Origin: Escherichia phage ETEC-TG
DNA length: 64,000 nucleotides
Sequence record: OR786310.1
Reading direction: 5' to 3' (one strand)
Shown here: piece by piece, positions 1 through 64,000 of the stretch
Layout: each line of letters begins with the position of its first letter
Numbering within the stretch: the first letter of the stretch is position 1
Notes under the pieces: model-generated
What the model was told of the DNA's origin: nothing
Databases searched by the model: none
The model's input: only the letters and a program-made list of their open reading frames with translations
Program-made: the position numbers and the translations under genes

Positions 1-6
1 CAAAAA

Positions 7-492
7 TCACTCGTCTTGGCATTCTTCCTCCTCAAATGGATCATAAGAATCGTACTCGTAAGTATCATCTTCTGAAAATTCTACTTCGAAATAAATATCA
101 AACTCTGCAAACAGACGTAGGATGTTAGACATGCTGTAATAATTATCGTAGGCAGATTCAGCTTCATAGTAAACATAAAGCAAATGGTTAGCCTTATCAT
201 CTTCCAAATATTTCCCGTCTGCATACGCATAGTCTGCATATGCTTTACCTGCATCTTCCACAAGAGAACGATCAAGCAGAGTAGGAAATGGTTTCTCTTT
301 TTCTTTTAGTTTGCTCACCAACCAATGTGCAATATCATTCCATTCTGCATCCATACCACTAAAGCAACTTGCTTCTTCTCCAAAAGAAGCTTCTCCTAAA
401 TCGCCACTAATACGAACAACATTAGATGAATTATAGCCACACGTTTCACAATCAGAGTAACTATTATGCACATTGACATTTACTTGAAACAT
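7..492 (-). CDS. hypothetical acidic protein
   Basis: 161 aa ORF, D/E-rich, tightly packed with neighbours on the same strand. Confidence 0.4.
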   Translation of the reverse strand: MFQVNVNVHNSYSDCETCGYNSSNVVRISGDLGEASFGEEASCFSGMDAEWNDIAHWLVSKLKEKEKPFPTLLDRSLVEDAGKAYADYAYADGKYLEDDKANHLLYVYYEAESAYDNYYSMSNILRLFAEFDIYFEVEFSEDDTYEYDSYDPFEEEECQDE

Positions 493-550
493 ATTCCCTC
501 CTATAAAAGAAAAGCCCCCTGAAACAGGAGGCTTTGTTCAGATATCGGCA

Positions 551-1204
551 CTATACCAGACTTTCAAGGTATTTGTCAAGGGCTTCTTGATCACCTTGAC
601 AAACATAGCAACGGAAGTCTTGAGCCGAAGGTTGTTTATTTTCATCCCAGTCCCAATAAACATTACCCTTATAACGTGAACCAGGAAACTCAAAAGAGGC
701 TGTATGTGTAATGTACCCTGGGCCACCAGTGAAATCACAGAATGAGAATTGGGGGTATGCCGCCTTTACTGCCTCAATAAACCAAGCTTTACGATCTAAA
801 GCTTCATTGATGCTATACGCATGTCTCTCCATTTCTTCCCACGTTTTCCAGACACTTCTCTCATCAGGAGAAAAGACAAGCCATTCTGGAAGGTATAGAG
901 TGTCATAGTAATCATCATATTCGATCTCGGAGGCGCACGAAGCTGACTCCTCCAGTTTTGAGTAATCAAAAGCAGAATATACCCACCAACCATCTTCCAG
1001 TAAGGCTTTGATAGGGACGAAGCCTTTATCAGCATATTGATCGAATTGTTTGACACGGTGGCTTGTGCAGTCTTCAAACTCACATTCTAAACGATATGCA
1101 CCTTTTCGACGAGCCTCAAGACCGTGTGTACTGAAAATAACAACACTTCCTTCACCATCATTACGATCTACTTGATAAGCAACCACTGGTTTTGAATTTG
1201 ACAT
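551..1204 (-). CDS. hypothetical protein
   Basis: 217 aa ORF; no recognisable motifs by eye. Confidence 0.4.
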   Translation of the reverse strand: MSNSKPVVAYQVDRNDGEGSVVIFSTHGLEARRKGAYRLECEFEDCTSHRVKQFDQYADKGFVPIKALLEDGWWVYSAFDYSKLEESASCASEIEYDDYYDTLYLPEWLVFSPDERSVWKTWEEMERHAYSINEALDRKAWFIEAVKAAYPQFSFCDFTGGPGYITHTASFEFPGSRYKGNVYWDWDENKQPSAQDFRCYVCQGDQEALDKYLESLV

Positions 1205-1887
1205 TATTTCTCCTTATCTAGAAGATTGTTAGACAAAAACACTGCACGAGCAAAACCACGTGCGGTTAGTGATCTAAGTTGTTTTGTTTTTGCACTAGCT
1301 CCACCTAAGCTTTTCCAACCCCAGAAGCAGCCTATATGATCTACTGGTTTCTTCACTGGTTGAACAAAACCGTTGCCGTGCCAAATACAAGTTTTCTTTG
1401 TATACCCATCACGGGTAGGCATTTTAGGATGAAAGCTTCCTTCCTCTTCAAACAAATACCCACCATACTCATAAGGATCAAAGTAAAAATCGGGTTTACG
1501 CCATAAGGTTGAAAGTTTACCTACTGGGTTCTCAATCATCCAAGGAACATTATATTTGTTACCCAAAGCTTCCACTACACGAATATTAGCTAAAGCTTCA
1601 TCCAATGCCTCTGTGCTGCGTTCGTGTTTGCTACCACTACCTGCTAACATAGTGCAAGGTGGAAATCCAAAAATAATATCGGGTTTAGGTATCCCATGAT
1701 CTTCAGGGTTGAATGTAGAATCTATCCAGGCATTCACATAGGTTATGTTTGGGTGCTCCATCCTAACCTCGTATTTACCGTGATCCCCTTCATCAGCGTT
1801 TACACAAAAACATTTGTGACCTGCTTCGGCATAACGTAACACCATGATCCCAGATCCGTCAAACATAGACAAAACTGTTTTACTCAT
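1204..1887 (-). CDS. putative DNA (cytosine-5)-methyltransferase-like protein
   Basis: Motif I-like SMFDGSG, Cys-containing GFPPCT (PCQ-like) and ENPVG (ENV-like). Start moved to internal ATG (MSKTV) preceded by GGAGG, overlapping upstream stop as ATGAGTAA. Confidence 0.45.
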   Translation of the reverse strand: MSKTVLSMFDGSGIMVLRYAEAGHKCFCVNADEGDHGKYEVRMEHPNITYVNAWIDSTFNPEDHGIPKPDIIFGFPPCTMLAGSGSKHERSTEALDEALANIRVVEALGNKYNVPWMIENPVGKLSTLWRKPDFYFDPYEYGGYLFEEEGSFHPKMPTRDGYTKKTCIWHGNGFVQPVKKPVDHIGCFWGWKSLGGASAKTKQLRSLTARGFARAVFLSNNLLDKEK

Positions 1888-2293
1888 TACCCCTCCATTC
1901 AAGACAAGCCATAACTTTACGCCAATCACTTTCTGTAAGAAAAATCTCGTTTGCTTTCTTCCACAAATCTAAATCGTGAAGGGTTGGAATACGATATGTT
2001 AGTTCACAGAATCTATGCTCTTCTTCTGTAATATAACCAAAATGCAGAGCCACATCGTGAAACCAACACCAACCATGCATCTCTCGAACAACATGGTCAT
2101 GTTGAGACATTATTTTATGCCGTAAACCTAACCAACAAGGAACAGATACTTTAGTAGTCTTTAATCTGTGATCAACAGTATTAGAGTATTCAATAATAGC
2201 TGTCAGTTTCAATCGTGCTTTTTCTAAATCCTCATGGGTCACTTTGAAATAACTTTCTGAAAGATATCCACACATATTAATAACCTCCTTCAA
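1880..2293 (-). CDS. hypothetical protein
   Basis: 137 aa ORF, translationally coupled to neighbours. Confidence 0.4.
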   Translation of the reverse strand: MKEVINMCGYLSESYFKVTHEDLEKARLKLTAIIEYSNTVDHRLKTTKVSVPCWLGLRHKIMSQHDHVVREMHGWCWFHDVALHFGYITEEEHRFCELTYRIPTLHDLDLWKKANEIFLTESDWRKVMACLEWRGNE

Positions 2294-3218
2294 AAGGCTT
2301 AACTACATGTTGATTAGCTTTAAAACGTTCAACATAGTCGTTTTCGCCCATGTTTTCATATAGCTTAGTAATAACATAAAAGTTTTCCCAAGCATATTCC
2401 CTAAACCAACCACTAGTGATGGATGTGCAGACTTTAGATAAAGCCATTATAAAACTTTGCTTAGGGGTTGGACCTCCGATCTCTTCACCGAAAGGAATTT
2501 GTGAACGTTCCAAAGCCAAAACACACGCTTCTTCATAAACACCTAACAGGCGCACATGTTTTGGTTGAGCAAAAAACTTTTCTTTGCTGGTCATAACTTC
2601 ACTTCCATCTTTCATATAAGATTTATATGCTGGAGCATCCATTACCGCGATTGCTTCATGGATAGAATCATGATCATAAACATACGGAACCTCATCACCT
2701 TTAAAGAAGTCTTTACTTTTTACGTTTAAGTTCGGATGAGAGTAAGTGTATGTTTCTTTCTCACGCAACTCATAAATACTCTTAAGATTTTCTGGGATCT
2801 TTGCACCCAGTGACCGCATGAAATGAATATCTTTCATAGTTTTAAAGAAGTGAGGACTATCCTTTTTAAAACGATGACTCATTTTAAGAAGGTAGAGCAC
2901 ATCTAAAGGAGCAACAACATGTCCAGCGTAAGTTCGACGAACATCATCAGAATCTTCACAATAACTAATCAAAGCTTCTGTGCTATCTCCTTGAGAAGCA
3001 ATATCGTATTCCAAATGTGCACCAGCTATCATTTTGACATGGCCTTTGTTTCCTTTACGTTCTACAAGTTCAACAAACTCATCTTGAGAGAACATTTTTG
3101 ATAATTCTTCCCACTCTTGTTCTGTACACAGGTAATCTAAATCTACACAAGGGCGATACAAGTCTTTTCCCATGTCCATAGCATGAATTTGTAATGCACG
3201 GCTACCAATTAACACCAT
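2277..3218 (-). CDS. hypothetical protein, possible nucleotidyltransferase fold
   Basis: 313 aa; N-terminal GS followed by CVDLDYL resembles the hG[GS]...[DE]h[DE]h signature of Pol-beta-like NTases. Confidence 0.4.
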   Translation of the reverse strand: MVLIGSRALQIHAMDMGKDLYRPCVDLDYLCTEQEWEELSKMFSQDEFVELVERKGNKGHVKMIAGAHLEYDIASQGDSTEALISYCEDSDDVRRTYAGHVVAPLDVLYLLKMSHRFKKDSPHFFKTMKDIHFMRSLGAKIPENLKSIYELREKETYTYSHPNLNVKSKDFFKGDEVPYVYDHDSIHEAIAVMDAPAYKSYMKDGSEVMTSKEKFFAQPKHVRLLGVYEEACVLALERSQIPFGEEIGGPTPKQSFIMALSKVCTSITSGWFREYAWENFYVITKLYENMGENDYVERFKANQHVVKPFEGGY

Positions 3219-3275
3219 AATATTTCTCCTCTATTGGTTGATAGGTTAAGTTTATCAAGCTTCCAGATTCCTGTC

Positions 3276-3300
3276 AATAAAAAACCCGCCGAAGCGGGTT
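3276..3300 (-). terminator. intrinsic terminator (UUCG-loop hairpin plus U-run)
   Basis: Minus-strand reading CCCGC-TTCG-GCGGG followed by TTTTTT, downstream of ORF 3309..3581. Confidence 0.6.
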
Positions 3301-3308
3301 ATTATTTA

Positions 3309-3581
3309 CTAACACATTGAGGAAGAAGAGATCCAAACACCTCTTGTGGTTAAACCATTTTCATCCAACTCTACACCATAATCTTCACAAATGAAATCAA
3401 TATAGTGATCTGCGGCTGGCGTTCCTGTAGGGTAATAAGTTTCTCCGTTACCGTAGTCACCTATCCAAGCTTGTTCCTGAAACTGTTCACAAAGTTCTTC
3501 AATTTCCTTACGAAACTTTCTTTGTGCTTGTTCCATCTCTTTAACTTTCTTTTTTATCAGCAGTTCGCCTTCAGACTCCAC
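3309..3581 (-). CDS. small acidic protein, W-x-SSS-C tail family
   Basis: 90 aa ending RGVWISSSSMC; same C-terminal tail as two neighbouring ORFs. Confidence 0.45.
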   Translation of the reverse strand: MESEGELLIKKKVKEMEQAQRKFRKEIEELCEQFQEQAWIGDYGNGETYYPTGTPAADHYIDFICEDYGVELDENGLTTRGVWISSSSMC

Positions 3582-3590
3582 AATCCCTCC

Positions 3591-3809
3591 TTAACAGCTA
3601 CTACTGTGCCAAACGCCTTGAGAATTAACGACGAAACCATCATCACCTTCACCATAACAAGAAGAGGATTGCCAATCTTCAAAACAGATTGCGTCATTTT
3701 CTAAACTAAGACCAAAACCAGCATCTTCAGCTTCTTTTGTAAGTTCGTCCACTAAAGCCATAATAGCTTGGGCTTTTTCAGTTAATTCTTCAACATTACG
3801 ATCACTCAT
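3591..3809 (-). CDS. small acidic protein, W-x-SSS-C tail family
   Basis: Start taken at internal MSDRN; contains internal WQSSSC and ends QGVWHSSSC. Confidence 0.45.
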   Translation of the reverse strand: MSDRNVEELTEKAQAIMALVDELTKEAEDAGFGLSLENDAICFEDWQSSSCYGEGDDGFVVNSQGVWHSSSC

Positions 3810-4083
3810 TAGTATTTCTCCTCTGGTTGGAAAACTGAACGACAAGCCCACATACTAGCTTCTTTTAAATGTTTAATAGCACAACGGATTTGATCAATAC
3901 GTTCGTATGCAAGATCTAATTCTTTTTCTGTGCCGTCAAAAGACCCATGATATGCTTCACAATACTCTTCCTCTAAAGCTTTGAAGATTAAACCTAAACG
4001 CTCTTCTGCATCTTTAATAGCGTTAACCTTGCCAATCTTATCGTCAGTATGCGCCTTATAACCTTTGATATCTTCGATTCCCA
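3809..4083 (-). CDS. hypothetical protein (GTG start)
   Basis: TAGGAGGT then aaa then GTG gives VGIEDIKGY...; the ATG-extended form in the ORF track lacks an RBS and overlaps the upstream gene. Confidence 0.4.
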
Positions 4084-4095
4084 CTTTACCTCCTA

Positions 4096-4293
4096 TTAAC
4101 AACTTAAAGAAGATGGATGCCAATTTGTTCCAGTATTCTCATTTTCATCTTCTGGATCATAATAGCCACCCATCCCATATTCAGGGGAGAAACGGAAACC
4201 TTTACCAGTCTCATCTGCTAACTGCTCTGCTTCGGCTAAAGCCTCATAAGCTGCTTTTACGGCTTCTTCTACTGTTTTAAACTTGGTCGTCAT
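4096..4293 (-). CDS. small acidic protein, W-x-SSS-C tail family
   Basis: 65 aa ending TNWHPSSLSC. Confidence 0.45.
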   Translation of the reverse strand: MTTKFKTVEEAVKAAYEALAEAEQLADETGKGFRFSPEYGMGGYYDPEDENENTGTNWHPSSLSC

Positions 4294-4567
4294 AAAATTT
4301 CTCCTCTCCTAAAGACATGTTGACATGAAATGCACGATATGTAAATTCGTTGTCCGTTGTGTTTGAATAAAACTCAAATTGAACAACACCGTCTTGAGAA
4401 GACAGATACATGCCAATTTGAACTGTTCCTTCTGGTACCAGGTAAGCATACTCTGGACGTAGTGTTACATTGTAAAAATAAAGTTCCCCAACACCCATTT
4501 CATCCCAAGCTTCCCAAGCGGTAACGAAGTTACTTTCAAAACTTGTTACTGATCCGAACTCTGCCAT
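4277..4567 (-). CDS. hypothetical protein
   Basis: 96 aa ORF. Confidence 0.4.
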   Translation of the reverse strand: MAEFGSVTSFESNFVTAWEAWDEMGVGELYFYNVTLRPEYAYLVPEGTVQIGMYLSSQDGVVQFEFYSNTTDNEFTYRAFHVNMSLGEEKFYDDQV

Positions 4568-5058
4568 AAAACCTCCTCAATCTTGTAGTTTGACTCCATC
4601 TCCAACACATTTCCACGAACGTCTCTCCGAAGAAAGGCATAAGCTTTATTAGGTATTGTAGACTCATATTTAACCATATCTGGCACAGCAAAAGATACTA
4701 CTACTCCTGCTGGGCTTCTGTCAAGAGCCTTATTAATATTTCTAAGGATATCGTTAGCCAAGATTTCTGCCAATTCTCCAAGAACGGTTTCGGTTATATC
4801 TTTATATCCCATTAAGTATTTGTTGATATCTTTCATCTCTGTATTGTTCAGAGTATAATCCAAAGGATAGAAATTCAAAGCGGAGTCACTTTTATGTGTC
4901 CACATGAAATGCACCCGATCCGAGCAGAATCGTAACCCTCTTTGAAGAATATCTTCTACAACAGGCAGAATTTCTTTTGTCACATCATTAACCATGTTGT
5001 AATCTAAGATTTCTGCCAAGTTTGTTCTTTGTTCACCACGTTTACGTTTAGGAATCAC
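4546..5058 (-). CDS. hypothetical protein
   Basis: 170 aa ORF. Confidence 0.4.
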   Translation of the reverse strand: MIPKRKRGEQRTNLAEILDYNMVNDVTKEILPVVEDILQRGLRFCSDRVHFMWTHKSDSALNFYPLDYTLNNTEMKDINKYLMGYKDITETVLGELAEILANDILRNINKALDRSPAGVVVSFAVPDMVKYESTIPNKAYAFLRRDVRGNVLEMESNYKIEEVLWQSSDQ

Positions 5059-5629
5059 TTGTTATTGCCCTCATTACCAAAGGTCGTAGAAAATCGTAAA
5101 TCTCTTGTTTTGTTTTCCCACGAATGTTTAAACAAGGAACATTATTGGCTTTAGCTATCTTCCAAGCCGTAGCTGTTCCACCTTTTGCATCTCCATGTTT
5201 ATCAGTATTAGCACAAGCCAACAAGAAACATGATGGAGCAGGATTCTCCAAATCTCTACCTAACACTTGATGCACATTACGTTGGTGCAATTTTCTAGCA
5301 CCCTGCTTAAGCTTTTCATAGGCTGGGTGAACATCTTTGATCCATTGCACAGAGATAGCATAGTTCATTGTATCTGGTTTTGCAAGAACAATAACATCCC
5401 CTGGAATCTGATTACCTTTGAAATTTTCCCAAGGAACATAAATCTCCTTGTTAGTAGGATTTTCAGACTCTTGGACACCTGTTTCAAAAGCAGAATCACT
5501 ACCCTCTGCCTTCCCAGACCTTAATTTAAACCCAAGGTTTGAAAGCCATTTCCCTATGCCTACCATCAAAGCCCACTCTTCTTCGGATATGTCTCTACTT
5601 CCAACTCCCGTATAGAACAGTTCTGCCAT
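5048..5629 (-). CDS. hypothetical protein, possible DprA/SLOG-like Rossmann fold
   Basis: Start at MAELFYTGVGSRDI preceded by GAGGTGA; G-x-G-S-R motif resembles DprA/Smf-type nucleotide-binding proteins. Confidence 0.35.
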   Translation of the reverse strand: MAELFYTGVGSRDISEEEWALMVGIGKWLSNLGFKLRSGKAEGSDSAFETGVQESENPTNKEIYVPWENFKGNQIPGDVIVLAKPDTMNYAISVQWIKDVHPAYEKLKQGARKLHQRNVHQVLGRDLENPAPSCFLLACANTDKHGDAKGGTATAWKIAKANNVPCLNIRGKTKQEIYDFLRPLVMRAITSDS

Positions 5630-5636
5630 AATCACC

Positions 5637-5945
5637 TCAACAAGTAATTTCAAAAGGTGTATAGGGTTCCGTATTTCTCATGATCCAAGGACTGCTAGGA
5701 TTGCTCGGATCATAAGGGCCAAAAGGTTTTATGGTAGGTTGTGTTTCTTTCTTCTGAATCTCTTCAAAAATACGACGAAGTTCAGAATATTCTTGATCCA
5801 CCATAAGATTCGGTGCATCTGATTCTACAGCTTGCAGGTTATCTTCCTTAAGAACAATCTCACGAACAAGATTAACATCTTCTGTTTCTAAGATAACTTC
5901 TTTACGGATATTGCCTACACTTTGAATAATTGTAATCTTATACAT
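5637..5945 (-). CDS. hypothetical protein
   Basis: 102 aa ORF. Confidence 0.4.
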   Translation of the reverse strand: MYKITIIQSVGNIRKEVILETEDVNLVREIVLKEDNLQAVESDAPNLMVDQEYSELRRIFEEIQKKETQPTIKPFGPYDPSNPSSPWIMRNTEPYTPFEITC

Positions 5946-6688
5946 TAATCCTCCTCAAGAGTTGAATAAAATTGAAGACCACCGTCCATATCGAAATAAG
6001 CAAATGTTAAGTTATTATTGAACACAGATCCAGTATCCATATAAACACGATTCGCATTGATAACAGGTGTTTTTACATAAGAGTGTCCATGAAACACATA
6101 ATCCACACCCATCACAACAGGAAGTTTCATTCCCTCTTTAGCACAGTCTACCATATCTCTGTCCCACATAAGTGCTTCAGCAAAACGGTTTTCCTGTGTT
6201 TTTGTCATCTTCGAAATGTATTCTGGAATATCTGTTACAGGGAGATATTCCAAAGAAGATGGATACCCACCATGAATAAACGCAAGTTTCATGCCTCTGT
6301 AGTTAACAATGAGAACAACAGGTAAATCTTCTGTCATCATTGCTAAGGCTGTAGCTCCTTCTTCACCACATTCTTCAAAGACCGTATATCCTCCATTTTG
6401 ATACCAACACTCGTAGTAGCTACGATCTCCTTCCAGCATACCTTTAATCATCATGTCTTCATGATTGCCACGAATAGCGTAGCGATTGTGTTTACGAGTA
6501 AATTCTAAAACACAACGAAAGTTTTGCTTTCCACGGTCAGTAAGATCTCCTAGAGATACAACCACATCTGTATCTCGGATACCTAACTTTGCCTTTCCTT
6601 TTTCATACAAATTATAACAACCGTGTAGATCTCCAATTATAAAAAGATCTTGATCGCTTTTAACAGTAATTTCTCTGTGTATGATCAC
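5945..6688 (-). CDS. Ser/Thr protein phosphatase (calcineurin-like metallophosphoesterase)
   Basis: GDLHGCYN, GDLTDRG and RGNHE motifs typical of lambda-PPase/ApaH-type phosphoesterases. Confidence 0.75.
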   Translation of the reverse strand: MIIHREITVKSDQDLFIIGDLHGCYNLYEKGKAKLGIRDTDVVVSLGDLTDRGKQNFRCVLEFTRKHNRYAIRGNHEDMMIKGMLEGDRSYYECWYQNGGYTVFEECGEEGATALAMMTEDLPVVLIVNYRGMKLAFIHGGYPSSLEYLPVTDIPEYISKMTKTQENRFAEALMWDRDMVDCAKEGMKLPVVMGVDYVFHGHSYVKTPVINANRVYMDTGSVFNNNLTFAYFDMDGGLQFYSTLEED

Positions 6689-7014
6689 TTATCCTCCTCA
6701 AAATCTAAGAAAATAAAAATATTCACCTTTCCTTCAATCTCTTGTTCTAAAACAAGATCGGCAAATTCTGCATAAGCTTTCTCTTCAACTTTTTCAATAT
6801 GTTCTGCGGCATCTTTAAAAGGTGTATCCCCATCCACCTTTACTAATAAGAAAAGAGATCGCATTTCGACGCTTTTACTGTTACGAGGAAGGAAATCTAC
6901 AGCTTCAACAATTCTCCAACCCAAATAGCCAGGGGTTTTATGAATCTCCCCTAAATACTTTTCTAAGATTTTACGACCCTCGTCGATAAGGGCTTGTTCT
7001 GTAGTAATTTCCAT
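6685..7014 (-). CDS. hypothetical protein
   Basis: 109 aa ORF. Confidence 0.4.
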   Translation of the reverse strand: MEITTEQALIDEGRKILEKYLGEIHKTPGYLGWRIVEAVDFLPRNSKSVEMRSLFLLVKVDGDTPFKDAAEHIEKVEEKAYAEFADLVLEQEIEGKVNIFIFLDFEEDK

Positions 7015-7024
7015 TCCTTCCTCC

Positions 7025-7615
7025 TCAAATTATTAACGAAACCGCATGACTAAATCTTGGTTCAGATATAACCTCTGCTACAGTCACATATGTATCGTGC
7101 AGCCAAAAAGATTCTACTCTACAAACACAAATACCGTTGATAATGAAATCTACACAGGCTTTATTATTTTCGCACACTTGTTGACTATAAACAACCCCTA
7201 AAGAGTCATAAAGTGATCTCACTGTTGCTACCATTTCATCTGTTTCGTCTTCCTGTGAAACAAAGAAAACGAATACAGACAAGTTATTAGCGAAAGTATT
7301 GCTATTCTCTACTTCAACCGACTTACAAGGTAAAAAGGAGTAATATTTACCGTTAGGTATCAATTTCGCCTCAACCTGGTTAAGTATGCTTTGAGATGGT
7401 TTTGTTACATAAAAAAGATTTTCTGTTGGGTTTTCAACATTACTCCTTACTATGCAACGAGTGGGGTTCGAAGGATCAAAAACATGATCGAAATCGACAC
7501 ACACAGGTAAGTTAACAACTTTAAACTTTTTGCTAAGAATGCTTACTGCTGTAAAAATCAAACCAGCATTTATTTTGCCAGTGAAAGTTGAACGCATAAC
7601 TACTCCTCGGATCAT
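7025..7615 (-). CDS. hypothetical protein
   Basis: 196 aa ORF. Confidence 0.4.
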   Translation of the reverse strand: MIRGVVMRSTFTGKINAGLIFTAVSILSKKFKVVNLPVCVDFDHVFDPSNPTRCIVRSNVENPTENLFYVTKPSQSILNQVEAKLIPNGKYYSFLPCKSVEVENSNTFANNLSVFVFFVSQEDETDEMVATVRSLYDSLGVVYSQQVCENNKACVDFIINGICVCRVESFWLHDTYVTVAEVISEPRFSHAVSLII

Positions 7616-7806
7616 TCTACCAAAGAGAATTCCGCCTCTTCCAGGTAGATTACAGACCTTGTTGCATGATATTTAACGCTCCAGAAATTACCTTCGCGCC
7701 GTAAAAGTATCTCATTCACATCAAGATTGCTTAGAAAAACCATATAACTTAAAGCTTGTTGACGCGTTGAGAATTGTTTCTCTAAAAGTTCTTCTCCGCT
7801 CTGCAT
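7612..7806 (-). CDS. hypothetical protein
   Basis: 64 aa ORF, overlapping stop/start with neighbour. Confidence 0.3.
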   Translation of the reverse strand: MQSGEELLEKQFSTRQQALSYMVFLSNLDVNEILLRREGNFWSVKYHATRSVIYLEEAEFSLVE

Positions 7807-7851
7807 AATCCCTCCTTAAAATACTCCCTCCGAAAAGGGAGTATAAGTATA

Positions 7852-8055
7852 TCACGTAGTTGTTATGTTGTCTTCTTGGATACTAGAATCCACTTCTGCA
7901 AACATATCTTCTGCACTGTAATTATTTCCAGTCCAGCGTGATAAAAGGATAGCACCAATCTCTTTTGCATGAGATTCGGACTCCGCATAAACGTTAGTCC
8001 CAGTGTCACCTTTTTTCTTTTCATGTGCATAAATGCAGTAATAATTGTAAGCCAT
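7852..8055 (-). CDS. hypothetical protein
   Basis: 67 aa ORF. Confidence 0.3.
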   Translation of the reverse strand: MAYNYYCIYAHEKKKGDTGTNVYAESESHAKEIGAILLSRWTGNNYSAEDMFAEVDSSIQEDNITTT

Positions 8056-8291
8056 TAATCTTCCCAGTCATTGCCCTCGGTAGAGTGAACTAAAGCTCGC
8101 ACGATACCACCGTAATCTACTGCCTGATTTGCAGCATGTTCGGCATAAACTTCAATGGCTTTTTTGAAGAAAAGAGCAGTAGCTGCTTCAATATTATCCA
8201 TTTCACCATCTACGTCAGTAGAAAGTGAAAGGTTGAGGCTTTCATCTACTTCATCAAAATCAATAGCCACTGTCATAATTAGTTTACCCAT
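8055..8291 (-). CDS. hypothetical acidic protein
   Basis: 78 aa ORF. Confidence 0.35.
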   Translation of the reverse strand: MGKLIMTVAIDFDEVDESLNLSLSTDVDGEMDNIEAATALFFKKAIEVYAEHAANQAVDYGGIVRALVHSTEGNDWED

Positions 8292-8303
8292 AGTTCACAC
8301 TCC

Positions 8304-8813
8304 TTAAACAAAATAAAATGGTTGAGAGAGGCCCAAACGATTCTTTGGGTCGTATACATACCAAGCGTATGCTGTCTTATCTGTTCCACCTGCAACAAAC
8401 GAAGGCCGTTCTGAAAGGACTATAAGGTTTGTTGGTGGATTCTTTTGATGGAACTCTCGTCGTTTCTTTGACTCCAAGAAGCCCAACCGAAGAAGATAAA
8501 TACAAACATCCGCCTCTTTTAAGCTCTTTTCCAAGAACTCCATTGCTAACTTAAATGGAGGGTTTGTGATTATAATGTCGGGACGATTTTCCCATTCATG
8601 ACTAAAATAATCTTTACCTTCTTCAAGTTCGCAATATTCTGAACCTTCAGGAAAATGGCGATAAATCGCTTCAGCTTCACCTCTGCAAGGTTCTGCAAAA
8701 ACCCAACCTTCTTCCTTTAGATTTTTGAAATCTATAACACTAAACAAACTATTGATTGCTTTTTGCGGTGTCGGATAATAATCGCTCGTTGGGCGATCAT
8801 AATCTAATGCCAT
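8304..8813 (-). CDS. putative DNA methyltransferase (N6-adenine or N4-cytosine type)
   Basis: DYYPTPQ (AdoMet-binding-like) and NPPF (motif IV of amino-MTases) in a 169 aa protein. Confidence 0.55.
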   Translation of the reverse strand: MALDYDRPTSDYYPTPQKAINSLFSVIDFKNLKEEGWVFAEPCRGEAEAIYRHFPEGSEYCELEEGKDYFSHEWENRPDIIITNPPFKLAMEFLEKSLKEADVCIYLLRLGFLESKKRREFHQKNPPTNLIVLSERPSFVAGGTDKTAYAWYVYDPKNRLGLSQPFYFV

Positions 8814-9231
8814 CTAAAATCTCCTCTTTTGTAATATTATCCAACTCTTTAAAAGATGAAATCTCGTTTAATAATCCTATTTGATCAGCCTCTAGAGGAT
8901 AAGTGTTTTTATCTGTTTTTCTAGACAGAATATCTTCAACAAACTTATCAATAGCCAAAGAAGAATCATAAAATTTTAAAAGTTGGTAATCCATAGGAGA
9001 TATTTTATCATCTCTTAGAAATATTTCTAACATGTTTTCAGGAGTATCGTGGTTTAGTTTATGTTCACCAAAAATATTAACTTCGTAAACATCTTTGCCA
9101 AACCAACGTTTTTTCTTTTCAACAGTATAGGTTTTTGCCACCAGACCATCTAAACAGTTTCTTGCCCTCTTACATGTTTGACGGTAAGAGTGGATAGCGC
9201 CTTCAACAAACTTAGCAGGAACTTGTAACAT
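8797..9231 (-). CDS. hypothetical protein
   Basis: 144 aa ORF with RBS ATAGGAGA. Confidence 0.4.
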   Translation of the reverse strand: MLQVPAKFVEGAIHSYRQTCKRARNCLDGLVAKTYTVEKKKRWFGKDVYEVNIFGEHKLNHDTPENMLEIFLRDDKISPMDYQLLKFYDSSLAIDKFVEDILSRKTDKNTYPLEADQIGLLNEISSFKELDNITKEEILDGIRL

Positions 9232-9276
9232 TATTAATCTCCTATGTTTAAGAAATGCCCCCGAAGGGGCAGTTTG

Positions 9277-9969
9277 TTAAATAGCGGTTTCTTCGAAATC
9301 CGCCACATTTACGAGATTAATATTTTCAGATTTAGAAGTCAAGTTGTTTTCTGCAACAGATTTTTCTTCAGTATCCGCCTCGTTACCTGCCACGTTACGA
9401 GGTTCTTCTTCACCGTAGGGATTACCGAATTTCAAAAGATTGATTAATTCTTCTTTGGAGAAGTTTTCTAAATCATCATCTGTTAATTCAATAATCTCAT
9501 CTTGTTCTTCAATAAATGTTTCACCACCAGAAAAAGCATCTCGCTTTTTAGCTACTTCCATAGCCTGTTCTGGTGTTGCTCCTGCATCAAGAGCAGCTAA
9601 AGCAAAGTCTGACCCGCTTCCTACCGCATAATATTCTTCATCAATCGGATATGCACGTGTTGGGTTGTTACCTTCGTGCAGGAAAATACGTCCGTCTGGA
9701 TGAACAACAAGTGCAATAAACTCTTCATCTTCTTTATCTGGATCAGAGTGAATCATCAAACCAGGGACAGCATCACGTGCTGCTTCGCACTGTAGATTTT
9801 GTTCAAACCATTGAAAGAAAGAAAGCACGGAGGTCAGACGACCAGCACCACCTACAAGGTAATCTCCAATTTTTCGGACCTTTTTGAAATTAATAGAATC
9901 TACACGTCCACCAAAAGTTACCTTACCGTCACTCAAAATCTTATTTTTGGTCGCAATAATTGTCGTCAC
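9277..9969 (-). CDS. HslV-like (ClpQ) Ntn-hydrolase peptidase with acidic C-terminal extension
   Basis: MTTIIATKNKILSDGKVTFGG...KKVRK...GGAG...GSGSDFALAALDAG follows the HslV pattern (Thr2 nucleophile, GSG motif); about 90 extra D/E-rich residues at the C-terminus. Confidence 0.6.
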   Translation of the reverse strand: MTTIIATKNKILSDGKVTFGGRVDSINFKKVRKIGDYLVGGAGRLTSVLSFFQWFEQNLQCEAARDAVPGLMIHSDPDKEDEEFIALVVHPDGRIFLHEGNNPTRAYPIDEEYYAVGSGSDFALAALDAGATPEQAMEVAKKRDAFSGGETFIEEQDEIIELTDDDLENFSKEELINLLKFGNPYGEEEPRNVAGNEADTEEKSVAENNLTSKSENINLVNVADFEETAI

Positions 9970-10472
9970 TATTCTTCCTCCTCTGTTAATGTTTTAAGAA
10001 CCGCTTTCCCGCCATTCACATATTTGCAGATGTATTCTATCGCACGTAGTGTCTCTTTGTCAACAAAAATTTGATCAGACGTTGCGAGCGGGTTATTAAG
10101 AAGATCACTGCAATCACGAACAAGCAGTGCTTTCTTATTAAACAAATTACTTAAGAACAGTAACTTCGCCTCTTCTTCTGTTATGTGCAGAAGGCTAGGA
10201 TCGGAGCCAGCTATTCCTATTATACAATCAAACAAGCTTTCTTTACTATCAGAAAGTTCTTGAAAATGGTTTAAAAGCCAATCTTCTCCTAGACACCAAC
10301 ATTTAAACATTTCCAGTTTATCTCGGAGGGTCATATTCTCTAAAGTAAGAGCAATCTCTTTTTCAATATGGTTTACACAAATTTGACGAAATTCGTTAGG
10401 TTTTACGAGTCCCGTTTGATAGCACTCATCTATACCGCTTCTTCCGATAGCTATTGTTGCTACACCCATCAA
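9969..10472 (-). CDS. hypothetical protein
   Basis: 167 aa ORF. Confidence 0.4.
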   Translation of the reverse strand: MMGVATIAIGRSGIDECYQTGLVKPNEFRQICVNHIEKEIALTLENMTLRDKLEMFKCWCLGEDWLLNHFQELSDSKESLFDCIIGIAGSDPSLLHITEEEAKLLFLSNLFNKKALLVRDCSDLLNNPLATSDQIFVDKETLRAIEYICKYVNGGKAVLKTLTEEEE

Positions 10473-10504
10473 TCCTCCTTATAAATGGCTTCCCTGCCAC
10501 ATTA

Positions 10505-11264
10505 TTAAATAAACACTTCAGTAATCAGTTTAGACAAACGTCCACGTTTATTATCGTCCGTTGTCAGTTCAACATATCCAATAAAATCTACAATTGGCTC
10601 ACGAACACCTTCTTCATTCTCTGGATATAAAAGTTCCAAAATTTGATGCAGACCATTGCTACGTTTTTTAATTGCATATGTCTGGCGAACATCGCCTAAT
10701 ACAATAACATGCGTATTAATACCTGCACGTTCAATAAGAAGTTTAAGTGTTTCTGTTGACATAAGTTGTGCTTCGTCAATAATGACGATTGTATTATCCA
10801 GGGTAGCCCCCAACAAATAGTTAGGAATATTCAATTCGATCTTACCTGATCCAATATCGTTTTCCAATTTGTTGGCTGTCATGAATTGCTGGAAAATACG
10901 TTTTGTAGATTCATAGTGTGCTGCTAGTTTATCTGTTTTATCCCCAGACAAGAAACCAATCTGGTCATCTCCGACTTCAGTAGGGTTCTTGATAAAAAGT
11001 AGTTTACGGAAGTCTCCTGAACGAAGCATCTGCAAAGCTTTCCATAAAGCAACAGAGGTTTTACCAGTCCCTGCCGGAGCATTTACAACAGTCAGATCAT
11101 TCCAAATCATGCTTTGAACAATCTTATTTTGGTCCCCTTCAGGCATAAATTCATCTAAACGGTAATCGTCATTACCTACCGCTTTTGCTGCATAACGGCT
11201 TTCAATCTTTGCTGAATTAGCCAGTTTCTGCCGTTGTGTTTTAGCTGCGGTTTTATTTCCCATA
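10505..11264 (-). CDS. phoH: PhoH-like ATPase
   Basis: Walker A NAPAGTGKTSVAL and PhoH-like layout. Start moved to MGNKTAAK preceded by AAAAGGAG; the longer track ORF begins inside an upstream hairpin. Confidence 0.85.
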
Positions 11265-11300
11265 GTAGCACTCCTTTTAGAAGGGGCCGAAGCCCCTTTA

Positions 11301-11801
11301 TTAGTTGTAAGCATCTAAAGTTCCAGAAGTCAGAACTTTAATTACTCGTTCAGCACGGTTTGGCGTCTGGCTATACCATCGGCTTTTACGCATGTTTTTA
11401 CCTGCTTGAGTATAATATGCATTGCTGATTAAAGTCAAGCTATTTTGAAACCCTTCAGCACCTTTTAACCCCAACTGGAAAACCATGTTGATTATTCCCA
11501 ATTTACGAGTATCACTAACCTTATCATAGATTGGTGATAAGATAGTACTGTTTTTTATGTCTCTCTTCACTTTTGCAACATCGTCAGCAAAGATTTGACG
11601 GGCTTCTTTTTCTGTGATAACTCCATTAGTCTTACGACCAAGAAGATTATCTAAGATTTGAATAGCCTTTGCTTTATCTTTTATTTTAGTCAGAAGGTGT
11701 CCTATACCGACTGTCCAATAACCAAGATGGTCTTGATAAACAGTAAGCTTCAGTCCTTCATCGACTCGTAGCATATCAAACTCATCTACTACTTTAGCCA
11801 T
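11301..11801 (-). CDS. endolysin, T4-type lysozyme (GH24)
   Basis: N-terminus MAKVVDEFDMLRVDEGLKLTVYQDHLGYWTVGIGHLLTK matches the T4 lysozyme catalytic region (E11/D20/T26 context). Confidence 0.9.
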   Translation of the reverse strand: MAKVVDEFDMLRVDEGLKLTVYQDHLGYWTVGIGHLLTKIKDKAKAIQILDNLLGRKTNGVITEKEARQIFADDVAKVKRDIKNSTILSPIYDKVSDTRKLGIINMVFQLGLKGAEGFQNSLTLISNAYYTQAGKNMRKSRWYSQTPNRAERVIKVLTSGTLDAYN

Positions 11802-11963
11802 TTACTTCCTATTCGTCGTCTCCTACTCCGTGATCCAACTCGTTAAACAACAGATGTTCTGGAGAAGTTTCACGTTTTGGTTTCGTTTTCTTTATGTTGG
11901 ACTTCAGCTCATTTGCCAAAGCACGAGAAAAGATCTTACGTTTCTGTTTACTTTTCATAATTG

Positions 11964-12224
11964 TTACTCCGCAATTTGAGCCATGAGATCACGCAGTTCG
12001 GTAAAACCGCCTACGTATGTTACCTCCCCGTTCACTTCAGACAGAATTTGTGGAAATGTGCGTGGAGGAACTCCGGTAAGATCAACAACTGTTTTAGTCA
12101 TTGATTCTAAATCATAGTCTTGATCAAGACTTAAATATTCAAACTGTTTATTGCGCATGGTTAATAGTTGTTTTGACATTTCGCAAAATTGACAGTTAGG
12201 TTTACCAAAAATTACAAATTCCAT
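11964..12224 (-). CDS. glutaredoxin/NrdH-like redoxin
   Basis: 86 aa with N-terminal CQFC (CxxC) active site in thioredoxin-fold context. Confidence 0.75.
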   Translation of the reverse strand: MEFVIFGKPNCQFCEMSKQLLTMRNKQFEYLSLDQDYDLESMTKTVVDLTGVPPRTFPQILSEVNGEVTYVGGFTELRDLMAQIAE

Positions 12225-13066
12225 TACCTCTCCTTATTAAGTAATACTGCTAAAGACTGTTCAATACCTTTATTTAAATCTGATTTTGTAAGATAGTGAC
12301 TGGTTACTAGTTGTGACTTCACCGGACGTGCTGCTGGAGCATTATAGGTTGAAGCTGATACCGCCGATATCTTAACAGGTTCTGGCATCTGTGTCAAGAT
12401 CTTTTCCGCAAACTCCGCCCAAGAAATAAAATGGCTTCCTGCAAAATGGTAAGTCTTAACAGACCTTGACCAACCTGTTTTTAATACTTCAAAAATAGCT
12501 TCTGCTAAATCTGGAGCATATGTTGGACAAGAGAACTGATCAGCAACAATAATAAAATCACGTTGTCCATCATTATAGCGAGACAACATCGTTTTTAGAA
12601 AGTTATTTCCAAATTCGCTATATACTGAGGCTGTTCGAATAATATATGCATTTGGGTTAACTCCTCGCACCATTTTTTCACCAAGTTCTTTCGTATACCC
12701 ATAATTGTTTATTGGGTTAGGTGTAGTATCTTCAAAAATAGGATGAGAATAATTAAAAATATAGTCTGTAGAAATATGCACAAAATCAATTTTAAGTTTG
12801 CTGCACACTGCCGCAATATTTGCAGGTCCATACGCATTAACAGCCAAAGCAGTAGCAAAATCATGTTCCGCTTTATCTACAGCCGTATAAGCAGCGCAGT
12901 TAATAACACCGTCTACATAATCTTCAACAATAGCGTTTCGCACAGCTTCAAAATTTGTAATATCTACACGTTCTTTAGGATAAATTAAAGATACATTTGA
13001 AGGAACCACTTTACGTAAAGCTTGTCCCAGTTGTCCATTACCACCCAATACCAGATATGTTAGCAT
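12224..13066 (-). CDS. rmlD: dTDP-4-dehydrorhamnose reductase
   Basis: N-terminal Rossmann GGNGQLG, STDYIF and YGYTK (YxxxK) motifs typical of RmlD. Confidence 0.8.
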   Translation of the reverse strand: MLTYLVLGGNGQLGQALRKVVPSNVSLIYPKERVDITNFEAVRNAIVEDYVDGVINCAAYTAVDKAEHDFATALAVNAYGPANIAAVCSKLKIDFVHISTDYIFNYSHPIFEDTTPNPINNYGYTKELGEKMVRGVNPNAYIIRTASVYSEFGNNFLKTMLSRYNDGQRDFIIVADQFSCPTYAPDLAEAIFEVLKTGWSRSVKTYHFAGSHFISWAEFAEKILTQMPEPVKISAVSASTYNAPAARPVKSQLVTSHYLTKSDLNKGIEQSLAVLLNKER

Positions 13067-13626
13067 ACACCCTCACTACGCAACTGTTGAAAAGATTTAG
13101 CCATTGCATCTTTTGTTGATAAGATAGGTTTAAAATCTTCATCAAAAATCATATCAAAGCCCCAATCGATCCCTATATCAGGATCATCCCAACGTAAACT
13201 TTGTTCGCTAGAAGGGTCGTATGGAGTTGTGCATTTGTATTCAAAGATAGCATCCATACTCAAAACTATAAAACCATGTGCCAAACCAGGTGGAAGCCAA
13301 AATTGCGTATGGTGTCGTGCACGAAGAACAACACCGTCCCAAGCACCGTAAGTTGGACTATCTTTACGTAAATCTACAGCGAAATCCAATACTTCTCCAC
13401 TTACACAACGAACAAGCTTACCTTGCGGGTTGTTTGTTTGGAAGTGCATTCCTCGCAAAACACCGAAGTTTGATTTAGACATGTTATCTTGAACGAAAGT
13501 TTGTCTACCAATAATATCTTCGTATTTTTGTTCATTGTATGTTTCTAAAAAGAAACCACGATCATCTTTATAAACGTCTGGTTTGATAATTACCGCACCT
13601 TCAATTTTTGTTTTTTCTACTTTCAT
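13060..13626 (-). CDS. rmlC: dTDP-4-dehydrorhamnose 3,5-epimerase
   Basis: DDRGFFLETY and RGMHFQ cupin motifs characteristic of RmlC. Confidence 0.85.
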   Translation of the reverse strand: MKVEKTKIEGAVIIKPDVYKDDRGFFLETYNEQKYEDIIGRQTFVQDNMSKSNFGVLRGMHFQTNNPQGKLVRCVSGEVLDFAVDLRKDSPTYGAWDGVVLRARHHTQFWLPPGLAHGFIVLSMDAIFEYKCTTPYDPSSEQSLRWDDPDIGIDWGFDMIFDEDFKPILSTKDAMAKSFQQLRSEGVC

Positions 13627-13635
13627 TTTCTCTCC

Positions 13636-13962
13636 TTACCAGACATGTTGAGAAATAATAGTTTCCGTTTTAATGTTATATTTTTCAAGTAGCTCTGCAT
13701 AGGCTTCTTTTGCATTCTCATTTAATTGCTCAAGATCTACAGCTACGCTTCCTTCTCCGCCTTCTAAATAAATACCATATATGCAATAAGACTCATCAGC
13801 ATCGTAGAAAGGAGAGATGCGACTTAAGTCCAGACCTTCTTGTAAGAACCAGTTAAAATCTCCGTCAAATTCTTCTTCAATTCTAGGATCTTCTCCTACA
13901 GCCTCTTCCCACTTATTAAAAGGTGCACCCTGTAACATACGCCATTCGATATCAATACCCAT
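13636..13962 (-). CDS. hypothetical acidic protein
   Basis: 108 aa ORF. Confidence 0.4.
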   Translation of the reverse strand: MGIDIEWRMLQGAPFNKWEEAVGEDPRIEEEFDGDFNWFLQEGLDLSRISPFYDADESYCIYGIYLEGGEGSVAVDLEQLNENAKEAYAELLEKYNIKTETIISQHVW

Positions 13963-14254
13963 TTTTCATCTCCTCCTCTTGAGCAGCTTTAATAATTGCT
14001 TCATAAATATCGTAAGCAATGCCTCCACAACATCTAGCTTCGAAAGCTATTGCTTCTGCAATGTGGTCTGTTAGTTCTCGTGGAATTCGGACATACTCTT
14101 TTTCACTCTCCATCTTCTACCTCCGACCCTGCTTTTTCAAATACTACTACTCGTCCTTCACCATGACAATTCAGGCAAGGAAATGTTACCATAATTTCCA
14201 CTTCCATCTGTCCAGTCCCACCACACACAGGACAAAAAATAAGTTTTTCAGCCA

Positions 14255-14464
14255 TTATTCCTCCTTAATTATTTCAAACTTGGCAACACCATTTACAATA
14301 ATATGACCACAAGACATAACTCCTAGCCAAGGATCGCCGTTTTTCTTCAGGCGTTTACCGAATACATCACAAAAACCATTCTTCATTTCGGAGGCTTCAT
14401 AAGAAGCCCCTTTGTCAAAAACGTCTTTGAATGTGTCGATTATACCAACACATCTCAAAATCAT
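14255..14464 (-). CDS. hypothetical protein
   Basis: 69 aa ORF immediately downstream of nrdB. Confidence 0.35.
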   Translation of the reverse strand: MILRCVGIIDTFKDVFDKGASYEASEMKNGFCDVFGKRLKKNGDPWLGVMSCGHIIVNGVAKFEIIKEE

Positions 14465-15549
14465 TAGAAGTCAAGCTCCTCATCATCAGAGAGATCTTTG
14501 TTAGCTGAATTCAATTTGTAATTAGTTAACTGAATCTCTTGGGCTGCTGACTGAATCAAATCAGGATTCAACCATTTTTCCATCCAAGCTAAAGGACTAT
14601 GTTTAGGTGCTTTAAACTTGGCTTTCATTTTCAATCGACGATAAATAGGAGCAGCATTGAAATAAACCCACTGTTTAGACAATTCGGCGTTAAGACCTAC
14701 AATAAAACGACCTTCACTAAACAGGTAGTCACACCACTGTTCCTCTTGTTCAACAACAGTGTCGAGGATCAAAGTCAACTCTTCAATATTGTCTTCGTAA
14801 ATTTTACGCCAAATTGGGTCATGCATCAATGCATCAATTACAGCATAATCCATCTTAACATGCAAGATTTCATCTAGCATAATTTTCTGGATCAGCTTAC
14901 AAGCCCCAACAAACAATTGTTGTTCTGCCATAGCAAAAGTAGCAGAGAAGGAAGATATAAACTGAATACCTTCTAATCCAATCAGGGCTACCATCCCTTT
15001 AAGAATCAGCAATCGAAGTTCATCGTTAGCTTCAATCAATCCTAGAGCATACTTATGACCAGCTTCTTCCAACTGACCCATGATATCAGCAATGATACCC
15101 ATACGATTGAAAATTTTATCATTAATCATAATCTGATTGATGACTTCAATTGGATCTGGAGTACATTGACGGATTATTTCAGAATACGTTAACGCATGGA
15201 GAACTTCCATTTCACTCTGCTTCATCATCATAGCACAGGCTTCATTGTTACTCAAGAATGGAGAGAACAAAGTGATGATTGATTTTGCAAGAGAATCATT
15301 TTCCCATTGGAACGATAAGTTTTTAATCATAACATCGTAGTTGTTTTTAGAACAAGCTACGAAATCTTTACGTGTCTGATCCAAGTTAACTTCGTTTTCA
15401 TCCCAATCTTGTGCTTTTTGAAGTTTGTAGAGTTTGTGCATTTCTGGATAAGTTACGTTAACAGAATCAAAGATCCCTAATTGCTCCCCCAAAAATACTG
15501 GATATTTTCCTGTTTTGTAAACTTCGTTGTGTAAATTAATTGCTGCCAT
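14464..15549 (-). CDS. nrdB: ribonucleotide reductase class Ia small subunit
   Basis: 361 aa with diiron/tyrosyl-radical R2 layout, RBS GAGGAG, adjacent to nrdA. Confidence 0.9.
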   Translation of the reverse strand: MAAINLHNEVYKTGKYPVFLGEQLGIFDSVNVTYPEMHKLYKLQKAQDWDENEVNLDQTRKDFVACSKNNYDVMIKNLSFQWENDSLAKSIITLFSPFLSNNEACAMMMKQSEMEVLHALTYSEIIRQCTPDPIEVINQIMINDKIFNRMGIIADIMGQLEEAGHKYALGLIEANDELRLLILKGMVALIGLEGIQFISSFSATFAMAEQQLFVGACKLIQKIMLDEILHVKMDYAVIDALMHDPIWRKIYEDNIEELTLILDTVVEQEEQWCDYLFSEGRFIVGLNAELSKQWVYFNAAPIYRRLKMKAKFKAPKHSPLAWMEKWLNPDLIQSAAQEIQLTNYKLNSANKDLSDDEELDF

Positions 15550-15565
15550 TTAAAATTCTCCTCGA

Positions 15566-15590
15566 TAAAAAGGGGCCGAAGCCCCTTTAT
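15566..15590 (-). terminator. UUCG-loop hairpin plus U-run between homing endonuclease gene and nrdB
   Basis: Minus-strand GGGGC-TTCG-GCCCC followed by TTTTTAT, then the nrdB RBS. Confidence 0.55.
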
Positions 15591-15592
15591 AT

Positions 15593-16249
15593 TTAGCCTC
15601 GAAATACTGTTTTTGTTTCCGCCAGGTGCCAATAGAAATCCGCCTTGTTTACAAGAGTGTTGTACACCTCTGGATAAAAATGTTCTTCCTCTTTGTAACG
15701 ATCCGCTGTTTCCCTGATTGACTTAGCTTTATCCTTTAGCCAAGCGAAGTGTGCCTCTTCCTCTGTAGCGAAGTAGCCTAAATGCTTACCTTTACTTCCA
15801 GAAGCTTTTGCATAAATCTTACCATCTTTCCTAACATGTGCTCCTAGTAAGTATTTTCTTTCATACCTTTTAGCATAACTTAAGAGTGTATTTATGTAAG
15901 GAGGAACAAACCTACAATATTCAGGACAATAAACAGTATTTCCTTCAAGAACAAGATCTTTATCTAAAACAAAGCCTTCCACGCTATGTTCTTGATACCA
16001 GTTATCAAAGTTTGAAAAGGTGAACCAAGCATCACACACGGTAACATCTTTATAACCTGGTCTAATGTTTTCCATACGATATGCACGATTAAACATACCT
16101 TTCCAAGCTGCATAAGAAGGGTCTATGAATGTATTAACCCTTTTCCCATTGATAACACCACCTTCCCACAATCTACGTTCAACATCCACAATCAAGGGGA
16201 TTTCTCCCCTCTCTGTGAGAACGGTAACTTTACGTTTACCCTTCTTCAT
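15593..16249 (-). CDS. putative HNH-AP2 homing endonuclease (possibly degenerate)
   Basis: Sits between nrdA and nrdB; C-terminal LGYFATEEEAHFAW is AP2-like; central VLDKDLV...CPEYCRFV resembles an HNH-family core with altered catalytic residues. Confidence 0.5.
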   Translation of the reverse strand: MKKGKRKVTVLTERGEIPLIVDVERRLWEGGVINGKRVNTFIDPSYAAWKGMFNRAYRMENIRPGYKDVTVCDAWFTFSNFDNWYQEHSVEGFVLDKDLVLEGNTVYCPEYCRFVPPYINTLLSYAKRYERKYLLGAHVRKDGKIYAKASGSKGKHLGYFATEEEAHFAWLKDKAKSIRETADRYKEEEHFYPEVYNTLVNKADFYWHLAETKTVFRG

Positions 16250-16260
16250 CTGTTCTCCTA

Positions 16261-18504
16261 CTACATTTTACAGGCACTACACCCTTCGTCTTCAGAATCT
16301 TCTTGTGCTAAAGAGTCTGCTGATTTTGTTCTACTATTAAGGTAATACAACGACTTACCACCCAGTCTAGCAAAATTCAGAATAAACTGCATCTCAGCTT
16401 TCACTGATAAACGTCCACCTACCAATTTAGAATAATCTAGCCAAGAATCACAAGAAATTCCTTGGTCCGTAAACTTGGTAAAGATACCATACATTTCTGC
16501 AAGGTCTTTAGCCGGAGTGTCCCAGGCGGACTGGTAGAACATTTTCAGTTTTTCGTAGTCTGGAACAATAAATAATACACTACCTTTCTGACTTTGTTTA
16601 TACATAATAGTATCACGAACAGGATACAGAGAGTTAGTAGTATTGCTTACCAAACTGCTGGACTCATTAGGTGCGATAGCAGCCAAGACACTGTTACGGA
16701 TACCACCTTGTTCAATGATTTCAGCACGTAAGCCTTCCCAGTCCATTTTAAGATCAAAATTACCGATACTATCTACTGTTTTAGCATAAGTGTCAATTGG
16801 TAGCCAACCTTGAGGCCATTTGGTCTTATCAATCCATTCCGCATTACCTTTTTCCTTAGCCAGACGCAGAGAGGCTTTTGCCAACCAGAAGTAATGACGT
16901 TCTGCAAGTTCATGCATTAATTTTTTAGCATAAGCATCTGAATAATTTACAAAATTACTTGCCAAGTAATGCGCTAAGTTTGTAATGCCTACACCAATAG
17001 ATCTACGTGCTTTAGCAGTTATTTCGTTATGTTTAAATGGATAATCCATTGTTTCAATAACATTGTCAATTGTCAATACAGTGTAGTATGCAACATCCTC
17101 ATATTCTTCAGGTAAGACACGACCAGCAACAATAGAAGATAAGAAGCATAAAGCCAATTCTTGATCTTCTGTATTCTCCCCAGTAAAGAGATCCGGCATA
17201 CTGTGGAAAGCTTTAGTTGGTAAGAAGATCTCTTGACACAGGTTTGATTGATACACCGTATCCAGGAAAGGTGTATGGTTGTTAACGTTGTCAGCAAAGA
17301 ACATGTAAATACGTCCTGTTTCTGCACGTTGAACAATAATCTCTGTCAGAAGATCACGAGCCTTAACAAATTTTTTCTTAATGCGACGACGACTTACTTT
17401 GTCATAAACTGCATCAAACTCCTCTTCACTTTTATACAAAGCTTCATAAAGTTCAGGAGCATCATCACAACTAACTAACATCCAATCTTCGTTTTTTGCT
17501 GCTCGACGCAAGAACGAACGGTTAACAACAATAGAATAATCCAGTTTGTCTACTCGTTTATCTATAGGTGTTGTTGGATTTTTCAGTCGAATCAGATCGT
17601 CGAAGTCTGGTTCAAGTATGGTAAAGGTAACTGTAGCACTACCTCCACGGCTTGCTTGCTTCGAAGCTCCAACACTATCTTCCATCCATTTCAGATACGG
17701 AAGAAGACCACCATGAATAATACGATTATTCTTAACACCTTGACCTGTGGCACGAGTTTGAAGATTAACACCAATACCTGCGTTATTCAACGTATACTCA
17801 TGAGCTAAGTAATTAGCAATGGCTAAAGACTCTGCTGTGTCATCTGCACGGAATAAACAACAAGACGCACTTCCTTTGATTGGAGTTCGTAGAGTTGTCA
17901 GATATGGTGATGGCAGATTAATCTTAAGATCGCTAACATAAGTATACAGTTTTTTAATATCTTCTATACGGCGTTCTTTTGGTTGGATCTCCATAACCTT
18001 CATTGCGATACCAATGAAAAGAAACTGTGGAGACTCATGCACCACATCGTTTACTGCATCTCGGATAAGATATTTATCCACCATCTGACGTAAAACAGAA
18101 TAGCCATAAGTTAGATTTTTATTATGCTTTACAATCTTACCAATTTCTTTGATCTCTTCATCAGTATAATCCATTTTAGCCCAATGTCCACGTTCTACCA
18201 TATCATGATAAAAGGTATTCAGTGAAGGGATACTGTGGTATCCCCCATGAGCCTGTTTGTAAATCATACCCAGAAGAAGTCTTCCTGCCATATCACTGTA
18301 AGCTTGTGTTTTCTTGTCAATACACGCTGCAATCATTGCTTTATGCAGATCACGTGTAGACACACCGTCATAACACCGCTTCACAGCTTCTAATTCAATT
18401 TCAGACCAGTTTAGTTTACCTGCTGCAAATTCAGACCACTTGCGAAGTTTTTCTGGATTAAACTCCTCTGTCTTACCGTTAGATTTAGTTACAAAACGAA
18501 TCAA
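16261..18504 (-). CDS. nrdA: ribonucleotide reductase class Ia large subunit
   Basis: 747 aa, N-terminal ATP-cone-like region (VTKSNGKTEEFNPEKL), size and context with nrdB. Confidence 0.9.
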   Translation of the reverse strand: MIRFVTKSNGKTEEFNPEKLRKWSEFAAGKLNWSEIELEAVKRCYDGVSTRDLHKAMIAACIDKKTQAYSDMAGRLLLGMIYKQAHGGYHSIPSLNTFYHDMVERGHWAKMDYTDEEIKEIGKIVKHNKNLTYGYSVLRQMVDKYLIRDAVNDVVHESPQFLFIGIAMKVMEIQPKERRIEDIKKLYTYVSDLKINLPSPYLTTLRTPIKGSASCCLFRADDTAESLAIANYLAHEYTLNNAGIGVNLQTRATGQGVKNNRIIHGGLLPYLKWMEDSVGASKQASRGGSATVTFTILEPDFDDLIRLKNPTTPIDKRVDKLDYSIVVNRSFLRRAAKNEDWMLVSCDDAPELYEALYKSEEEFDAVYDKVSRRRIKKKFVKARDLLTEIIVQRAETGRIYMFFADNVNNHTPFLDTVYQSNLCQEIFLPTKAFHSMPDLFTGENTEDQELALCFLSSIVAGRVLPEEYEDVAYYTVLTIDNVIETMDYPFKHNEITAKARRSIGVGITNLAHYLASNFVNYSDAYAKKLMHELAERHYFWLAKASLRLAKEKGNAEWIDKTKWPQGWLPIDTYAKTVDSIGNFDLKMDWEGLRAEIIEQGGIRNSVLAAIAPNESSSLVSNTTNSLYPVRDTIMYKQSQKGSVLFIVPDYEKLKMFYQSAWDTPAKDLAEMYGIFTKFTDQGISCDSWLDYSKLVGGRLSVKAEMQFILNFARLGGKSLYYLNSRTKSADSLAQEDSEDEGCSACKM

Positions 18505-18520
18505 CTTCTCCTCCCTATTA

Positions 18521-18775
18521 TTAATGCATATTCAAAACATCTACATCATAACCGAACTTCATTTCATTAAAAAGTCCATTAGCATATAGAAAACCTTCAA
18601 AATGAGTTATGTCATCAAACCCTTTTGCTTTTGCTCGACGGTCTGCTTCTTGTCTTTTAGGAGATAAACGTTTTGAAGTGTCTAGAATTACAGTTACATT
18701 ACAACCAACAGTTTCATCAAAATAGACTTCGATTTCACAGCCTTCATATTTATTATCAGTCATTGTCCCTCTCAT
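18521..18775 (-). CDS. hypothetical protein
   Basis: 84 aa ORF. Confidence 0.35.
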   Translation of the reverse strand: MRGTMTDNKYEGCEIEVYFDETVGCNVTVILDTSKRLSPKRQEADRRAKAKGFDDITHFEGFLYANGLFNEMKFGYDVDVLNMH

Positions 18776-19182
18776 TGATTAGTATCATCTGCTTTCGCAG
18801 GATCATAAGAGTTACCGAAATCATCCATCTTAATATGTGACGCACCCCAACCTGTAAATTCTTCATCACCAAAATGAAAAATATCATTTTCTTGATAGAT
18901 TCGTTTAAAACCACAATTAGGTGAAACAGGGAAAGTGAAAAGCGTTGTATTTGCAAACACTACTCGCTTATCGTTATTGCTTCGGATATTCACATTACGC
19001 TCAACAGAATAGTGTGAATCTTCAGCCATACCCAGCATTACAAGCGACGCTCTAATAACAGCATTTTGTTTCTCGTGTGGGATATTGCCATTGTGTTTAT
19101 TTGATTCTAGTTTCCAGATAGGGGTAGACATTACAGTAGACATGCTTACGGTAGCCCAAGTTGTAGTATTTACTAATGACAT
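18772..19182 (-). CDS. hypothetical protein
   Basis: Start at MSLVN preceded by AAGGAG; the longer track ORF lacks an RBS. Confidence 0.4.
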   Translation of the reverse strand: MSLVNTTTWATVSMSTVMSTPIWKLESNKHNGNIPHEKQNAVIRASLVMLGMAEDSHYSVERNVNIRSNNDKRVVFANTTLFTFPVSPNCGFKRIYQENDIFHFGDEEFTGWGASHIKMDDFGNSYDPAKADDTNQ

Positions 19183-19280
19183 ATTTTCTCCTTCATTTTG
19201 AATGGGAGGACTCACCTCCTCCCAGTATTGTGCTATATTATACTAAAACTAATACTAAAGTCAATAATTATTTAAACAGA

Positions 19281-20279
19281 TCACCATTTAGTATGATTTG
19301 TTAAAAGTTGACGATGTTGAATCCAGCCTTTGAAATTGCCAGACCAAAACTTACCATTACGATCTACATGGGTAATACCTGGTTCCCAAGAGTTAAAATC
19401 CCAAGGAGCATTGATAAACAAATCTTCAAAACAGTTCTCCCCATATTGTTCGCATGTTTCTTGCATTGGGGTGGCTTGATGTTCAAACGGAGAAGCATGA
19501 ACCTTGCGCCCAGTCAGCAAACGACCATAGATATCTAAAGCTTTATCTTTAGTTGCATTCAAACGACGATAACTAACCTGTGCACAACACGAAGCTGAAA
19601 TAGCTTTGGCTTCTTCCAAAGTAAGCACAACAACTTCTCCAGATTCATCTTGAACATAGTATCCACCAAAAACAAAATGATCGTCACCTTCTGTGCCAAT
19701 ATTATCATAGAAATGGTTTACATAAGGTGTGTGCCATTGCCCTGGTTTCAGCACTTCTGGTGTAGATTCTTCATACTCTTTGTGCATCTCTTTAGCCAAA
19801 GCTTCGATAGTAGGATCGGCTTCTTTGTCATCACGTAGCCACCAGAAATTTTCATATTCTGTTGCTGTCAGAACTGTTTTAATTCGTTGGAAAGGTTCCA
19901 GAAGACGGTTTGCAACTTGTTTGTGGTACCCTGCCAAAGAGAATTCTTCTGCAAAACGTGCTGCACTAAGCGCGGCAAGATCCCACCACTCTTGAGCAGT
20001 ATAACCTGCATCAATAAGAGCATCATGGTCAACACCTTTGTCCTGCATACCAGGTTGGTTAGCCCCGAAACGATAAGGACGAGCAGGCTGATTTCGAACC
20101 ATTTCGATCAGTGTTTTAACAGGTATAGCACGGCTAGAAGCAGCATTACGACTGAACAGGCGGTGAGTCATCAGTTCTGAATGAATAATACGTGGATATT
20201 CAAGTTCGAAAGTTACAATCTCTTTTCCGTCTTCAGTGATGGAATGTGCAATAATACTAGCCGAAATCTGTTTTGTCAT
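19281..20279 (-). CDS. thyX: flavin-dependent thymidylate synthase ThyX-like
   Basis: ELMTHRLFSRNAASS matches the ThyX RHR-x7-S signature with the first Arg replaced by Thr. Confidence 0.7.
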   Translation of the reverse strand: MTKQISASIIAHSITEDGKEIVTFELEYPRIIHSELMTHRLFSRNAASSRAIPVKTLIEMVRNQPARPYRFGANQPGMQDKGVDHDALIDAGYTAQEWWDLAALSAARFAEEFSLAGYHKQVANRLLEPFQRIKTVLTATEYENFWWLRDDKEADPTIEALAKEMHKEYEESTPEVLKPGQWHTPYVNHFYDNIGTEGDDHFVFGGYYVQDESGEVVVLTLEEAKAISASCCAQVSYRRLNATKDKALDIYGRLLTGRKVHASPFEHQATPMQETCEQYGENCFEDLFINAPWDFNSWEPGITHVDRNGKFWSGNFKGWIQHRQLLTNHTKW

Positions 20280-20288
20280 TTTTTCTCC

Positions 20289-20897
20289 TTAGTTTTTAAA
20301 ATTGTTCAAAGTGTTAAAAACATCCAAACATGTTAGCCACTGATCTTCTAAACCTGTGATCACAACATTTGGTTTTTTCTTTAGTTCTTCTAGATGGTTA
20401 TCTTTATAAGGCGTATTAAAATATATTTTAACCACTTCATCTGGAAAATATAGTAGGTTATCAGCCCTGTCATCTATGGCTATATCACAAGGCAATAAAT
20501 ATTTTTCTTTTGTAGCAAAAAAGCCGTTACCAGATCCTTTGCTAAAATCAATCGTGTCCAATGTTCTTAAAACATGTTTATGTTTAGAACTTAAGTGACC
20601 ACCTTTTGTCACACTTGCGATCAAAAGATTGCCACCTTTCCTTGAAACATACTTTAAGAAATCTGGCATACCTGGAACAAAACCCATTGTATCGTAGAGA
20701 TGAGGATTATCCAGAAATCCGTAAGGATCTATGTTGAACTCTTCCCTGAAACCAGGAAAATAGTTGGTAAGATCGTAATCTGCATTTTTTGTGAATGTGT
20801 CGATTTTAACACCAAGGCCACTAATCTTATTCAACCATTCTAACCAAGCAACATCTAACGGAGCCACAACTAAATCCCAATCACATACTATCTGCAT
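20289..20897 (-). CDS. putative HAD-family nucleotidase
   Basis: N-terminal IVCDWDLVV (DxD-type HAD motif I) and later DDR motif. Confidence 0.45.
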   Translation of the reverse strand: MQIVCDWDLVVAPLDVAWLEWLNKISGLGVKIDTFTKNADYDLTNYFPGFREEFNIDPYGFLDNPHLYDTMGFVPGMPDFLKYVSRKGGNLLIASVTKGGHLSSKHKHVLRTLDTIDFSKGSGNGFFATKEKYLLPCDIAIDDRADNLLYFPDEVVKIYFNTPYKDNHLEELKKKPNVVITGLEDQWLTCLDVFNTLNNFKN

Positions 20898-20933
20898 AAA
20901 ACCTCCTCTCTCTTTTAGTATAGTTATCTTATA

Positions 20934-21509
20934 CTAACTTTCAATTTCCTGCAATAGGATTTTGACTATTTGTTTACGGCGTTTTGCTACTGTGCTTTCA
21001 GGTTCTATTTTACGCTTCTTCAGCCACGCTTTATCTTTCTTAGCTCTACACAAAGCTATCGCTTCTTTTTCAGCTTTTGCTTCTTCAAAAGATATGCCTT
21101 GCTTGTCTGCATAAGCAAGAATAGAGTTGCACAATTTACAAACCATTCGCAAATCTTCTTCTTTCACATAGATCAAACGGAAAACAAAAAGGGGAATATC
21201 CTCAAAACATTGAAGTTGTTTTGCTGCGTGAATATGATCCACTTGGAAGTCTTTCATTCCTCCTCTGTGTCCACATATTTCGCACTCACAATTCCAAACT
21301 TGTTTTGGTTTTCCAGTTTTCTTGTCTATCATCACATTGCCGTCTTTATCTACACGATCAACTTTAAAACGCCTTGCATTGATAACCTTAATTTTATTAG
21401 GGTGTCTCATCCATGCTTTTCTAAAACATCCCCTAAGATAAGTATAAAATTCAGCTTGTGTTTTCCAGGGTGTTCCTTCACCCCACATTATTTTTGGTTC
21501 ACCTGCCAA
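20934..21509 (-). CDS. hypothetical protein with HNH-like zinc-binding motifs
   Basis: CECEICG...QVDHIHA...CKLCN pattern (CxxC ... DH ... CxxCN). Confidence 0.4.
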   Translation of the reverse strand: MAGEPKIMWGEGTPWKTQAEFYTYLRGCFRKAWMRHPNKIKVINARRFKVDRVDKDGNVMIDKKTGKPKQVWNCECEICGHRGGMKDFQVDHIHAAKQLQCFEDIPLFVFRLIYVKEEDLRMVCKLCNSILAYADKQGISFEEAKAEKEAIALCRAKKDKAWLKKRKIEPESTVAKRRKQIVKILLQEIES

Positions 21510-21676
21510 TATTGCTCACCTTTTTAGCTGTATATTCCCCTGGTGGGATATTGTGTTTAAAAAACAAAAGGCGGTCTAACCCCGCCTTGCACATTGTTTC
21601 TGGAATAGTCAAAGTTAGTAAAAGTTTATCACCTTTTCGATTGAATATTTTATAAACTTCTCCTGCTCCATATTGT

Positions 21677-22078
21677 TTAGTATTGCTCGCCACTAATACG
21701 TTCCTTAAGTTGTTTAATAGCTTCAACTGCATCTACATAAGAAGAGTTATACATGTGTTTCAGTGCCACTCGGATTAAAGGATCTTTTGTGAAGAAATCA
21801 ATAAGAAGCATAGCTTGATCATGTTTAGCTGCATTTGTCATAGATGGATAATTTTCACGAACCATATACGTGTTATTTTGCATAAGGGTTCTTTCTAGTT
21901 CAATACAATGAATAGCTTTATCTAGGTTAATCTGACGTTCACCTTTAATACGTGTTGCGTATTTTGCCAATTTGCAAAAACAAGGTGTGCCACCAACCAA
22001 ATAAGCTAGTTCAATAGGTTGCATTGCCATTTTTGTGTAGTGATCACCGTCAACCTGATTATCAAAAGCATTAGACAT
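21677..22078 (-). CDS. hypothetical protein
   Basis: 133 aa ORF. Confidence 0.35.
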   Translation of the reverse strand: MSNAFDNQVDGDHYTKMAMQPIELAYLVGGTPCFCKLAKYATRIKGERQINLDKAIHCIELERTLMQNNTYMVRENYPSMTNAAKHDQAMLLIDFFTKDPLIRVALKHMYNSSYVDAVEAIKQLKERISGEQY

Positions 22079-22343
22079 AATTTTCCTCCTGAATTCCTAC
22101 TGCGCCTTCTTCTGGGTAATCTGTATAATAAGCTACCCTACCTTGATAGATAACATCACCATCATCATTGTAGATTGCTGTATCTTCTTGAATTGTTATT
22201 TCAACGTCAAGTAAATCTGGGTCTTTCTCGATGGTATAGTTTAAACCTAACATTTCAAACAGTTCGAAAATTTCGTTACCTGTTAATGTAATGCTCATAT
22301 TTCCTCCTTTTATTGTGGTTAGCAGAGTATACACTAATATCAA
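22071..22343 (-). CDS. hypothetical protein
   Basis: 90 aa ORF. Confidence 0.35.
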   Translation of the reverse strand: MILVYTLLTTIKGGNMSITLTGNEIFELFEMLGLNYTIEKDPDLLDVEITIQEDTAIYNDDGDVIYQGRVAYYTDYPEEGAVGIQEENYV

Positions 22344-22384
22344 ATTTTTGTCAATAAAAAAGGGAGCAATAAGCTCCCTGATTA

Positions 22385-23344
22385 TTAGATTCCAATAATA
22401 GTTGCTGCTCGTTTATCTTTGGATCTGGTGTTTGCTCTACTACGTGACAAACCTCCACAAGATTCACAACGAATGATATCGAAAGAACTTACCGCAGTGT
22501 GGTATTGCTTACCAGTAACAACGTGAACATGATCACTGCCGCAACGAGAACAACGGACTTTCTCATCTGGGTAATAAGCGGATAAGTTAGGATGCTGTGG
22601 AATCCACGGAAGGATTTTCATATACAAATCACGAAGTGAAACAACATCACCATCATTGTAAATCTGCATACGTTCAAAAGCATCACGATCACCTTCACAA
22701 CATGCTTTCCATAAAGGGAACCCCTCGTTATCCAGTTTTTCACTTTCTGTTTCAAAATACGCTCCCATCTCTTTAAGAGAATTGGAAGGAAGTGCAAACT
22801 GTTTCTTAGCTGCCTTCAAGGTATCAACAACTACATAGTTAGAAGGTGGAGCCATATCATGATATGCGAAGCGTTGGTTAATGTATGCACGGTCAAACTT
22901 GTACCCATTGTGAGCCACAACAACATCAGCTTCATTCAGAAGATTCCAAAGATCTTGGCAAAGTTCCCAATCATCTGTATGATCGATATCGAAAAGAGGA
23001 TAAGAAGATAAGTTCTTACCTTCTACTTCACCTGTATACAAATCAGCAGAAGAGTAAGATAACAAATAACCCCTACGAATTACCTGGTCTGGAGAAATGA
23101 AGGCTTTGAATCGACGGAAAGTATATGCAATCTCTGGTGCAGTTTCAACATCAATAATTTTAATAACTGGTTGTTTCTTTTTAACTGGCTCTTGTTTACT
23201 TGCACCGAAACGTGCAAGAAAATCATTTACTGTGCTTTTTCTTGTTGGACTACCTAAAACAATTGCTGCAATATTGCGAGAAGACATACCCTCTGCACTC
23301 ATACTAAGGATATCTGCTTTCTGCTCTTCTGTTAATCTGCTCAC
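22385..23344 (-). CDS. DEDDh 3'-5' exonuclease with N-terminal HTH and C-terminal zinc ribbon
   Basis: IIDVETA (Exo I), VAHNGYKFDRAYI (Exo II) and YNDGD (Exo III); N-terminal HTH-like ILSMSAEGMSSRNIA; C-terminal CSRCG...CESCG. Confidence 0.65.
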   Translation of the reverse strand: MSRLTEEQKADILSMSAEGMSSRNIAAIVLGSPTRKSTVNDFLARFGASKQEPVKKKQPVIKIIDVETAPEIAYTFRRFKAFISPDQVIRRGYLLSYSSADLYTGEVEGKNLSSYPLFDIDHTDDWELCQDLWNLLNEADVVVAHNGYKFDRAYINQRFAYHDMAPPSNYVVVDTLKAAKKQFALPSNSLKEMGAYFETESEKLDNEGFPLWKACCEGDRDAFERMQIYNDGDVVSLRDLYMKILPWIPQHPNLSAYYPDEKVRCSRCGSDHVHVVTGKQYHTAVSSFDIIRCESCGGLSRSRANTRSKDKRAATIIGI

Positions 23345-24459
23345 TCTGCCTCCTGTTGTGAGATGTATGACTGAAGCATACTCTCAAATGTTGTATCGTC
23401 ATTATCCCAGCGTTTCATGTATACCAACTGGAAAATTGTTTCTATCCATTCATCTGTTGTCATATGGACTTCTTCTCCATCCCAAGAAGTAAAATTAACG
23501 CCATCTGGGAACCACGAGTAGTAAGTATCTTTAACTGTTTGGAAAAGTTCTGCTTGAGTTTTACAAGCTGAAAGAAGATTAAAACAAGTAATATCTCCGA
23601 ACTTAATATCAAAATCTTGATAAGGTCGGATACTATCTGTTTTATCTCCCATTAGCATCTGATAGGCTAACCAATAACTTCCCCAACCTTTAACTTCTTT
23701 CTTTTTACCTTTATCTACGATCCATATGTCGCCAATAGACTCGTCAATAAGAATTATATCTGGATTTTTAAATACTCCATCCTCTTTGTAGAAATTAAAA
23801 AGGATACTAGGAGTATGTAAACTATCTTTATCTATAGACACTACGATATAAGAAAATTTACCCGTCCTTTTATAATCTTTATAACCTTGGAAACCATACT
23901 TCTCTAACTCATCGTCAGCCTCTATTACAGTAACAACATCACCATTGTGGAACTCCACAAGATAATCTTTGGTTTCTGAAAGCTGAAGTGGTTTGATATC
24001 TAATCGTTCAGATTTATATTCTACAGGCATTTTGAAGGCGTGTCTGAAAGTTTTTCCTACGCCAATAACTCCGCAATATTTTTCTAAACGTAGATGTTTT
24101 AGAATACCTAAGACTTTTGTTTTAGCTGCTTGGAAGGTGTGTCCGATATCTTCTGGCGGGTATTGCTTATCAATAATTTCGAACTCTTCCTTTGTGAAGG
24201 GACGTTTGTTTTTGGAGGCTCTTTCTGCATTTGTATCTCCTAGCCAACCTCCAATTTTAGTCTTACTTTTACCCCAAAACTCTGTCTTATTTTTAAATTC
24301 CTTTTGAGCACCTGAAGGGATGTGCTTCGCAATGATTGTTCTTTTCTCTAATGCAGACGCTGCTTGGAAAGCGATCTGATCATAATCAATTGCAGCTATT
24401 GTTTCTTCGTTGACATATAAATGAAGATCTTCAGGTTTAATTAAAATATAACCGCTAAT
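23341..24459 (-). CDS. hypothetical protein; N-terminus weakly resembles T4 RNase H / FEN 5'-3' exonuclease; no canonical start codon
   Basis: Open frame continues about 143 codons upstream of the first ATG (MPVEY) with no ATG/GTG/TTG; AAIDYDQIAFQAASAL resembles T4 RNase H ICLIDFSQIALSTAL; candidate ATT start 4 nt after AGGGGGG. Confidence 0.4.
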   Translation of the reverse strand: MSGYILIKPEDLHLYVNEETIAAIDYDQIAFQAASALEKRTIIAKHIPSGAQKEFKNKTEFWGKSKTKIGGWLGDTNAERASKNKRPFTKEEFEIIDKQYPPEDIGHTFQAAKTKVLGILKHLRLEKYCGVIGVGKTFRHAFKMPVEYKSERLDIKPLQLSETKDYLVEFHNGDVVTVIEADDELEKYGFQGYKDYKRTGKFSYIVVSIDKDSLHTPSILFNFYKEDGVFKNPDIILIDESIGDIWIVDKGKKKEVKGWGSYWLAYQMLMGDKTDSIRPYQDFDIKFGDITCFNLLSACKTQAELFQTVKDTYYSWFPDGVNFTSWDGEEVHMTTDEWIETIFQLVYMKRWDNDDTTFESMLQSYISQQEAE

Positions 24460-24472
24460 ATTTCCCCCCTAA

Positions 24473-24682
24473 TTATTCATCGTCATCCTCTGTTGAGAAT
24501 GTTTTAGTATACGGACATTGACGACTTTTCGGGATTGCTATAACTTCATCTTGGTTAGCGTTAGAATAGTAGCAATATTTTGTGTTGCCATTAACTTCAG
24601 GATCAGACAAGATTAAAGTAATTTGACCTGCTGCTACTGTGAAACTAAAAGCTAAAAGAACGACTGTCAGAATCTTTTTCAT
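24473..24682 (-). CDS. small secreted protein
   Basis: N-terminal signal peptide MKKILTVVLLAFSFTVAAG followed by acidic tail. Confidence 0.45.
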   Translation of the reverse strand: MKKILTVVLLAFSFTVAAGQITLILSDPEVNGNTKYCYYSNANQDEVIAIPKSRQCPYTKTFSTEDDDE

Positions 24683-24754
24683 AACGCCTCCTAAAAAGCC
24701 TACCTCATTAAGTAGGTAGGCATAATATCATAACTAATCCCGCAAGTCAAGAAC

Positions 24755-25633
24755 TTATTTAAGGATTGTTGCTTTGGTTAAATCTTCCATCAGACCTCGA
24801 ATCTCATTGAAGCACAGAAGGACTGAAGCTTCAATACTACCTTCTTCGTCTGCAAAATATTTCGGAAAACGTAGTTTAGAAAGTTTAAACTCTTTATCCA
24901 CTACAAAATCTACAACACCGTCATATTCAAGACCGATTGCAACCACATCTTTACCATCTTCTTTTAGTTCGACAGCTTTAGACTCATATAAGGATTCTTT
25001 ACTCCAAACAACAACGCCCTCGCTATCCTCCATTTTGATATAATTTCCGAGAGTAATACGATCTGCTTCGTGATTCTCCAGCAATTCACCAAAACCTTTT
25101 ACAATAGCTTCTTCGTGCACACTAAAACCTACTGAAGGGAAAGTCCCCAGAACGGAACGGAGGAAAGAAGTAATCTCTTCTGCAACCTTTTTACTTCCAT
25201 TAAGAACATAAAGAAGATTCGTAGTTTTATCCAAGACAACATAGTTAAAGAAATCTTCAGGTTCTGTTTCAGGCAATAGTGCAAATTCAATATCTTCCTT
25301 CATTGCTTTGACTACTTCTTTATCGACATAAAACTCTTTACCCTCGCTCTCCATGTCCTGACGCATTTCTTCTAGACGTTCATTCAGAATACGTTTAACT
25401 TTCTTTTTATCTACCTTCTTCACAGATTGACCTACATTAAGTAGTTCAAGATCTGAAAACTCTTTTACAAATTTAGAGTCATCTTCGAAACGAACAAGAC
25501 CGATAGTGTGGGACTGGGAGCCTTCTGCTGTTACAAATTCCAGAGGAATATCTGTAATGCTGTTAAGGGATGCTACAGAAGCATTGTCACCAACAACCAT
25601 AGGCAGAGCGGATTTAAAAGATTTTACAAACAT
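24755..25633 (-). CDS. hypothetical protein
   Basis: 292 aa ORF with RBS TAGGAGGAAAC. Confidence 0.45.
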   Translation of the reverse strand: MFVKSFKSALPMVVGDNASVASLNSITDIPLEFVTAEGSQSHTIGLVRFEDDSKFVKEFSDLELLNVGQSVKKVDKKKVKRILNERLEEMRQDMESEGKEFYVDKEVVKAMKEDIEFALLPETEPEDFFNYVVLDKTTNLLYVLNGSKKVAEEITSFLRSVLGTFPSVGFSVHEEAIVKGFGELLENHEADRITLGNYIKMEDSEGVVVWSKESLYESKAVELKEDGKDVVAIGLEYDGVVDFVVDKEFKLSKLRFPKYFADEEGSIEASVLLCFNEIRGLMEDLTKATILK

Positions 25634-25689
25634 GTTTCCTCCTATTTAATACATCTCACATTACCGCCCGTAAAGGGCGGCTTACAACA

Positions 25690-26415
25690 TTACTTGTTAA
25701 TAATACCTGCAATATTAGGTTTGACAAAGGTCGATGGTTTCATGATCTTACCTTTATCATCAAAGAACACATACACTTTCTGTTTTTCATTATAAACAGC
25801 ATGAACACCAGTGTATGCCCCTTCTGGACGATTGGCATTTCGTTCTTCAATTGCAGCGCATTCTTGTGCAATGGCTGAATCGATATCCGAAGTTTTCCAA
25901 GTTTTCAGCAACTGTTGTTTAGTTGGATACTTGGAATCATTACTTTTCAATACCTCTTTAATAACTTTCTTTTCTGGATATTTTGAACGGATTAGAGTGT
26001 CACGAGACATACGCATAATACCAGCAGCCATTAGTGCCATTTGAACTGGCTCTGTAAATGTTTGTTCCAAAGCATCAAAATCAGTATACACAGTTGGAGT
26101 AAAAACATCGCCTACAGCATAGTCCAAGAAATTCATCGTATGTTCTTCACCAAAGAACATGTAAGTCAGATAACTGGATACTACAAAAATATCTGCTGCT
26201 GCATCCAAGAGTTCTACATGATCGTTTACTTTCGCGGCTGTTTCATACTCTTTAAGCTCTTCACGAACGAACCCGATTTGGGACATAAATAGCTCTTGAG
26301 TGAATTCAGGTTGTTCACCACCTCGTGCTTTGGCATTCCAATCAATCACGTGCTTTGCTGCATTTTTGAAAAATTCAGTATCGAATTTAATATCTTTAAA
26401 AAAATTCTCAATCAT
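25690..26415 (-). CDS. MazG-like NTP pyrophosphohydrolase domain protein
   Basis: REELKEYETA...ELLDAAADIF resembles the MazG EExxE...E..D metal-binding helices. Confidence 0.5.
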   Translation of the reverse strand: MIENFFKDIKFDTEFFKNAAKHVIDWNAKARGGEQPEFTQELFMSQIGFVREELKEYETAAKVNDHVELLDAAADIFVVSSYLTYMFFGEEHTMNFLDYAVGDVFTPTVYTDFDALEQTFTEPVQMALMAAGIMRMSRDTLIRSKYPEKKVIKEVLKSNDSKYPTKQQLLKTWKTSDIDSAIAQECAAIEERNANRPEGAYTGVHAVYNEKQKVYVFFDDKGKIMKPSTFVKPNIAGIINK

Positions 26416-26424
26416 TATAACTCC

Positions 26425-26607
26425 TTATTTAAAATAGCTTTCTAGAAAGTTGCTAATATTTACTACAGTCTCACCCATGTAAATTCCTGCGAAACCGAAA
26501 ACAAGCATACGTGGAATATTGAAATACCATTTATCCGCCGGAAAAGATGCCAGAATTACAATAGCAATTGCTATCAACATCATAAGAATTGTTGCTAAAA
26601 TTATCAT
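26425..26607 (-). CDS. small membrane protein (two predicted TM segments)
   Basis: Start at MIILATILMM preceded by GGAGG; hydrophobic segments ILATILMMLIAIAIVILA and MLVFGFAGIYMG; ATGA overlap with upstream ORF. Confidence 0.4.
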   Translation of the reverse strand: MIILATILMMLIAIAIVILASFPADKWYFNIPRMLVFGFAGIYMGETVVNISNFLESYFK

Positions 26608-26798
26608 AAAAATGCCTCCAGGTATTTTGCACAATGGTAAGCTAAGAAACAAGAAACTACCGCATACCCAACTCCAGACATACATGAATCAATCGCAATA
26701 CATACGGTTCTTTTCTTTGAATTCTTAGGAAAGCTTTCCGAAGCATTCATACAATAAAAAGAAAGCACACTGAAAACGATTAAAATGGCTAAGAACAT
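26604..26798 (-). CDS. small membrane protein (two predicted TM segments)
   Basis: TAAGGAGG then aaaa then ATG; hydrophobic FLAILIVFSVLSFYC and GYAVVSCFLAY. Confidence 0.45.
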   Translation of the reverse strand: MFLAILIVFSVLSFYCMNASESFPKNSKKRTVCIAIDSCMSGVGYAVVSCFLAYHCAKYLEAFL

Positions 26799-26807
26799 TT
26801 TTCCTCC

Positions 26808-27935
26808 TTATTCTGCTGGTTCCCAAGTGCCTGGGATCATTTCTCGAATACGAACACCAACAGGTTTTGTTGGAATACCTTCATCTGAAAATTCTTCATA
26901 CTCTATTTCAACGAACTGATTAATCAAGGTAGAAGCATTCTCTGCTTTACGATAATTGATAGTCTCATGAGCATCTTTACGCATTAAGAATTCGACTACT
27001 TTACCATTTTCCATCTCACCTGTCAACACTCCATCACCATTTTTATCACTTTTTGAATTTGTTACTTTAACTTCAAGGGTGTGGCGAGGCTTACGTTTAA
27101 TAACGTCATAAGAACGTTTATCAAATTCGTAAACTCCGTGAGCATTACGATATACTACACCTTCAGCTTTCTCAAGTAAAGCTTTTTCATAGAAAGCATC
27201 AAACTGTTCTTGGTTTTCAATATACTCTGTATGAACTACACAAATAAGCTCGTCAAGACCATAATCTTCAACTACTGCCTTAAGAGCAGTAAGAACATCA
27301 ACACGTTTTTCAAACGGTAGATCTGGAACTGGAATATCATATACGTAATAATTCAGCAAAGGTGTATTTGCATTATGCTTCTTCCAGGCACTGTTAATTT
27401 GTTGCAGACTAAGGACACCTAACCCAGCAAACACTTCACCATCAAGAGGATGACCAACAACTTCACTAATAAAGTTTGGAATACCTTTCCAATGAGGTGG
27501 CAGGTTATACACTTCCCCAGCTTTTGATAAACACTCCCCTTTCATGTTAATCATAGAACGTAACCCGTTCAGTTTGTATTGTGCATAACCAGGGAACACA
27601 ACCCTTTCAGGATAATCTTTATAATCCTGGCATTTCATTGGTGTAGAAGGAACATGGTTTTCAGCTTCTTCTTTTGTTTTATAATAGCCATTCTTTAACT
27701 GTTTTGTCCATTTGGCAAAAGCTTCAAGTTCAGCTTGTTCTTCTGGTGTTGTTTCATTGGAACGACCGATGTTTTTTGCTTCTGCTGTATAAGATTTTTC
27801 TGTGATTTTTCCACCTACCCTTCCATGAGCTACAGTAACAACTGCACCATCTGTATACACTGTCCACTGTTTAAGTTTTCCTTTTGAATCTTTACCATAC
27901 AGCGTTTGATTTGTTTGTTGCATTAGTCCTCCCAT
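26808..27935 (-). CDS. ATP-dependent DNA ligase
   Basis: Motif I YKLNGLR (KxNG variant of KxDG), motif III DGEVF, motif IV EGVVYR, motif V VIKRKP; T7-ligase-like order. Confidence 0.8.
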   Translation of the reverse strand: MGGLMQQTNQTLYGKDSKGKLKQWTVYTDGAVVTVAHGRVGGKITEKSYTAEAKNIGRSNETTPEEQAELEAFAKWTKQLKNGYYKTKEEAENHVPSTPMKCQDYKDYPERVVFPGYAQYKLNGLRSMINMKGECLSKAGEVYNLPPHWKGIPNFISEVVGHPLDGEVFAGLGVLSLQQINSAWKKHNANTPLLNYYVYDIPVPDLPFEKRVDVLTALKAVVEDYGLDELICVVHTEYIENQEQFDAFYEKALLEKAEGVVYRNAHGVYEFDKRSYDVIKRKPRHTLEVKVTNSKSDKNGDGVLTGEMENGKVVEFLMRKDAHETINYRKAENASTLINQFVEIEYEEFSDEGIPTKPVGVRIREMIPGTWEPAE

Positions 27936-28144
27936 TTAAAAACTGAAATTTTCAATCTGTTACACACTTCATCCAAATCTGCGTCGAGTAACGTTGTAGA
28001 TGTTGCCAACATATAATCAATACTTGTGAAACCTTGCCCTTTGGCATAGTCAAGCATATCTTCATACATATCTTCAAGATCACCGTCATCAAAAGTAGCT
28101 AGAAAATCCTCGTCCCCGCTACGAACATAAAATGCAGTACTCAT
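27923..28144 (-). CDS. hypothetical acidic protein
   Basis: 73 aa ORF. Confidence 0.35.
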   Translation of the reverse strand: MSTAFYVRSGDEDFLATFDDGDLEDMYEDMLDYAKGQGFTSIDYMLATSTTLLDADLDEVCNRLKISVFKWED

Positions 28145-28329
28145 TCATCTTCATCCCAAGATTCAAAAACGCAGCAATCATCGGTTTCTATAATACCAAC
28201 ACGTCCGCAGGTATTGCAAGTGATTTTATCACCGTAGAATAAATAATTTTTATCACCCTCTGTGTTTACAGTTATGTCATTACTACCACAAGGGCAAGTC
28301 AGCCAACCAACAACGATATCTTTTTTCAT
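28141..28329 (-). CDS. small zinc-ribbon protein
   Basis: CPCG...CNTCG...CC cysteine pattern. Confidence 0.35.
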   Translation of the reverse strand: MKKDIVVGWLTCPCGSNDITVNTEGDKNYLFYGDKITCNTCGRVGIIETDDCCVFESWDEDE

Positions 28330-28338
28330 AATCCCTCC

Positions 28339-28665
28339 TTAAGCGTTCAGTTTGTTGTTGAGTTCGTAAATCTCTTCTTGAAGAGCATCAATCTCTTCCT
28401 CCAAACGGGAGATCTCTTCTTTTAGATATACCATTTCTGATTCTTTCTCTTCTAATTCATTTTCAAATTTTACTTTATTCGCCTCATTTTCATAATGCAG
28501 TTCAGCGTAATCATCACGCATTTGTTCAATAAGATGAATCAGAGATAAGATATAGTTATCCCCAGTTTCATCTCGCCACTCTTCCCCGTGGCGCAAGATT
28601 GTGATTCGTCCAGTGTTTTCATCTAAAATTGTCTCATATTTACGATCATCTGTATAAATCTGCAT
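28339..28665 (-). CDS. hypothetical coiled-coil protein
   Basis: E/L-rich heptad-like C-terminus. Confidence 0.4.
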   Translation of the reverse strand: MQIYTDDRKYETILDENTGRITILRHGEEWRDETGDNYILSLIHLIEQMRDDYAELHYENEANKVKFENELEEKESEMVYLKEEISRLEEEIDALQEEIYELNNKLNA

Positions 28666-28674
28666 TATTACTCC

Positions 28675-29079
28675 TTATTGAAGTTTAAGTGAACCACGAA
28701 GACGTTTCTCTTGCTGATCACGAATATATTGTGGAACCTCGTGAATTGAATCATTACCGTGCCTATTTTCAACAACTAAAGAGATAACTTGATAACCAAA
28801 CTCTTCAGCAAGAGTTAGATAAGGTTTAAGTTCTTTCTCTGTGGTTGAAGTGTTAGAAACAATAATCTTGTTAAGATTAGATGCCATAGCATCACGAACA
28901 ATACTCTGACACCATGCGTGTGCTTTACCTACATTTTCTGGCTTCCAATCGTAAACACCACTTTCTGTGTAATGGTATTGATCTGCCTCACAGATAGGCC
29001 AATAACCTTCAGAAATAATTTCTGCTACCGTAGATTTACCAGCACCTGAAACGCCACGTAAAATGATAAGTTGTTTCAT
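28675..29079 (-). CDS. polynucleotide 5'-kinase (T4 Pnk kinase-domain-like P-loop kinase)
   Basis: MKQLIILRGVSGAGKST parallels T4 Pnk MKKIILTIGCPGSGKST; later IIVSNTSTT parallels VIISDTN. Confidence 0.65.
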   Translation of the reverse strand: MKQLIILRGVSGAGKSTVAEIISEGYWPICEADQYHYTESGVYDWKPENVGKAHAWCQSIVRDAMASNLNKIIVSNTSTTEKELKPYLTLAEEFGYQVISLVVENRHGNDSIHEVPQYIRDQQEKRLRGSLKLQ

Positions 29080-30012
29080 TTATCCTCCAAAGAAGTTTTC
29101 GATTTTTTCACGTCGCTCTTGCTGATTTAAAGCAGCCCATTGAGTCTTCGTAAAATTATTTCGAATCCATTCTAACAAAGCGTAATATTCTTCGTCAACA
29201 ATTTGTTTGGCATTTTTTGGATTATCCCAAATCAGATCCCACTTTTTATCTCCACCACGCATAAGAAACTTCTTAGTAAGATAGTGTGGTGATTTAATTT
29301 TTAAAAGTAAGTTGAACGGATAGTTTGTTTCACGAACTACAAACCCTTCGTGTTTACAATGTTTAGACATTTCAACAACATCTGAAAACTTAACCATTGG
29401 ATGAACTTCAGGACGCTTAAATTTGGTGACAGAAGCAATTCCATCAAGAGCACCTTCAGGTAACATAAAACTTGTCCCATCAGGATTTTGAATTCTGGCA
29501 CCAATTAAGTATGCACCTGGTTCTTCTTCGACAATATGCGGATCAGAAGGATCACAGATTTCAAACAGGAAAGTTGCTTTTGCACTCTCTGCCCATTTGA
29601 TGAAATGTTCTATGTCATCGCACTCTGAAACAATATGATTCTTTGCAATACTTGCAAAATCTGATTCAAGGCTTCCTGTTGTCGATACAATAAGTTGACC
29701 TTTATATACACCTACAGAGGCCATAAAACCATTTACTTTACGAACCACATCTACAAGTTCATCCGCTGGTAGATCTGTGCCATTCTCAAAACGATTAAAA
29801 ATCTTAGTGAAAGGCCAAATAACAACATTGTCATCAGCATCAACAACGATTCCGCGACATTCTAGAAGACGAGAATCAATGCTCCATAAGTTATCCCAGA
29901 AAACTTTGTTCTTATACTTAAGAACAGATAGACCAGAATACTCTCCTTCTTTATATGTTTTCTTATGAACTAAACCTTTTTCAACCAAATCGTCGCAATT
30001 AAATTTAGTCAC
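29080..30012 (-). CDS. RNA ligase, T4 Rnl1-like
   Basis: LLECRGIVV (T4 ALECRGIMF), motif I KVNGF, motif IV EGFVVRE, motif V LLKIKS. Confidence 0.75.
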   Translation of the reverse strand: MTKFNCDDLVEKGLVHKKTYKEGEYSGLSVLKYKNKVFWDNLWSIDSRLLECRGIVVDADDNVVIWPFTKIFNRFENGTDLPADELVDVVRKVNGFMASVGVYKGQLIVSTTGSLESDFASIAKNHIVSECDDIEHFIKWAESAKATFLFEICDPSDPHIVEEEPGAYLIGARIQNPDGTSFMLPEGALDGIASVTKFKRPEVHPMVKFSDVVEMSKHCKHEGFVVRETNYPFNLLLKIKSPHYLTKKFLMRGGDKKWDLIWDNPKNAKQIVDEEYYALLEWIRNNFTKTQWAALNQQERREKIENFFGG

Positions 30013-30013
30013 A

Positions 30014-30565
30014 TTACTCTCCTTTGATTATTTTGTGATGGTCTACAGTCACGATATCTCGTTTACTCATCATAGAAATTATCTCATCAAAATGCAAGAT
30101 TTTTCCGTGTGCATCCCAACCCACATCTAACATTTTACCATAAGCTTCATCAGGGAAAGATCCGTGGGAATGCCCGTGTAGCATGATTGATCCACGACCT
30201 TGTTTATTCCAGGAGGCAATAGGGTAATGACTTAAGACGAAGAACAGCTTCTGGTATTTCACTTCGTCATAATACACCACTTCGCCATACTCTGCAAGCA
30301 CTTCTCGGTGCTTGCTGTAATCATGGTTCCCAACAAGATAAGTGATATCCCCTTGCAGACGGGAAGCAATCTTACGGGTATCTTCTTCAGTCCCGAAACA
30401 GAAGTCGCCCAAATGCCACATCTTAACACCAGGGGTAGTAGCACATTTGTTCCATGCTTCGATCAAGGCTTCTGTCATGTGGTCCATATCTTCCCACGGA
30501 CGATATTCAGGAGCAAACTCTCGAATGCGTTTATGCATAAAATGCAAATCGCTTGTAATAAACAT
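30014..30565 (-). CDS. metallophosphoesterase (calcineurin-like), candidate RNA end-healing phosphatase
   Basis: SDLHF, GDFCFG, GNHD and HGHSHG motifs of the binuclear metallophosphoesterase fold; coupled to the ligase gene. Confidence 0.7.
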   Translation of the reverse strand: MFITSDLHFMHKRIREFAPEYRPWEDMDHMTEALIEAWNKCATTPGVKMWHLGDFCFGTEEDTRKIASRLQGDITYLVGNHDYSKHREVLAEYGEVVYYDEVKYQKLFFVLSHYPIASWNKQGRGSIMLHGHSHGSFPDEAYGKMLDVGWDAHGKILHFDEIISMMSKRDIVTVDHHKIIKGE

Positions 30566-30921
30566 TAGTATAATCCCTCGCTAAATAATTCATGGTCGTG
30601 ACCATTACGCTCATGGTCGATCTGGTCAGCATTTTCCGCGATGATGTAAGCATCCGCACGACTCCACCAATTGTAATACTGATCGATAAAGCCTTGATTA
30701 TCTGGTGTGCACAAAGTTTTGTTGATTACACCTGCTTCTTTCAACACGTTTAACTGTGCATATAGTACAGGATTTGCATGTCGAACACAAGGAATAATTA
30801 ACTCTTCGCCATTATTCAAAATATACTTATTTGCAGCACAGACAATAACACGTTGCGCATAATGACCCTCACCCATCCAGGTAAGAGGTTGGTAACAAAT
30901 GTTGTTTTCAATACCACTCAT
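30565..30921 (-). CDS. hypothetical protein
   Basis: 118 aa ORF. Confidence 0.4.
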   Translation of the reverse strand: MSGIENNICYQPLTWMGEGHYAQRVIVCAANKYILNNGEELIIPCVRHANPVLYAQLNVLKEAGVINKTLCTPDNQGFIDQYYNWWSRADAYIIAENADQIDHERNGHDHELFSEGLY

Positions 30922-31080
30922 TGTTTCCTAATCCTCCTCTCTTAAATTATCCTCGAAAAAACTAGTATCTGGAAGTAAAAGATCATTGCTTGTGTCGGGC
31001 CAATCCTCTTCTTCTCTGTAGATAAAGTAACCTTCGTCCTCTTTTTGTTCCGACCAAACCGAATGATGCATGTTCTCTCC

Positions 31081-31437
31081 TTAGTAGTGCACACGAATCA
31101 TTTTAATACCATAACGCTGCATGGATTCTTTTGCAAGCATGAATTTATCCCCAGCGGCGGGATTAGAAGTATGCACGAAAATGGTAGGTGAACCAAAGCA
31201 AGGTTTACCAAACGCCAGAAGTTCTTCCAGGTGCAGGAAAACATCATACCCATCTTGGTCTGACTCCATACCTAAATCGTTGTCAAAATGCCACTCGTCT
31301 ACAAAACGATAACCCTTCTGCACCTCATTCATGTAACGAGAGGCAAGAAGTTCCTGTGAGGTTTTAAACCAGATTGCATCTGGACAACCATAATCTTTTG
31401 GATCACGTAAATCATCAAGCCAAATAATAGTACCCAT
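31081..31437 (-). CDS. hypothetical protein
   Basis: 118 aa ORF with IIWLDDLRDP and VHTSNPAAG motifs of unknown family. Confidence 0.4.
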   Translation of the reverse strand: MGTIIWLDDLRDPKDYGCPDAIWFKTSQELLASRYMNEVQKGYRFVDEWHFDNDLGMESDQDGYDVFLHLEELLAFGKPCFGSPTIFVHTSNPAAGDKFMLAKESMQRYGIKMIRVHY

Positions 31438-31447
31438 ATAACCTCCT

Positions 31448-31918
31448 CTAAGCTGGCATGATTAAAAAAGAACTCTCCACTTCAAAATGCCAATCATCCA
31501 CAAGCCCTGATTCCCAATCCTTCTCTTCATGGAAAGAGCAAATCCAACGGTACATACCTGGCGGTGTATTCTCAACATCTTCTGGCAACCCATAATCCAA
31601 AGCTGTCTTACCGTTCTCTGTAAAACCAGGATGGAGATTAGGAGCTTTCAGTACAGAAACCATACCTCCAACATCCACAGCTACGATCCACTCTGTCATG
31701 TATGGGCTGTCATATTGAGGCTCATCAGAACCTACCTCAACAGCCTCTGTGCGTAAGATGATAATAGCCTGCTCTGTGATTGGGGCTTTGACAATATACC
31801 CGTGATCCTCAAAAAGATCGATAACCTCGAACTCATCGCCGTTTTCTACACCATAACTCTTATTCAAAGAGATAAACTTCGGGTTATCATCGTAAGCTTT
31901 AGTTACTTTAATTTTCAT
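31448..31918 (-). CDS. hypothetical protein
   Basis: 156 aa ORF. Confidence 0.4.
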   Translation of the reverse strand: MKIKVTKAYDDNPKFISLNKSYGVENGDEFEVIDLFEDHGYIVKAPITEQAIIILRTEAVEVGSDEPQYDSPYMTEWIVAVDVGGMVSVLKAPNLHPGFTENGKTALDYGLPEDVENTPPGMYRWICSFHEEKDWESGLVDDWHFEVESSFLIMPA

Positions 31919-32139
31919 TTTTCCTCCTTCACTTTAACCTCAAATTCTACAGGCTTGCCCTCAATGTAAAAACACTGATACTCTGACTTATCATCCTCAT
32001 CACGAGGCCAAGTTACCAAGGAGTTATAGCAATCTTCTGGTGCTTTGAAGATGGTTTTAGTCTCCACAGTAACATTCCCATTAAGTGTTGCCAATACCAC
32101 CCACCCAGCTATATGGATCATAGTGCCTCCACTTTCCAC
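31915..32139 (-). CDS. hypothetical protein
   Basis: 74 aa ORF. Confidence 0.3.
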   Translation of the reverse strand: MESGGTMIHIAGWVVLATLNGNVTVETKTIFKAPEDCYNSLVTWPRDEDDKSEYQCFYIEGKPVEFEVKVKEEK

Positions 32140-32300
32140 GTTTTACCCTTATCAACCAAGGTCTTTGCTACAGCATACTCCTTCCCATTAACAAGGAAAT
32201 AATAAACGATAAAAGATTTCCCGATTGTTACTGTCTTAGTAACCTCTACACGTTTAACACCTTGCATGTATTTTGCCTTACCGGAATAGAGTAAAATCAT
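32118..32300 (-). CDS. hypothetical protein
   Basis: 60 aa ORF. Confidence 0.3.
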   Translation of the reverse strand: MILLYSGKAKYMQGVKRVEVTKTVTIGKSFIVYYFLVNGKEYAVAKTLVDKGKTWKVEAL

Positions 32301-32578
32301 TTTGCATTCCTCTTGTTGTTGATAACATCCATAGCAGTATATGGTTTATTAGTGCCATGATACTCCAGAATCATTGGAGAGCCTTCTTGCACTACTTCAA
32401 AGATACCATAAACAGAACTTTCAGCAAATACCATTTGCTTCGTTCCTTCATCATTTACAACAAGAGAAAACTTCTTGCCTGTTCCGTTGAGGATCTCGTA
32501 TTTCTTGCCAGCAGTGAATAATCCAGAGTACCACTCATTATCTGTTGCTTTTACACACTTCAGAAAAGTCTTGATCAT
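32297..32578 (-). CDS. hypothetical protein
   Basis: 93 aa ORF. Confidence 0.35.
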   Translation of the reverse strand: MIKTFLKCVKATDNEWYSGLFTAGKKYEILNGTGKKFSLVVNDEGTKQMVFAESSVYGIFEVVQEGSPMILEYHGTNKPYTAMDVINNKRNAK

Positions 32579-32928
32579 TTCTTTTTGCTCCTCTTTTTAG
32601 ATTTCTCATACAAACCTAACACAGCCGCTTCTTTTGCACAAGTAGGAACTGAAGTCATTCCTCTTCTTTTTGCTTCTGGCAGTTGCAAAGTCCATATTCC
32701 CCACCAATAAATTTGGTCTGCCGTGAGTGGTTCAGCCATTGGATCTGCCTCCTGCTCCTCAAGACGTTGCAACGCTTCTTCAATCTTCTCGATTGGTGTG
32801 TCAAAGACGAATGCCTCCGTATCAAATTTATCTTTCTTAGGAACTGATTTGGCTACTTTGAGAACCTCGTTTTTCGGTTTCTTAGTAACGTTCTTTGGCT
32901 TTGATAACTTCTTCGGTGTTTTCGCCAC
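32575..32928 (-). CDS. hypothetical basic protein (Lys-rich termini, possible nucleic-acid binding)
   Basis: 117 aa with K-rich N- and C-termini. Confidence 0.4.
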   Translation of the reverse strand: MAKTPKKLSKPKNVTKKPKNEVLKVAKSVPKKDKFDTEAFVFDTPIEKIEEALQRLEEQEADPMAEPLTADQIYWWGIWTLQLPEAKRRGMTSVPTCAKEAAVLGLYEKSKKRSKKK

Positions 32929-33117
32929 TTACTACCTCCATACGATCTAAAAAGTCATTCACAAATCTCCAGTAACGTTGACCTGTTCTAAGATCTTCAT
33001 AGATAACCACAGGATCAAACACTTTAGATATTCCGGCAGGTTTTGGAAATTCCACTACCGTATATAAACCACCTTTTGCTACACAAGAATAGGTTACGCC
33101 TGTAATTGGATAGTTGC

Positions 33118-33312
33118 TCATTTCTTTACGTACTCCATGATTGGGGTATGGTCGCCAGTAAGCGTAACACGGCTGTAGGACACATCTTGTGTCTTCAGTG
33201 TATCAATCCACTCTAAGAAGTGTTCTTTCGCTTCTGTGTAGTTCTGTGTGCCTTTAACAACGTGTATACCATCTAGAGTTACACGGAATACCATTTGAAT
33301 AACGTCTTTCAT
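33118..33312 (-). CDS. hypothetical protein
   Basis: 64 aa ORF. Confidence 0.35.
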   Translation of the reverse strand: MKDVIQMVFRVTLDGIHVVKGTQNYTEAKEHFLEWIDTLKTQDVSYSRVTLTGDHTPIMEYVKK

Positions 33313-33408
33313 TTCTTACCTCCTTTGTTATCAAAATAACTTACCAGAACATCGTGAACCACACACATGGCAAAAATCAGAACAATTGTTGTCAGGACCG
33401 GATTCTCA

Positions 33409-33732
33409 CTAATTAGTGCTATCATCTTTAACCACCTCCAATTGCCTTTCGAGTTTGACTTTGTTTGAGAACTGATAATGACACAACTTACATTGCATGT
33501 CAACAATCTGATCGTGATTTAACCCTACAATTTTAACTTCCTTTGCACCATCCCACTCCAAATACTCAAATCCATCCAAATGATTACTCTTGTCCAACAG
33601 GAATGCTATCTGCTGCCATTCAATCTGAATGTCATTTAAATGATATGCTGCACAGAAGATATCTTCATAGTAAAAGACGATCATTGTCATTGCTTCGTCC
33701 AGCACAACTACCTCTTGTCTTGTAAATCTCAT
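33409..33732 (-). CDS. hypothetical protein (first gene of the minus-strand block)
   Basis: 107 aa ORF with RBS AGGAGG, adjacent to the divergent control region. Confidence 0.4.
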   Translation of the reverse strand: MRFTRQEVVVLDEAMTMIVFYYEDIFCAAYHLNDIQIEWQQIAFLLDKSNHLDGFEYLEWDGAKEVKIVGLNHDQIVDMQCKLCHYQFSNKVKLERQLEVVKDDSTN

Positions 33733-33984
33733 TCTAGCCTCCTAAACGCGTCTCTGACGCACTTTTTATATATAAGATGATAAATCACCTTACCTAGTAA
33801 GTAAACTTGCTCTACGAGCCTCTTATGAAGCTTGTGTTATAGGCTATACTATTGCTACCTGTTTAAGCAAGGTTTTTGCACACAGAAAATAATTTTTAAT
33901 AAAACTCTTGACTTTTGTGTTCGAAGTATGCTACCCTAGAAATCTATTAACGAGCGCAGCGAGTTAAGGTTTTAAGGTTGTTGA

Positions 33985-34190
33985 TGTAGTACTCTGTACT
34001 CAAGTACTGTACTCCGTACTAGATTAATAATTATTAAATATTAATAATAAATAATTATTAGATCTAACAAACAGGTACAGTGTATCAGAACTGGTACGTA
34101 CAGATCAACTTCTATCAATTAAAAATAAAATAATAAATTATTATAAATAATACTTGATCTATAGATCGGTATGAAGTACAGTACGGAACA
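33985..34190. repeat. repeat-dense AT-rich divergent control region (candidate bidirectional promoter/origin)
   Basis: Five GTACT within about 32 bp (33989..34020), an AT-rich core with palindrome TTAATAATTATTAA (34021..34063), further GTAC copies at 34075..34101 and 34176..34184, palindrome GATCTATAGATC. Confidence 0.5.
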
Positions 34191-34214
34191 TCTTAACAAG
34201 AATGGAGGTGTGCA

Positions 34215-34400
34215 ATGATTAGTGAGAATCCGTGCAAATGGCATCATGTGCCTATTAAAGATTGTATGTCTTGTAATCCACGTTCTATTTATAACATTGC
34301 ATCTTATGATGATGACAATGTGTTAGACGATGATGAAGGCTGGGAGGATTTAGATTGGACTGGTTATGAAACCAAAAAGGATAAAATTATTCCTGGTTGA
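34215..34400 (+). CDS. hypothetical protein
   Basis: 61 aa ORF with RBS AATGGAGG. Confidence 0.4.
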   Translation: MISENPCKWHHVPIKDCMSCNPRSIYNIASYDDDNVLDDDEGWEDLDWTGYETKKDKIIPG

Positions 34401-34437
34401 CTTAAGATATCCTTCGTGCTAAACTAGAAGTGAGGAG

Positions 34438-34689
34438 ATGCCGATCACTCCCCATTTGGGGTTCGAAGGATATATGCAAAATAGCTTTTATTTTAGGTGC
34501 CGTGCTTGTAATAGGCATTTGACAAACCACTCCAGACGTGATAAAAATGGAGTCATCAAGGAATCAGACCTCTGTTCTATTTGCACAGGTTTGGCTTTTG
34601 ATGATAGTCCCGAAAGGGTTTATCAGCATCAATGTATAACAGACGTTCTCGTGTCAAACTTGGTAGAGGACGAACAACTAACAGATTAG
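34438..34689 (+). CDS. hypothetical Cys-rich protein
   Basis: 83 aa with CRAC...CSIC motifs. Confidence 0.35.
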   Translation: MPITPHLGFEGYMQNSFYFRCRACNRHLTNHSRRDKNGVIKESDLCSICTGLAFDDSPERVYQHQCITDVLVSNLVEDEQLTD

Positions 34690-34698
34690 GAGGAACAA

Positions 34699-34946
34699 TG
34701 TCTCTATTAGAAAAACACGTGTTTGAAGATGGTAACGGCAATGCAGTTTTTCTTTTCCATCCAGAAAAATACACATCTGAAAACAATGGTACAACTTCTA
34801 TTGTAATCACTAAAGATGTTAAAGTTATTGATTTCTTGGCTCTGATGCGAGAGATGGATCTTGAAATTAATACTTTTAACGCAGAAGCTTTGGTTGTTGC
34901 TCTTCTGGAAAAGAAAGATAGTGAAGAAGTAGCAGAATATGCTTAA
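34699..34946 (+). CDS. hypothetical protein
   Basis: Start at MSLLEKH preceded by TTAGGAGGAACA; the upstream ATG in the track lacks an RBS. Confidence 0.4.
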
Positions 34947-34953
34947 ATAACTA

Positions 34954-34983
34954 TTGACAAACGTATCCTTCATATGTTAGGAT
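34954..34983 (+). promoter_or_regulatory. sigma70-like promoter (TTGACA, 18 nt, TAGGAT) upstream of tRNA array
   Basis: -35 TTGACA at 34954..34959 and -10-like TAGGAT at 34978..34983. Confidence 0.4.
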
Positions 34984-35192
34984 ACGTTCATCAAGTGTGG
35001 TAACAGGGTCGTTGACTTTTGTTAAGAGGGGCTTGCACTGCGGTAGTGTTAGAGACTACTTCTTCAGAGGTTAGCTACCAAAGAGGAAAAGGAATAGTCT
35101 CGGCTCAAGAACTTTTACGCTGAAAGTTGGGCTTGGTCTTAGAGAATGTAGCGGTTCTCTACAATCGTCAGCGTCTCTGTTACCACATTTAC

Positions 35193-35267
35193 GGCCCTGT
35201 AGCTCAATGGGAGAGCTGTCGGCTCATAACCGATAGGTAGCTGGATCGAAACCAGCCAGGGCCACCA
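35193..35267 (+). tRNA. tRNA-Met (CAT)
   Basis: Manual cloverleaf: acceptor GGCCCTG/CAGGGCC, anticodon loop CTCATAA, T-stem GCTGG/CCAGC, encoded CCA. Confidence 0.65.
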
Positions 35268-35269
35268 AC

Positions 35270-35344
35270 GTCTTTATGGTGTAATGGATAGCACAGGAGT
35301 CTTCTAAACTCTTAGTCAAGGTTCGATTCCTTGTAAAGACACCA
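35270..35344 (+). tRNA. tRNA-Arg (TCT)
   Basis: Acceptor GTCTTTA/TAAAGAC, anticodon loop CTTCTAA, T-loop TTCGATT, encoded CCA. Confidence 0.65.
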
Positions 35345-35540
35345 GAACATTTTAACATGAATTAGCTCAAGTGATTTGAACCCACTACTGATCATGGTGG
35401 CAGAGAATGAGGCAAGTATGTCAGACATTATAAACAAAGGCCACGGTTATATTAGAAGACATAAATGCTCGAAGAGCACCGTTCGTGGAGAACGGGGGTT
35501 GGTGGAGTCACCATTCATGGTAAAATGTTTTAAAAAACTA

Positions 35541-35570
35541 TTGACAACTAACATTATTTTATGTTAGATT
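35541..35570 (+). promoter_or_regulatory. sigma70-like promoter (TTGACA, 18 nt, TAGATT) internal to tRNA array
   Basis: -35 TTGACA 35541..35546, -10-like 35565..35570, 8 nt upstream of tRNA-Ser. Confidence 0.4.
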
Positions 35571-35578
35571 ATAAGTAT

Positions 35579-35669
35579 GGAAGGGCAAATCGACGTGGCG
35601 ACGAAAACGGTCTTGAAAACCGCCGAGCTTGAAAGAGCCTTGGGAGTTCGACTCTCCCTCCTTCCGCCA
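35579..35669 (+). tRNA. tRNA-Ser (TGA), class II
   Basis: Acceptor GGAAGGG/TCCTTCC, anticodon loop CTTGAAA, long variable arm, T-arm GGGAG-TTCGACT-CTCCC, discriminator G, CCA. Confidence 0.6.
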
Positions 35670-35673
35670 GATT

Positions 35674-35759
35674 GGTAGATTGGTGAAATGGTAGCCACGA
35701 CAGTTTGCTAAACTGTAGTCGGAAACGGCGTGTAGGTTCGAGTCCTACATCTACCGCCA
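35674..35759 (+). tRNA. tRNA-Ser (GCT), class II
   Basis: Acceptor GGTAGAT/ATCTACC, anticodon stem-loop ACAGT-TTGCTAA-ACTGT, long variable arm, discriminator G, CCA. Confidence 0.6.
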
Positions 35760-35900
35760 AGTTCTTTTTAATATAGCTTACTTTAGCAGAGTAAATCTTC
35801 GGCAAGTGGCGGTAACCACTTTACCGATAACTCATAGTTAGTGGTGTGAACACTGGCTATTTTAAAAAGAATTTAAAAAGAATTTAAATATTAGTATTTA

Positions 35901-35988
35901 GGTGAGTTAATTCCGTAGGGGTAGCGGGGCAGACTGTAAATCTGTTATCATTGCGATTCGGGTGGTTCGACTCCATCACTCACCACCA
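35901..35988 (+). tRNA. tRNA-Tyr (GTA), class II
   Basis: Acceptor GGTGAGT/ACTCACC, anticodon stem-loop GCAGA-CTGTAAA-TCTGT, long variable arm, discriminator A, CCA; extra nucleotides between acceptor and D-stem. Confidence 0.55.
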
Positions 35989-35994
35989 AATTAA

Positions 35995-36080
35995 GATGAG
36001 TTGGCTGAATGGTTTAAGCGGCGGACTGTTAATCCGTGTTCGAAAGAACGATATAGGTTCAAATCCTATACTCATCGCCA
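35995..36080 (+). tRNA. class II (long variable arm) tRNA with GTT anticodon (Asn codons)
   Basis: Acceptor GATGAGT/ACTCATC, D-stem GCT/AGC, anticodon stem-loop GCGGA-CTGTTAA-TCCGT, variable hairpin GTTC-GAAA-GAAC, T-arm ATAGG-TTCAAAT-CCTAT, discriminator G, CCA. Confidence 0.55.
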
Positions 36081-36087
36081 GAATTAT

Positions 36088-36165
36088 GGACTTGTAGAGT
36101 TAAGGTAAACCCCCAGTCGCCAAGAGGCTTCTGGAATTGCAGGTATCGAATCCTGCCGAGTCCCA
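36088..36165 (+). ncRNA. irregular tRNA-like element (anticodon region not canonical)
   Basis: Acceptor GGACTTG pairs with CGAGTCC; T-arm GCAGG with 8-nt loop TATCGAAT; the anticodon position is a 4-bp stem CCAG/CTGG enclosing 14 nt; fills the slot between two tRNAs. Confidence 0.3.
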
Positions 36166-36170
36166 GCTTT

Positions 36171-36245
36171 GCTCCTATAGTATAATGGCTATTACAACGG
36201 TTTTGTAATCCGTGGATCTCTGTTCGATTCAGAGTGGGAGCACCA
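36171..36245 (+). tRNA. tRNA-Thr (TGT)
   Basis: Acceptor GCTCCTA/TGGGAGC (one GU pair), anticodon loop TTTGTAA, T-arm CTCTG-TTCGATT-CAGAG, CCA. Confidence 0.6.
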
Positions 36246-36522
36246 ACACAACATTAAGAGCACTGTGATTGATCGTCGTATCCTGTGCACAAGGTCTGTT
36301 CGAAAGACAGTGTTCTTAGTATTGTGTTGATCACACAAAAAAAGAGTTACCTGAAACTTGACCGGAGTAGGGTTGGATGGGGCAAAAGAAGAAGCGGCTC
36401 TCCCATCGACAGCAACGAAGAATAATATTTGACTTTGGTTTTGTATTATTTTAAGTTAGCTTACCGAACGTAGGGCTAGTCACCCAACGGGATACTCGTC
36501 ACTGTCCCACTCAATAAAACTA

Positions 36523-36552
36523 TTGACAACCAATAGTAAAATGTAGTATAGT
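36523..36552 (+). promoter_or_regulatory. sigma70-like promoter (TTGACA, 18 nt, TATAGT)
   Basis: -35 TTGACA 36523..36528 and -10 TATAGT 36547..36552, about 12 nt upstream of tRNA-Gly. Confidence 0.45.
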
Positions 36553-36563
36553 AAAGATGTAGG

Positions 36564-36637
36564 GCGTTCTTGGTGTAGCGGTAGCATTCCGTCCTTCCAA
36601 GTCGGCGGCACGAGTTCGATCCTCGTAGAACGCTCCA
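36564..36637 (+). tRNA. tRNA-Gly (TCC)
   Basis: Acceptor GCGTTCT/AGAACGC, anticodon loop CTTCCAA, T-arm ACGAG-TTCGATC-CTCGT, CCA. Confidence 0.6.
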
Positions 36638-36735
36638 AATTATTTAATAAAGGGTTGCCAGAAAACTTTCTCTTTTACTCATGGTTTTCTCCTTCTCTCA
36701 CACCTCTTCTGGTTGCCCTTCATTAAATGATTTAT

Positions 36736-36811
36736 TGGTTTGTAGTGTAGTCCGGTAGCACACGACACTTTGACTGTCGTAGGTTTGGTTCAAATCCAGA
36801 CAGACCAGCCA
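36736..36811 (+). tRNA. tRNA-Gln (TTG)
   Basis: U1-A72 acceptor TGGTTTG/CAGACCA, anticodon loop CTTTGAC, T-loop TTCAAAT, CCA. Confidence 0.55.
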
Positions 36812-36904
36812 TATAACAAAGGTGAGTCACTACCTCAAGTGTGAAGTTAAAAACGAGGAGCCGCCGAACACTTTCTTTTGCGGTGTACCTTTAGAATGTT
36901 ATGA

Positions 36905-36981
36905 CGGAATTTAGCTCAGTTTGGTAGAGTGTACGCTTTGGGAGCGTATTGTCGCAGGTTCGAATCCTGCAATTCCGACCA
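36905..36981 (+). tRNA. tRNA-Pro (TGG)
   Basis: C1-G72 acceptor CGGAATT/AATTCCG, D-arm GCTC-AGTTTGGTA-GAGT, anticodon loop TTTGGGA, T-arm GCAGG-TTCGAAT-CCTGC, CCA. Confidence 0.65.
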
Positions 36982-36987
36982 ATTAAA

Positions 36988-37061
36988 TGTTTCGTAGTTC
37001 AATGGTAGAACCCACGACTGATAATCGTGAGATACAAGTTCGATTCTTGTCGAAACAACCA
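36988..37061 (+). tRNA. tRNA-Ile (GAT)
   Basis: Acceptor TGTTTCG/CGAAACA, D-arm GTTC-AATGGTA-GAAC, anticodon stem-loop CACGA-CTGATAA-TCGTG, T-loop TTCGATT, CCA. Confidence 0.65.
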
Positions 37062-37063
37062 GT

Positions 37064-37133
37064 TTCCCGTTAGACTTACAGGATAAGAGTTCCACAATTT
37101 ATTGTGACGCTGGTTCGAATCCAGCACGGGATA
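37064..37133 (+). ncRNA. tRNA-like element with collapsed anticodon loop
   Basis: Acceptor TCCCGT/ACGGGA, D-arm with GG loop, canonical T-arm GCTGG-TTCGAAT-CCAGC, but the anticodon arm is CACAA-TTTA-TTGTG (4-nt loop); no encoded CCA. Confidence 0.35.
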
Positions 37134-37139
37134 CATAAT

Positions 37140-37218
37140 AGCGGGATAGAGGAGTCTGGTCGTCCTCGCCAGTTTCATATGCTGGAGATCATTGGTTCAA
37201 ATCCAATTCCCGCCTCCA
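37140..37218 (+). tRNA. tRNA with CAT anticodon (Met or Ile2)
   Basis: Acceptor (A)GCGGGA/TCCCGC(C), anticodon stem-loop CCAGT-TTCATAT-GCTGG, T-arm ATTGG-TTCAAAT-CCAAT, CCA; position 1 may be unpaired. Confidence 0.5.
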
Positions 37219-37333
37219 AATATCGCTTGCCAGCGGTATCTTTGAAGACCTTGCCTGGTTCCTTCTAAGATGGAGGGGTGCGACTCCTTAACGCACAATT
37301 ATAATAAAGCATTTCAAATTAACAGTATTTATT

Positions 37334-37357
37334 AGCCTCCTTATTGGAGGCTTTTTG
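37334..37357 (+). terminator. intrinsic terminator closing the tRNA array
   Basis: AGCCTCC-ttatt-GGAGGCT followed by TTTTT. Confidence 0.65.
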
Positions 37358-37375
37358 CTATCTATTGAATAAAAC

Positions 37376-37404
37376 TTGACTTATTATTTTTTATATGTTA
37401 AGAT
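37376..37404 (+). promoter_or_regulatory. sigma70-like promoter (TTGACT, 17 nt, TAAGAT)
   Basis: -35 TTGACT 37376..37381, -10-like TAAGAT 37399..37404, then RBS TAGGAGGA and ATG at 37426. Confidence 0.45.
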
Positions 37405-37425
37405 AAAGTTTAGGAGGATTTTATT

Positions 37426-37722
37426 ATGCCTAAACTAAAACGTGGTCGTGGAAGACCAACAGCCGAAATGCAACAGATTTACGCAATGGATGCGGCGCAA
37501 GCAAGTGTAAAAGAATTATTTGCAGAGCATTATTTAGAAGCTATGCGGTATATTGTTGAACTTGTTAATGATAAGGATGCAGCAAAACCTCTCCGCTTCC
37601 AAGCAGCTAAAGCTATTAAAGAGCAAGTAGAAGAATGGTTAGAAGAACATTATGAAGCTATGGAAGAAGAAACCCCTGCCGTGCAGAATACAGATGACGT
37701 TCCTAAAAAGATCGTAATCTAA
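37426..37722 (+). CDS. hypothetical DNA-binding protein, possible small terminase subunit
   Basis: 98 aa, N-terminal basic KRGRGRP, acidic C-terminus; about 1 kb upstream of the large terminase. Confidence 0.35.
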   Translation: MPKLKRGRGRPTAEMQQIYAMDAAQASVKELFAEHYLEAMRYIVELVNDKDAAKPLRFQAAKAIKEQVEEWLEEHYEAMEEETPAVQNTDDVPKKIVI

Positions 37723-37862
37723 TCCCTCTCCTCTCTTGGGGCTTTGCCCCTCCTCCTTGTTATTTTTAACACCCCTCTCCGAAAGGTTAGGGGCTTTTTT
37801 ATTTTTAATGCTTGCAATTGTATATCATTTTATGATAAGATCAGATATGAGGAGGATAAAAT

Positions 37863-38033
37863 ATGCGCAATTTTGTAGTTAAAAATGATTTTAACCGTTC
37901 TTCTTATCATAAAGATAAAAAGAATGATTACACACGGGCTTGGAACTTGGAGGAAGAACTTTATGATGACAGAGAAGACTTGGGAAGAGATCCTAGCGAA
38001 GGCTCAACCAATGGAAGTGAAGAAGATAGTTAA
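37863..38033 (+). CDS. small acidic protein
   Basis: 56 aa ORF preceded by GAGGAGG; preferred over the overlapping track ORF 37885..38100, which lacks an RBS. Confidence 0.35.
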   Translation: MRNFVVKNDFNRSSYHKDKKNDYTRAWNLEEELYDDREDLGRDPSEGSTNGSEEDS

Positions 38034-38083
38034 CAACGCCCCTTCTCTTCCTAAAATAAAATTTTATGAGGAAGTAGAAGATA

Positions 38084-38476
38084 ATGAATCTAAAGACTAA
38101 AACTGTATTAAGTTTTGTTTTAATTGTTGTTCTTATTCTTGCCGGAATGTTTGCTTATAACAAGATACGTGAGTCTGGCTACAAAGATGGTGTTGCCTAT
38201 CAAACGCAAGTATATCAAGCAGCCCAAGCAAAAGCAAAACAAGATTTTGATGTTCTTCAAAAAAGAGCAGATGAAGAAAGAGCATTATTAAATACTCAAA
38301 TAAACAACTTGTCTAAAAACAATGCACAATTAAAAGCAGATTTAGAGAAGAAGAAACAAACGATCAACGAGGATACAACGAATTATGCAAAAACTAATTC
38401 TGGCAGTATGTCTTGCTTTGCCCCTAATGATGACGGGTTGTTCATCATCAACAAAAGTTTCCCCAGTTCTTATTGA
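38084..38476 (+). CDS. i-spanin (Rz-like)
   Basis: N-terminal TM helix LSFVLIVVLILAGMFAY followed by coiled-coil periplasmic region; overlaps the o-spanin gene. Confidence 0.6.
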   Translation: MNLKTKTVLSFVLIVVLILAGMFAYNKIRESGYKDGVAYQTQVYQAAQAKAKQDFDVLQKRADEERALLNTQINNLSKNNAQLKADLEKKKQTINEDTTNYAKTNSGSMSCFAPNDDGLFIINKSFPSSY

Positions 38477-38711
38477 TGAGTGTAAGGCTGTAGCCATAGA
38501 AAAGGTTAAAGGTCCAGATTCGGACTTGATGGATAAAGTATCGACACCTGTGCCATACACTAAAAATCAAATTGCAAAAGGGGTTAGTAGATCTGAAGTT
38601 GTTAACAACCAAACTCAAAACAATGCTCTTTGGGAGCAAGATAGACGAAAGGTTCTAGGTTTACAAACATATATTAAAACACTGCAAGAAAAAGGTATTA
38701 TTGCTGAATAA
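38385..38711 (+). CDS. o-spanin (Rz1-like lipoprotein)
   Basis: Lipoprotein signal with lipobox LMMTGC, starts inside the i-spanin gene in another frame and extends past it. Confidence 0.65.
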   Translation: MQKLILAVCLALPLMMTGCSSSTKVSPVLIDECKAVAIEKVKGPDSDLMDKVSTPVPYTKNQIAKGVSRSEVVNNQTQNNALWEQDRRKVLGLQTYIKTLQEKGIIAE

Positions 38712-38720
38712 GGAGGGAAT

Positions 38721-40796
38721 GTGGCAAAGAAAAAGGCAGCAGGTAGTTTAGCTGGAGTAGATATTGAAGTAAAGGCTCAACCAGGTAAACAGACTCTTGC
38801 AATGGATTTAATGCCAGAAGTTATGATTTATGGTGGTGCCGCTGGATGTGTTTCTGCTGAAACGGAATATCTTACAAAAGATGGTTGGAGGCAGATTAGT
38901 GAATATTCGGGAGAGGATATTTACCAATACAATCCTAAGAATAAGCGTTTAGAATTGGTAACACCTTATTTTGTAGAATACGATTTAAATGGAGATAACC
39001 TATACAGAATAACAAATGGTGTAGGATTATTCCAAGAACTTAGTATGGAACACCGTTTTGTATTCTATAAGAAAAAGAAATCAAAGAAACATTTCGAGAT
39101 TCTTGTAGGAGATCTTATTGCATTACAGCAAATAGGAAAACCCCTGCAAGGTTATGTAGAAAATCCATTCGGTAAACGTGTTCCTTTTAACATACCTGGT
39201 AAAAAGAGCACTTACTTAAAAATACACGAGGTTATTTCAACAGATGATAAGAAATATTGTTTTGAGACTCCAAGCAGCTATATTGTCTTTAGACGTGGCG
39301 ATCACTGCTTCGTTACTGGGAATAGCGGCAAGTCTCGTCTGCTATTGCTGAAAGCTTTAAAATACGCCTACAAAGACCCTTTGTTTGGTGGAATACTTTT
39401 CCGTAAGAACACCACTGCTCACCGTAAACCAGGTGGTCTGTTTACAGAAGCAAAACGTTTGTATCTTCCTTTACAACCACATGTAAAAGAAAGTACAATG
39501 GATATCATTTTTGAAGCCACTGGTGGTGGAACCCTCAAATTTGACCATTTGGAAAATGATAACGTAACAGCAGAAACAAACCATCAGGGTACACAGTATT
39601 CAATGGTAGGTTTTGACGAGTTAACCCACTTCACACAATATGAAATGCTCTATCTTCTGGGACGTATGCGTTCAGAGTCAGAAACAAGTTTCATGTTGTG
39701 CACATGTAACCCTGACGCAGATAGTTGGGTTTTGAATTGGGTGTTACCTTATCTTGATGAGGGTGGTTATCCTAGAGAAGATATGTGTGGTAAACAAAAA
39801 TATTTCATCATTGTTAACGATGAACCTGTTTTTGCTGACACACCTGAAGAACTGAAAGAAAAATATCCAGAAAACTGTTTCATGGAAAACCCTAATACAG
39901 GGGAGACAGTTGTTATTGAACCACAAACTTTCGTATTTATTGGTGGGACAATATTTGATAACCCAGAACTCATTAGGCTTAACCCTAATTACTTAGCACA
40001 GCTTAAATCACAAACAGCTATCAAAAGAGCACAGCTTCTGGACGGTTGTTGGTTTGCACGTATCCAGAAAGAATCTTTCTTTCAACGTGAATGGTTACAT
40101 AAAATATCTTATAAAGATGTTCCTAACAATCTTAAACTAATGCGAGCATGGGATAAAGCTGTTTCAGTTCCTACAGAAACTTACCGTTATCCAGACTATA
40201 CAACATCTGTCAAAATGGGTAAAGACCAAGATGGTAATATCTACATCTTTGGCGACTATGATTATGATGCTGTGGATGAGAAAAGTAAAATTTTCGGAAG
40301 GTTTCGAAGACTACCTGGGGAAAGGGATAACCTGATTCTAAATCAATGTAAGATTGATGGACCAGAAGTTACAGTAGTGCTTCCTAAAGACCCATCTGGT
40401 GCTGGGACAATAGAATACACAGAGTCTGCAAAGAAACTTATTCTAGAGGGTTTTGTTGTTAAACCAGATGCTATGCCAGGCAACAAGAAAAAACTTCAGC
40501 GTTTTATGCCTTTTAGTAGTGCGTGTCAAAACGGCTTTGTTTATATTGTTGAAGATTCTTTCCCTAATGTGGAAACTTTAACCCACTTTTATAAAGAATT
40601 GGAATCTTTCAATGGTGAAAGATCTACAGCCACTATTAAAGATGACATTCCCGATGCTGCTGCCTCTTGTTTTAATACTCTGTCAAAAGAGAATACTTTC
40701 AAAGCAGTAGCAATCCCTACAACAACAAATGCTCCTACAGGATACAGTAGAATGAACAGCGGATTTCACCAACCGTATAGTGTCCGTAAAAGATAA
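38721..40796 (+). CDS. terminase large subunit (interrupted by putative mini-intein)
   Basis: 691 aa; Walker A split as ...YGGAAG | C...N | SGKSRLLL; position after spanins and before portal. Confidence 0.8.
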   Translation: MAKKKAAGSLAGVDIEVKAQPGKQTLAMDLMPEVMIYGGAAGCVSAETEYLTKDGWRQISEYSGEDIYQYNPKNKRLELVTPYFVEYDLNGDNLYRITNGVGLFQELSMEHRFVFYKKKKSKKHFEILVGDLIALQQIGKPLQGYVENPFGKRVPFNIPGKKSTYLKIHEVISTDDKKYCFETPSSYIVFRRGDHCFVTGNSGKSRLLLLKALKYAYKDPLFGGILFRKNTTAHRKPGGLFTEAKRLYLPLQPHVKESTMDIIFEATGGGTLKFDHLENDNVTAETNHQGTQYSMVGFDELTHFTQYEMLYLLGRMRSESETSFMLCTCNPDADSWVLNWVLPYLDEGGYPREDMCGKQKYFIIVNDEPVFADTPEELKEKYPENCFMENPNTGETVVIEPQTFVFIGGTIFDNPELIRLNPNYLAQLKSQTAIKRAQLLDGCWFARIQKESFFQREWLHKISYKDVPNNLKLMRAWDKAVSVPTETYRYPDYTTSVKMGKDQDGNIYIFGDYDYDAVDEKSKIFGRFRRLPGERDNLILNQCKIDGPEVTVVLPKDPSGAGTIEYTESAKKLILEGFVVKPDAMPGNKKKLQRFMPFSSACQNGFVYIVEDSFPNVETLTHFYKELESFNGERSTATIKDDIPDAAASCFNTLSKENTFKAVAIPTTTNAPTGYSRMNSGFHQPYSVRKR
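38847..39323 (+). mobile_element. putative mini-intein in terminase P-loop
   Basis: 159 codons beginning with Cys (CVSAETEYLTKDGW) and ending with Asn before Ser; removal gives GGAAGSGKS; no homing-endonuclease domain. Confidence 0.6.
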
Positions 40797-40897
40797 TTGT
40801 TGACAAAAGTCACTTTAAAGTGTATTATAACTAGATAGGTGAGGTTGTATATAATACAGCCTTGCCTTAACGATTTTATACCTGACTGGAGGAACAA

Positions 40898-42463
40898 GTG
40901 TCAACAGGAAAAAGAACGTACACTAAAAAGTCAGAATACTGGGACAAAGGTGCTGCAAATAAAGCTGCTCTCTCTCCAACAAAAGAAGCAGAGAAAGAGA
41001 AAACGTTACTCCTGTCACCTGAAATAGGAACGATCGGATTAAACTCAATCAAAGCATTTACGAATTTCATGCAACCTTATGAGACTCGTTTCCCAGAATG
41101 TATTCGCACTTTTAAAGAGATGGGTGAAGACCCTGATGTAGCTACTGCTCTTGACGCTACATATATCTTTGTAGATAGAGCATTCTTTGATTTCAAGATA
41201 AAATACAATGTAAACTCGGCAAAGTCAAGAAAAGCTGCTAAGTTTATTGATTACATGTTACGCAATATGCAAGCCCCTCTACGTCAATATGTTAGATCAC
41301 TTTTGACATATAAGCAATATGGTTTTGCATTCGCAGAGAAAGTTTATGAGTTGGATGAAGATCCTAAAAGTCCTTACTTTGGGTATTGGCGATTAACCAA
41401 ACTGGCTTTTAGACCACAAGACACCCTTCACATGGCTCAACCTTTTACATATTCGGCAGACGGACGTTCTATTCTATCTGTTAACCAGAATATCACCAAT
41501 ACGATGTTAGCTCCAGGCAATACAACTTTAGAAACTGGTATTAAAGAAATTCCTTTCAGTAAAGTTTTATTTGTTGGTAGCAACATTACAGAGAATAACC
41601 CATTAGGAGTTAGTCCGCTTTTAGCTGTATATCGTAGCTGGCGTGAAAAATCTCTTATTCAGGAATTTGAGGTTATTGGGGTATCTAAAGATTTAGGCGG
41701 TATGCCAGTTCTTAAGGTTCCAAGTGACATTCTAAACAGGGCATCTTTAGATCCTGCGGGGGATGAAGCACAATCTCTTCGAGTTCTCCAAGCCAACATC
41801 GCTAACCTGCACTCTGGTGAGCAAGCCTACATGGTGTTGCCTTCAGACGTTTATGAAGGCACAGTGATGCGTCAATACGATCTTGTATTCCAAGGTGTTG
41901 ATGGCACGGGTAAACAGTTTGACACTCAAGCACTAATCAAACAACGTAAACTGGATATTTATAACCGCTTTGGTGCGGGTGTGTTGATTATGGGTGATGG
42001 TGACGCAGGAAGTTTTGCGCTTTCTGACAACAAACAAACACTATTGTCTCATTTTATTGAGCGAGATGTAGATATTGTTGTAGAAGCTATAAACTCTCAA
42101 CTGATCCCTCAAACACTACGACTAAACAATATCTTCCTTTCTGATGAAGATATGCCTAAATTTGTCAGTGGTGAAATGGGTGATCCTGATATTGAAGTAA
42201 ATGCTAAAGCTATTCAGCAGTTGGTAGCCTCTGGTGCAATACCTTTAACCCCAGAAGTTATTAACGAGTTTCTTGAAAAAATTGGTTTTGAATATCGCAT
42301 CCCTGATGATATTGTTGCCAATAAAGAGAAATTCTTTGAATTCATGGATAACTATATGCCTGACAAAACTTCACGATCAGGAGATGGTTTAGCTACAGCG
42401 GGAACTGGAACGTCTGATACTGTTTCTGCTCTAGATCCTTCAGCACAAAACCTGTCGAATTAA
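40898..42463 (+). CDS. portal protein
   Basis: 521 aa ORF directly downstream of the large terminase; size and position typical of portal. Confidence 0.6.
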   Translation: MSTGKRTYTKKSEYWDKGAANKAALSPTKEAEKEKTLLLSPEIGTIGLNSIKAFTNFMQPYETRFPECIRTFKEMGEDPDVATALDATYIFVDRAFFDFKIKYNVNSAKSRKAAKFIDYMLRNMQAPLRQYVRSLLTYKQYGFAFAEKVYELDEDPKSPYFGYWRLTKLAFRPQDTLHMAQPFTYSADGRSILSVNQNITNTMLAPGNTTLETGIKEIPFSKVLFVGSNITENNPLGVSPLLAVYRSWREKSLIQEFEVIGVSKDLGGMPVLKVPSDILNRASLDPAGDEAQSLRVLQANIANLHSGEQAYMVLPSDVYEGTVMRQYDLVFQGVDGTGKQFDTQALIKQRKLDIYNRFGAGVLIMGDGDAGSFALSDNKQTLLSHFIERDVDIVVEAINSQLIPQTLRLNNIFLSDEDMPKFVSGEMGDPDIEVNAKAIQQLVASGAIPLTPEVINEFLEKIGFEYRIPDDIVANKEKFFEFMDNYMPDKTSRSGDGLATAGTGTSDTVSALDPSAQNLSN

Positions 42464-42556
42464 AAATATTTAATATTTTTTAATTTTTCTATTGACAAAA
42501 CAACAAATATCCTGTAGACTAAGATTTATGGGATATCTGTTTTTAAGAGGTTTCAA

Positions 42557-43036
42557 ATGGAACTCAATAAAGATACACTGTGGGAACTCTTCAAAACCTT
42601 CGCTGGTTTTAAAGAGAATTCTGAATCCCAACAAGATTCTATACCATCTCAAAAACCTGAAACTCTAGTCAAACAAAATAAATTTGATGAAGAAAAGATG
42701 CAGGTTATTGAGGTCTTGTATTGTCCACCTGAAGAAGACGATCTCCACGGAGAGCGCATGTCTGATTTGGAAATCAGGAAGATGGTTGACAACTTCAATG
42801 AGAATATTACCAATATTAGCGGTAATCTTGGTCATATGAAGAACACCGATAAGTTTGCTCCAATTAAAGCTTGGGTAAATGAAGTCGATTGTTACATTGG
42901 TGACGAACTCGTTGTGGAAGGAACTCCCCTCGTTAAAATCCAATTCAACGACCCTGAATTATATCAAGCTCGTAAAGACGGCGTTCTTAAAGGTTTGAGT
43001 ATAGGCGCAATGGGCGTTAAAGTCAAGAAGGACTAA
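42557..43036 (+). CDS. hypothetical head morphogenesis protein
   Basis: 159 aa ORF between portal and scaffold genes. Confidence 0.4.
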   Translation: MELNKDTLWELFKTFAGFKENSESQQDSIPSQKPETLVKQNKFDEEKMQVIEVLYCPPEEDDLHGERMSDLEIRKMVDNFNENITNISGNLGHMKNTDKFAPIKAWVNEVDCYIGDELVVEGTPLVKIQFNDPELYQARKDGVLKGLSIGAMGVKVKKD

Positions 43037-43038
43037 TC

Positions 43039-44154
43039 GTGGCAAATACATATTTAACTAACGTAGACTTTTCAGGAAAAGCTACGGAAGAGTCACTAGG
43101 TGCTCATATTGCTTACACTTTTGATTTTCAAGGTGGAGCGGCATCTGGTTATAATACCCCCCTTTTATTTAAGTCAGACGGATCTCCAGACATAACTTTT
43201 GAAAAGTTAGAAGCTCTCACTAAAATGGGAGAAGATGTTACAGAGTTACGTAAAAGCTATATTCAACAAGTGATGGATCGCATTTCTGAAAAAGTGCGTG
43301 AAAAATTTGAAGCTGGTTGGGATTGGGTTTACGTTATTGATGCTGACTTCGATGCGAACGTTGCAATTTTCTGTTCAGATAACGGTATGTTCTCTGTTGG
43401 CTTTAAAGTTGACGGACTGAATGTTGAAGTTGAAGAGGTTGCTAAACCTGTTGTTCGTGTTACTGATTATCAAGTTGTTGATGGTGATGTAATGATCTCC
43501 ATTGATTTCTTTGAGGACGTTTTAGACGATGCTTTGAGTAATCTCGTTAAGAGTTCCTTGAAACAAAGTCAAGTTAAAGATTATTTAGTGAAAGCTCACG
43601 CTAAAGCTAATACAAACTCTGTGGATGCAGAGGCTAACCCCGCAGGTGATAAATCTGCAAACACAACTGGAATCAATAAAGGAGAAACCCCTTTGGAAAA
43701 TATCAACAAAGAAGAATTCCTGAAATCTGCTGAATTCCAAGAACTGATGAAAGCACAGATCGCTGAAGCTGTAGAAAAAGCAGCAGCAGATGCACGTGCA
43801 GCCGCAGAACTTGAAGCACAGGAAAAAATCGCTAAGGCAGAACAGGAAGCAGAAGAACTTCGTAAAGCTGAACAAGCTCGTATCGAAGAAGAATATACAA
43901 CTGTTGTTAAATCCTATTCTTTCGTAGAAGAAGACAAAGTTGAAGCTCTCGTTAAATATCTGGTAGACAATAAAGATATCGCTGAAACTATCGTCAAAGC
44001 ATTCGAAAAAGCACGTGCAGAAGTGGACGCAGTTAAGAAAGAATTTGGAACAGAACGTGGTGTTGACGTGATCAATACTCAACCTGTAGCTAAATCTTCT
44101 TCTGAACTGATTAGTCAGAAAGCTGCTGAACTTAAAAAAGCCCAGAAACAATAA
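43039..44154 (+). CDS. putative head scaffolding protein
   Basis: GTG start after RBS; 371 aa, acidic, long A/E/K-rich helical C-terminus (AAADARAAAELEAQEKIAKAEQEAEEL). Confidence 0.5.
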   Translation: MANTYLTNVDFSGKATEESLGAHIAYTFDFQGGAASGYNTPLLFKSDGSPDITFEKLEALTKMGEDVTELRKSYIQQVMDRISEKVREKFEAGWDWVYVIDADFDANVAIFCSDNGMFSVGFKVDGLNVEVEEVAKPVVRVTDYQVVDGDVMISIDFFEDVLDDALSNLVKSSLKQSQVKDYLVKAHAKANTNSVDAEANPAGDKSANTTGINKGETPLENINKEEFLKSAEFQELMKAQIAEAVEKAAADARAAAELEAQEKIAKAEQEAEELRKAEQARIEEEYTTVVKSYSFVEEDKVEALVKYLVDNKDIAETIVKAFEKARAEVDAVKKEFGTERGVDVINTQPVAKSSSELISQKAAELKKAQKQ

Positions 44155-44173
44155 TCTTAGGAGATTAAATTAA

Positions 44174-44572
44174 ATGGCTAAAGGAATTACTTTATCTAAC
44201 TCTCGCCAGGAATTCGGACACCTGGTTCTGGGTGGAGTGTTTAGCTCTGACCTTGGACACTGTGTACGTGAAGTTAACCTGGTTAAAACAGCAACCATGA
44301 AAATTGGTTCTATCCTGAAAGCTGACAACACTGAAGCTGCTAAAGCTGAAGCTGCCGATGCTGCTAAAGTTCTGATTTGGACTGATGCTCTGTTCGGTAT
44401 TGACGATGTAGCAGTAGGTGACACTTTCACCGCAGTTGTTGGCGTACGTGATCTTACTCTGAACCGCTTTGCAGTATACTACAAAGATGGCTCCCTTGTA
44501 GATGAAGCTGGCGTAGCAGCACTGGAAACACATGATCTGAAACTGACCGAAAAAGTCGTTTTCACTTCTTAA
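44174..44572 (+). CDS. putative head decoration protein
   Basis: 132 aa ORF immediately upstream of major capsid gene (lambda D/E-like arrangement), RBS TAGGAGA, host-optimal codons. Confidence 0.45.
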   Translation: MAKGITLSNSRQEFGHLVLGGVFSSDLGHCVREVNLVKTATMKIGSILKADNTEAAKAEAADAAKVLIWTDALFGIDDVAVGDTFTAVVGVRDLTLNRFAVYYKDGSLVDEAGVAALETHDLKLTEKVVFTS

Positions 44573-44593
44573 TTTTAATAGGAGATTAATATA

Positions 44594-45595
44594 ATGCCAG
44601 CAGTAATTTTAGATCAGGTTGTAGATTTCAGCCCTATGATCGAACTTCAGGATTCCCCTGATACACTGATTGCCAGCCTGAATCTGTTCAGTGTTGACTA
44701 TCATTCAACTACCGCTATTGAAATCGGTAAAGAAAAAGCTGAAGATGCTCTGATCTCCGCTCGTGAGCGTGGTGGTGAGCGTAACTTCCTGAGCATGAAA
44801 AATCCAGAACTGAAAGCGTTCCGCATTCCGTTCTTCCCTCTGGATAAAAACATCAAAGCTCAAGATATTCAATCTTTCCGTAGCTTTGCAATGGCAGGAA
44901 TCAATGACTCTCTGCGCACAGACGCTGAAGTTGTTAACCGCTATATGTCCCAGATTCTGCGTGACGTAGCAAAAACCAAAGAGAAAATCTTTGCAGAAGC
45001 AGTTATGGGTCGTGCCTATAACGGCGTAGGTGGTGCAGCTAACTCTGCATACAACTGGTATACCGAATGGGGTGCTACCCAGAAATCTGTTGCTGTAGAC
45101 TTTGCTTCTACCACTGTTTCTCCAGCAGCCACTATCGAGAAAGAAGCTCGTGCTTACATCATCGATACTAAACAAGATGGCTCTACCGCTACTCGTATCG
45201 TAGCTCTGTGTTCTCGTGAATTTTTCGCATCTCTGGTTAACTCTCCATTTGTTCGCCAGGCATATCAGTATTTCCAGGGAACTCCTAACCTTCTGCGTGA
45301 TCGCCTTAGCGGTAACATGGATGTTCAGGTGTTCGAATGGAACGGTGTAACTTACATTGAAGATATCCACGGTAACATCCCTGCTGGTGAAGCATATGTT
45401 CTGCCTATGGGTATCGAAGGTATGTTCCAGGCGCACTACGCTCCTGCGGATACTCCAGAACTGGCTAACACCCAGGCTCGTGAACTGTATACCTTCATGA
45501 TCAGCCAGCACCGCACTATTCAGCTTCAGTCTGAATTCTCGCTGCTCGCAGTTAACACCCGTCCAGAACTGGTAGTTAAACTGACTACGGCTTAA
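44594..45595 (+). CDS. major capsid protein
   Basis: 333 aa, strong RBS, highly biased codon usage, followed by a terminator; position after scaffold/decoration genes. Confidence 0.7.
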   Translation: MPAVILDQVVDFSPMIELQDSPDTLIASLNLFSVDYHSTTAIEIGKEKAEDALISARERGGERNFLSMKNPELKAFRIPFFPLDKNIKAQDIQSFRSFAMAGINDSLRTDAEVVNRYMSQILRDVAKTKEKIFAEAVMGRAYNGVGGAANSAYNWYTEWGATQKSVAVDFASTTVSPAATIEKEARAYIIDTKQDGSTATRIVALCSREFFASLVNSPFVRQAYQYFQGTPNLLRDRLSGNMDVQVFEWNGVTYIEDIHGNIPAGEAYVLPMGIEGMFQAHYAPADTPELANTQARELYTFMISQHRTIQLQSEFSLLAVNTRPELVVKLTTA

Positions 45596-45617
45596 TAGAA
45601 CTCTGTTAAGATTAGAG

Positions 45618-45647
45618 GCTCGTCCGTGATGGGCGAGCCTTTTCTGT
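45618..45647 (+). terminator. intrinsic terminator after major capsid gene
   Basis: GGCTCG...CGAGCC hairpin followed by TTTTCTGTTT. Confidence 0.55.
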
Positions 45648-45679
45648 TTACAATAAGAGTTTACAACGAGGAGATTGAT

Positions 45680-46024
45680 ATGTCAAACCCAGAATTGAAA
45701 CGTTACTTTAGTTATCACGAAATGATTCGTGATTTCGAATCGCTTTCACCACTGATCGATGCTGATAAAACATTAGTATCTGCGCCACCAATGTCTTTCT
45801 ATCTGAAAGATGGTCGTATTGCATTAGGTGGAAACTTCATTCACTTCCTCACGCGTTTGAGAGAAGAAACAGGTATTCTTGTGCATCCTTTTGCAAGTGA
45901 AGAACACATGGGTTACTATCTTGTAAGTTACGAAGACTATGCACCTGTAAAAATCAAAGAAGAAGTTTTAAAAGTAGAAGCGGTAGACACTCCAGCTAAA
46001 AAACGTTCCCTTCGTAAAAAATAA
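45680..46024 (+). CDS. hypothetical structural protein
   Basis: Start at MSNPELKRY preceded by GAGGAG; the track ATG at 45626 lies inside the terminator hairpin. Confidence 0.4.
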   Translation: MSNPELKRYFSYHEMIRDFESLSPLIDADKTLVSAPPMSFYLKDGRIALGGNFIHFLTRLREETGILVHPFASEEHMGYYLVSYEDYAPVKIKEEVLKVEAVDTPAKKRSLRKK

Positions 46025-46033
46025 GGTGGGCTT

Positions 46034-46582
46034 ATGCTGAATGCGGTAGAGTTGGCACCACTGATCCGAATTCTTGTTTATAACCCTTCTCAAGAAGTAT
46101 TGCCAGATGCAATGCTGATTCAGATCATCCAAACTTGGATTGATATTATAGGGAATGAAGATAAGGATAAGTGTGCAGTATTGTGGAACAGCTTGATTTC
46201 TGTTTTAGAGTATTTATGGAACAACGATGTTCTTAACAATAGTACTCAAACAGGAGGAGCTATGTCCCGCAGAGAAAAGATGGGTGAAGTCGAAGTTGAA
46301 GTTAAATTTAACAACGGTCAAGTAACTTATAAGTCTCCGTGGGAAGATATCTATCATAACTATTTAAATGGTCTTATGGTCATTCCTGGGTGCACGGCAG
46401 GACGAGGGGCAACCAGTAAAGTTCTTATTGGCGGTGTTGATGCTCGTGAGATTGATCGAGTAAACAGCGATCCTAACTCTGTGAATGGTCTTGGTAATGT
46501 TGCAAGTGTTGATCGTAATACCCGCAACGTTAATTATTTGCGAAATTACGGACCTGTTTCTTTTTATCGTAGGGACAAATAA
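46034..46582 (+). CDS. hypothetical structural protein
   Basis: 182 aa ORF in head-tail joining position. Confidence 0.4.
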   Translation: MLNAVELAPLIRILVYNPSQEVLPDAMLIQIIQTWIDIIGNEDKDKCAVLWNSLISVLEYLWNNDVLNNSTQTGGAMSRREKMGEVEVEVKFNNGQVTYKSPWEDIYHNYLNGLMVIPGCTAGRGATSKVLIGGVDAREIDRVNSDPNSVNGLGNVASVDRNTRNVNYLRNYGPVSFYRRDK

Positions 46583-47070
46583 TGGAAAGTGAGATCTTAC
46601 CAGGTGACGATACAGATTGGGAAACCATTATCAAAAAGATGATGGACCTTGAACAAGTTCAAATCGAAGCTGGTTTTTTAACAAACAAAAGGCATCCTGA
46701 ATCAGATCTCACTATTCCTGCAATAGCAGCTATTCAACAATATGGTAATGAAACAAATAACATACCTGCTCGTCCTTTTATAACAGATGGTGCTGTTATC
46801 TCACAGAACAATATCGCTAAAAAGATGAAGCAGGTTTTTGCAAATTACCTAATGAACAATGTCGGATTAGCTGTTTTTGAGCCTATAGCGAGAGCCTCTA
46901 GAGAAGGAATAGCTCAAGCGATTGCAATGCAACGTTATCGTCCTTTATCTCCTGTGACAATTAAGATACGACAAGATAAAGGCAACTATTCTAATCATAT
47001 CTTAATAGATACGGCATATATGATAAATGCAATCGAAACAAAAATCACAAAAAGCAAGTCTAAAAAATAA
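46582..47070 (+). CDS. hypothetical structural protein
   Basis: 162 aa ORF, ATGA overlap with upstream gene. Confidence 0.4.
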   Translation: MESEILPGDDTDWETIIKKMMDLEQVQIEAGFLTNKRHPESDLTIPAIAAIQQYGNETNNIPARPFITDGAVISQNNIAKKMKQVFANYLMNNVGLAVFEPIARASREGIAQAIAMQRYRPLSPVTIKIRQDKGNYSNHILIDTAYMINAIETKITKSKSKK

Positions 47071-47115
47071 CTTGCATAAACTTTGTTTTTGATGTATACT
47101 AAAAAGGAGATACAA

Positions 47116-47532
47116 GTGTTACTAGATCAATTTACTCTCCTTGATCTAACTGAATACCAAGGTCGTAGACGAGTCTACAAAGAGGCAGTTGGTTCAGTTA
47201 TTGCTAACTTAGAAAGTAGTGTAGAATATGAACCATTTACTATTGAAGCGGCAAGCTTACAACCGATATCTGGTAAAACACTGAATGCACTACCTGAAGG
47301 TTACAGATCTAAGGCTCAATATAGTTTCTGGACTAAAACAGAAATGAAGGGGTTACAACAAGGAACAGAACAGTTATCAGATCAGATATTGATAGATGGT
47401 AAATGGTATTCTGTTTATTCCCTTAAAGATTGGACCAGAACATCTTTCTTAGTCCATCATCACTGTGTTGCGATATTAGACGATCAAAACAACTCCTGGT
47501 CTTATGGAACAGAAGGAGGAAACTTTGGCTAA
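47116..47532 (+). CDS. hypothetical structural protein (GTG start)
   Basis: AAGGAG then atacaa then GTG; the upstream ATG in the track sits in a promoter-like TTGCAT/TATACT region. Confidence 0.4.
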   Translation: MLLDQFTLLDLTEYQGRRRVYKEAVGSVIANLESSVEYEPFTIEAASLQPISGKTLNALPEGYRSKAQYSFWTKTEMKGLQQGTEQLSDQILIDGKWYSVYSLKDWTRTSFLVHHHCVAILDDQNNSWSYGTEGGNFG

Positions 47533-48163
47533 TATTTACCAACAAATAGAAGCATACGAAAATGCCATCTACTTAAATATAGGTGGCTTCCTTCAAGAAT
47601 TAGTGGGGTTGCCAGTCTATGTTATGGATAAGCCATTCATTAAACCGGATACTCCTTACCTAGCACTACGTATTATCACTTCCAGCGATTCTGGAGGTTG
47701 GTCTTACCGAAGCTCTATTCAAAATGATATGTATTCCTACGAGATGGATAATACCTACGAGATTGAACTTGTAGCCTATCGTGGAAGACCTACCACTTTG
47801 ATGAGCTATGTTCTGGCTGCTCTCCGTGGTGCAGAGGAATTAAAATACAAACATCTCTATTCTAAAGGTCTTGGTTTTTTAGGAGCCTCTAATATAGCTC
47901 AAGCCAATACAATTGTAGACGGAGATAAGACTGAATTAAGAGCGCGTATGGTTATGACGTTCAACACTCGTATGAGTATTGAAGATATTGCTACTACACC
48001 AATAGAAGCAATCAACATGCACATCCGTTCATTCAGAGATAGTTACAATGATCCTATCCCTTTAGATTTAATTCTAAACAGGGTTTATGCAATTACTTTG
48101 GTTCCAGGCGAATACTCGTCAGTTAATCAAAATGGATCATTATTTAACAACCCTACCGAATAA
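47504..48163 (+). CDS. hypothetical structural protein
   Basis: 219 aa ORF. Confidence 0.4.
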   Translation: MEQKEETLANIYQQIEAYENAIYLNIGGFLQELVGLPVYVMDKPFIKPDTPYLALRIITSSDSGGWSYRSSIQNDMYSYEMDNTYEIELVAYRGRPTTLMSYVLAALRGAEELKYKHLYSKGLGFLGASNIAQANTIVDGDKTELRARMVMTFNTRMSIEDIATTPIEAINMHIRSFRDSYNDPIPLDLILNRVYAITLVPGEYSSVNQNGSLFNNPTE

Positions 48164-48197
48164 ACTCATTGGAATTAAGTTTCTAACAGGAGCATAA

Positions 48198-49571
48198 ATG
48201 GCAACTTTTCGTGAAAAGGTAGCAACCGTAACTTTACTGTATGGTGCTACATCAATTCGTGAAACCCAGTTCGATATTCCCCTGATCCTTACAGGTCAGA
48301 ACGTAACTGGCGAAGCGATTCAATATTACTCTTCTTCCGATGCACTTTTGGAAGCAGGTTATGGATTAAATGATCCAGCGTATATTATGGCAGTCAAACT
48401 GTTTAACGGTTTGTTCCCACCAGATCAAGTCATGGTTGGTAAGCGTGAAGTTACAAACTTTACTCTAACTCCAATCGTAGAAGATAGTGCAACTTACACA
48501 ATTACCATCAAAAATGGTACCAAGAAAAAAGAATTTAAATTCATTGCTGATGACACTGCAACTGCACAAGAGATTGTAGTTGGTCTGACTGAAATGATCA
48601 ATGCAGATCTTGTTTATGGCCCACTGTTTACAGTAGCTAACAACGGCGCTGCAATGACTTTCACTCCAGTAGAAGGTAAGTTTGGTTCTATTGACAGCAC
48701 AGGTTTCACTCAAGAAACTGTCTATGCTAATGCTATTACGGAAGATATTGCTGCTCTGCATGATATTGATAGTAGCTGGTTCTGGACCCTTTCAGATTCC
48801 CATGAAACAGAAGATGTTCTAGCTTTGGCTGCATGGGTAGAAGAGAATGATAAAGTTTACTTCTTCTCTAGCTCTGAACCTGGAATTAAAACGAAAGCAG
48901 AAGATAACGTTCTGGAACGACTGAATGACCTCGGTTATAATAACACTTGCTTTGCTTTGTGGATGACCGATGCAGATTCTGTATTCCCAGAAGCAGCAGT
49001 TGTTGGTGCAATCTGTTCTCGTCAGCCTGGTTTAACTACTCTTCACGGTAAAACACTGGTAGGTGTAGAGATCGAGAAACTGGATCAGACTTCGGAAAAC
49101 AATATTGTTCAACAGAACGGTAACATCTATCGTAAAGAGCATGGAACTCTGTTCTATCGTGATGGATTGATGGTTAGCGGTTTCTTTGTTGACTATGTTG
49201 TTCATGCTTTGTGGTTTAAAGCTCGCACAGAAGAATCACTGTTTACACTGTTTAAACAACAGTCTATGCTGGGTGGTGGTGTTCGTGCTACTTCAAACGG
49301 TCTGGCTTTGATTCGACAAGCTGTTCTGGCTAACCCGATCCAAGTAGGTATCCTCAACGGTTCCATCGCTAATGAAGTTGTTACTTCTGAAGAGACTGGT
49401 TTGCGTGTCGATCTGAAACCTATTGTTTATATTCCTTCTCGTGCTGATATGACTGATGCGCAAATCAATGCTCGTCTGGTCGATGGAATGAAGATTGAAT
49501 ATGTTTACGCTGGCTTCTTCCATTACGTTAAAGTTCAGGTCAACGTCCTGACTAACCGTACTGCAAACTAA
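48198..49571 (+). CDS. putative tail sheath protein
   Basis: 457 aa, biased codon usage, immediately upstream of tube-like gene and chaperone/tape-measure module. Confidence 0.5.
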   Translation: MATFREKVATVTLLYGATSIRETQFDIPLILTGQNVTGEAIQYYSSSDALLEAGYGLNDPAYIMAVKLFNGLFPPDQVMVGKREVTNFTLTPIVEDSATYTITIKNGTKKKEFKFIADDTATAQEIVVGLTEMINADLVYGPLFTVANNGAAMTFTPVEGKFGSIDSTGFTQETVYANAITEDIAALHDIDSSWFWTLSDSHETEDVLALAAWVEENDKVYFFSSSEPGIKTKAEDNVLERLNDLGYNNTCFALWMTDADSVFPEAAVVGAICSRQPGLTTLHGKTLVGVEIEKLDQTSENNIVQQNGNIYRKEHGTLFYRDGLMVSGFFVDYVVHALWFKARTEESLFTLFKQQSMLGGGVRATSNGLALIRQAVLANPIQVGILNGSIANEVVTSEETGLRVDLKPIVYIPSRADMTDAQINARLVDGMKIEYVYAGFFHYVKVQVNVLTNRTAN

Positions 49572-49617
49572 TACGGCGGGGGTTAAGCCCCCGTTATCAA
49601 AATAAAGAGGATCTATA

Positions 49618-50097
49618 ATGGATAAAATGCTTACTGGCGTAATGGCCTACGACCCATCTCAAGTTATCCTTTCATTAGGTGGTTGGGAACCGTGGGGTTT
49701 TGCGGCTGATACTAAAATCGTTATTGCTAAATCTAACGATATTATCAACCCTTATTCAGGGACTGATGGTGACGTTTCACTAGCTTTGAGTCGTAACCGT
49801 TTGGGAACACTCACAATGTCTTTGCAACGCACATCTCCAGCTAACGAAGTACTTGCAACATATGCACAAACAATGTATTCTACTCGTCAAGTAGCATTCA
49901 GCGTTTACTTGGAAGACCCACGTGGCTATTACATTAGCACGATTGGATGGATTCAAAGTCAGCCTGAAGATACTATTGGCGAAATGATTACAGAGAACCA
50001 ATGGGTTATTGGTCTTAAAGATGCAAGCCTTCTGCGTAATGAAGTTGGTGTAGGTTTGAGCACCCTTAACTCAATCTCTGCTCTGACAATTCAATAA
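49618..50097 (+). CDS. putative tail tube protein
   Basis: 159 aa, RBS AAAGAGGA, followed by a terminator; sheath-tube-chaperone-tape-measure order. Confidence 0.5.
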   Translation: MDKMLTGVMAYDPSQVILSLGGWEPWGFAADTKIVIAKSNDIINPYSGTDGDVSLALSRNRLGTLTMSLQRTSPANEVLATYAQTMYSTRQVAFSVYLEDPRGYYISTIGWIQSQPEDTIGEMITENQWVIGLKDASLLRNEVGVGLSTLNSISALTIQ

Positions 50098-50104
50098 TAA
50101 ATAA

Positions 50105-50125
50105 AGGGCAGAAATGCCCTTTTTA
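50105..50125 (+). terminator. intrinsic terminator after tube gene
   Basis: AGGGCA-gaaa-TGCCCT followed by TTTTT. Confidence 0.65.
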
Positions 50126-50142
50126 TCATTAGAGAGGAAAAT

Positions 50143-50625
50143 ATGTCACAAGAACAAGATAACACAATTCAAAAATATGCTCGACCAGAAGAAGTAGTTG
50201 AGATTCCGTTAGATGGAAACAGATCTGTTACTTTCCGTATTATGAAGTGGAGTCCATCTAAAGTGTTTGACAGGATTCCAGAATTGGGTAGTGTTCTGGT
50301 TGTTCCTATGACTATGTACAGCACAGCAACAATGTCCGCAGACGAAGACCTTGAGTCACGTATTGCTATGGCACTGATCCAACTTTTTGCAGGTTTGGAA
50401 GAAAAGAATTTAACTGTCTTTTTGCGTAAAATTTTAGATGAGGTTTATACTCAAGACGGTTATAACGTTGCAGAAAATTTTGATGAATTATTTATGGCTC
50501 ACCCAGAACTAGTGTTAGATCTTACTGCTAAAGTTCTGGAGGTAAACTACGGCCCTTTTTTCAAACGAGGTTTCGGAAAACTGTTCACACAGCTTCAGGC
50601 GATGACGAGTTTAGCAGCAAATTAA
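50143..50625 (+). CDS. tail assembly chaperone (G-like)
   Basis: 160 aa ORF between tube and tape measure; contains slippery site near its 3' end. Confidence 0.5.
   Translation: MSQEQDNTIQKYARPEEVVEIPLDGNRSVTFRIMKWSPSKVFDRIPELGSVLVVPMTMYSTATMSADEDLESRIAMALIQLFAGLEEKNLTVFLRKILDEVYTQDGYNVAENFDELFMAHPELVLDLTAKVLEVNYGPFFKRGFGKLFTQLQAMTSLAAN
50556..50562 (+). promoter_or_regulatory. candidate -1 programmed ribosomal frameshift site (T_TTT_TTC)
   Basis: Heptamer TTTTTTC in the chaperone frame; the -1 frame is open from here to 50891. Confidence 0.5.
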
Positions 50626-50672
50626 CACCTGCGATTGAACATGCTATCGACACAGCAACGAAAACCCTTACT

Positions 50673-50891
50673 TTGAAGTGGTATGAGGTTATTCTTTGCA
50701 AAGTCGTTAAAGATACCTCGGAAACACTGAAAACATTGGATAACTACGGTGTAGATTATCTTTTAAAACTATATGAGTATTTAACATACGAAGAGTATGT
50801 TGAAGCCATGTATGTTAAAGACACTTCAATAAAGAGAAAACATCAAAACCAGACAAATAAAATGTCAGATTTGTTTAAGAAACTTGTTTAA
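50673..50891 (+). CDS. tail assembly chaperone frameshift extension (GT-like C-terminal part)
   Basis: Frame is -1 relative to 50143..50625 and open upstream through the slippery site. Confidence 0.45.
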   Translation: MKWYEVILCKVVKDTSETLKTLDNYGVDYLLKLYEYLTYEEYVEAMYVKDTSIKRKHQNQTNKMSDLFKKLV

Positions 50892-50911
50892 TCCAACACG
50901 AGGAACATACT

Positions 50912-52900
50912 TTGTTAGAAATTAACGCCTCCAAAATTAGTAACGTGGTTACGTTTAAGGTGGACAAGAACAGTCTCAAGGAAGCAAAAGATGCCGTGTT
51001 GAGTGTTCAGAAGTTTGCAAATAAAATGCAACCCACTATGAACATGACCAAGTTTAGACAACAAATGAAAGAGATTGAGCGTGAACTTAAGAAAGCTCAA
51101 ACTCAAAGTCAAAAACCTATGCGAGCACCTACTCCCGCTGGAGCGGGTGCTCCTGTAGGTGGATCTGGCAGACCAAGAACTCCTAAAACCCCGCAAGGAA
51201 GAGAAGAAGAAAAAGCTCGTAAAGCGGCTGAACGCGAAGCTAAAGCAGCAGCACGTAGGGAAGACTTAGGTAATCTTCGTTTGCAAAACTTTAACTACCG
51301 AGCAAAAGCATTTAGTAAAGCCAGCCCTGGCGCTATGCAAGAAGCTAGAGACGTTATGGGTAAAGCTGTAGAGCAATACAAAAAGGGTGAAATAACTCTT
51401 CAACGTATGAACCAAGCTCTTGCTCACCAGTTAGATGCCTTACGCAGATCTCATCGTGAAAAGAATGCTGAAATAGAAGACGAGGTTCGCGGTCGTCGCC
51501 GTATTCGTAGAGAGCTAGAAGCAGAAGCTAAAATGCGTATACGTATGCGAAATCGTGAACTTAGAGATATAGAACGCAACCGTAAGCGTGAATTAGCTCA
51601 ACAAAAACGTGATCGTGATCGTCGATATGGACAATTAAAAGAAGGTGCAGCAGGTCTTAATCCACGTATGATTGCATCCTCTTTGATAGGTGCTGGGCTG
51701 TTTGCAGGTGGTTCTGTAGTTGGTAACACGTTGATGAATACTAACGAAAGAATTAAACTTGTAAGTCGTGGCGCTGAAAACGTTCAGACAAACGCCAACG
51801 CTATTTTGGCAATGACAGCTTGGGGTGAACAGAACGGTGTAGACTCTGCAAATATTATTAAATCAATAGATAATATTAAAGACGTTCGTGAACGTCTTGG
51901 TAATACAGTTTTAGCCTCAAAATGGAATGAGAAAGAAGGGAAGTGGAAAGGCGGTGATAATGGCATAAATGACATTATGAACTTGTTTGGATGGAATCCA
52001 GAACAGCTTAAACCTTTACAGAACGACCCTTTAGCTTTTATTCAGGCTACTGTTAATGAAGGTGAGCGTCGAGGTATGAACTCTGCTCAAATCGGGCGAC
52101 TTCTTGAAAACCTTGGTGACGACCTTATGCACTACCAGCGCATGTTTAGTAAAAACGGCGAAGGGTATAATGAGGTATTGAAAATGCTTCAAAGAACAGG
52201 TGCAACATTAACTCAAGAACAAATAGATGCTTCTAAAGAGTTTACTCGTTTTGCTGCAACAGTTCAGCTTGTAGGTCAAGGTATGCAGAACCATTTCTTA
52301 GAGGGTTTTGTGAAAGCCTTACCTAAAGATGATTCTTGGTTGGATAACGTTAAAGTGCTAGATCAGTTTGCCAAAGATTTAGGTGAAGAACTTGGTAAAA
52401 CAACAGTTCAACTTGGTGGTTTTGCTAAAGAATTGGGAGATGGTTTCGGATCTTTTACCAATTGGCTTAAAGAAACATTCCCAGATACCTTCGGAGACAA
52501 CACAGATCCTAATAAATCTATGGTACAAAAAGCATACGAGGCAACGCAAAGTGGAGACAGTAACCCTGTAGCAGATTGGTTGTACAATTTAACAGGTATT
52601 GATACACAAGATATTGGTCGTATGTGGAGAGGAGAACAAACAAGGACACGTGCTTTTGGATTTGGTAATCCTCTTGAAGATTTACGTGAATCAGCCTATA
52701 CACCTAACGTAAGTTTGGCTCGTAATCAACCTGTTGTTGAGAATACGGTAGCAATACCAAGTGATCTTATCAAAGTTACGATCAGCCCTTCTTCCGAGTT
52801 TGGAAATATTCTTGATGCAAGAATTCAAAATAGCGGAAATAGCATTTTCCAACGTTTGTCTCTTTCAACTCTAAGTGGACAATCTAACACTGGTGGTTAA
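50912..52900 (+). CDS. tail tape measure protein
   Basis: 662 aa, K/R/E-rich coiled-coil N-terminal region, Gly-rich hydrophobic segment, downstream of chaperone pair. Confidence 0.65.
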   Translation: MLEINASKISNVVTFKVDKNSLKEAKDAVLSVQKFANKMQPTMNMTKFRQQMKEIERELKKAQTQSQKPMRAPTPAGAGAPVGGSGRPRTPKTPQGREEEKARKAAEREAKAAARREDLGNLRLQNFNYRAKAFSKASPGAMQEARDVMGKAVEQYKKGEITLQRMNQALAHQLDALRRSHREKNAEIEDEVRGRRRIRRELEAEAKMRIRMRNRELRDIERNRKRELAQQKRDRDRRYGQLKEGAAGLNPRMIASSLIGAGLFAGGSVVGNTLMNTNERIKLVSRGAENVQTNANAILAMTAWGEQNGVDSANIIKSIDNIKDVRERLGNTVLASKWNEKEGKWKGGDNGINDIMNLFGWNPEQLKPLQNDPLAFIQATVNEGERRGMNSAQIGRLLENLGDDLMHYQRMFSKNGEGYNEVLKMLQRTGATLTQEQIDASKEFTRFAATVQLVGQGMQNHFLEGFVKALPKDDSWLDNVKVLDQFAKDLGEELGKTTVQLGGFAKELGDGFGSFTNWLKETFPDTFGDNTDPNKSMVQKAYEATQSGDSNPVADWLYNLTGIDTQDIGRMWRGEQTRTRAFGFGNPLEDLRESAYTPNVSLARNQPVVENTVAIPSDLIKVTISPSSEFGNILDARIQNSGNSIFQRLSLSTLSGQSNTGG

Positions 52901-52907
52901 TAAAATA

Positions 52908-52930
52908 CCTCGCTTCGGCGGGGTTTTTTC
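52908..52930 (+). terminator. intrinsic terminator after tape measure gene (UUCG-loop hairpin)
   Basis: CCTCGC-TTCG-GCGGGG followed by TTTTTT. Confidence 0.65.
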
Positions 52931-53026
52931 GTTTCCCTTGACACGAAGTTTCTATATGTGTTACAATAATCAATATGGGAAGATCTTGCATCTTCCTTTT
53001 GGCATTATCATTACTACGAGGTTATC

Positions 53027-53728
53027 ATGGCAGCAATGACTCCACAACAGTCGGTGAGAGCCGTCTATAAGGCAGAACAGGAAATCAACTCTACCGAGAA
53101 TAAAAATACCTCGGCATCTACTGTAAAGGGTGATAATGGTTTCTGCATTTTAGCAAGTGTTTATAATAGTTCAAGTGATCAATACATTCAAAACTTTAAA
53201 GCAATTACTTTCGATTCAGTCCCTGAAATAGGTGTAACTCGTGAGGCAGATGTTACAAGTTTTCCAGTAGAATCAGGATCGGATGTAAGCGACCACGTTC
53301 AAATAAAAAACAACAGATTTAAACTTTCAGGTATAATTACCGAAACACCAATTCGGCTTATGCGAGATCAATTATACAGTGCAGGTGTAAATGGGGCAAG
53401 GATTTCTCAAGCAATAGAATATCTAGATCAAATATTTGAGTCAAGACAACCAATAGTTCTTTTGACAGAACACAGAACTTTTGAAAATGTTATTCTCAAA
53501 GGTTATTCATATGATTATAAATCTGAATTTGCTATGCAATTTGATTTAGAGTTTGAACAAATCCGTCTCGTTTCTAAGGCCACTACTAACGCTATTGCTG
53601 TAAAAACAGCACCAAATAAGTCAACTGGTGGTGATGTGAAAGGTCAAGTTGCTTCTAATGGTCCTAAGTCAGATATTACAGTAAGAACTGCTGAAGCTAC
53701 TAATACCCCAACAAACAATGGAGGTTAA
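53027..53728 (+). CDS. hypothetical tail/baseplate protein
   Basis: 233 aa ORF following tape measure. Confidence 0.4.
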   Translation: MAAMTPQQSVRAVYKAEQEINSTENKNTSASTVKGDNGFCILASVYNSSSDQYIQNFKAITFDSVPEIGVTREADVTSFPVESGSDVSDHVQIKNNRFKLSGIITETPIRLMRDQLYSAGVNGARISQAIEYLDQIFESRQPIVLLTEHRTFENVILKGYSYDYKSEFAMQFDLEFEQIRLVSKATTNAIAVKTAPNKSTGGDVKGQVASNGPKSDITVRTAEATNTPTNNGG

Positions 53729-53730
53729 TA

Positions 53731-54144
53731 GTGACAACTTATTCTAAAACAACAAGGTCTACAAGTAATACTGGCTACAGTGCAGTTTATCTGGAGGACC
53801 ATTCTACTTATTTTGCATGGTATCTGAAAACTGAAGAGTACCCCGATCAAACATATACAGTTACATTGGATGGAGTTGATTATGACATTCGTTTAAGGTG
53901 GAACACTAGGGACGAATCTTGGCAATGTCAAATGGGATTATCTGGAGATGATCCGAGTATAAGTTTCAAAGTTACAAATGGTTTAGATCTTCTTAAACCT
54001 TATAAATATCTTGAAAGTGTACCAGATGGTCAATTGTATATAGTAGATACAGTTAAGATTAATGGTCGTCCTGGGTATACAACTACAGGTCGAGATAAAC
54101 GTTTTGTATTGGTTTATATTGATAACAAACCTAATCAGGCGTAA
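53731..54144 (+). CDS. hypothetical tail/baseplate protein (GTG start)
   Basis: GGAGG then GTG; 137 aa. Confidence 0.4.
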   Translation: MTTYSKTTRSTSNTGYSAVYLEDHSTYFAWYLKTEEYPDQTYTVTLDGVDYDIRLRWNTRDESWQCQMGLSGDDPSISFKVTNGLDLLKPYKYLESVPDGQLYIVDTVKINGRPGYTTTGRDKRFVLVYIDNKPNQA

Positions 54145-54153
54145 GGAGATAAT

Positions 54154-55164
54154 ATGGCAGAAAGAGAGTATACAAAAGCTCCTGCCCCTAATTTAAACAG
54201 GGCATACAAATTATTAATTGGTTCTGCCACAAACACAATACAGAAGAGAACTAAGAACTCGGCATTTAAATCTACAGTAGATTTGGATACCAAGTTAGGG
54301 ACAACAGAAAAATCCTCTTCTAATTTGTATTTGTTGCAAGACCATCAAATAACCTTCAGTATTAAGAAAGATAATAACAAAGATCCTAACCAAGCAGAGA
54401 TTGTAGTTTATAACCTTTCAGATGATACTGTTAACTATATAAACCGTGGTATCCGAAATAACTTGGCTGTTGCTTTAGCGGTAGGATACGAAGGTGAAGA
54501 GTTGGTTATGATCTTCAAAGGAACTATCCAGTGGGTTAGTGATACTTTTGACTCGGTAGACAGGAAAACCACTTTACACTGTTTGGATGGTGGTATTAAC
54601 ATTGCAGAAGCAAGAACAAGCCGCAGTTACCCAAAAGGAACTAAAATCAAACGTGTTGTGACAGATTTGGTAAAGGATTTAGGGACTACAGAAGGTAATA
54701 TACATGTAGACAATGACCAAACCCTATCTTCAGCAACAGCTATGTGTGGGAACACTTCACATTACCTAGAACATATTTGTAAGAGTATTGATCACAATGT
54801 GTCAATACAAGACGGATCTGTTTATGTTACTCCACGTTCCCAAATGTCTAGTGCACGTAGCGCCTACATTAGTCCTGAAACTGGTTTAATAGGAAGCCCA
54901 GAACCATTCCACAACGATATTAAACCTACTAAAAAAGTTACCAAATCCTCTAAGAAGGCAAAGAAACCTACAGATGGTGTTAAATTTAAATGCCAAATGA
55001 ATGGTGCAATCTTACCAGAAAAAACAATCTGGTTAAAAAGCCGAGATTATGATGGTCCATTTAAAGTAGTCTCTGTTTCCCACAATGGGGATAAAGAAGG
55101 TAAAGAGTGGGTTACTGAAGTGGAATGTGTATCCGTGTCTGAAATAATGACTAAGGAGAAATAA
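54154..55164 (+). CDS. putative baseplate hub protein
   Basis: 336 aa ORF directly upstream of the spike gene; assignment by position. Confidence 0.35.
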   Translation: MAEREYTKAPAPNLNRAYKLLIGSATNTIQKRTKNSAFKSTVDLDTKLGTTEKSSSNLYLLQDHQITFSIKKDNNKDPNQAEIVVYNLSDDTVNYINRGIRNNLAVALAVGYEGEELVMIFKGTIQWVSDTFDSVDRKTTLHCLDGGINIAEARTSRSYPKGTKIKRVVTDLVKDLGTTEGNIHVDNDQTLSSATAMCGNTSHYLEHICKSIDHNVSIQDGSVYVTPRSQMSSARSAYISPETGLIGSPEPFHNDIKPTKKVTKSSKKAKKPTDGVKFKCQMNGAILPEKTIWLKSRDYDGPFKVVSVSHNGDKEGKEWVTEVECVSVSEIMTKEK

Positions 55165-55898
55165 TGGACGCATTAAATTTTGTCACAGCAATGCGTGGCT
55201 TAATGACAGAACAATTGGCAGAAGTCCATACAGCCCTGCCAGTCCGTGTGACTGGCGTTAATTATGGTGCTAAAACTGTCACTTTAGAATCTATTGTTAA
55301 AAACACACGATCTAGTGAAGATGAAATAGATTACCCTACTTTTGAAGATGTTCCTTTTATGGTTAATGGGGGTGGGACAGGAAGAATCTCATTCCCTATT
55401 AAAGCTGGCGATTTAGGAACTGTTATATTTTCTGAAAGAGATCCTTCTAATGCACTGCAAACTAGTGGAGAAACCTCTTCATCATCCACTTTTATGCAGC
55501 CTTGTGGATTATACCCTATTTGTTTTATTCCCAAAATAGCTACAGGAACAGATTCAACAGAAGCTGTAGATTCTGAAAAGGTAGTTATTTCTAATAACAA
55601 AAACACGTACGCTTCTTTCGACCCTACAGGTAATATTTCAATATGGAATAGTCAAGGGATGAAAATAGATATTACTACCTCCGGTATTACTATTACAGAT
55701 GGCACAGGAACTTTGGATCTAAAAGGTGGTAATTTAACTTTCAAAGGCGGCGTGGCAGATATCAATGGTCTTAAAATAGATCAGAACGGTTTGATGACAG
55801 ATGGTAATGGCATCGGATTCCATACTCACACGCACACGGTTCGTAACATTCAGAGCGGTAACTCAAGTGCCGAGTCCTTAAAACCAACAGGAGCCTAA
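55164..55898 (+). CDS. baseplate central spike protein (gpV-like)
   Basis: PIKAGDLGTVIFSERDPSNAL-type OB region and C-terminal HTHTHT His-rich apex motif. Confidence 0.55.
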   Translation: MDALNFVTAMRGLMTEQLAEVHTALPVRVTGVNYGAKTVTLESIVKNTRSSEDEIDYPTFEDVPFMVNGGGTGRISFPIKAGDLGTVIFSERDPSNALQTSGETSSSSTFMQPCGLYPICFIPKIATGTDSTEAVDSEKVVISNNKNTYASFDPTGNISIWNSQGMKIDITTSGITITDGTGTLDLKGGNLTFKGGVADINGLKIDQNGLMTDGNGIGFHTHTHTVRNIQSGNSSAESLKPTGA

Positions 55899-55899
55899 C

Positions 55900-56526
55900 A
55901 TGGGAATCCCTTTTGACTTAAAACTTGGACCAAACAACGACCTCATCATGGATGATGGGGATTTGGTCCTCACTACAACCAGAACAGAAATTGCAGCACA
56001 AACTCTTGGGATAACTCTGAACACGTATCGTGGGGAGTGGTTTTTAAATACTAACTTCGGTGTTCCTTACTTACAAGAGATTATTGGTGTTGCTAGAAAG
56101 AAAGATATTGTAGACAGAATATTTTTAGCAGAGATTGCCAAAAACGTTTACATAGATACAATAAACAGTTATAAATCTGCTTATGACATGGACCAACGTT
56201 ATTATTCAATGACAGTTATGGTCACAGTTGGAGCAGATACAGTAACATCTATATTCAATACTCAACCTTCTGAAGAGTTTATTTACCCTGAAGCTGGTGA
56301 AGACAATGCAGCGATCATTTGTGAAGCTTACAGTATTGTTGAGAATTCGAATAGACTTTATCGCTTTATCAACTTTGTTGGTTTGCCACGTGATACCTAC
56401 TCTACTTGGTGGAATGAATGGTCTACAGAGTCAGCAGTGGAAAGAATCATGGTTAACGAAAAAGGTGATGCATTAGCTACAAACAATGACTTCGGTATAA
56501 CAGCTATGACAGGAGTAGAAGAGTAA
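55900..56526 (+). CDS. putative baseplate wedge protein
   Basis: 208 aa ORF following spike; N-terminal GIPFDLKLGPNNDL...DGDL pattern. Confidence 0.35.
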   Translation: MGIPFDLKLGPNNDLIMDDGDLVLTTTRTEIAAQTLGITLNTYRGEWFLNTNFGVPYLQEIIGVARKKDIVDRIFLAEIAKNVYIDTINSYKSAYDMDQRYYSMTVMVTVGADTVTSIFNTQPSEEFIYPEAGEDNAAIICEAYSIVENSNRLYRFINFVGLPRDTYSTWWNEWSTESAVERIMVNEKGDALATNNDFGITAMTGVEE

Positions 56527-56999
56527 TGGCAGATTTAACTACGATCAAAATTTCTGATCTTACACAAACAACCTCTGTGTCTGATACAGATTTCTTTGTA
56601 ACAGATCAGGCTGGAATAACAAAGAAAACTTCTTTGAAAGTGCTGTTGAGTGGTGCAGGGGTAACTAGAAACCGTCTGAATGCACGGGGAACAGTAACTA
56701 GCACCTTGGCATTAGATATTAGTTCAGCAGAATATTTTTCTGCAACTTTATCTTCTGCAACGTGCACAATTAGTTTTACTAATATTCCAGTAGCAACAAA
56801 TGCAGTTTTAAACTTTACTTTAGCTTTGCGTCAAGGAAGTGGTGCAAATAAAGTCGTATGGCCTTCTTCTGTAAAATGGAGTTTTGGTCGCCCCCCAGTT
56901 TTGAGTTATCGTCAAGGTGCAACAGACACTTTTGAGTTTATCAGTTATGATAATGGAGCAACTTGGACAGGTAGCTTAGTTTTAGCAGGAGTTATTTAA
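56526..56999 (+). CDS. hypothetical tail protein sharing N-terminal motif with the distal fibre
   Basis: MADLTTIKISDLTQTTSVSDTDFFVTDQAGITKKTSLKVLL resembles the N-terminus of ORF 62046 (TNLPETSKVNGSDYLVLDQPDKTVKSTVSNFL). Confidence 0.4.
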   Translation: MADLTTIKISDLTQTTSVSDTDFFVTDQAGITKKTSLKVLLSGAGVTRNRLNARGTVTSTLALDISSAEYFSATLSSATCTISFTNIPVATNAVLNFTLALRQGSGANKVVWPSSVKWSFGRPPVLSYRQGATDTFEFISYDNGATWTGSLVLAGVI

Positions 57000-59875
57000 T
57001 GTCAAGAGTTAAGCACAATATTGACAACACGTTTCAGTTGATTGAAGGGTTGGTTCAGTTTTTGGAAAGAAATACTGGTCTTACCATAGATCCTACGGTT
57101 CAGCACTACATTATCAACCCACAAAACGTATTGGCGAACAACAGACACTTTATTAACTGGACAGCGCAGGAAGGGCAACCAAACGGTGACGCTACTACCG
57201 AAGGTCAATCTGTGCTTATCACTGGTTTTGCTTATGCATATTTGGCTACAGGAGATAAAAAATATCTTGAATCTGCCGAGAAGTATTGGCAAGCCTATAT
57301 AGATCACTTCTTCGGGGGCCAACCTATTCCTGATCCTCCAGCTAAGTATCGTCCCAACTGGATCATCAATGGTAAAGAACCACGTTTAGCACACTACCCT
57401 CTCACAGATGATGGGTATCCTACGCACGGTGGGTTCAAAGGTAGCATGATGACTTGGATTAACGGAAGGACTGTTATTCCTAAAGGTGCGCCACATTGGG
57501 GAGAATACTTAGATAAAGCTTGGTTTGCTTTCAATGGTAATCTTGGTTGGAACTCTGTTAACGCAACAGTGTATGCAACTAACCCAGATGGTTCAACCAA
57601 CTGGAAAGAATATGGAGATCAGTGGGACGTTGAATGGATTATAGATCGTCTAGGACGTAAAGTTGATTGGGATGGTAACATTTTATCCACTGGGCATAGC
57701 TTTGCAGAATATGGAACAGTGCAACTTAAAAACGCTTCTGTGAACGGAGACTATAAATTCAACTACGCTACATGCAATCCTGTAGAACACGGTGGATATC
57801 TGCTTAAGCGTAATGAGATGTGGCATAACCGTCCTGTAAACGTTCCGGTAGAGTTAGGTTATCAAGACAATGCTTCCGATGCTGAAACGTGGTGGTGTGA
57901 TGCAAACTACTTGATGTATCAGATCACAGGAGAGAGAAAATACTGGCTTTGCTGGCAATCTTCTTTATTGTTGTGTCAAGACTACTCAAACATCGATATG
58001 TTTGATAAATTCTTCCGTAGATCTACGACAGCAATAATTCCTTTTACAGATGGTATCTCGTATGATTACTCATACCCATCTACAGCAATACCTAAATATT
58101 CTCGTGACGAGTTAGGATACACAGTAATTCGCCAAGATGTTGCAGCACAAACAACTCTAGAACAACAGGCAGTTTGGTTCAGAGTGGATCAGAATTCAAA
58201 ACTGCGTATTGAGTTTCAAGGCGTAGATGATGCAGGGGAAGGTGTTCTTTTCCGTCCAGAGTTAGAATTAAGCAAGACTAAGAGTGAAACAGACACAGTG
58301 ACATATCGTTGTGGCTTACCTCTTGGTGCAGCTAATATGACTAAGATGGATATACCTTTATCCAGTTTTATGCGCACTGAACCTCCTGGAGGTGGTGTAT
58401 ATATTATTGCTGAACCTAGAATCATTGTTGACTGGGGAAGCAATACTGTGATACAATATAAATATGCAACTGGTATTGCTGGGACAAATAGTGATCAGAT
58501 AGTTTCTGCTAATATGGATTCAGATGGTGGTTTTACTATTGGGTTTTGGTTAACACCAACTAAAACAACCAATTTAAAATCTATTACGTATCGTTCATAC
58601 GCAGATGATTTTAACATCACTATTACGGATTCCGCAGGTTGGAGATGGTGGGCCATGTTAGAAAAAACAAATTCTGCATGGGTTACTAAAGCTTTAAGTC
58701 CTGCTGATTTCAAATTAAGTACTTGGCAACCTAATCACAATGACACAGAGACAAAACCTTCGTCAATAAACCTGACTGCTGTTGATCAGATGAACATTGC
58801 ATTGGATTCTGAACCTGCAAATGGCTTGACAGGGGCAATCGACTTTTATTGCGTTAACGATATCCCATCTTTGTATTCTTCAGCCGCTGGTGATGATTAC
58901 ACAATGTATTTCAGGGTTACAGTTTCATCTGAAAATCCTTATACAGCAAAACTTGGAGATTGTACAATACTGGACTACAAACTTGACAGTTTGAATTATA
59001 CTCCAGGAATCATCCCATTTTCCAATATTAGTGATCCTAATACAGCATTATATGACGGTTGGCGTGGTATTCCTTACCCAGGTTATCAATACCCATCCTT
59101 ATATTGTTTTAAAGGGAGAGATATTGACTGGGTTCGTATGAACAACAGTATAGACTTTTTATATGATTCACAAATGTGGTTTTATAATAAGTTTGCCCCT
59201 GTAATGCCTGGGCCAATGGCACAAGCTTATGTTTGGGATCGTTGGGATGCTCATAAATATGGAAACAAAAATGAGTTCACAATGTATCATTGGAACGATA
59301 AAGCTTGGGATGGTTATGAAGCAAGAGCATTCTTCTGTGCGTGTCATACGGTATACGAACTAAAGCGACGAGGAGCCGAAGTTCCTGAAAAACTTTTAAC
59401 AGTTTGTAAAAACTGGATCAACTACCTGAAGTGGTTCCAAGATAACAACGAAGGAAGAACACCAACAATATTTTATCCCAACGGAGAAGTGGCTGCGCCT
59501 GTAGATGACTTTACAAGTCACATGTCTGCGCTCTTTATGGCGGGATGTGCTATAATGGGGATGGCTGGATATGATTCAGAAATTCCTAACATTAGAATAG
59601 TAGCAGATCGCTGTTTTGAACTTATTCAGGAAAACTATATTGTTCTTGGTCCTAATCACGTCATGAATGGTTGTTGGAGTGCTGCTCCTAGACCAGACAG
59701 TGATAACGGAGTCTTCTTTGGCTTCCACGCTGGAGAGTTGTTACGTGGTTTTGGGTTGTATGCTTTATACAAAAAACTTAATCCCCAAAATGCATTACCT
59801 GTTTTGGATTCGAGCAATATTCCTGCACTTACTGTTTTGACAATGGCAAACATTAGTGTGGACGTTACCGAGTAA
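56999..59875 (+). CDS. large baseplate/tail fibre-associated protein
   Basis: 958 aa, Trp/Tyr-rich ORF in baseplate module. Confidence 0.4.
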   Translation: MSRVKHNIDNTFQLIEGLVQFLERNTGLTIDPTVQHYIINPQNVLANNRHFINWTAQEGQPNGDATTEGQSVLITGFAYAYLATGDKKYLESAEKYWQAYIDHFFGGQPIPDPPAKYRPNWIINGKEPRLAHYPLTDDGYPTHGGFKGSMMTWINGRTVIPKGAPHWGEYLDKAWFAFNGNLGWNSVNATVYATNPDGSTNWKEYGDQWDVEWIIDRLGRKVDWDGNILSTGHSFAEYGTVQLKNASVNGDYKFNYATCNPVEHGGYLLKRNEMWHNRPVNVPVELGYQDNASDAETWWCDANYLMYQITGERKYWLCWQSSLLLCQDYSNIDMFDKFFRRSTTAIIPFTDGISYDYSYPSTAIPKYSRDELGYTVIRQDVAAQTTLEQQAVWFRVDQNSKLRIEFQGVDDAGEGVLFRPELELSKTKSETDTVTYRCGLPLGAANMTKMDIPLSSFMRTEPPGGGVYIIAEPRIIVDWGSNTVIQYKYATGIAGTNSDQIVSANMDSDGGFTIGFWLTPTKTTNLKSITYRSYADDFNITITDSAGWRWWAMLEKTNSAWVTKALSPADFKLSTWQPNHNDTETKPSSINLTAVDQMNIALDSEPANGLTGAIDFYCVNDIPSLYSSAAGDDYTMYFRVTVSSENPYTAKLGDCTILDYKLDSLNYTPGIIPFSNISDPNTALYDGWRGIPYPGYQYPSLYCFKGRDIDWVRMNNSIDFLYDSQMWFYNKFAPVMPGPMAQAYVWDRWDAHKYGNKNEFTMYHWNDKAWDGYEARAFFCACHTVYELKRRGAEVPEKLLTVCKNWINYLKWFQDNNEGRTPTIFYPNGEVAAPVDDFTSHMSALFMAGCAIMGMAGYDSEIPNIRIVADRCFELIQENYIVLGPNHVMNGCWSAAPRPDSDNGVFFGFHAGELLRGFGLYALYKKLNPQNALPVLDSSNIPALTVLTMANISVDVTE

Positions 59876-59883
59876 GGGGTAAA

Positions 59884-62037
59884 ATGAAACAAGCTATATT
59901 TACTGTCACGCGAGACAAGAGAGTAAATGCGAGTTCATTTAACTACACGACTGTTGACGGAACAGCAGTCGCTGGTAGAGATTATATTGCAAAATCGGGA
60001 ACACTTGTGTTCCCTGATGATGCTGATTCTGCTACTATTGTGGTTGAAGTATTTGAACGACCAAAGAACTCAATAGATCTTAACTTCTCCCTCCAAGTTT
60101 CAGGGATTAGTCAAAATAACATGATGGTTGAAACAACCATCAATTGTATTATAACTACTATCCAAGAAAATACTACTCCAATAACTTGGACTACAAAAGA
60201 CGTTAAAATGTTCTCTCCTATGTATTGGACAATAGATTCTCAAGCAACGGAAAGTTGTTCTATTGTATCTCATGGAGACTCTTTTACTGCAAGATTTGTA
60301 AACAGAACAACAGCAGGTTTGGCAGGGGTTATCTGGAGCACAGTTGACAAATATGACCATAAAGGTGTTGGGTATTTGCCTCACACAGATTTAAGTTCAG
60401 AGAAACTTTGGTTTAAAATGGAAATTAGTCAAAACATGCCAGGTTTTAAAGAAGAACCTTTGGTGCCGACTTTGACTGTAACTCTCCTGGATAAAAGTGT
60501 TCATTATGTCAGTTTAGGATTCTACGCTTCAGATATTTCAGAAGATGGTAAAACAGCCACAATAAAGTTAGATTTTGGTAATATCTTTTCTGGCCCTAAT
60601 AATGATATTCCTTTGGATATGAGTGCTGTAGATAATATTTTCTTCTCTTTGATTACAGCAAGGTATGAAAAAATAGAAGAGGTTGTACCTATTGACAGTC
60701 AAGAGGCTTGGTTTACTTTCACTCTTCTTGAACCTACTTCTGGTTACAGTATGATGAAAGTCAGCAACCTTGTCCAGCCTGAACATGATATTCGCATGTG
60801 CACATCTTATGATGATATGTATAACCTGACTCCAGAGAGAGTTATTTATAATACATATGCACTAGGTTATCGTGGAATGATTAACCATTACAACGGAATG
60901 TCTCACTATTATGAGTTCTCATGGAACGGAACATCTTGGGCTTTAAATAGATCTGTTTTCCTGAATCCGGCTACAGAAGCTTGGCTAAATAGTTTCCATT
61001 CTATAGCAAACGAGAAGGGCTACACGATAATGAACTCTTTAAGTTTTGAATTGATGAGCACAGTTTGTCCTGTAGAATGGGTCCAGCATGATTGGAACGA
61101 TGCTCTTGCAGCAACAGGGTATGAACCTCCTAGTTATGTGTTGTCTCCAACTATTGACGAAGGTATGGAATATTTGCAAAATGTTATTAACAAAATAGCA
61201 TCTATTTCGCAAGCTAATAATATTCCAGTTGTCATTCAAATTGGTGAGCCTTGGTGGTGGTATAATACAGCAAGTAAAATGCCTTGCATATATGATTACA
61301 CTACCAAACTGGCATTCAACACAGAAACAGGCTTATTTGCACAAGATGCAGGAACAATAGATAATTATAAAACAGGAACACCGTTTGACGAATACTATGC
61401 ATTTTTGTCTCGTAAACTAGGGTTAAGAGTTACAAAGTTTGCAACAGACACTAGAGCAACTTATCCAGGAGCTAAAGTAACATTGCTGCCATTCTTACCA
61501 TCAATTATCGGCAATGGTTTAATGGAGAAAGTTAACTTTCCGTCTGATTACTACATTCCTGAAGCTTTTGATTTTTATTGTTCAGAGTGTTACGACTGGC
61601 TTCTGGAAGGTAAAATGATGAAAGCATTTGATGCAATTACCATACCACATGAAAAATTAGGTTTTGAATATTCTGATATTCACTATCTTGCAGGTTTTGT
61701 TCCAGATGCTACTCTTGCACCTTTGTATGGCTTTGATCCTGAATCAAACTACCGCACGTATCTTTGGAAAATGATTATAGGTAACATAGTGTTGAACGCC
61801 AATAAGTTCAATGGACTTACACAATATATATGGGCCTATCCTCAAATAATGCACGATTCTATCACGGTAGTTAATTCTCAATCCCAAGTTTTCTATATGG
61901 GTAACGTGCCTTTGAACGCTTATTTACAGGATATCACTCTTAAACAGGTAAATGTTGAGATTGCCACCATAAGTGGAATTACATTAGCCACTAAATCTGG
62001 AGAAGATTTAGTAACAACACAAAAATTTTATATATAG
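59884..62037 (+). CDS. tail-associated protein with N-terminal Calx-beta-like motif
   Basis: 717 aa; N-terminal SFNYTTVDGTAVAGRDYIAKSGTLVFPDDADSATIVVEV resembles a Calx-beta repeat. Confidence 0.4.
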   Translation: MKQAIFTVTRDKRVNASSFNYTTVDGTAVAGRDYIAKSGTLVFPDDADSATIVVEVFERPKNSIDLNFSLQVSGISQNNMMVETTINCIITTIQENTTPITWTTKDVKMFSPMYWTIDSQATESCSIVSHGDSFTARFVNRTTAGLAGVIWSTVDKYDHKGVGYLPHTDLSSEKLWFKMEISQNMPGFKEEPLVPTLTVTLLDKSVHYVSLGFYASDISEDGKTATIKLDFGNIFSGPNNDIPLDMSAVDNIFFSLITARYEKIEEVVPIDSQEAWFTFTLLEPTSGYSMMKVSNLVQPEHDIRMCTSYDDMYNLTPERVIYNTYALGYRGMINHYNGMSHYYEFSWNGTSWALNRSVFLNPATEAWLNSFHSIANEKGYTIMNSLSFELMSTVCPVEWVQHDWNDALAATGYEPPSYVLSPTIDEGMEYLQNVINKIASISQANNIPVVIQIGEPWWWYNTASKMPCIYDYTTKLAFNTETGLFAQDAGTIDNYKTGTPFDEYYAFLSRKLGLRVTKFATDTRATYPGAKVTLLPFLPSIIGNGLMEKVNFPSDYYIPEAFDFYCSECYDWLLEGKMMKAFDAITIPHEKLGFEYSDIHYLAGFVPDATLAPLYGFDPESNYRTYLWKMIIGNIVLNANKFNGLTQYIWAYPQIMHDSITVVNSQSQVFYMGNVPLNAYLQDITLKQVNVEIATISGITLATKSGEDLVTTQKFYI

Positions 62038-62045
62038 GAGTAAAA

Positions 62046-64000
62046 ATGTCAACTACAATTACTAATTTACCCGAAACATCAAAAGTTAATGGTTCTGATT
62101 ACCTGGTTTTAGACCAACCTGATAAGACTGTTAAAAGCACAGTTTCCAACTTTCTTACTGACACTGGGGTGGTTTTAGCCACCCAGTTGAAAGATACAGA
62201 TGGAGCTACCAAGTATCCAGAACTTCAGATTGCACGCTGGCGAGACGAGGGAGATATCAGAGGGTGGGGCACGGAAACAAACGGTGATGTTACCGAAGCA
62301 ATCATTGAGGCGGTAGCGGCGACAAGCGGCACTATCATTGTGCCACCTGGTGACTATGTTGCCACACCTACGCTGGCCGAAGTTCCGGCTGTGCTGAAAT
62401 TGCTGTCCCGCGCTGATTTTCGTGGCAGGTTGACCATTAATCTGCCAGCTGGGACGGTCAATCTGAACGAGCAGACAGTCATAAATTCTAACAGGAGTAA
62501 TCTGTGCAAGGTCATTGGCGTAGCGCTAAACACGAGCGTTACAGGGCTTGTTTCTGTAGCTGGGTCAAGCAAGCAATATTCGATAACTCTGTCCCTGGCA
62601 GATGCCTCGCAGGTGTCAGTCGGTGACTATGCCATCTTCAGGCACGATCTGACGGGAACTGGTTTTTTCCACATACACTGCGGGGGCTGGCGGGTAACGG
62701 CTGTGTCCGGCAATAACGTGACCGTGCTCAACACATGCGTCTTGGATTCATTCCCTTCGTCAACCGTTACCGGTGGATCAGTCTCCATTATCAAGTCCGT
62801 TCTGAAATACACCGGCTGTGATGGGATTAGACCGGAGGGCGGCGACTGTATCGGAATTATTGATAATGTCGCCATCGTGGGTGATTACAACCTTGCTACC
62901 GGCGCAGGGACAATCGGTGCTCACGGCGTAATATCCTCAACACCCGTAGTAGTCACCGACGCCGCCAACGCATCCAACAACGTAGCGAATATGGCGGCAG
63001 CGCTGGCCCTGGGACGAAATATTGCAATCAGTGCCTGGGGTGAGCAAGGGCTGGCAGTGTCGGGTCGCTCTGCGCTTGTGTGTAACTTCATCGCATCCTG
63101 TGCCAACCGTAAGCGTGGTATTTATGCGGAAGGTGCTCATATACGCGGGAAATTTATGATCGCCTCCGGAAACGGAGAGGACGGCATTATTTCAGATACC
63201 ACTGGATTTGTGCAGGCTGCATATGCCGTTTGCTCGGGTAACGGATTAAACGGGTTCTGGTCAACAAACCTCTCTCTTATTGCGGCGGCAAGGGGAGTGG
63301 CTTGCTGTAACAAAACAAATGGTGTGGAGGCAAGGGGGCAGACAAGGCTCGCATTTGATCTCGGCCTTTCCTACGGAAACGTTCTAAACGGTGTCAGCGC
63401 CTCTGATGGGGGCATGATTGACTTTGATGGCGGCATGTCAAGAGACAATCTCGTTGACGGGATCGCAGCGACATACAATGCAGTAGTTGACGCGAACAAC
63501 GCCTCCAGTACCACCAATGGTCGTTACGGTACTAACGTGACCTCCGCGTGCATTATCATTTCAGGGACTGGTACTATATCTGGGAATACAGGGGCGGATG
63601 TTCGTGATAACGGCAATGGGATGGTTGTCCGACCAGACGGCACGATCTACCCATTCACTGGGGTCGCACAGGGTAATCTGTCGCTAAGAAACACCGTCAG
63701 CGGCGCGGGGGTTGACATTGTTCCTACAAGTATAGGTGACTTAATTCTGAGCTTTAAAAACTCAGCAGGCGGAACGCTTAACCCGTTATACAACTTCAAA
63801 GCCGACGGTACTCAGTACCCTCAAAATGACGCGACGCAAAGCCTTGGGCGTGCCGCTAACCGATACAATGTCGGTTTCTTCGCTGGCGGAACACAGTCAA
63901 CTTCAGATGCCACACTTAAAGACCCTATCCGGGAGTTCAATCAGGCCGAACTTAATGCAGCAATGCGAATCGCAAAAATGCTGGGTTTCTGGACATGGCT
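62046..64000 (+). CDS. tail fibre/tailspike protein, 3' end beyond window; GC-rich distal module
   Basis: RBS TAGGAG, N-terminal adapter-like motif, then from about 62290 visibly GC-rich and Gly/Ala/Thr/Asn-rich sequence; open to the window end. Confidence 0.55.
   Translation, partial: MSTTITNLPETSKVNGSDYLVLDQPDKTVKSTVSNFLTDTGVVLATQLKDTDGATKYPELQIARWRDEGDIRGWGTETNGDVTEAIIEAVAATSGTIIVPPGDYVATPTLAEVPAVLKLLSRADFRGRLTINLPAGTVNLNEQTVINSNRSNLCKVIGVALNTSVTGLVSVAGSSKQYSITLSLADASQVSVGDYAIFRHDLTGTGFFHIHCGGWRVTAVSGNNVTVLNTCVLDSFPSSTVTGGSVSIIKSVLKYTGCDGIRPEGGDCIGIIDNVAIVGDYNLATGAGTIGAHGVISSTPVVVTDAANASNNVANMAAALALGRNIAISAWGEQGLAVSGRSALVCNFIASCANRKRGIYAEGAHIRGKFMIASGNGEDGIISDTTGFVQAAYAVCSGNGLNGFWSTNLSLIAAARGVACCNKTNGVEARGQTRLAFDLGLSYGNVLNGVSASDGGMIDFDGGMSRDNLVDGIAATYNAVVDANNASSTTNGRYGTNVTSACIIISGTGTISGNTGADVRDNGNGMVVRPDGTIYPFTGVAQGNLSLRNTVSGAGVDIVPTSIGDLILSFKNSAGGTLNPLYNFKADGTQYPQNDATQSLGRAANRYNVGFFAGGTQSTSDATLKDPIREFNQAELNAAMRIAKMLGFWTW

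Follow-up and report, generated by a model that had tools for sequence, protein, structure and literature searches.

The open reading frame (ORF) that starts at position 62046 of the 64,000-nt stretch of DNA analysed here (the window) is, with high confidence, the gene of an exchangeable tailspike in a phAPEC8-like phage of E. coli, coding for a modular receptor-binding protein whose helical part would have been acquired from the tailspike pool of temperate phages. Judged by its sequence, the window is a phAPEC8-like Phapecoctavirus, and the ORF occupies the place of the variable tailspike, which is gp143 in phi92 and gp095 in phAPEC8. The gene opens with an ATG and runs for 651 codons up to the end of the window, with its 3' end beyond; the ORF upstream ends at 62037. 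An earlier note on this DNA had labelled the product a distal tail fibre, a name that we replace, the protein being a tailspike and not a fibre, while phi92 gp143 itself is thought to be the distal subunit of fiber I, which is L-shaped (PMC13450770). The protein is a mosaic of five parts: an anchor of 54 residues, a neck of about 25, a beta-helix, a short stem and the start of an S74 chaperone (Table 1).

Table 1. Features of the tailspike gene and of the ORF that shares its N-terminal motif.
Feature	Position	Strand	Basis or remark
157-aa putative small fibre (phi92 gp140 / phAPEC8 gp098 / 'TfpS3')	56526..56999	+	Homology searches and positional mapping
Shine-Dalgarno sequence AGGAG	62036..62040	+	Read from sequence; overlaps the stop of the preceding gene and lies 5 nt ahead of the ATG
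Lineage-specific N-terminal anchor, aa 1-54	62046..62207	+	GC 0.383, genome-typical; match to most relatives ends at 62206
Neck/linker, aa 55-80, TKYPELQIARWRDEGDIRGWGTETNG	62208..62285	+	GC already raised; conserved across phage genera
Right-handed parallel beta-helix, aa 81-545	62286..63680	+	GC 0.52; AF2, Foldseek, Asn ladder
C-terminal stem / beta-sandwich before the chaperone, aa 546-619	63681..63902	+	AF2 strands 545-592
Start of Peptidase_S74 intramolecular chaperone, S620-D-A-T-L-K625 onward	63903..64000	+	Register with PF13884 homologues

The anchor is 93-100% identical across 21 clusters and in dozens of tailspikes whose distal domains are unrelated, and at least six Pfam types of distal architecture follow it, including PF18668, PF13229, PF12708, PF13472, PF27114 and the endosialidase. 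A part conserved within the lineage is thus joined to a variable one, as in other modular tailspikes. In the working model that we favour, the anchor would fix the trimer on the fibre scaffold of the baseplate and the conserved short neck would link it to the remainder, while the beta-helix would bind, and probably cleave or modify, a polysaccharide of the host surface (O-antigen or capsule). The GC-rich part would have entered by homologous recombination at the conserved neck and helix-cap sequence (62206-62345), coming from the tailspike gene pool of enterobacterial temperate phages, and recently enough for the module to retain host-like GC and codon usage.

Composition and codon usage

Background GC in 1750-bp windows is 0.385 ± 0.017, with a maximum of 0.441, while the stretch from 62271 to 64000 reaches 0.524 (z about 8). 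The abrupt GC-rich module inside a single gene that the earlier note had described is therefore real, and its run ggcggtagcggcgacaagcggc was found near 62310, but the start proposed for it, at about 62290, was too late: the maximum-likelihood change point falls at about 62158 and GC is at or above 0.45 from about 62130 onward, so that the break begins about 100 nt earlier. GC at third codon positions (GC3) is 0.53 in the module against 0.22-0.33 in six upstream tail genes, and GC at positions 1 and 2 is 0.52 against 0.41-0.47 in neighbouring genes. Relative synonymous codon usage (RSCU) shows no correlation between the module and its phage neighbours (r=0.06) but does correlate with that of genes from prophages and the chromosome (r=0.40-0.46). 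The module has the codon preferences of the host and not those of the phage.

Homologues in related phages with the same composition throughout would have spoken against acquisition. They were not found: the allele that phAPEC8 carries here is of native GC (0.38); the ECO340P1 allele of the same locus is near native as well, and those of VEcB, alia and 536P1 stand at 0.47. Across the other alleles of the locus GC spans 0.38 to 0.48, which makes the present one the least adapted.

Structure of the distal part

A beta-helix had been guessed from the repeats, correctly. AF2 modelled residues 80-530 with pLDDT mostly above 90, the anchor and neck being of low confidence, and the best Foldseek matches of the model are phage tailspikes and alginate epimerases (E 1e-7 to 1e-4), at merely 8-13% sequence identity. 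Asparagines 376, 399, 422, 445, 468, 491 and 514 are invariant and form a ladder with a spacing of 23 residues; self-similarity peaks at the same lag (0.54, compared with -0.76 ± 0.24 at other lags). Fold prediction, structural neighbours and ladder agree on a right-handed parallel beta-helix. Invariant acidic and basic residues (E333, R357, K369, E378, D379, D384, E428, R430) lie along one stretch of it. The model is of a monomer; the native protein would be a trimer. Pfam assigned no family, catalytic or other, to the 651-codon fragment; the helix would be a receptor-binding, probably enzymatic module.

Homologues of the stem are phrog_1171 and the region of the L-shaped fibre of T5 that precedes its chaperone (4uw8, query residues 552-651). 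The S74 domain follows, with 32 residues inside the window and, from the C-terminus of the prophage tailspike P0001, about 97 more expected beyond; PF13884 gave no Pfam match in the fragment, and all full-length homologues have the domain. The SDATLK sequence is in register with the PF13884 start of P0001 (715), VEcB gp217 (619), P0003 (619) and P0018 (701), aligns to SDARLK...GFWTW of T5 pb1 and supplies the Ser-Lys dyad motif S-D-x3-K at the domain start. By analogy with such proteins (the record of phi92 gp143 gives a form matured by proteolysis), we propose that the chaperone would fold the trimer and then cut itself off at Ser620. The pre-chaperone stem and chaperone start align with both T5 pb1 and the C-terminal chaperone of the K1F endosialidase, but the body of pb1 is a fibre and that of the present protein a beta-helix.

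Relatives of the module

From 62286 onward, the module is 88% identical in nucleotides and 94% in amino acids to P0001, a tailspike of a lambdoid prophage whose gene lies downstream of lambda-like tail genes. The podovirus-like prophage tailspike P0002 is 80% identical to the module in amino acids, the P22-type 'phage tailspike protein' P0018/P0028 59%, and identity to prophage and phage tailspikes with different anchors other than P0001 ranges as a whole from 59 to 80%. Beta-helix, stem and S74 domain are homologous and of similar GC in P0001, P0002 and P0018/P0028, but their anchors are entirely different from the present one (PF18668, unknown and PF09008, respectively) and fit their own virion types. 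The module is therefore carried by prophages of at least three types, and the same receptor-binding domain stands behind different anchors in unrelated phages: PF18668 in the lambdoid prophage and Sashavirus, PF09008 in P22-like phages, and the unknown anchor of the podovirus-like prophage.

The module has no identical counterpart in the databases, its best match reaching 88% in nucleotides. Among complete E. coli genomes, megablast matched only the last ~200 nt, in the S74 region, and a sensitive search found prophage tailspikes at no more than 64-69% identity, so that neither a donor nor a serogroup emerged from these searches. These relatives, the restriction of Phapecoctavirus matches to the first 54-77 codons, the host-like GC and codon usage and the native GC of the phAPEC8 allele together support the horizontal acquisition of a receptor-binding module that the earlier note had put forward.

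Within the subfamily, the endosialidase tailspikes phi92 gp143 and phAPEC8 gp095 share the position, the first 54 residues and a related neck, and they end, as the present protein is expected to, in an S74 chaperone released by cleavage (PMC13450770); they carry a sialidase beta-propeller of native GC (0.38), however, and here an unrelated beta-helix of GC 0.52 takes its place. An endosialidase identity was rejected: the fragment has no match to PF12217, PF12218, PF12219 or PF12195, and its similarity to phAPEC8 gp095 does not reach beyond about aa 75. The same architecture is seen in the tailspikes of Justusliebigvirus VEcB (gp217), alia and Phapecoctavirus 536P1, which have a similar length (749 aa), an identical anchor and a homologous helix and S74 domain, and belong to a receptor-binding protein subtype that Pas et al. 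2023 treat (PMC10408124). Their helix is just 67% identical in amino acids and about 68% in nucleotides, so that the present allele is far closer to the prophage copy than to theirs. PF18668, the N-domain of TSP1/gp66-type tailspikes, gave no Pfam match here, unlike in P0001 and in many of the sister alleles of Phapecoctavirus. With the tailspikes of Kuttervirus CBA120 (TSP1-4), G7C (gp66/gp63.1) and HK620/P22/Det7 the protein shares a principle, a conserved anchor with an exchangeable beta-helix transferred across genera (PMC10408124, PMC11414711); the fold is similar too, but sequence similarity in the helix is undetectable (8-13%).

The neck as a probable recombination joint

Only the first 54-77 codons of the gene match other Phapecoctavirus genomes, and the DNA similarity of relatives stops between 62206 and 62277; that of the phAPEC8 endosialidase runs out at 62269-62277 (about aa 75). 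Homology breakpoints were located at 62206, 62255-62277, 62286 and about 62346. The neck and helix cap between them (62206-62345) are 97% identical to the VEcB, 536P1 and alia alleles, neck DNA is present in phi92 gp143, CUS-3 and T7-like podophages at 75-84% identity, and the neck peptide matches residues 212-261 of PDB 9vvr. The alignments place the probable recombination joint in the neck, with a precision of tens of bases. The modularity of anchor and receptor-binding domain, horizontal transfer and recombination motifs have been described (PMC10408124); the mechanism is thus already published (Pas et al. 2023 and the phi92 work), and the present case is a new allele of it.

Discussion

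GC richness could in principle stem from the amino-acid composition of, or selection on, a Gly/Ala-rich beta-helix and not from foreign origin, and the rise at codon positions 1 and 2 is what such a protein would show. The largest shift, however, lies at synonymous third positions, codon usage is uncorrelated with that of the phage genes, a prophage gene matches the DNA at 88% identity and the phAPEC8 and ECO340P1 alleles of the locus are near native in GC; on GC3 and codon usage we ruled composition out as the cause, and consider this explanation highly improbable. Equally little credit is due to an assembly chimera of a phage contig with prophage or bacterial reads. The window does end inside the gene, leaving the phage sequence 3' of the module outside it, but the reading frame is continuous through the junction, the locus shows this anchor-neck-helix-S74 architecture in three complete genomes as well (VEcB, alia, 536P1), the segment nearly identical to phage alleles overlaps the start of prophage similarity, and the module lacks an identical database sequence. 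Transfer in the opposite direction, from Stephanstirmvirinae phages in which the module was born to prophages, is also very unlikely. Homologous alleles do exist in VEcB, alia and 536P1, and lytic phages exchange such modules among themselves (PMC10408124), yet the GC and codons of the module match the prophage and host context (0.50-0.55) and not the phage (0.385), the phage alleles seem partly adapted to phage composition (0.47), and the module is spread over several prophage types. A recent transfer from temperate phages to the present lineage is what we infer.

The function of the helix deserves more caution. That it is a non-catalytic binder, or that its target is capsule or another shared glycan and not a specific O-antigen, is a reading to which we give perhaps one part of our belief in four, and one that the Pfam search, void of catalytic families, would suit. 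VEcB-subtype relatives occur in prophages of several serogroups, O6, O11 and O153 among them, and given this inconsistency, found by Pas et al., the receptor might not be the O-antigen; the same authors raised the possibility of a K-antigen (PMC10408124); resistance to 536_P1, moreover, maps to LPS core and capsule genes, not clearly to O-antigen (PMC11495123). Against a mere binder speak the structural neighbours, the foremost being enzymatic tailspikes or depolymerases and epimerases or lyases, and the invariant charged residues along the helix; against a shared glycan, the spread over serogroups follows divergence (89.8% for O6, 66% for O11, 62% for O153), as befits allele-specific O-antigens. 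We keep to a surface polysaccharide as the putative target, which the helix would bind and probably cleave or modify. An association with O6 (strain 536 is O6:K15, there are prophages of O6:H16 ETEC, and the O6 relative stands at 89.8%) is that of the VEcB subtype and not necessarily of the present allele.

Exchange of receptor modules is a well-documented route of phage host-range change. The present allele, absent from the phage genome collection searched, is a very clean case of a recent, still unadapted cassette swap, useful as an example for host-range prediction and the design of chimeric tailspikes while leaving current understanding unchanged. Phages of the phAPEC8 and phi92 types are candidates for therapy by virtue of their several receptor-binding proteins, and multivalent host recognition has been described (PMC8594841, PMC11984140). 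The tailspike locus is the one that varies most between isolates, and so the range of encapsulated or smooth E. coli strains open to an isolate is largely set by the allele that it carries there.

A motif shared with a second protein

The one mildly new point concerns the anchor, whose likeness to the N-terminus of the ORF at 56526-56999 had been noticed before and proved to be genuine homology. Residues 4-45 of the anchor correspond to residues 8-49 of the 157-aa protein (nt 56547-56672), whose mapping by position to phi92 gp140 and phAPEC8 gp098 also draws on PMC13450770 and PMC12695924. Smith-Waterman gave a collinear alignment of 39 residues with a score of 62, reached by none of 2000 N-terminal shuffles and by 2 of 500 full-length shuffles, and hhalign a probability of 95.8% (P 6.9e-9, score 40.9) where the top score among 150 column-shuffled controls was 15. 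An HMM of the anchor retrieved this ORF as its sole other match (E 2e-6) in a set comprising every six-frame ORF from the window and seven loci, and the reciprocal search from the 157-aa N-terminus returned the tailspike anchor (E 6e-3). BLASTP of the tailspike against the 157-aa protein gave no N-terminal match, a failure of seeding and not of similarity, as the alignment and profile methods show.

Interchangeable modules on a common adapter had been suspected from this likeness. The anchor does bear exchangeable distal modules, but the motif is limited to two proteins per genome and the other fibres do not have it. The stretch of about 40 residues may, tentatively and on alignment evidence, be a docking peptide common to the tailspike and the gp140-like protein. 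If so, two different appendages would plug into equivalent sites on a scaffold of the gp141/gp142 type, for which the window has a gp141-like ORF at 56999-59875 and a gp142-like one at 59884-62037, part of the composition of fiber I and fiber II left unresolved in phi92 would be accounted for, and a minimal plug-and-play tag for host-range engineering in the subfamily would be defined. The cryo-EM study of phi92 (2026; PMC13450770) could not resolve where gp143-type proteins attach, and the motif offers a testable hint on how the appendages attach.

AF2 gave the 157-aa protein a pLDDT of 45 from a shallow alignment of 14 sequences, and a profile search of the PDB with it found nothing. An exhaustive phmmer search of 1.8 billion representatives, with the anchor of 54 aa as query, missed the 157-aa family, the query being too short for a library that large. 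Two matches of that run were dismissed as spurious, P0157 as a repeat protein and P0158 as an assembly artefact; P0159 is a true distant relative of the anchor.

Compositional break in the tailspike gene

The tailspike ORF of Escherichia phage ETEC-TG is a mosaic. The earlier note had claimed an abrupt GC-rich module within this ORF, and the break is real and strong: the GC content of 62271-64000 is 0.524, about 8 standard deviations above the rest of the window (1750-bp windows elsewhere in it: mean 0.385, sd 0.017, maximum 0.441). The rise starts earlier than the proposed ~62290, near 62130-62220. Synonymous sites shift most, with a GC3 of 0.53 in the module versus 0.22-0.33 in six upstream genes, and in relative synonymous codon usage the module shows no correlation with its phage neighbours (r=0.06) but does with prophage and chromosomal genes (r=0.40-0.46). 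Relatives do not share this composition, since the phAPEC8 allele at the locus is native (GC 0.38, GC3 0.23) and the GC values of eight further alleles lie between 0.38 and 0.48, making that of ETEC-TG the extreme. Elsewhere in the window, the GC skew flips sign near 34000 (from about -0.16 to +0.15, within ~33000-35000), which fits a change from minus-strand to plus-strand gene blocks.

Gene neighbourhood

The ORF starts at 62046, five nucleotides after an AGGAG, and its 651 codons are open up to the window end. The surrounding genes are a baseplate/fibre cluster, and the ORF occupies the position of phAPEC8 gp095, VEcB gp217 and phi92 gp143. The phi92 protein is an endosialidase that is inferred to form the distal part of the phage's L-shaped fiber I (PMC13450770). 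By megablast, 60000-64000 is 95-98% identical to some 100 phAPEC8-like phages, which are E. coli myoviruses of ~150 kb in the genus Phapecoctavirus (Stephanstirmvirinae); the match ends at 62206 in nearly all of them and at 62255, 62269 or 62277 in a few. The 717-aa protein encoded directly upstream has, besides its Calx-beta domain, the N-terminal and TIM-barrel domains (PF23844 and PF23845) that define the 'non-contractile tail sheath protein' family; it may be the scaffold or arm bearing the tailspike. In other Phapecoctavirus genomes, a 102-aa ORF beginning MNEMFSQGGKGSTGILTNKQAVARHFGVKQSEVVYF is found just 3' of the tailspike gene; one record labels it 'tailspike [Salmonella phage Marshall]'. 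This ORF resembles an orphaned N-terminal piece of a Kuttervirus-type tailspike and is possibly the remnant of an earlier cassette exchange.

Features of the tailspike locus and counterparts of its 3' flank in other genomes
Feature	Position	Remark
Hub	54154-55164	
Central spike	55164-55898	
Sheath-initiator-like protein	55900-56526	
157-aa 'tail fiber protein'	56526-56999	
958-aa tail protein	56999-59875	
717-aa protein	59884-62037	Calx-beta and 'non-contractile tail sheath' domains
Anchor, aa 1-54	62046-62205	~100% identity to all relatives
Neck/helix-cap stretch	62206-62345	97% identity to VEcB, alia and 536P1 alleles
Prophage-like part	62286-window end	88% DNA identity to P0001 tailspike gene (94% aa)
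102-aa ORF, phage nieznany	L010:7452-7760	counterpart region beyond window 64000
102-aa ORF, ZCKP1	L009:8440-8748	counterpart region beyond window 64000
102-aa ORF, Ro121c4YLVW	L011:8085-8393	counterpart region beyond window 64000

Mosaic joints and origin of the module

The mosaic layers were resolved by thirty-nucleotide identity tracks and BLAST. Similarity to the phAPEC8 endosialidase fades within the neck/helix-cap stretch and is gone by 62269-62277, and past 62346 identity to VEcB and 536P1 drops to 50-70%. The P0001 gene comes after lambda-like tail genes and adjoins chromosomal genes, and its host element is therefore a lambdoid prophage. These layers of identity place the crossover within conserved sequence that encodes ...AIIEAVAATSGTIIVPPGDY.

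The neck DNA (62196-62290, encoding YPELQIARWRDEGDIRGWG) occurs in the same position, at 75-84% identity, in the phi92 and phAPEC8 endosialidases, in P22-like CUS-3 and in several 40-kb T7-like podophages, and the neck peptide is also present in the solved tailspike 9vvr. Pas et al. (2023) suggested that lytic genera, including Justusliebigvirus, recombine preferentially at conserved 'end of anchor' motifs (PMC10408124). The recurrence of the neck DNA is consistent with this, and the neck is probably their cross-genus motif.

The anchor is 93-100% identical across 21 representative clusters and dozens of proteins, and the distal parts behind it are unrelated (PF18668, PF13229, PF12708, PF13472, PF27114 and endosialidase domains). 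The helix module is found behind a PF18668 domain in P0001 and Sashavirus 536P12. A P22-type head-binding PF09008 precedes it in the 'phage tailspike protein' of an E. coli prophage (59%), and a podovirus-like prophage carries it as well (P0002, 80%). Peptidase_S74 terminates each of these carriers. No copy above ~69% nucleotide identity was found among the phage genomes of the collection searched, nor above 69% among complete E. coli genomes. Horizontal acquisition, as the earlier note had suggested, is thus supported by the host-like codon usage, the DNA identity to a prophage gene and the presence of the module behind other anchors. The tailspike is an unusually clean, recent case of an otherwise ordinary cassette exchange, already known in the phAPEC8-like group, to which ETEC-TG adds a new allele.

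Predicted fold and receptor

AlphaFold2, run on the tailspike fragment with a 57-sequence alignment, gave a mean pLDDT of 84, and above 90 over most of aa 80-530, where short, evenly spaced strands form a predicted right-handed parallel beta-helix; a beta-rich stem (545-592) and a helix (633-646) follow. Repeats suggestive of a beta-helix had been read correctly from the sequence: Asn is invariant at 376, 399, 422, 445, 468, 491 and 514, and self-similarity peaks sharply at lag 23. Foldseek against the PDB retrieved tailspikes and depolymerases (LKA1 gp49, AP22 gp54, CBA120 TSP2/3, Det7, HK620), alginate epimerases and GH110 enzymes, only 8-13% identical, so there is no close solved relative. 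No catalytic family was recognised in the fragment; the invariant or almost invariant charged residues E333, R357, K369, E378, D379, D384, E428 and R430 are candidates for a putative substrate groove. Residues 552-651 align to the T5 L-shaped fibre (4uw8), immediately before and into the intramolecular chaperone, and S620-DATL-K625 falls exactly at the PF13884 start of P0001, VEcB gp217 and P22-type homologues. In S74 chaperones (K1F endosialidase, T5 pb1) this Ser-Lys pair self-cleaves once the trimer has folded. About 97 residues of the S74 domain lie beyond the window end.

The 67%-identical alleles come from phages isolated on the O6:K15 strain 536, or from kin of such phages, and 536_P1 requires LPS (PMC11495123). 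According to Pas et al., prophages of O6 (89.8%), O11 (66%) and O153 (62%) strains carry relatives of the VEcB tailspike (PMC10408124). Since the ETEC-TG allele is about as distant from VEcB as the O11 and O153 copies are, we conjecture that its specificity probably differs from that of VEcB.

An N-terminal motif common to two proteins

The resemblance between the tailspike N-terminus and ORF 56526-56999, also pointed out earlier, reflects real homology. BLASTP missed it because seed words are lacking. Smith-Waterman aligned tailspike aa 4-42 with aa 8-46 of the 157-aa protein (score 62, reached by 0/2000 N-terminal and 2/500 full-length shuffles), and profile-profile comparison gave a probability of 95.8% (P 7e-9) over 41 collinear columns, scoring 40.9 against 15 for the best of 150 column-shuffled controls. 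Across the window and seven loci, this ORF was the sole other match of an anchor HMM (E 2e-6; E 3e-8 for the VEcB counterpart); the reciprocal search gave E 4-6e-3. The motif is absent from the other phAPEC8 fibres gp091, gp088, gp087 and gp086. In P0159, a distant relative of the anchor (45% identity) is followed by SGNH-esterase-like sequence. The agreement of these tests points to a genuine homologous module; in both genera, each genome encodes exactly two proteins that carry it, and it is a reasonable inference that both would dock at the same kind of site. The phi92 study neither located gp140, the 'putative tail fiber' to which the 157-aa protein corresponds, nor resolved how gp143 attaches (PMC13450770). 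No published mention of the shared motif was found in the literature covered, which did not include the phi92 genome paper, and this putative docking motif is the only point slightly beyond that literature.

The 157-aa protein is modular too: aa 1-50 are the anchor-like motif, and matches to several further 'tail fiber' families of PHROG are confined to its C-terminal aa 55-157. Its structure prediction reached a pLDDT of only 45, and no sequence relative was found in the PDB. P0158, a 215-aa database protein, is made up of an anchor-like peptide repeated in tandem (MSLTNLPVASTVYGTN.LYLNEPDKP...); the entry is most likely not a genuine protein but an artefact of assembly or gene calling.
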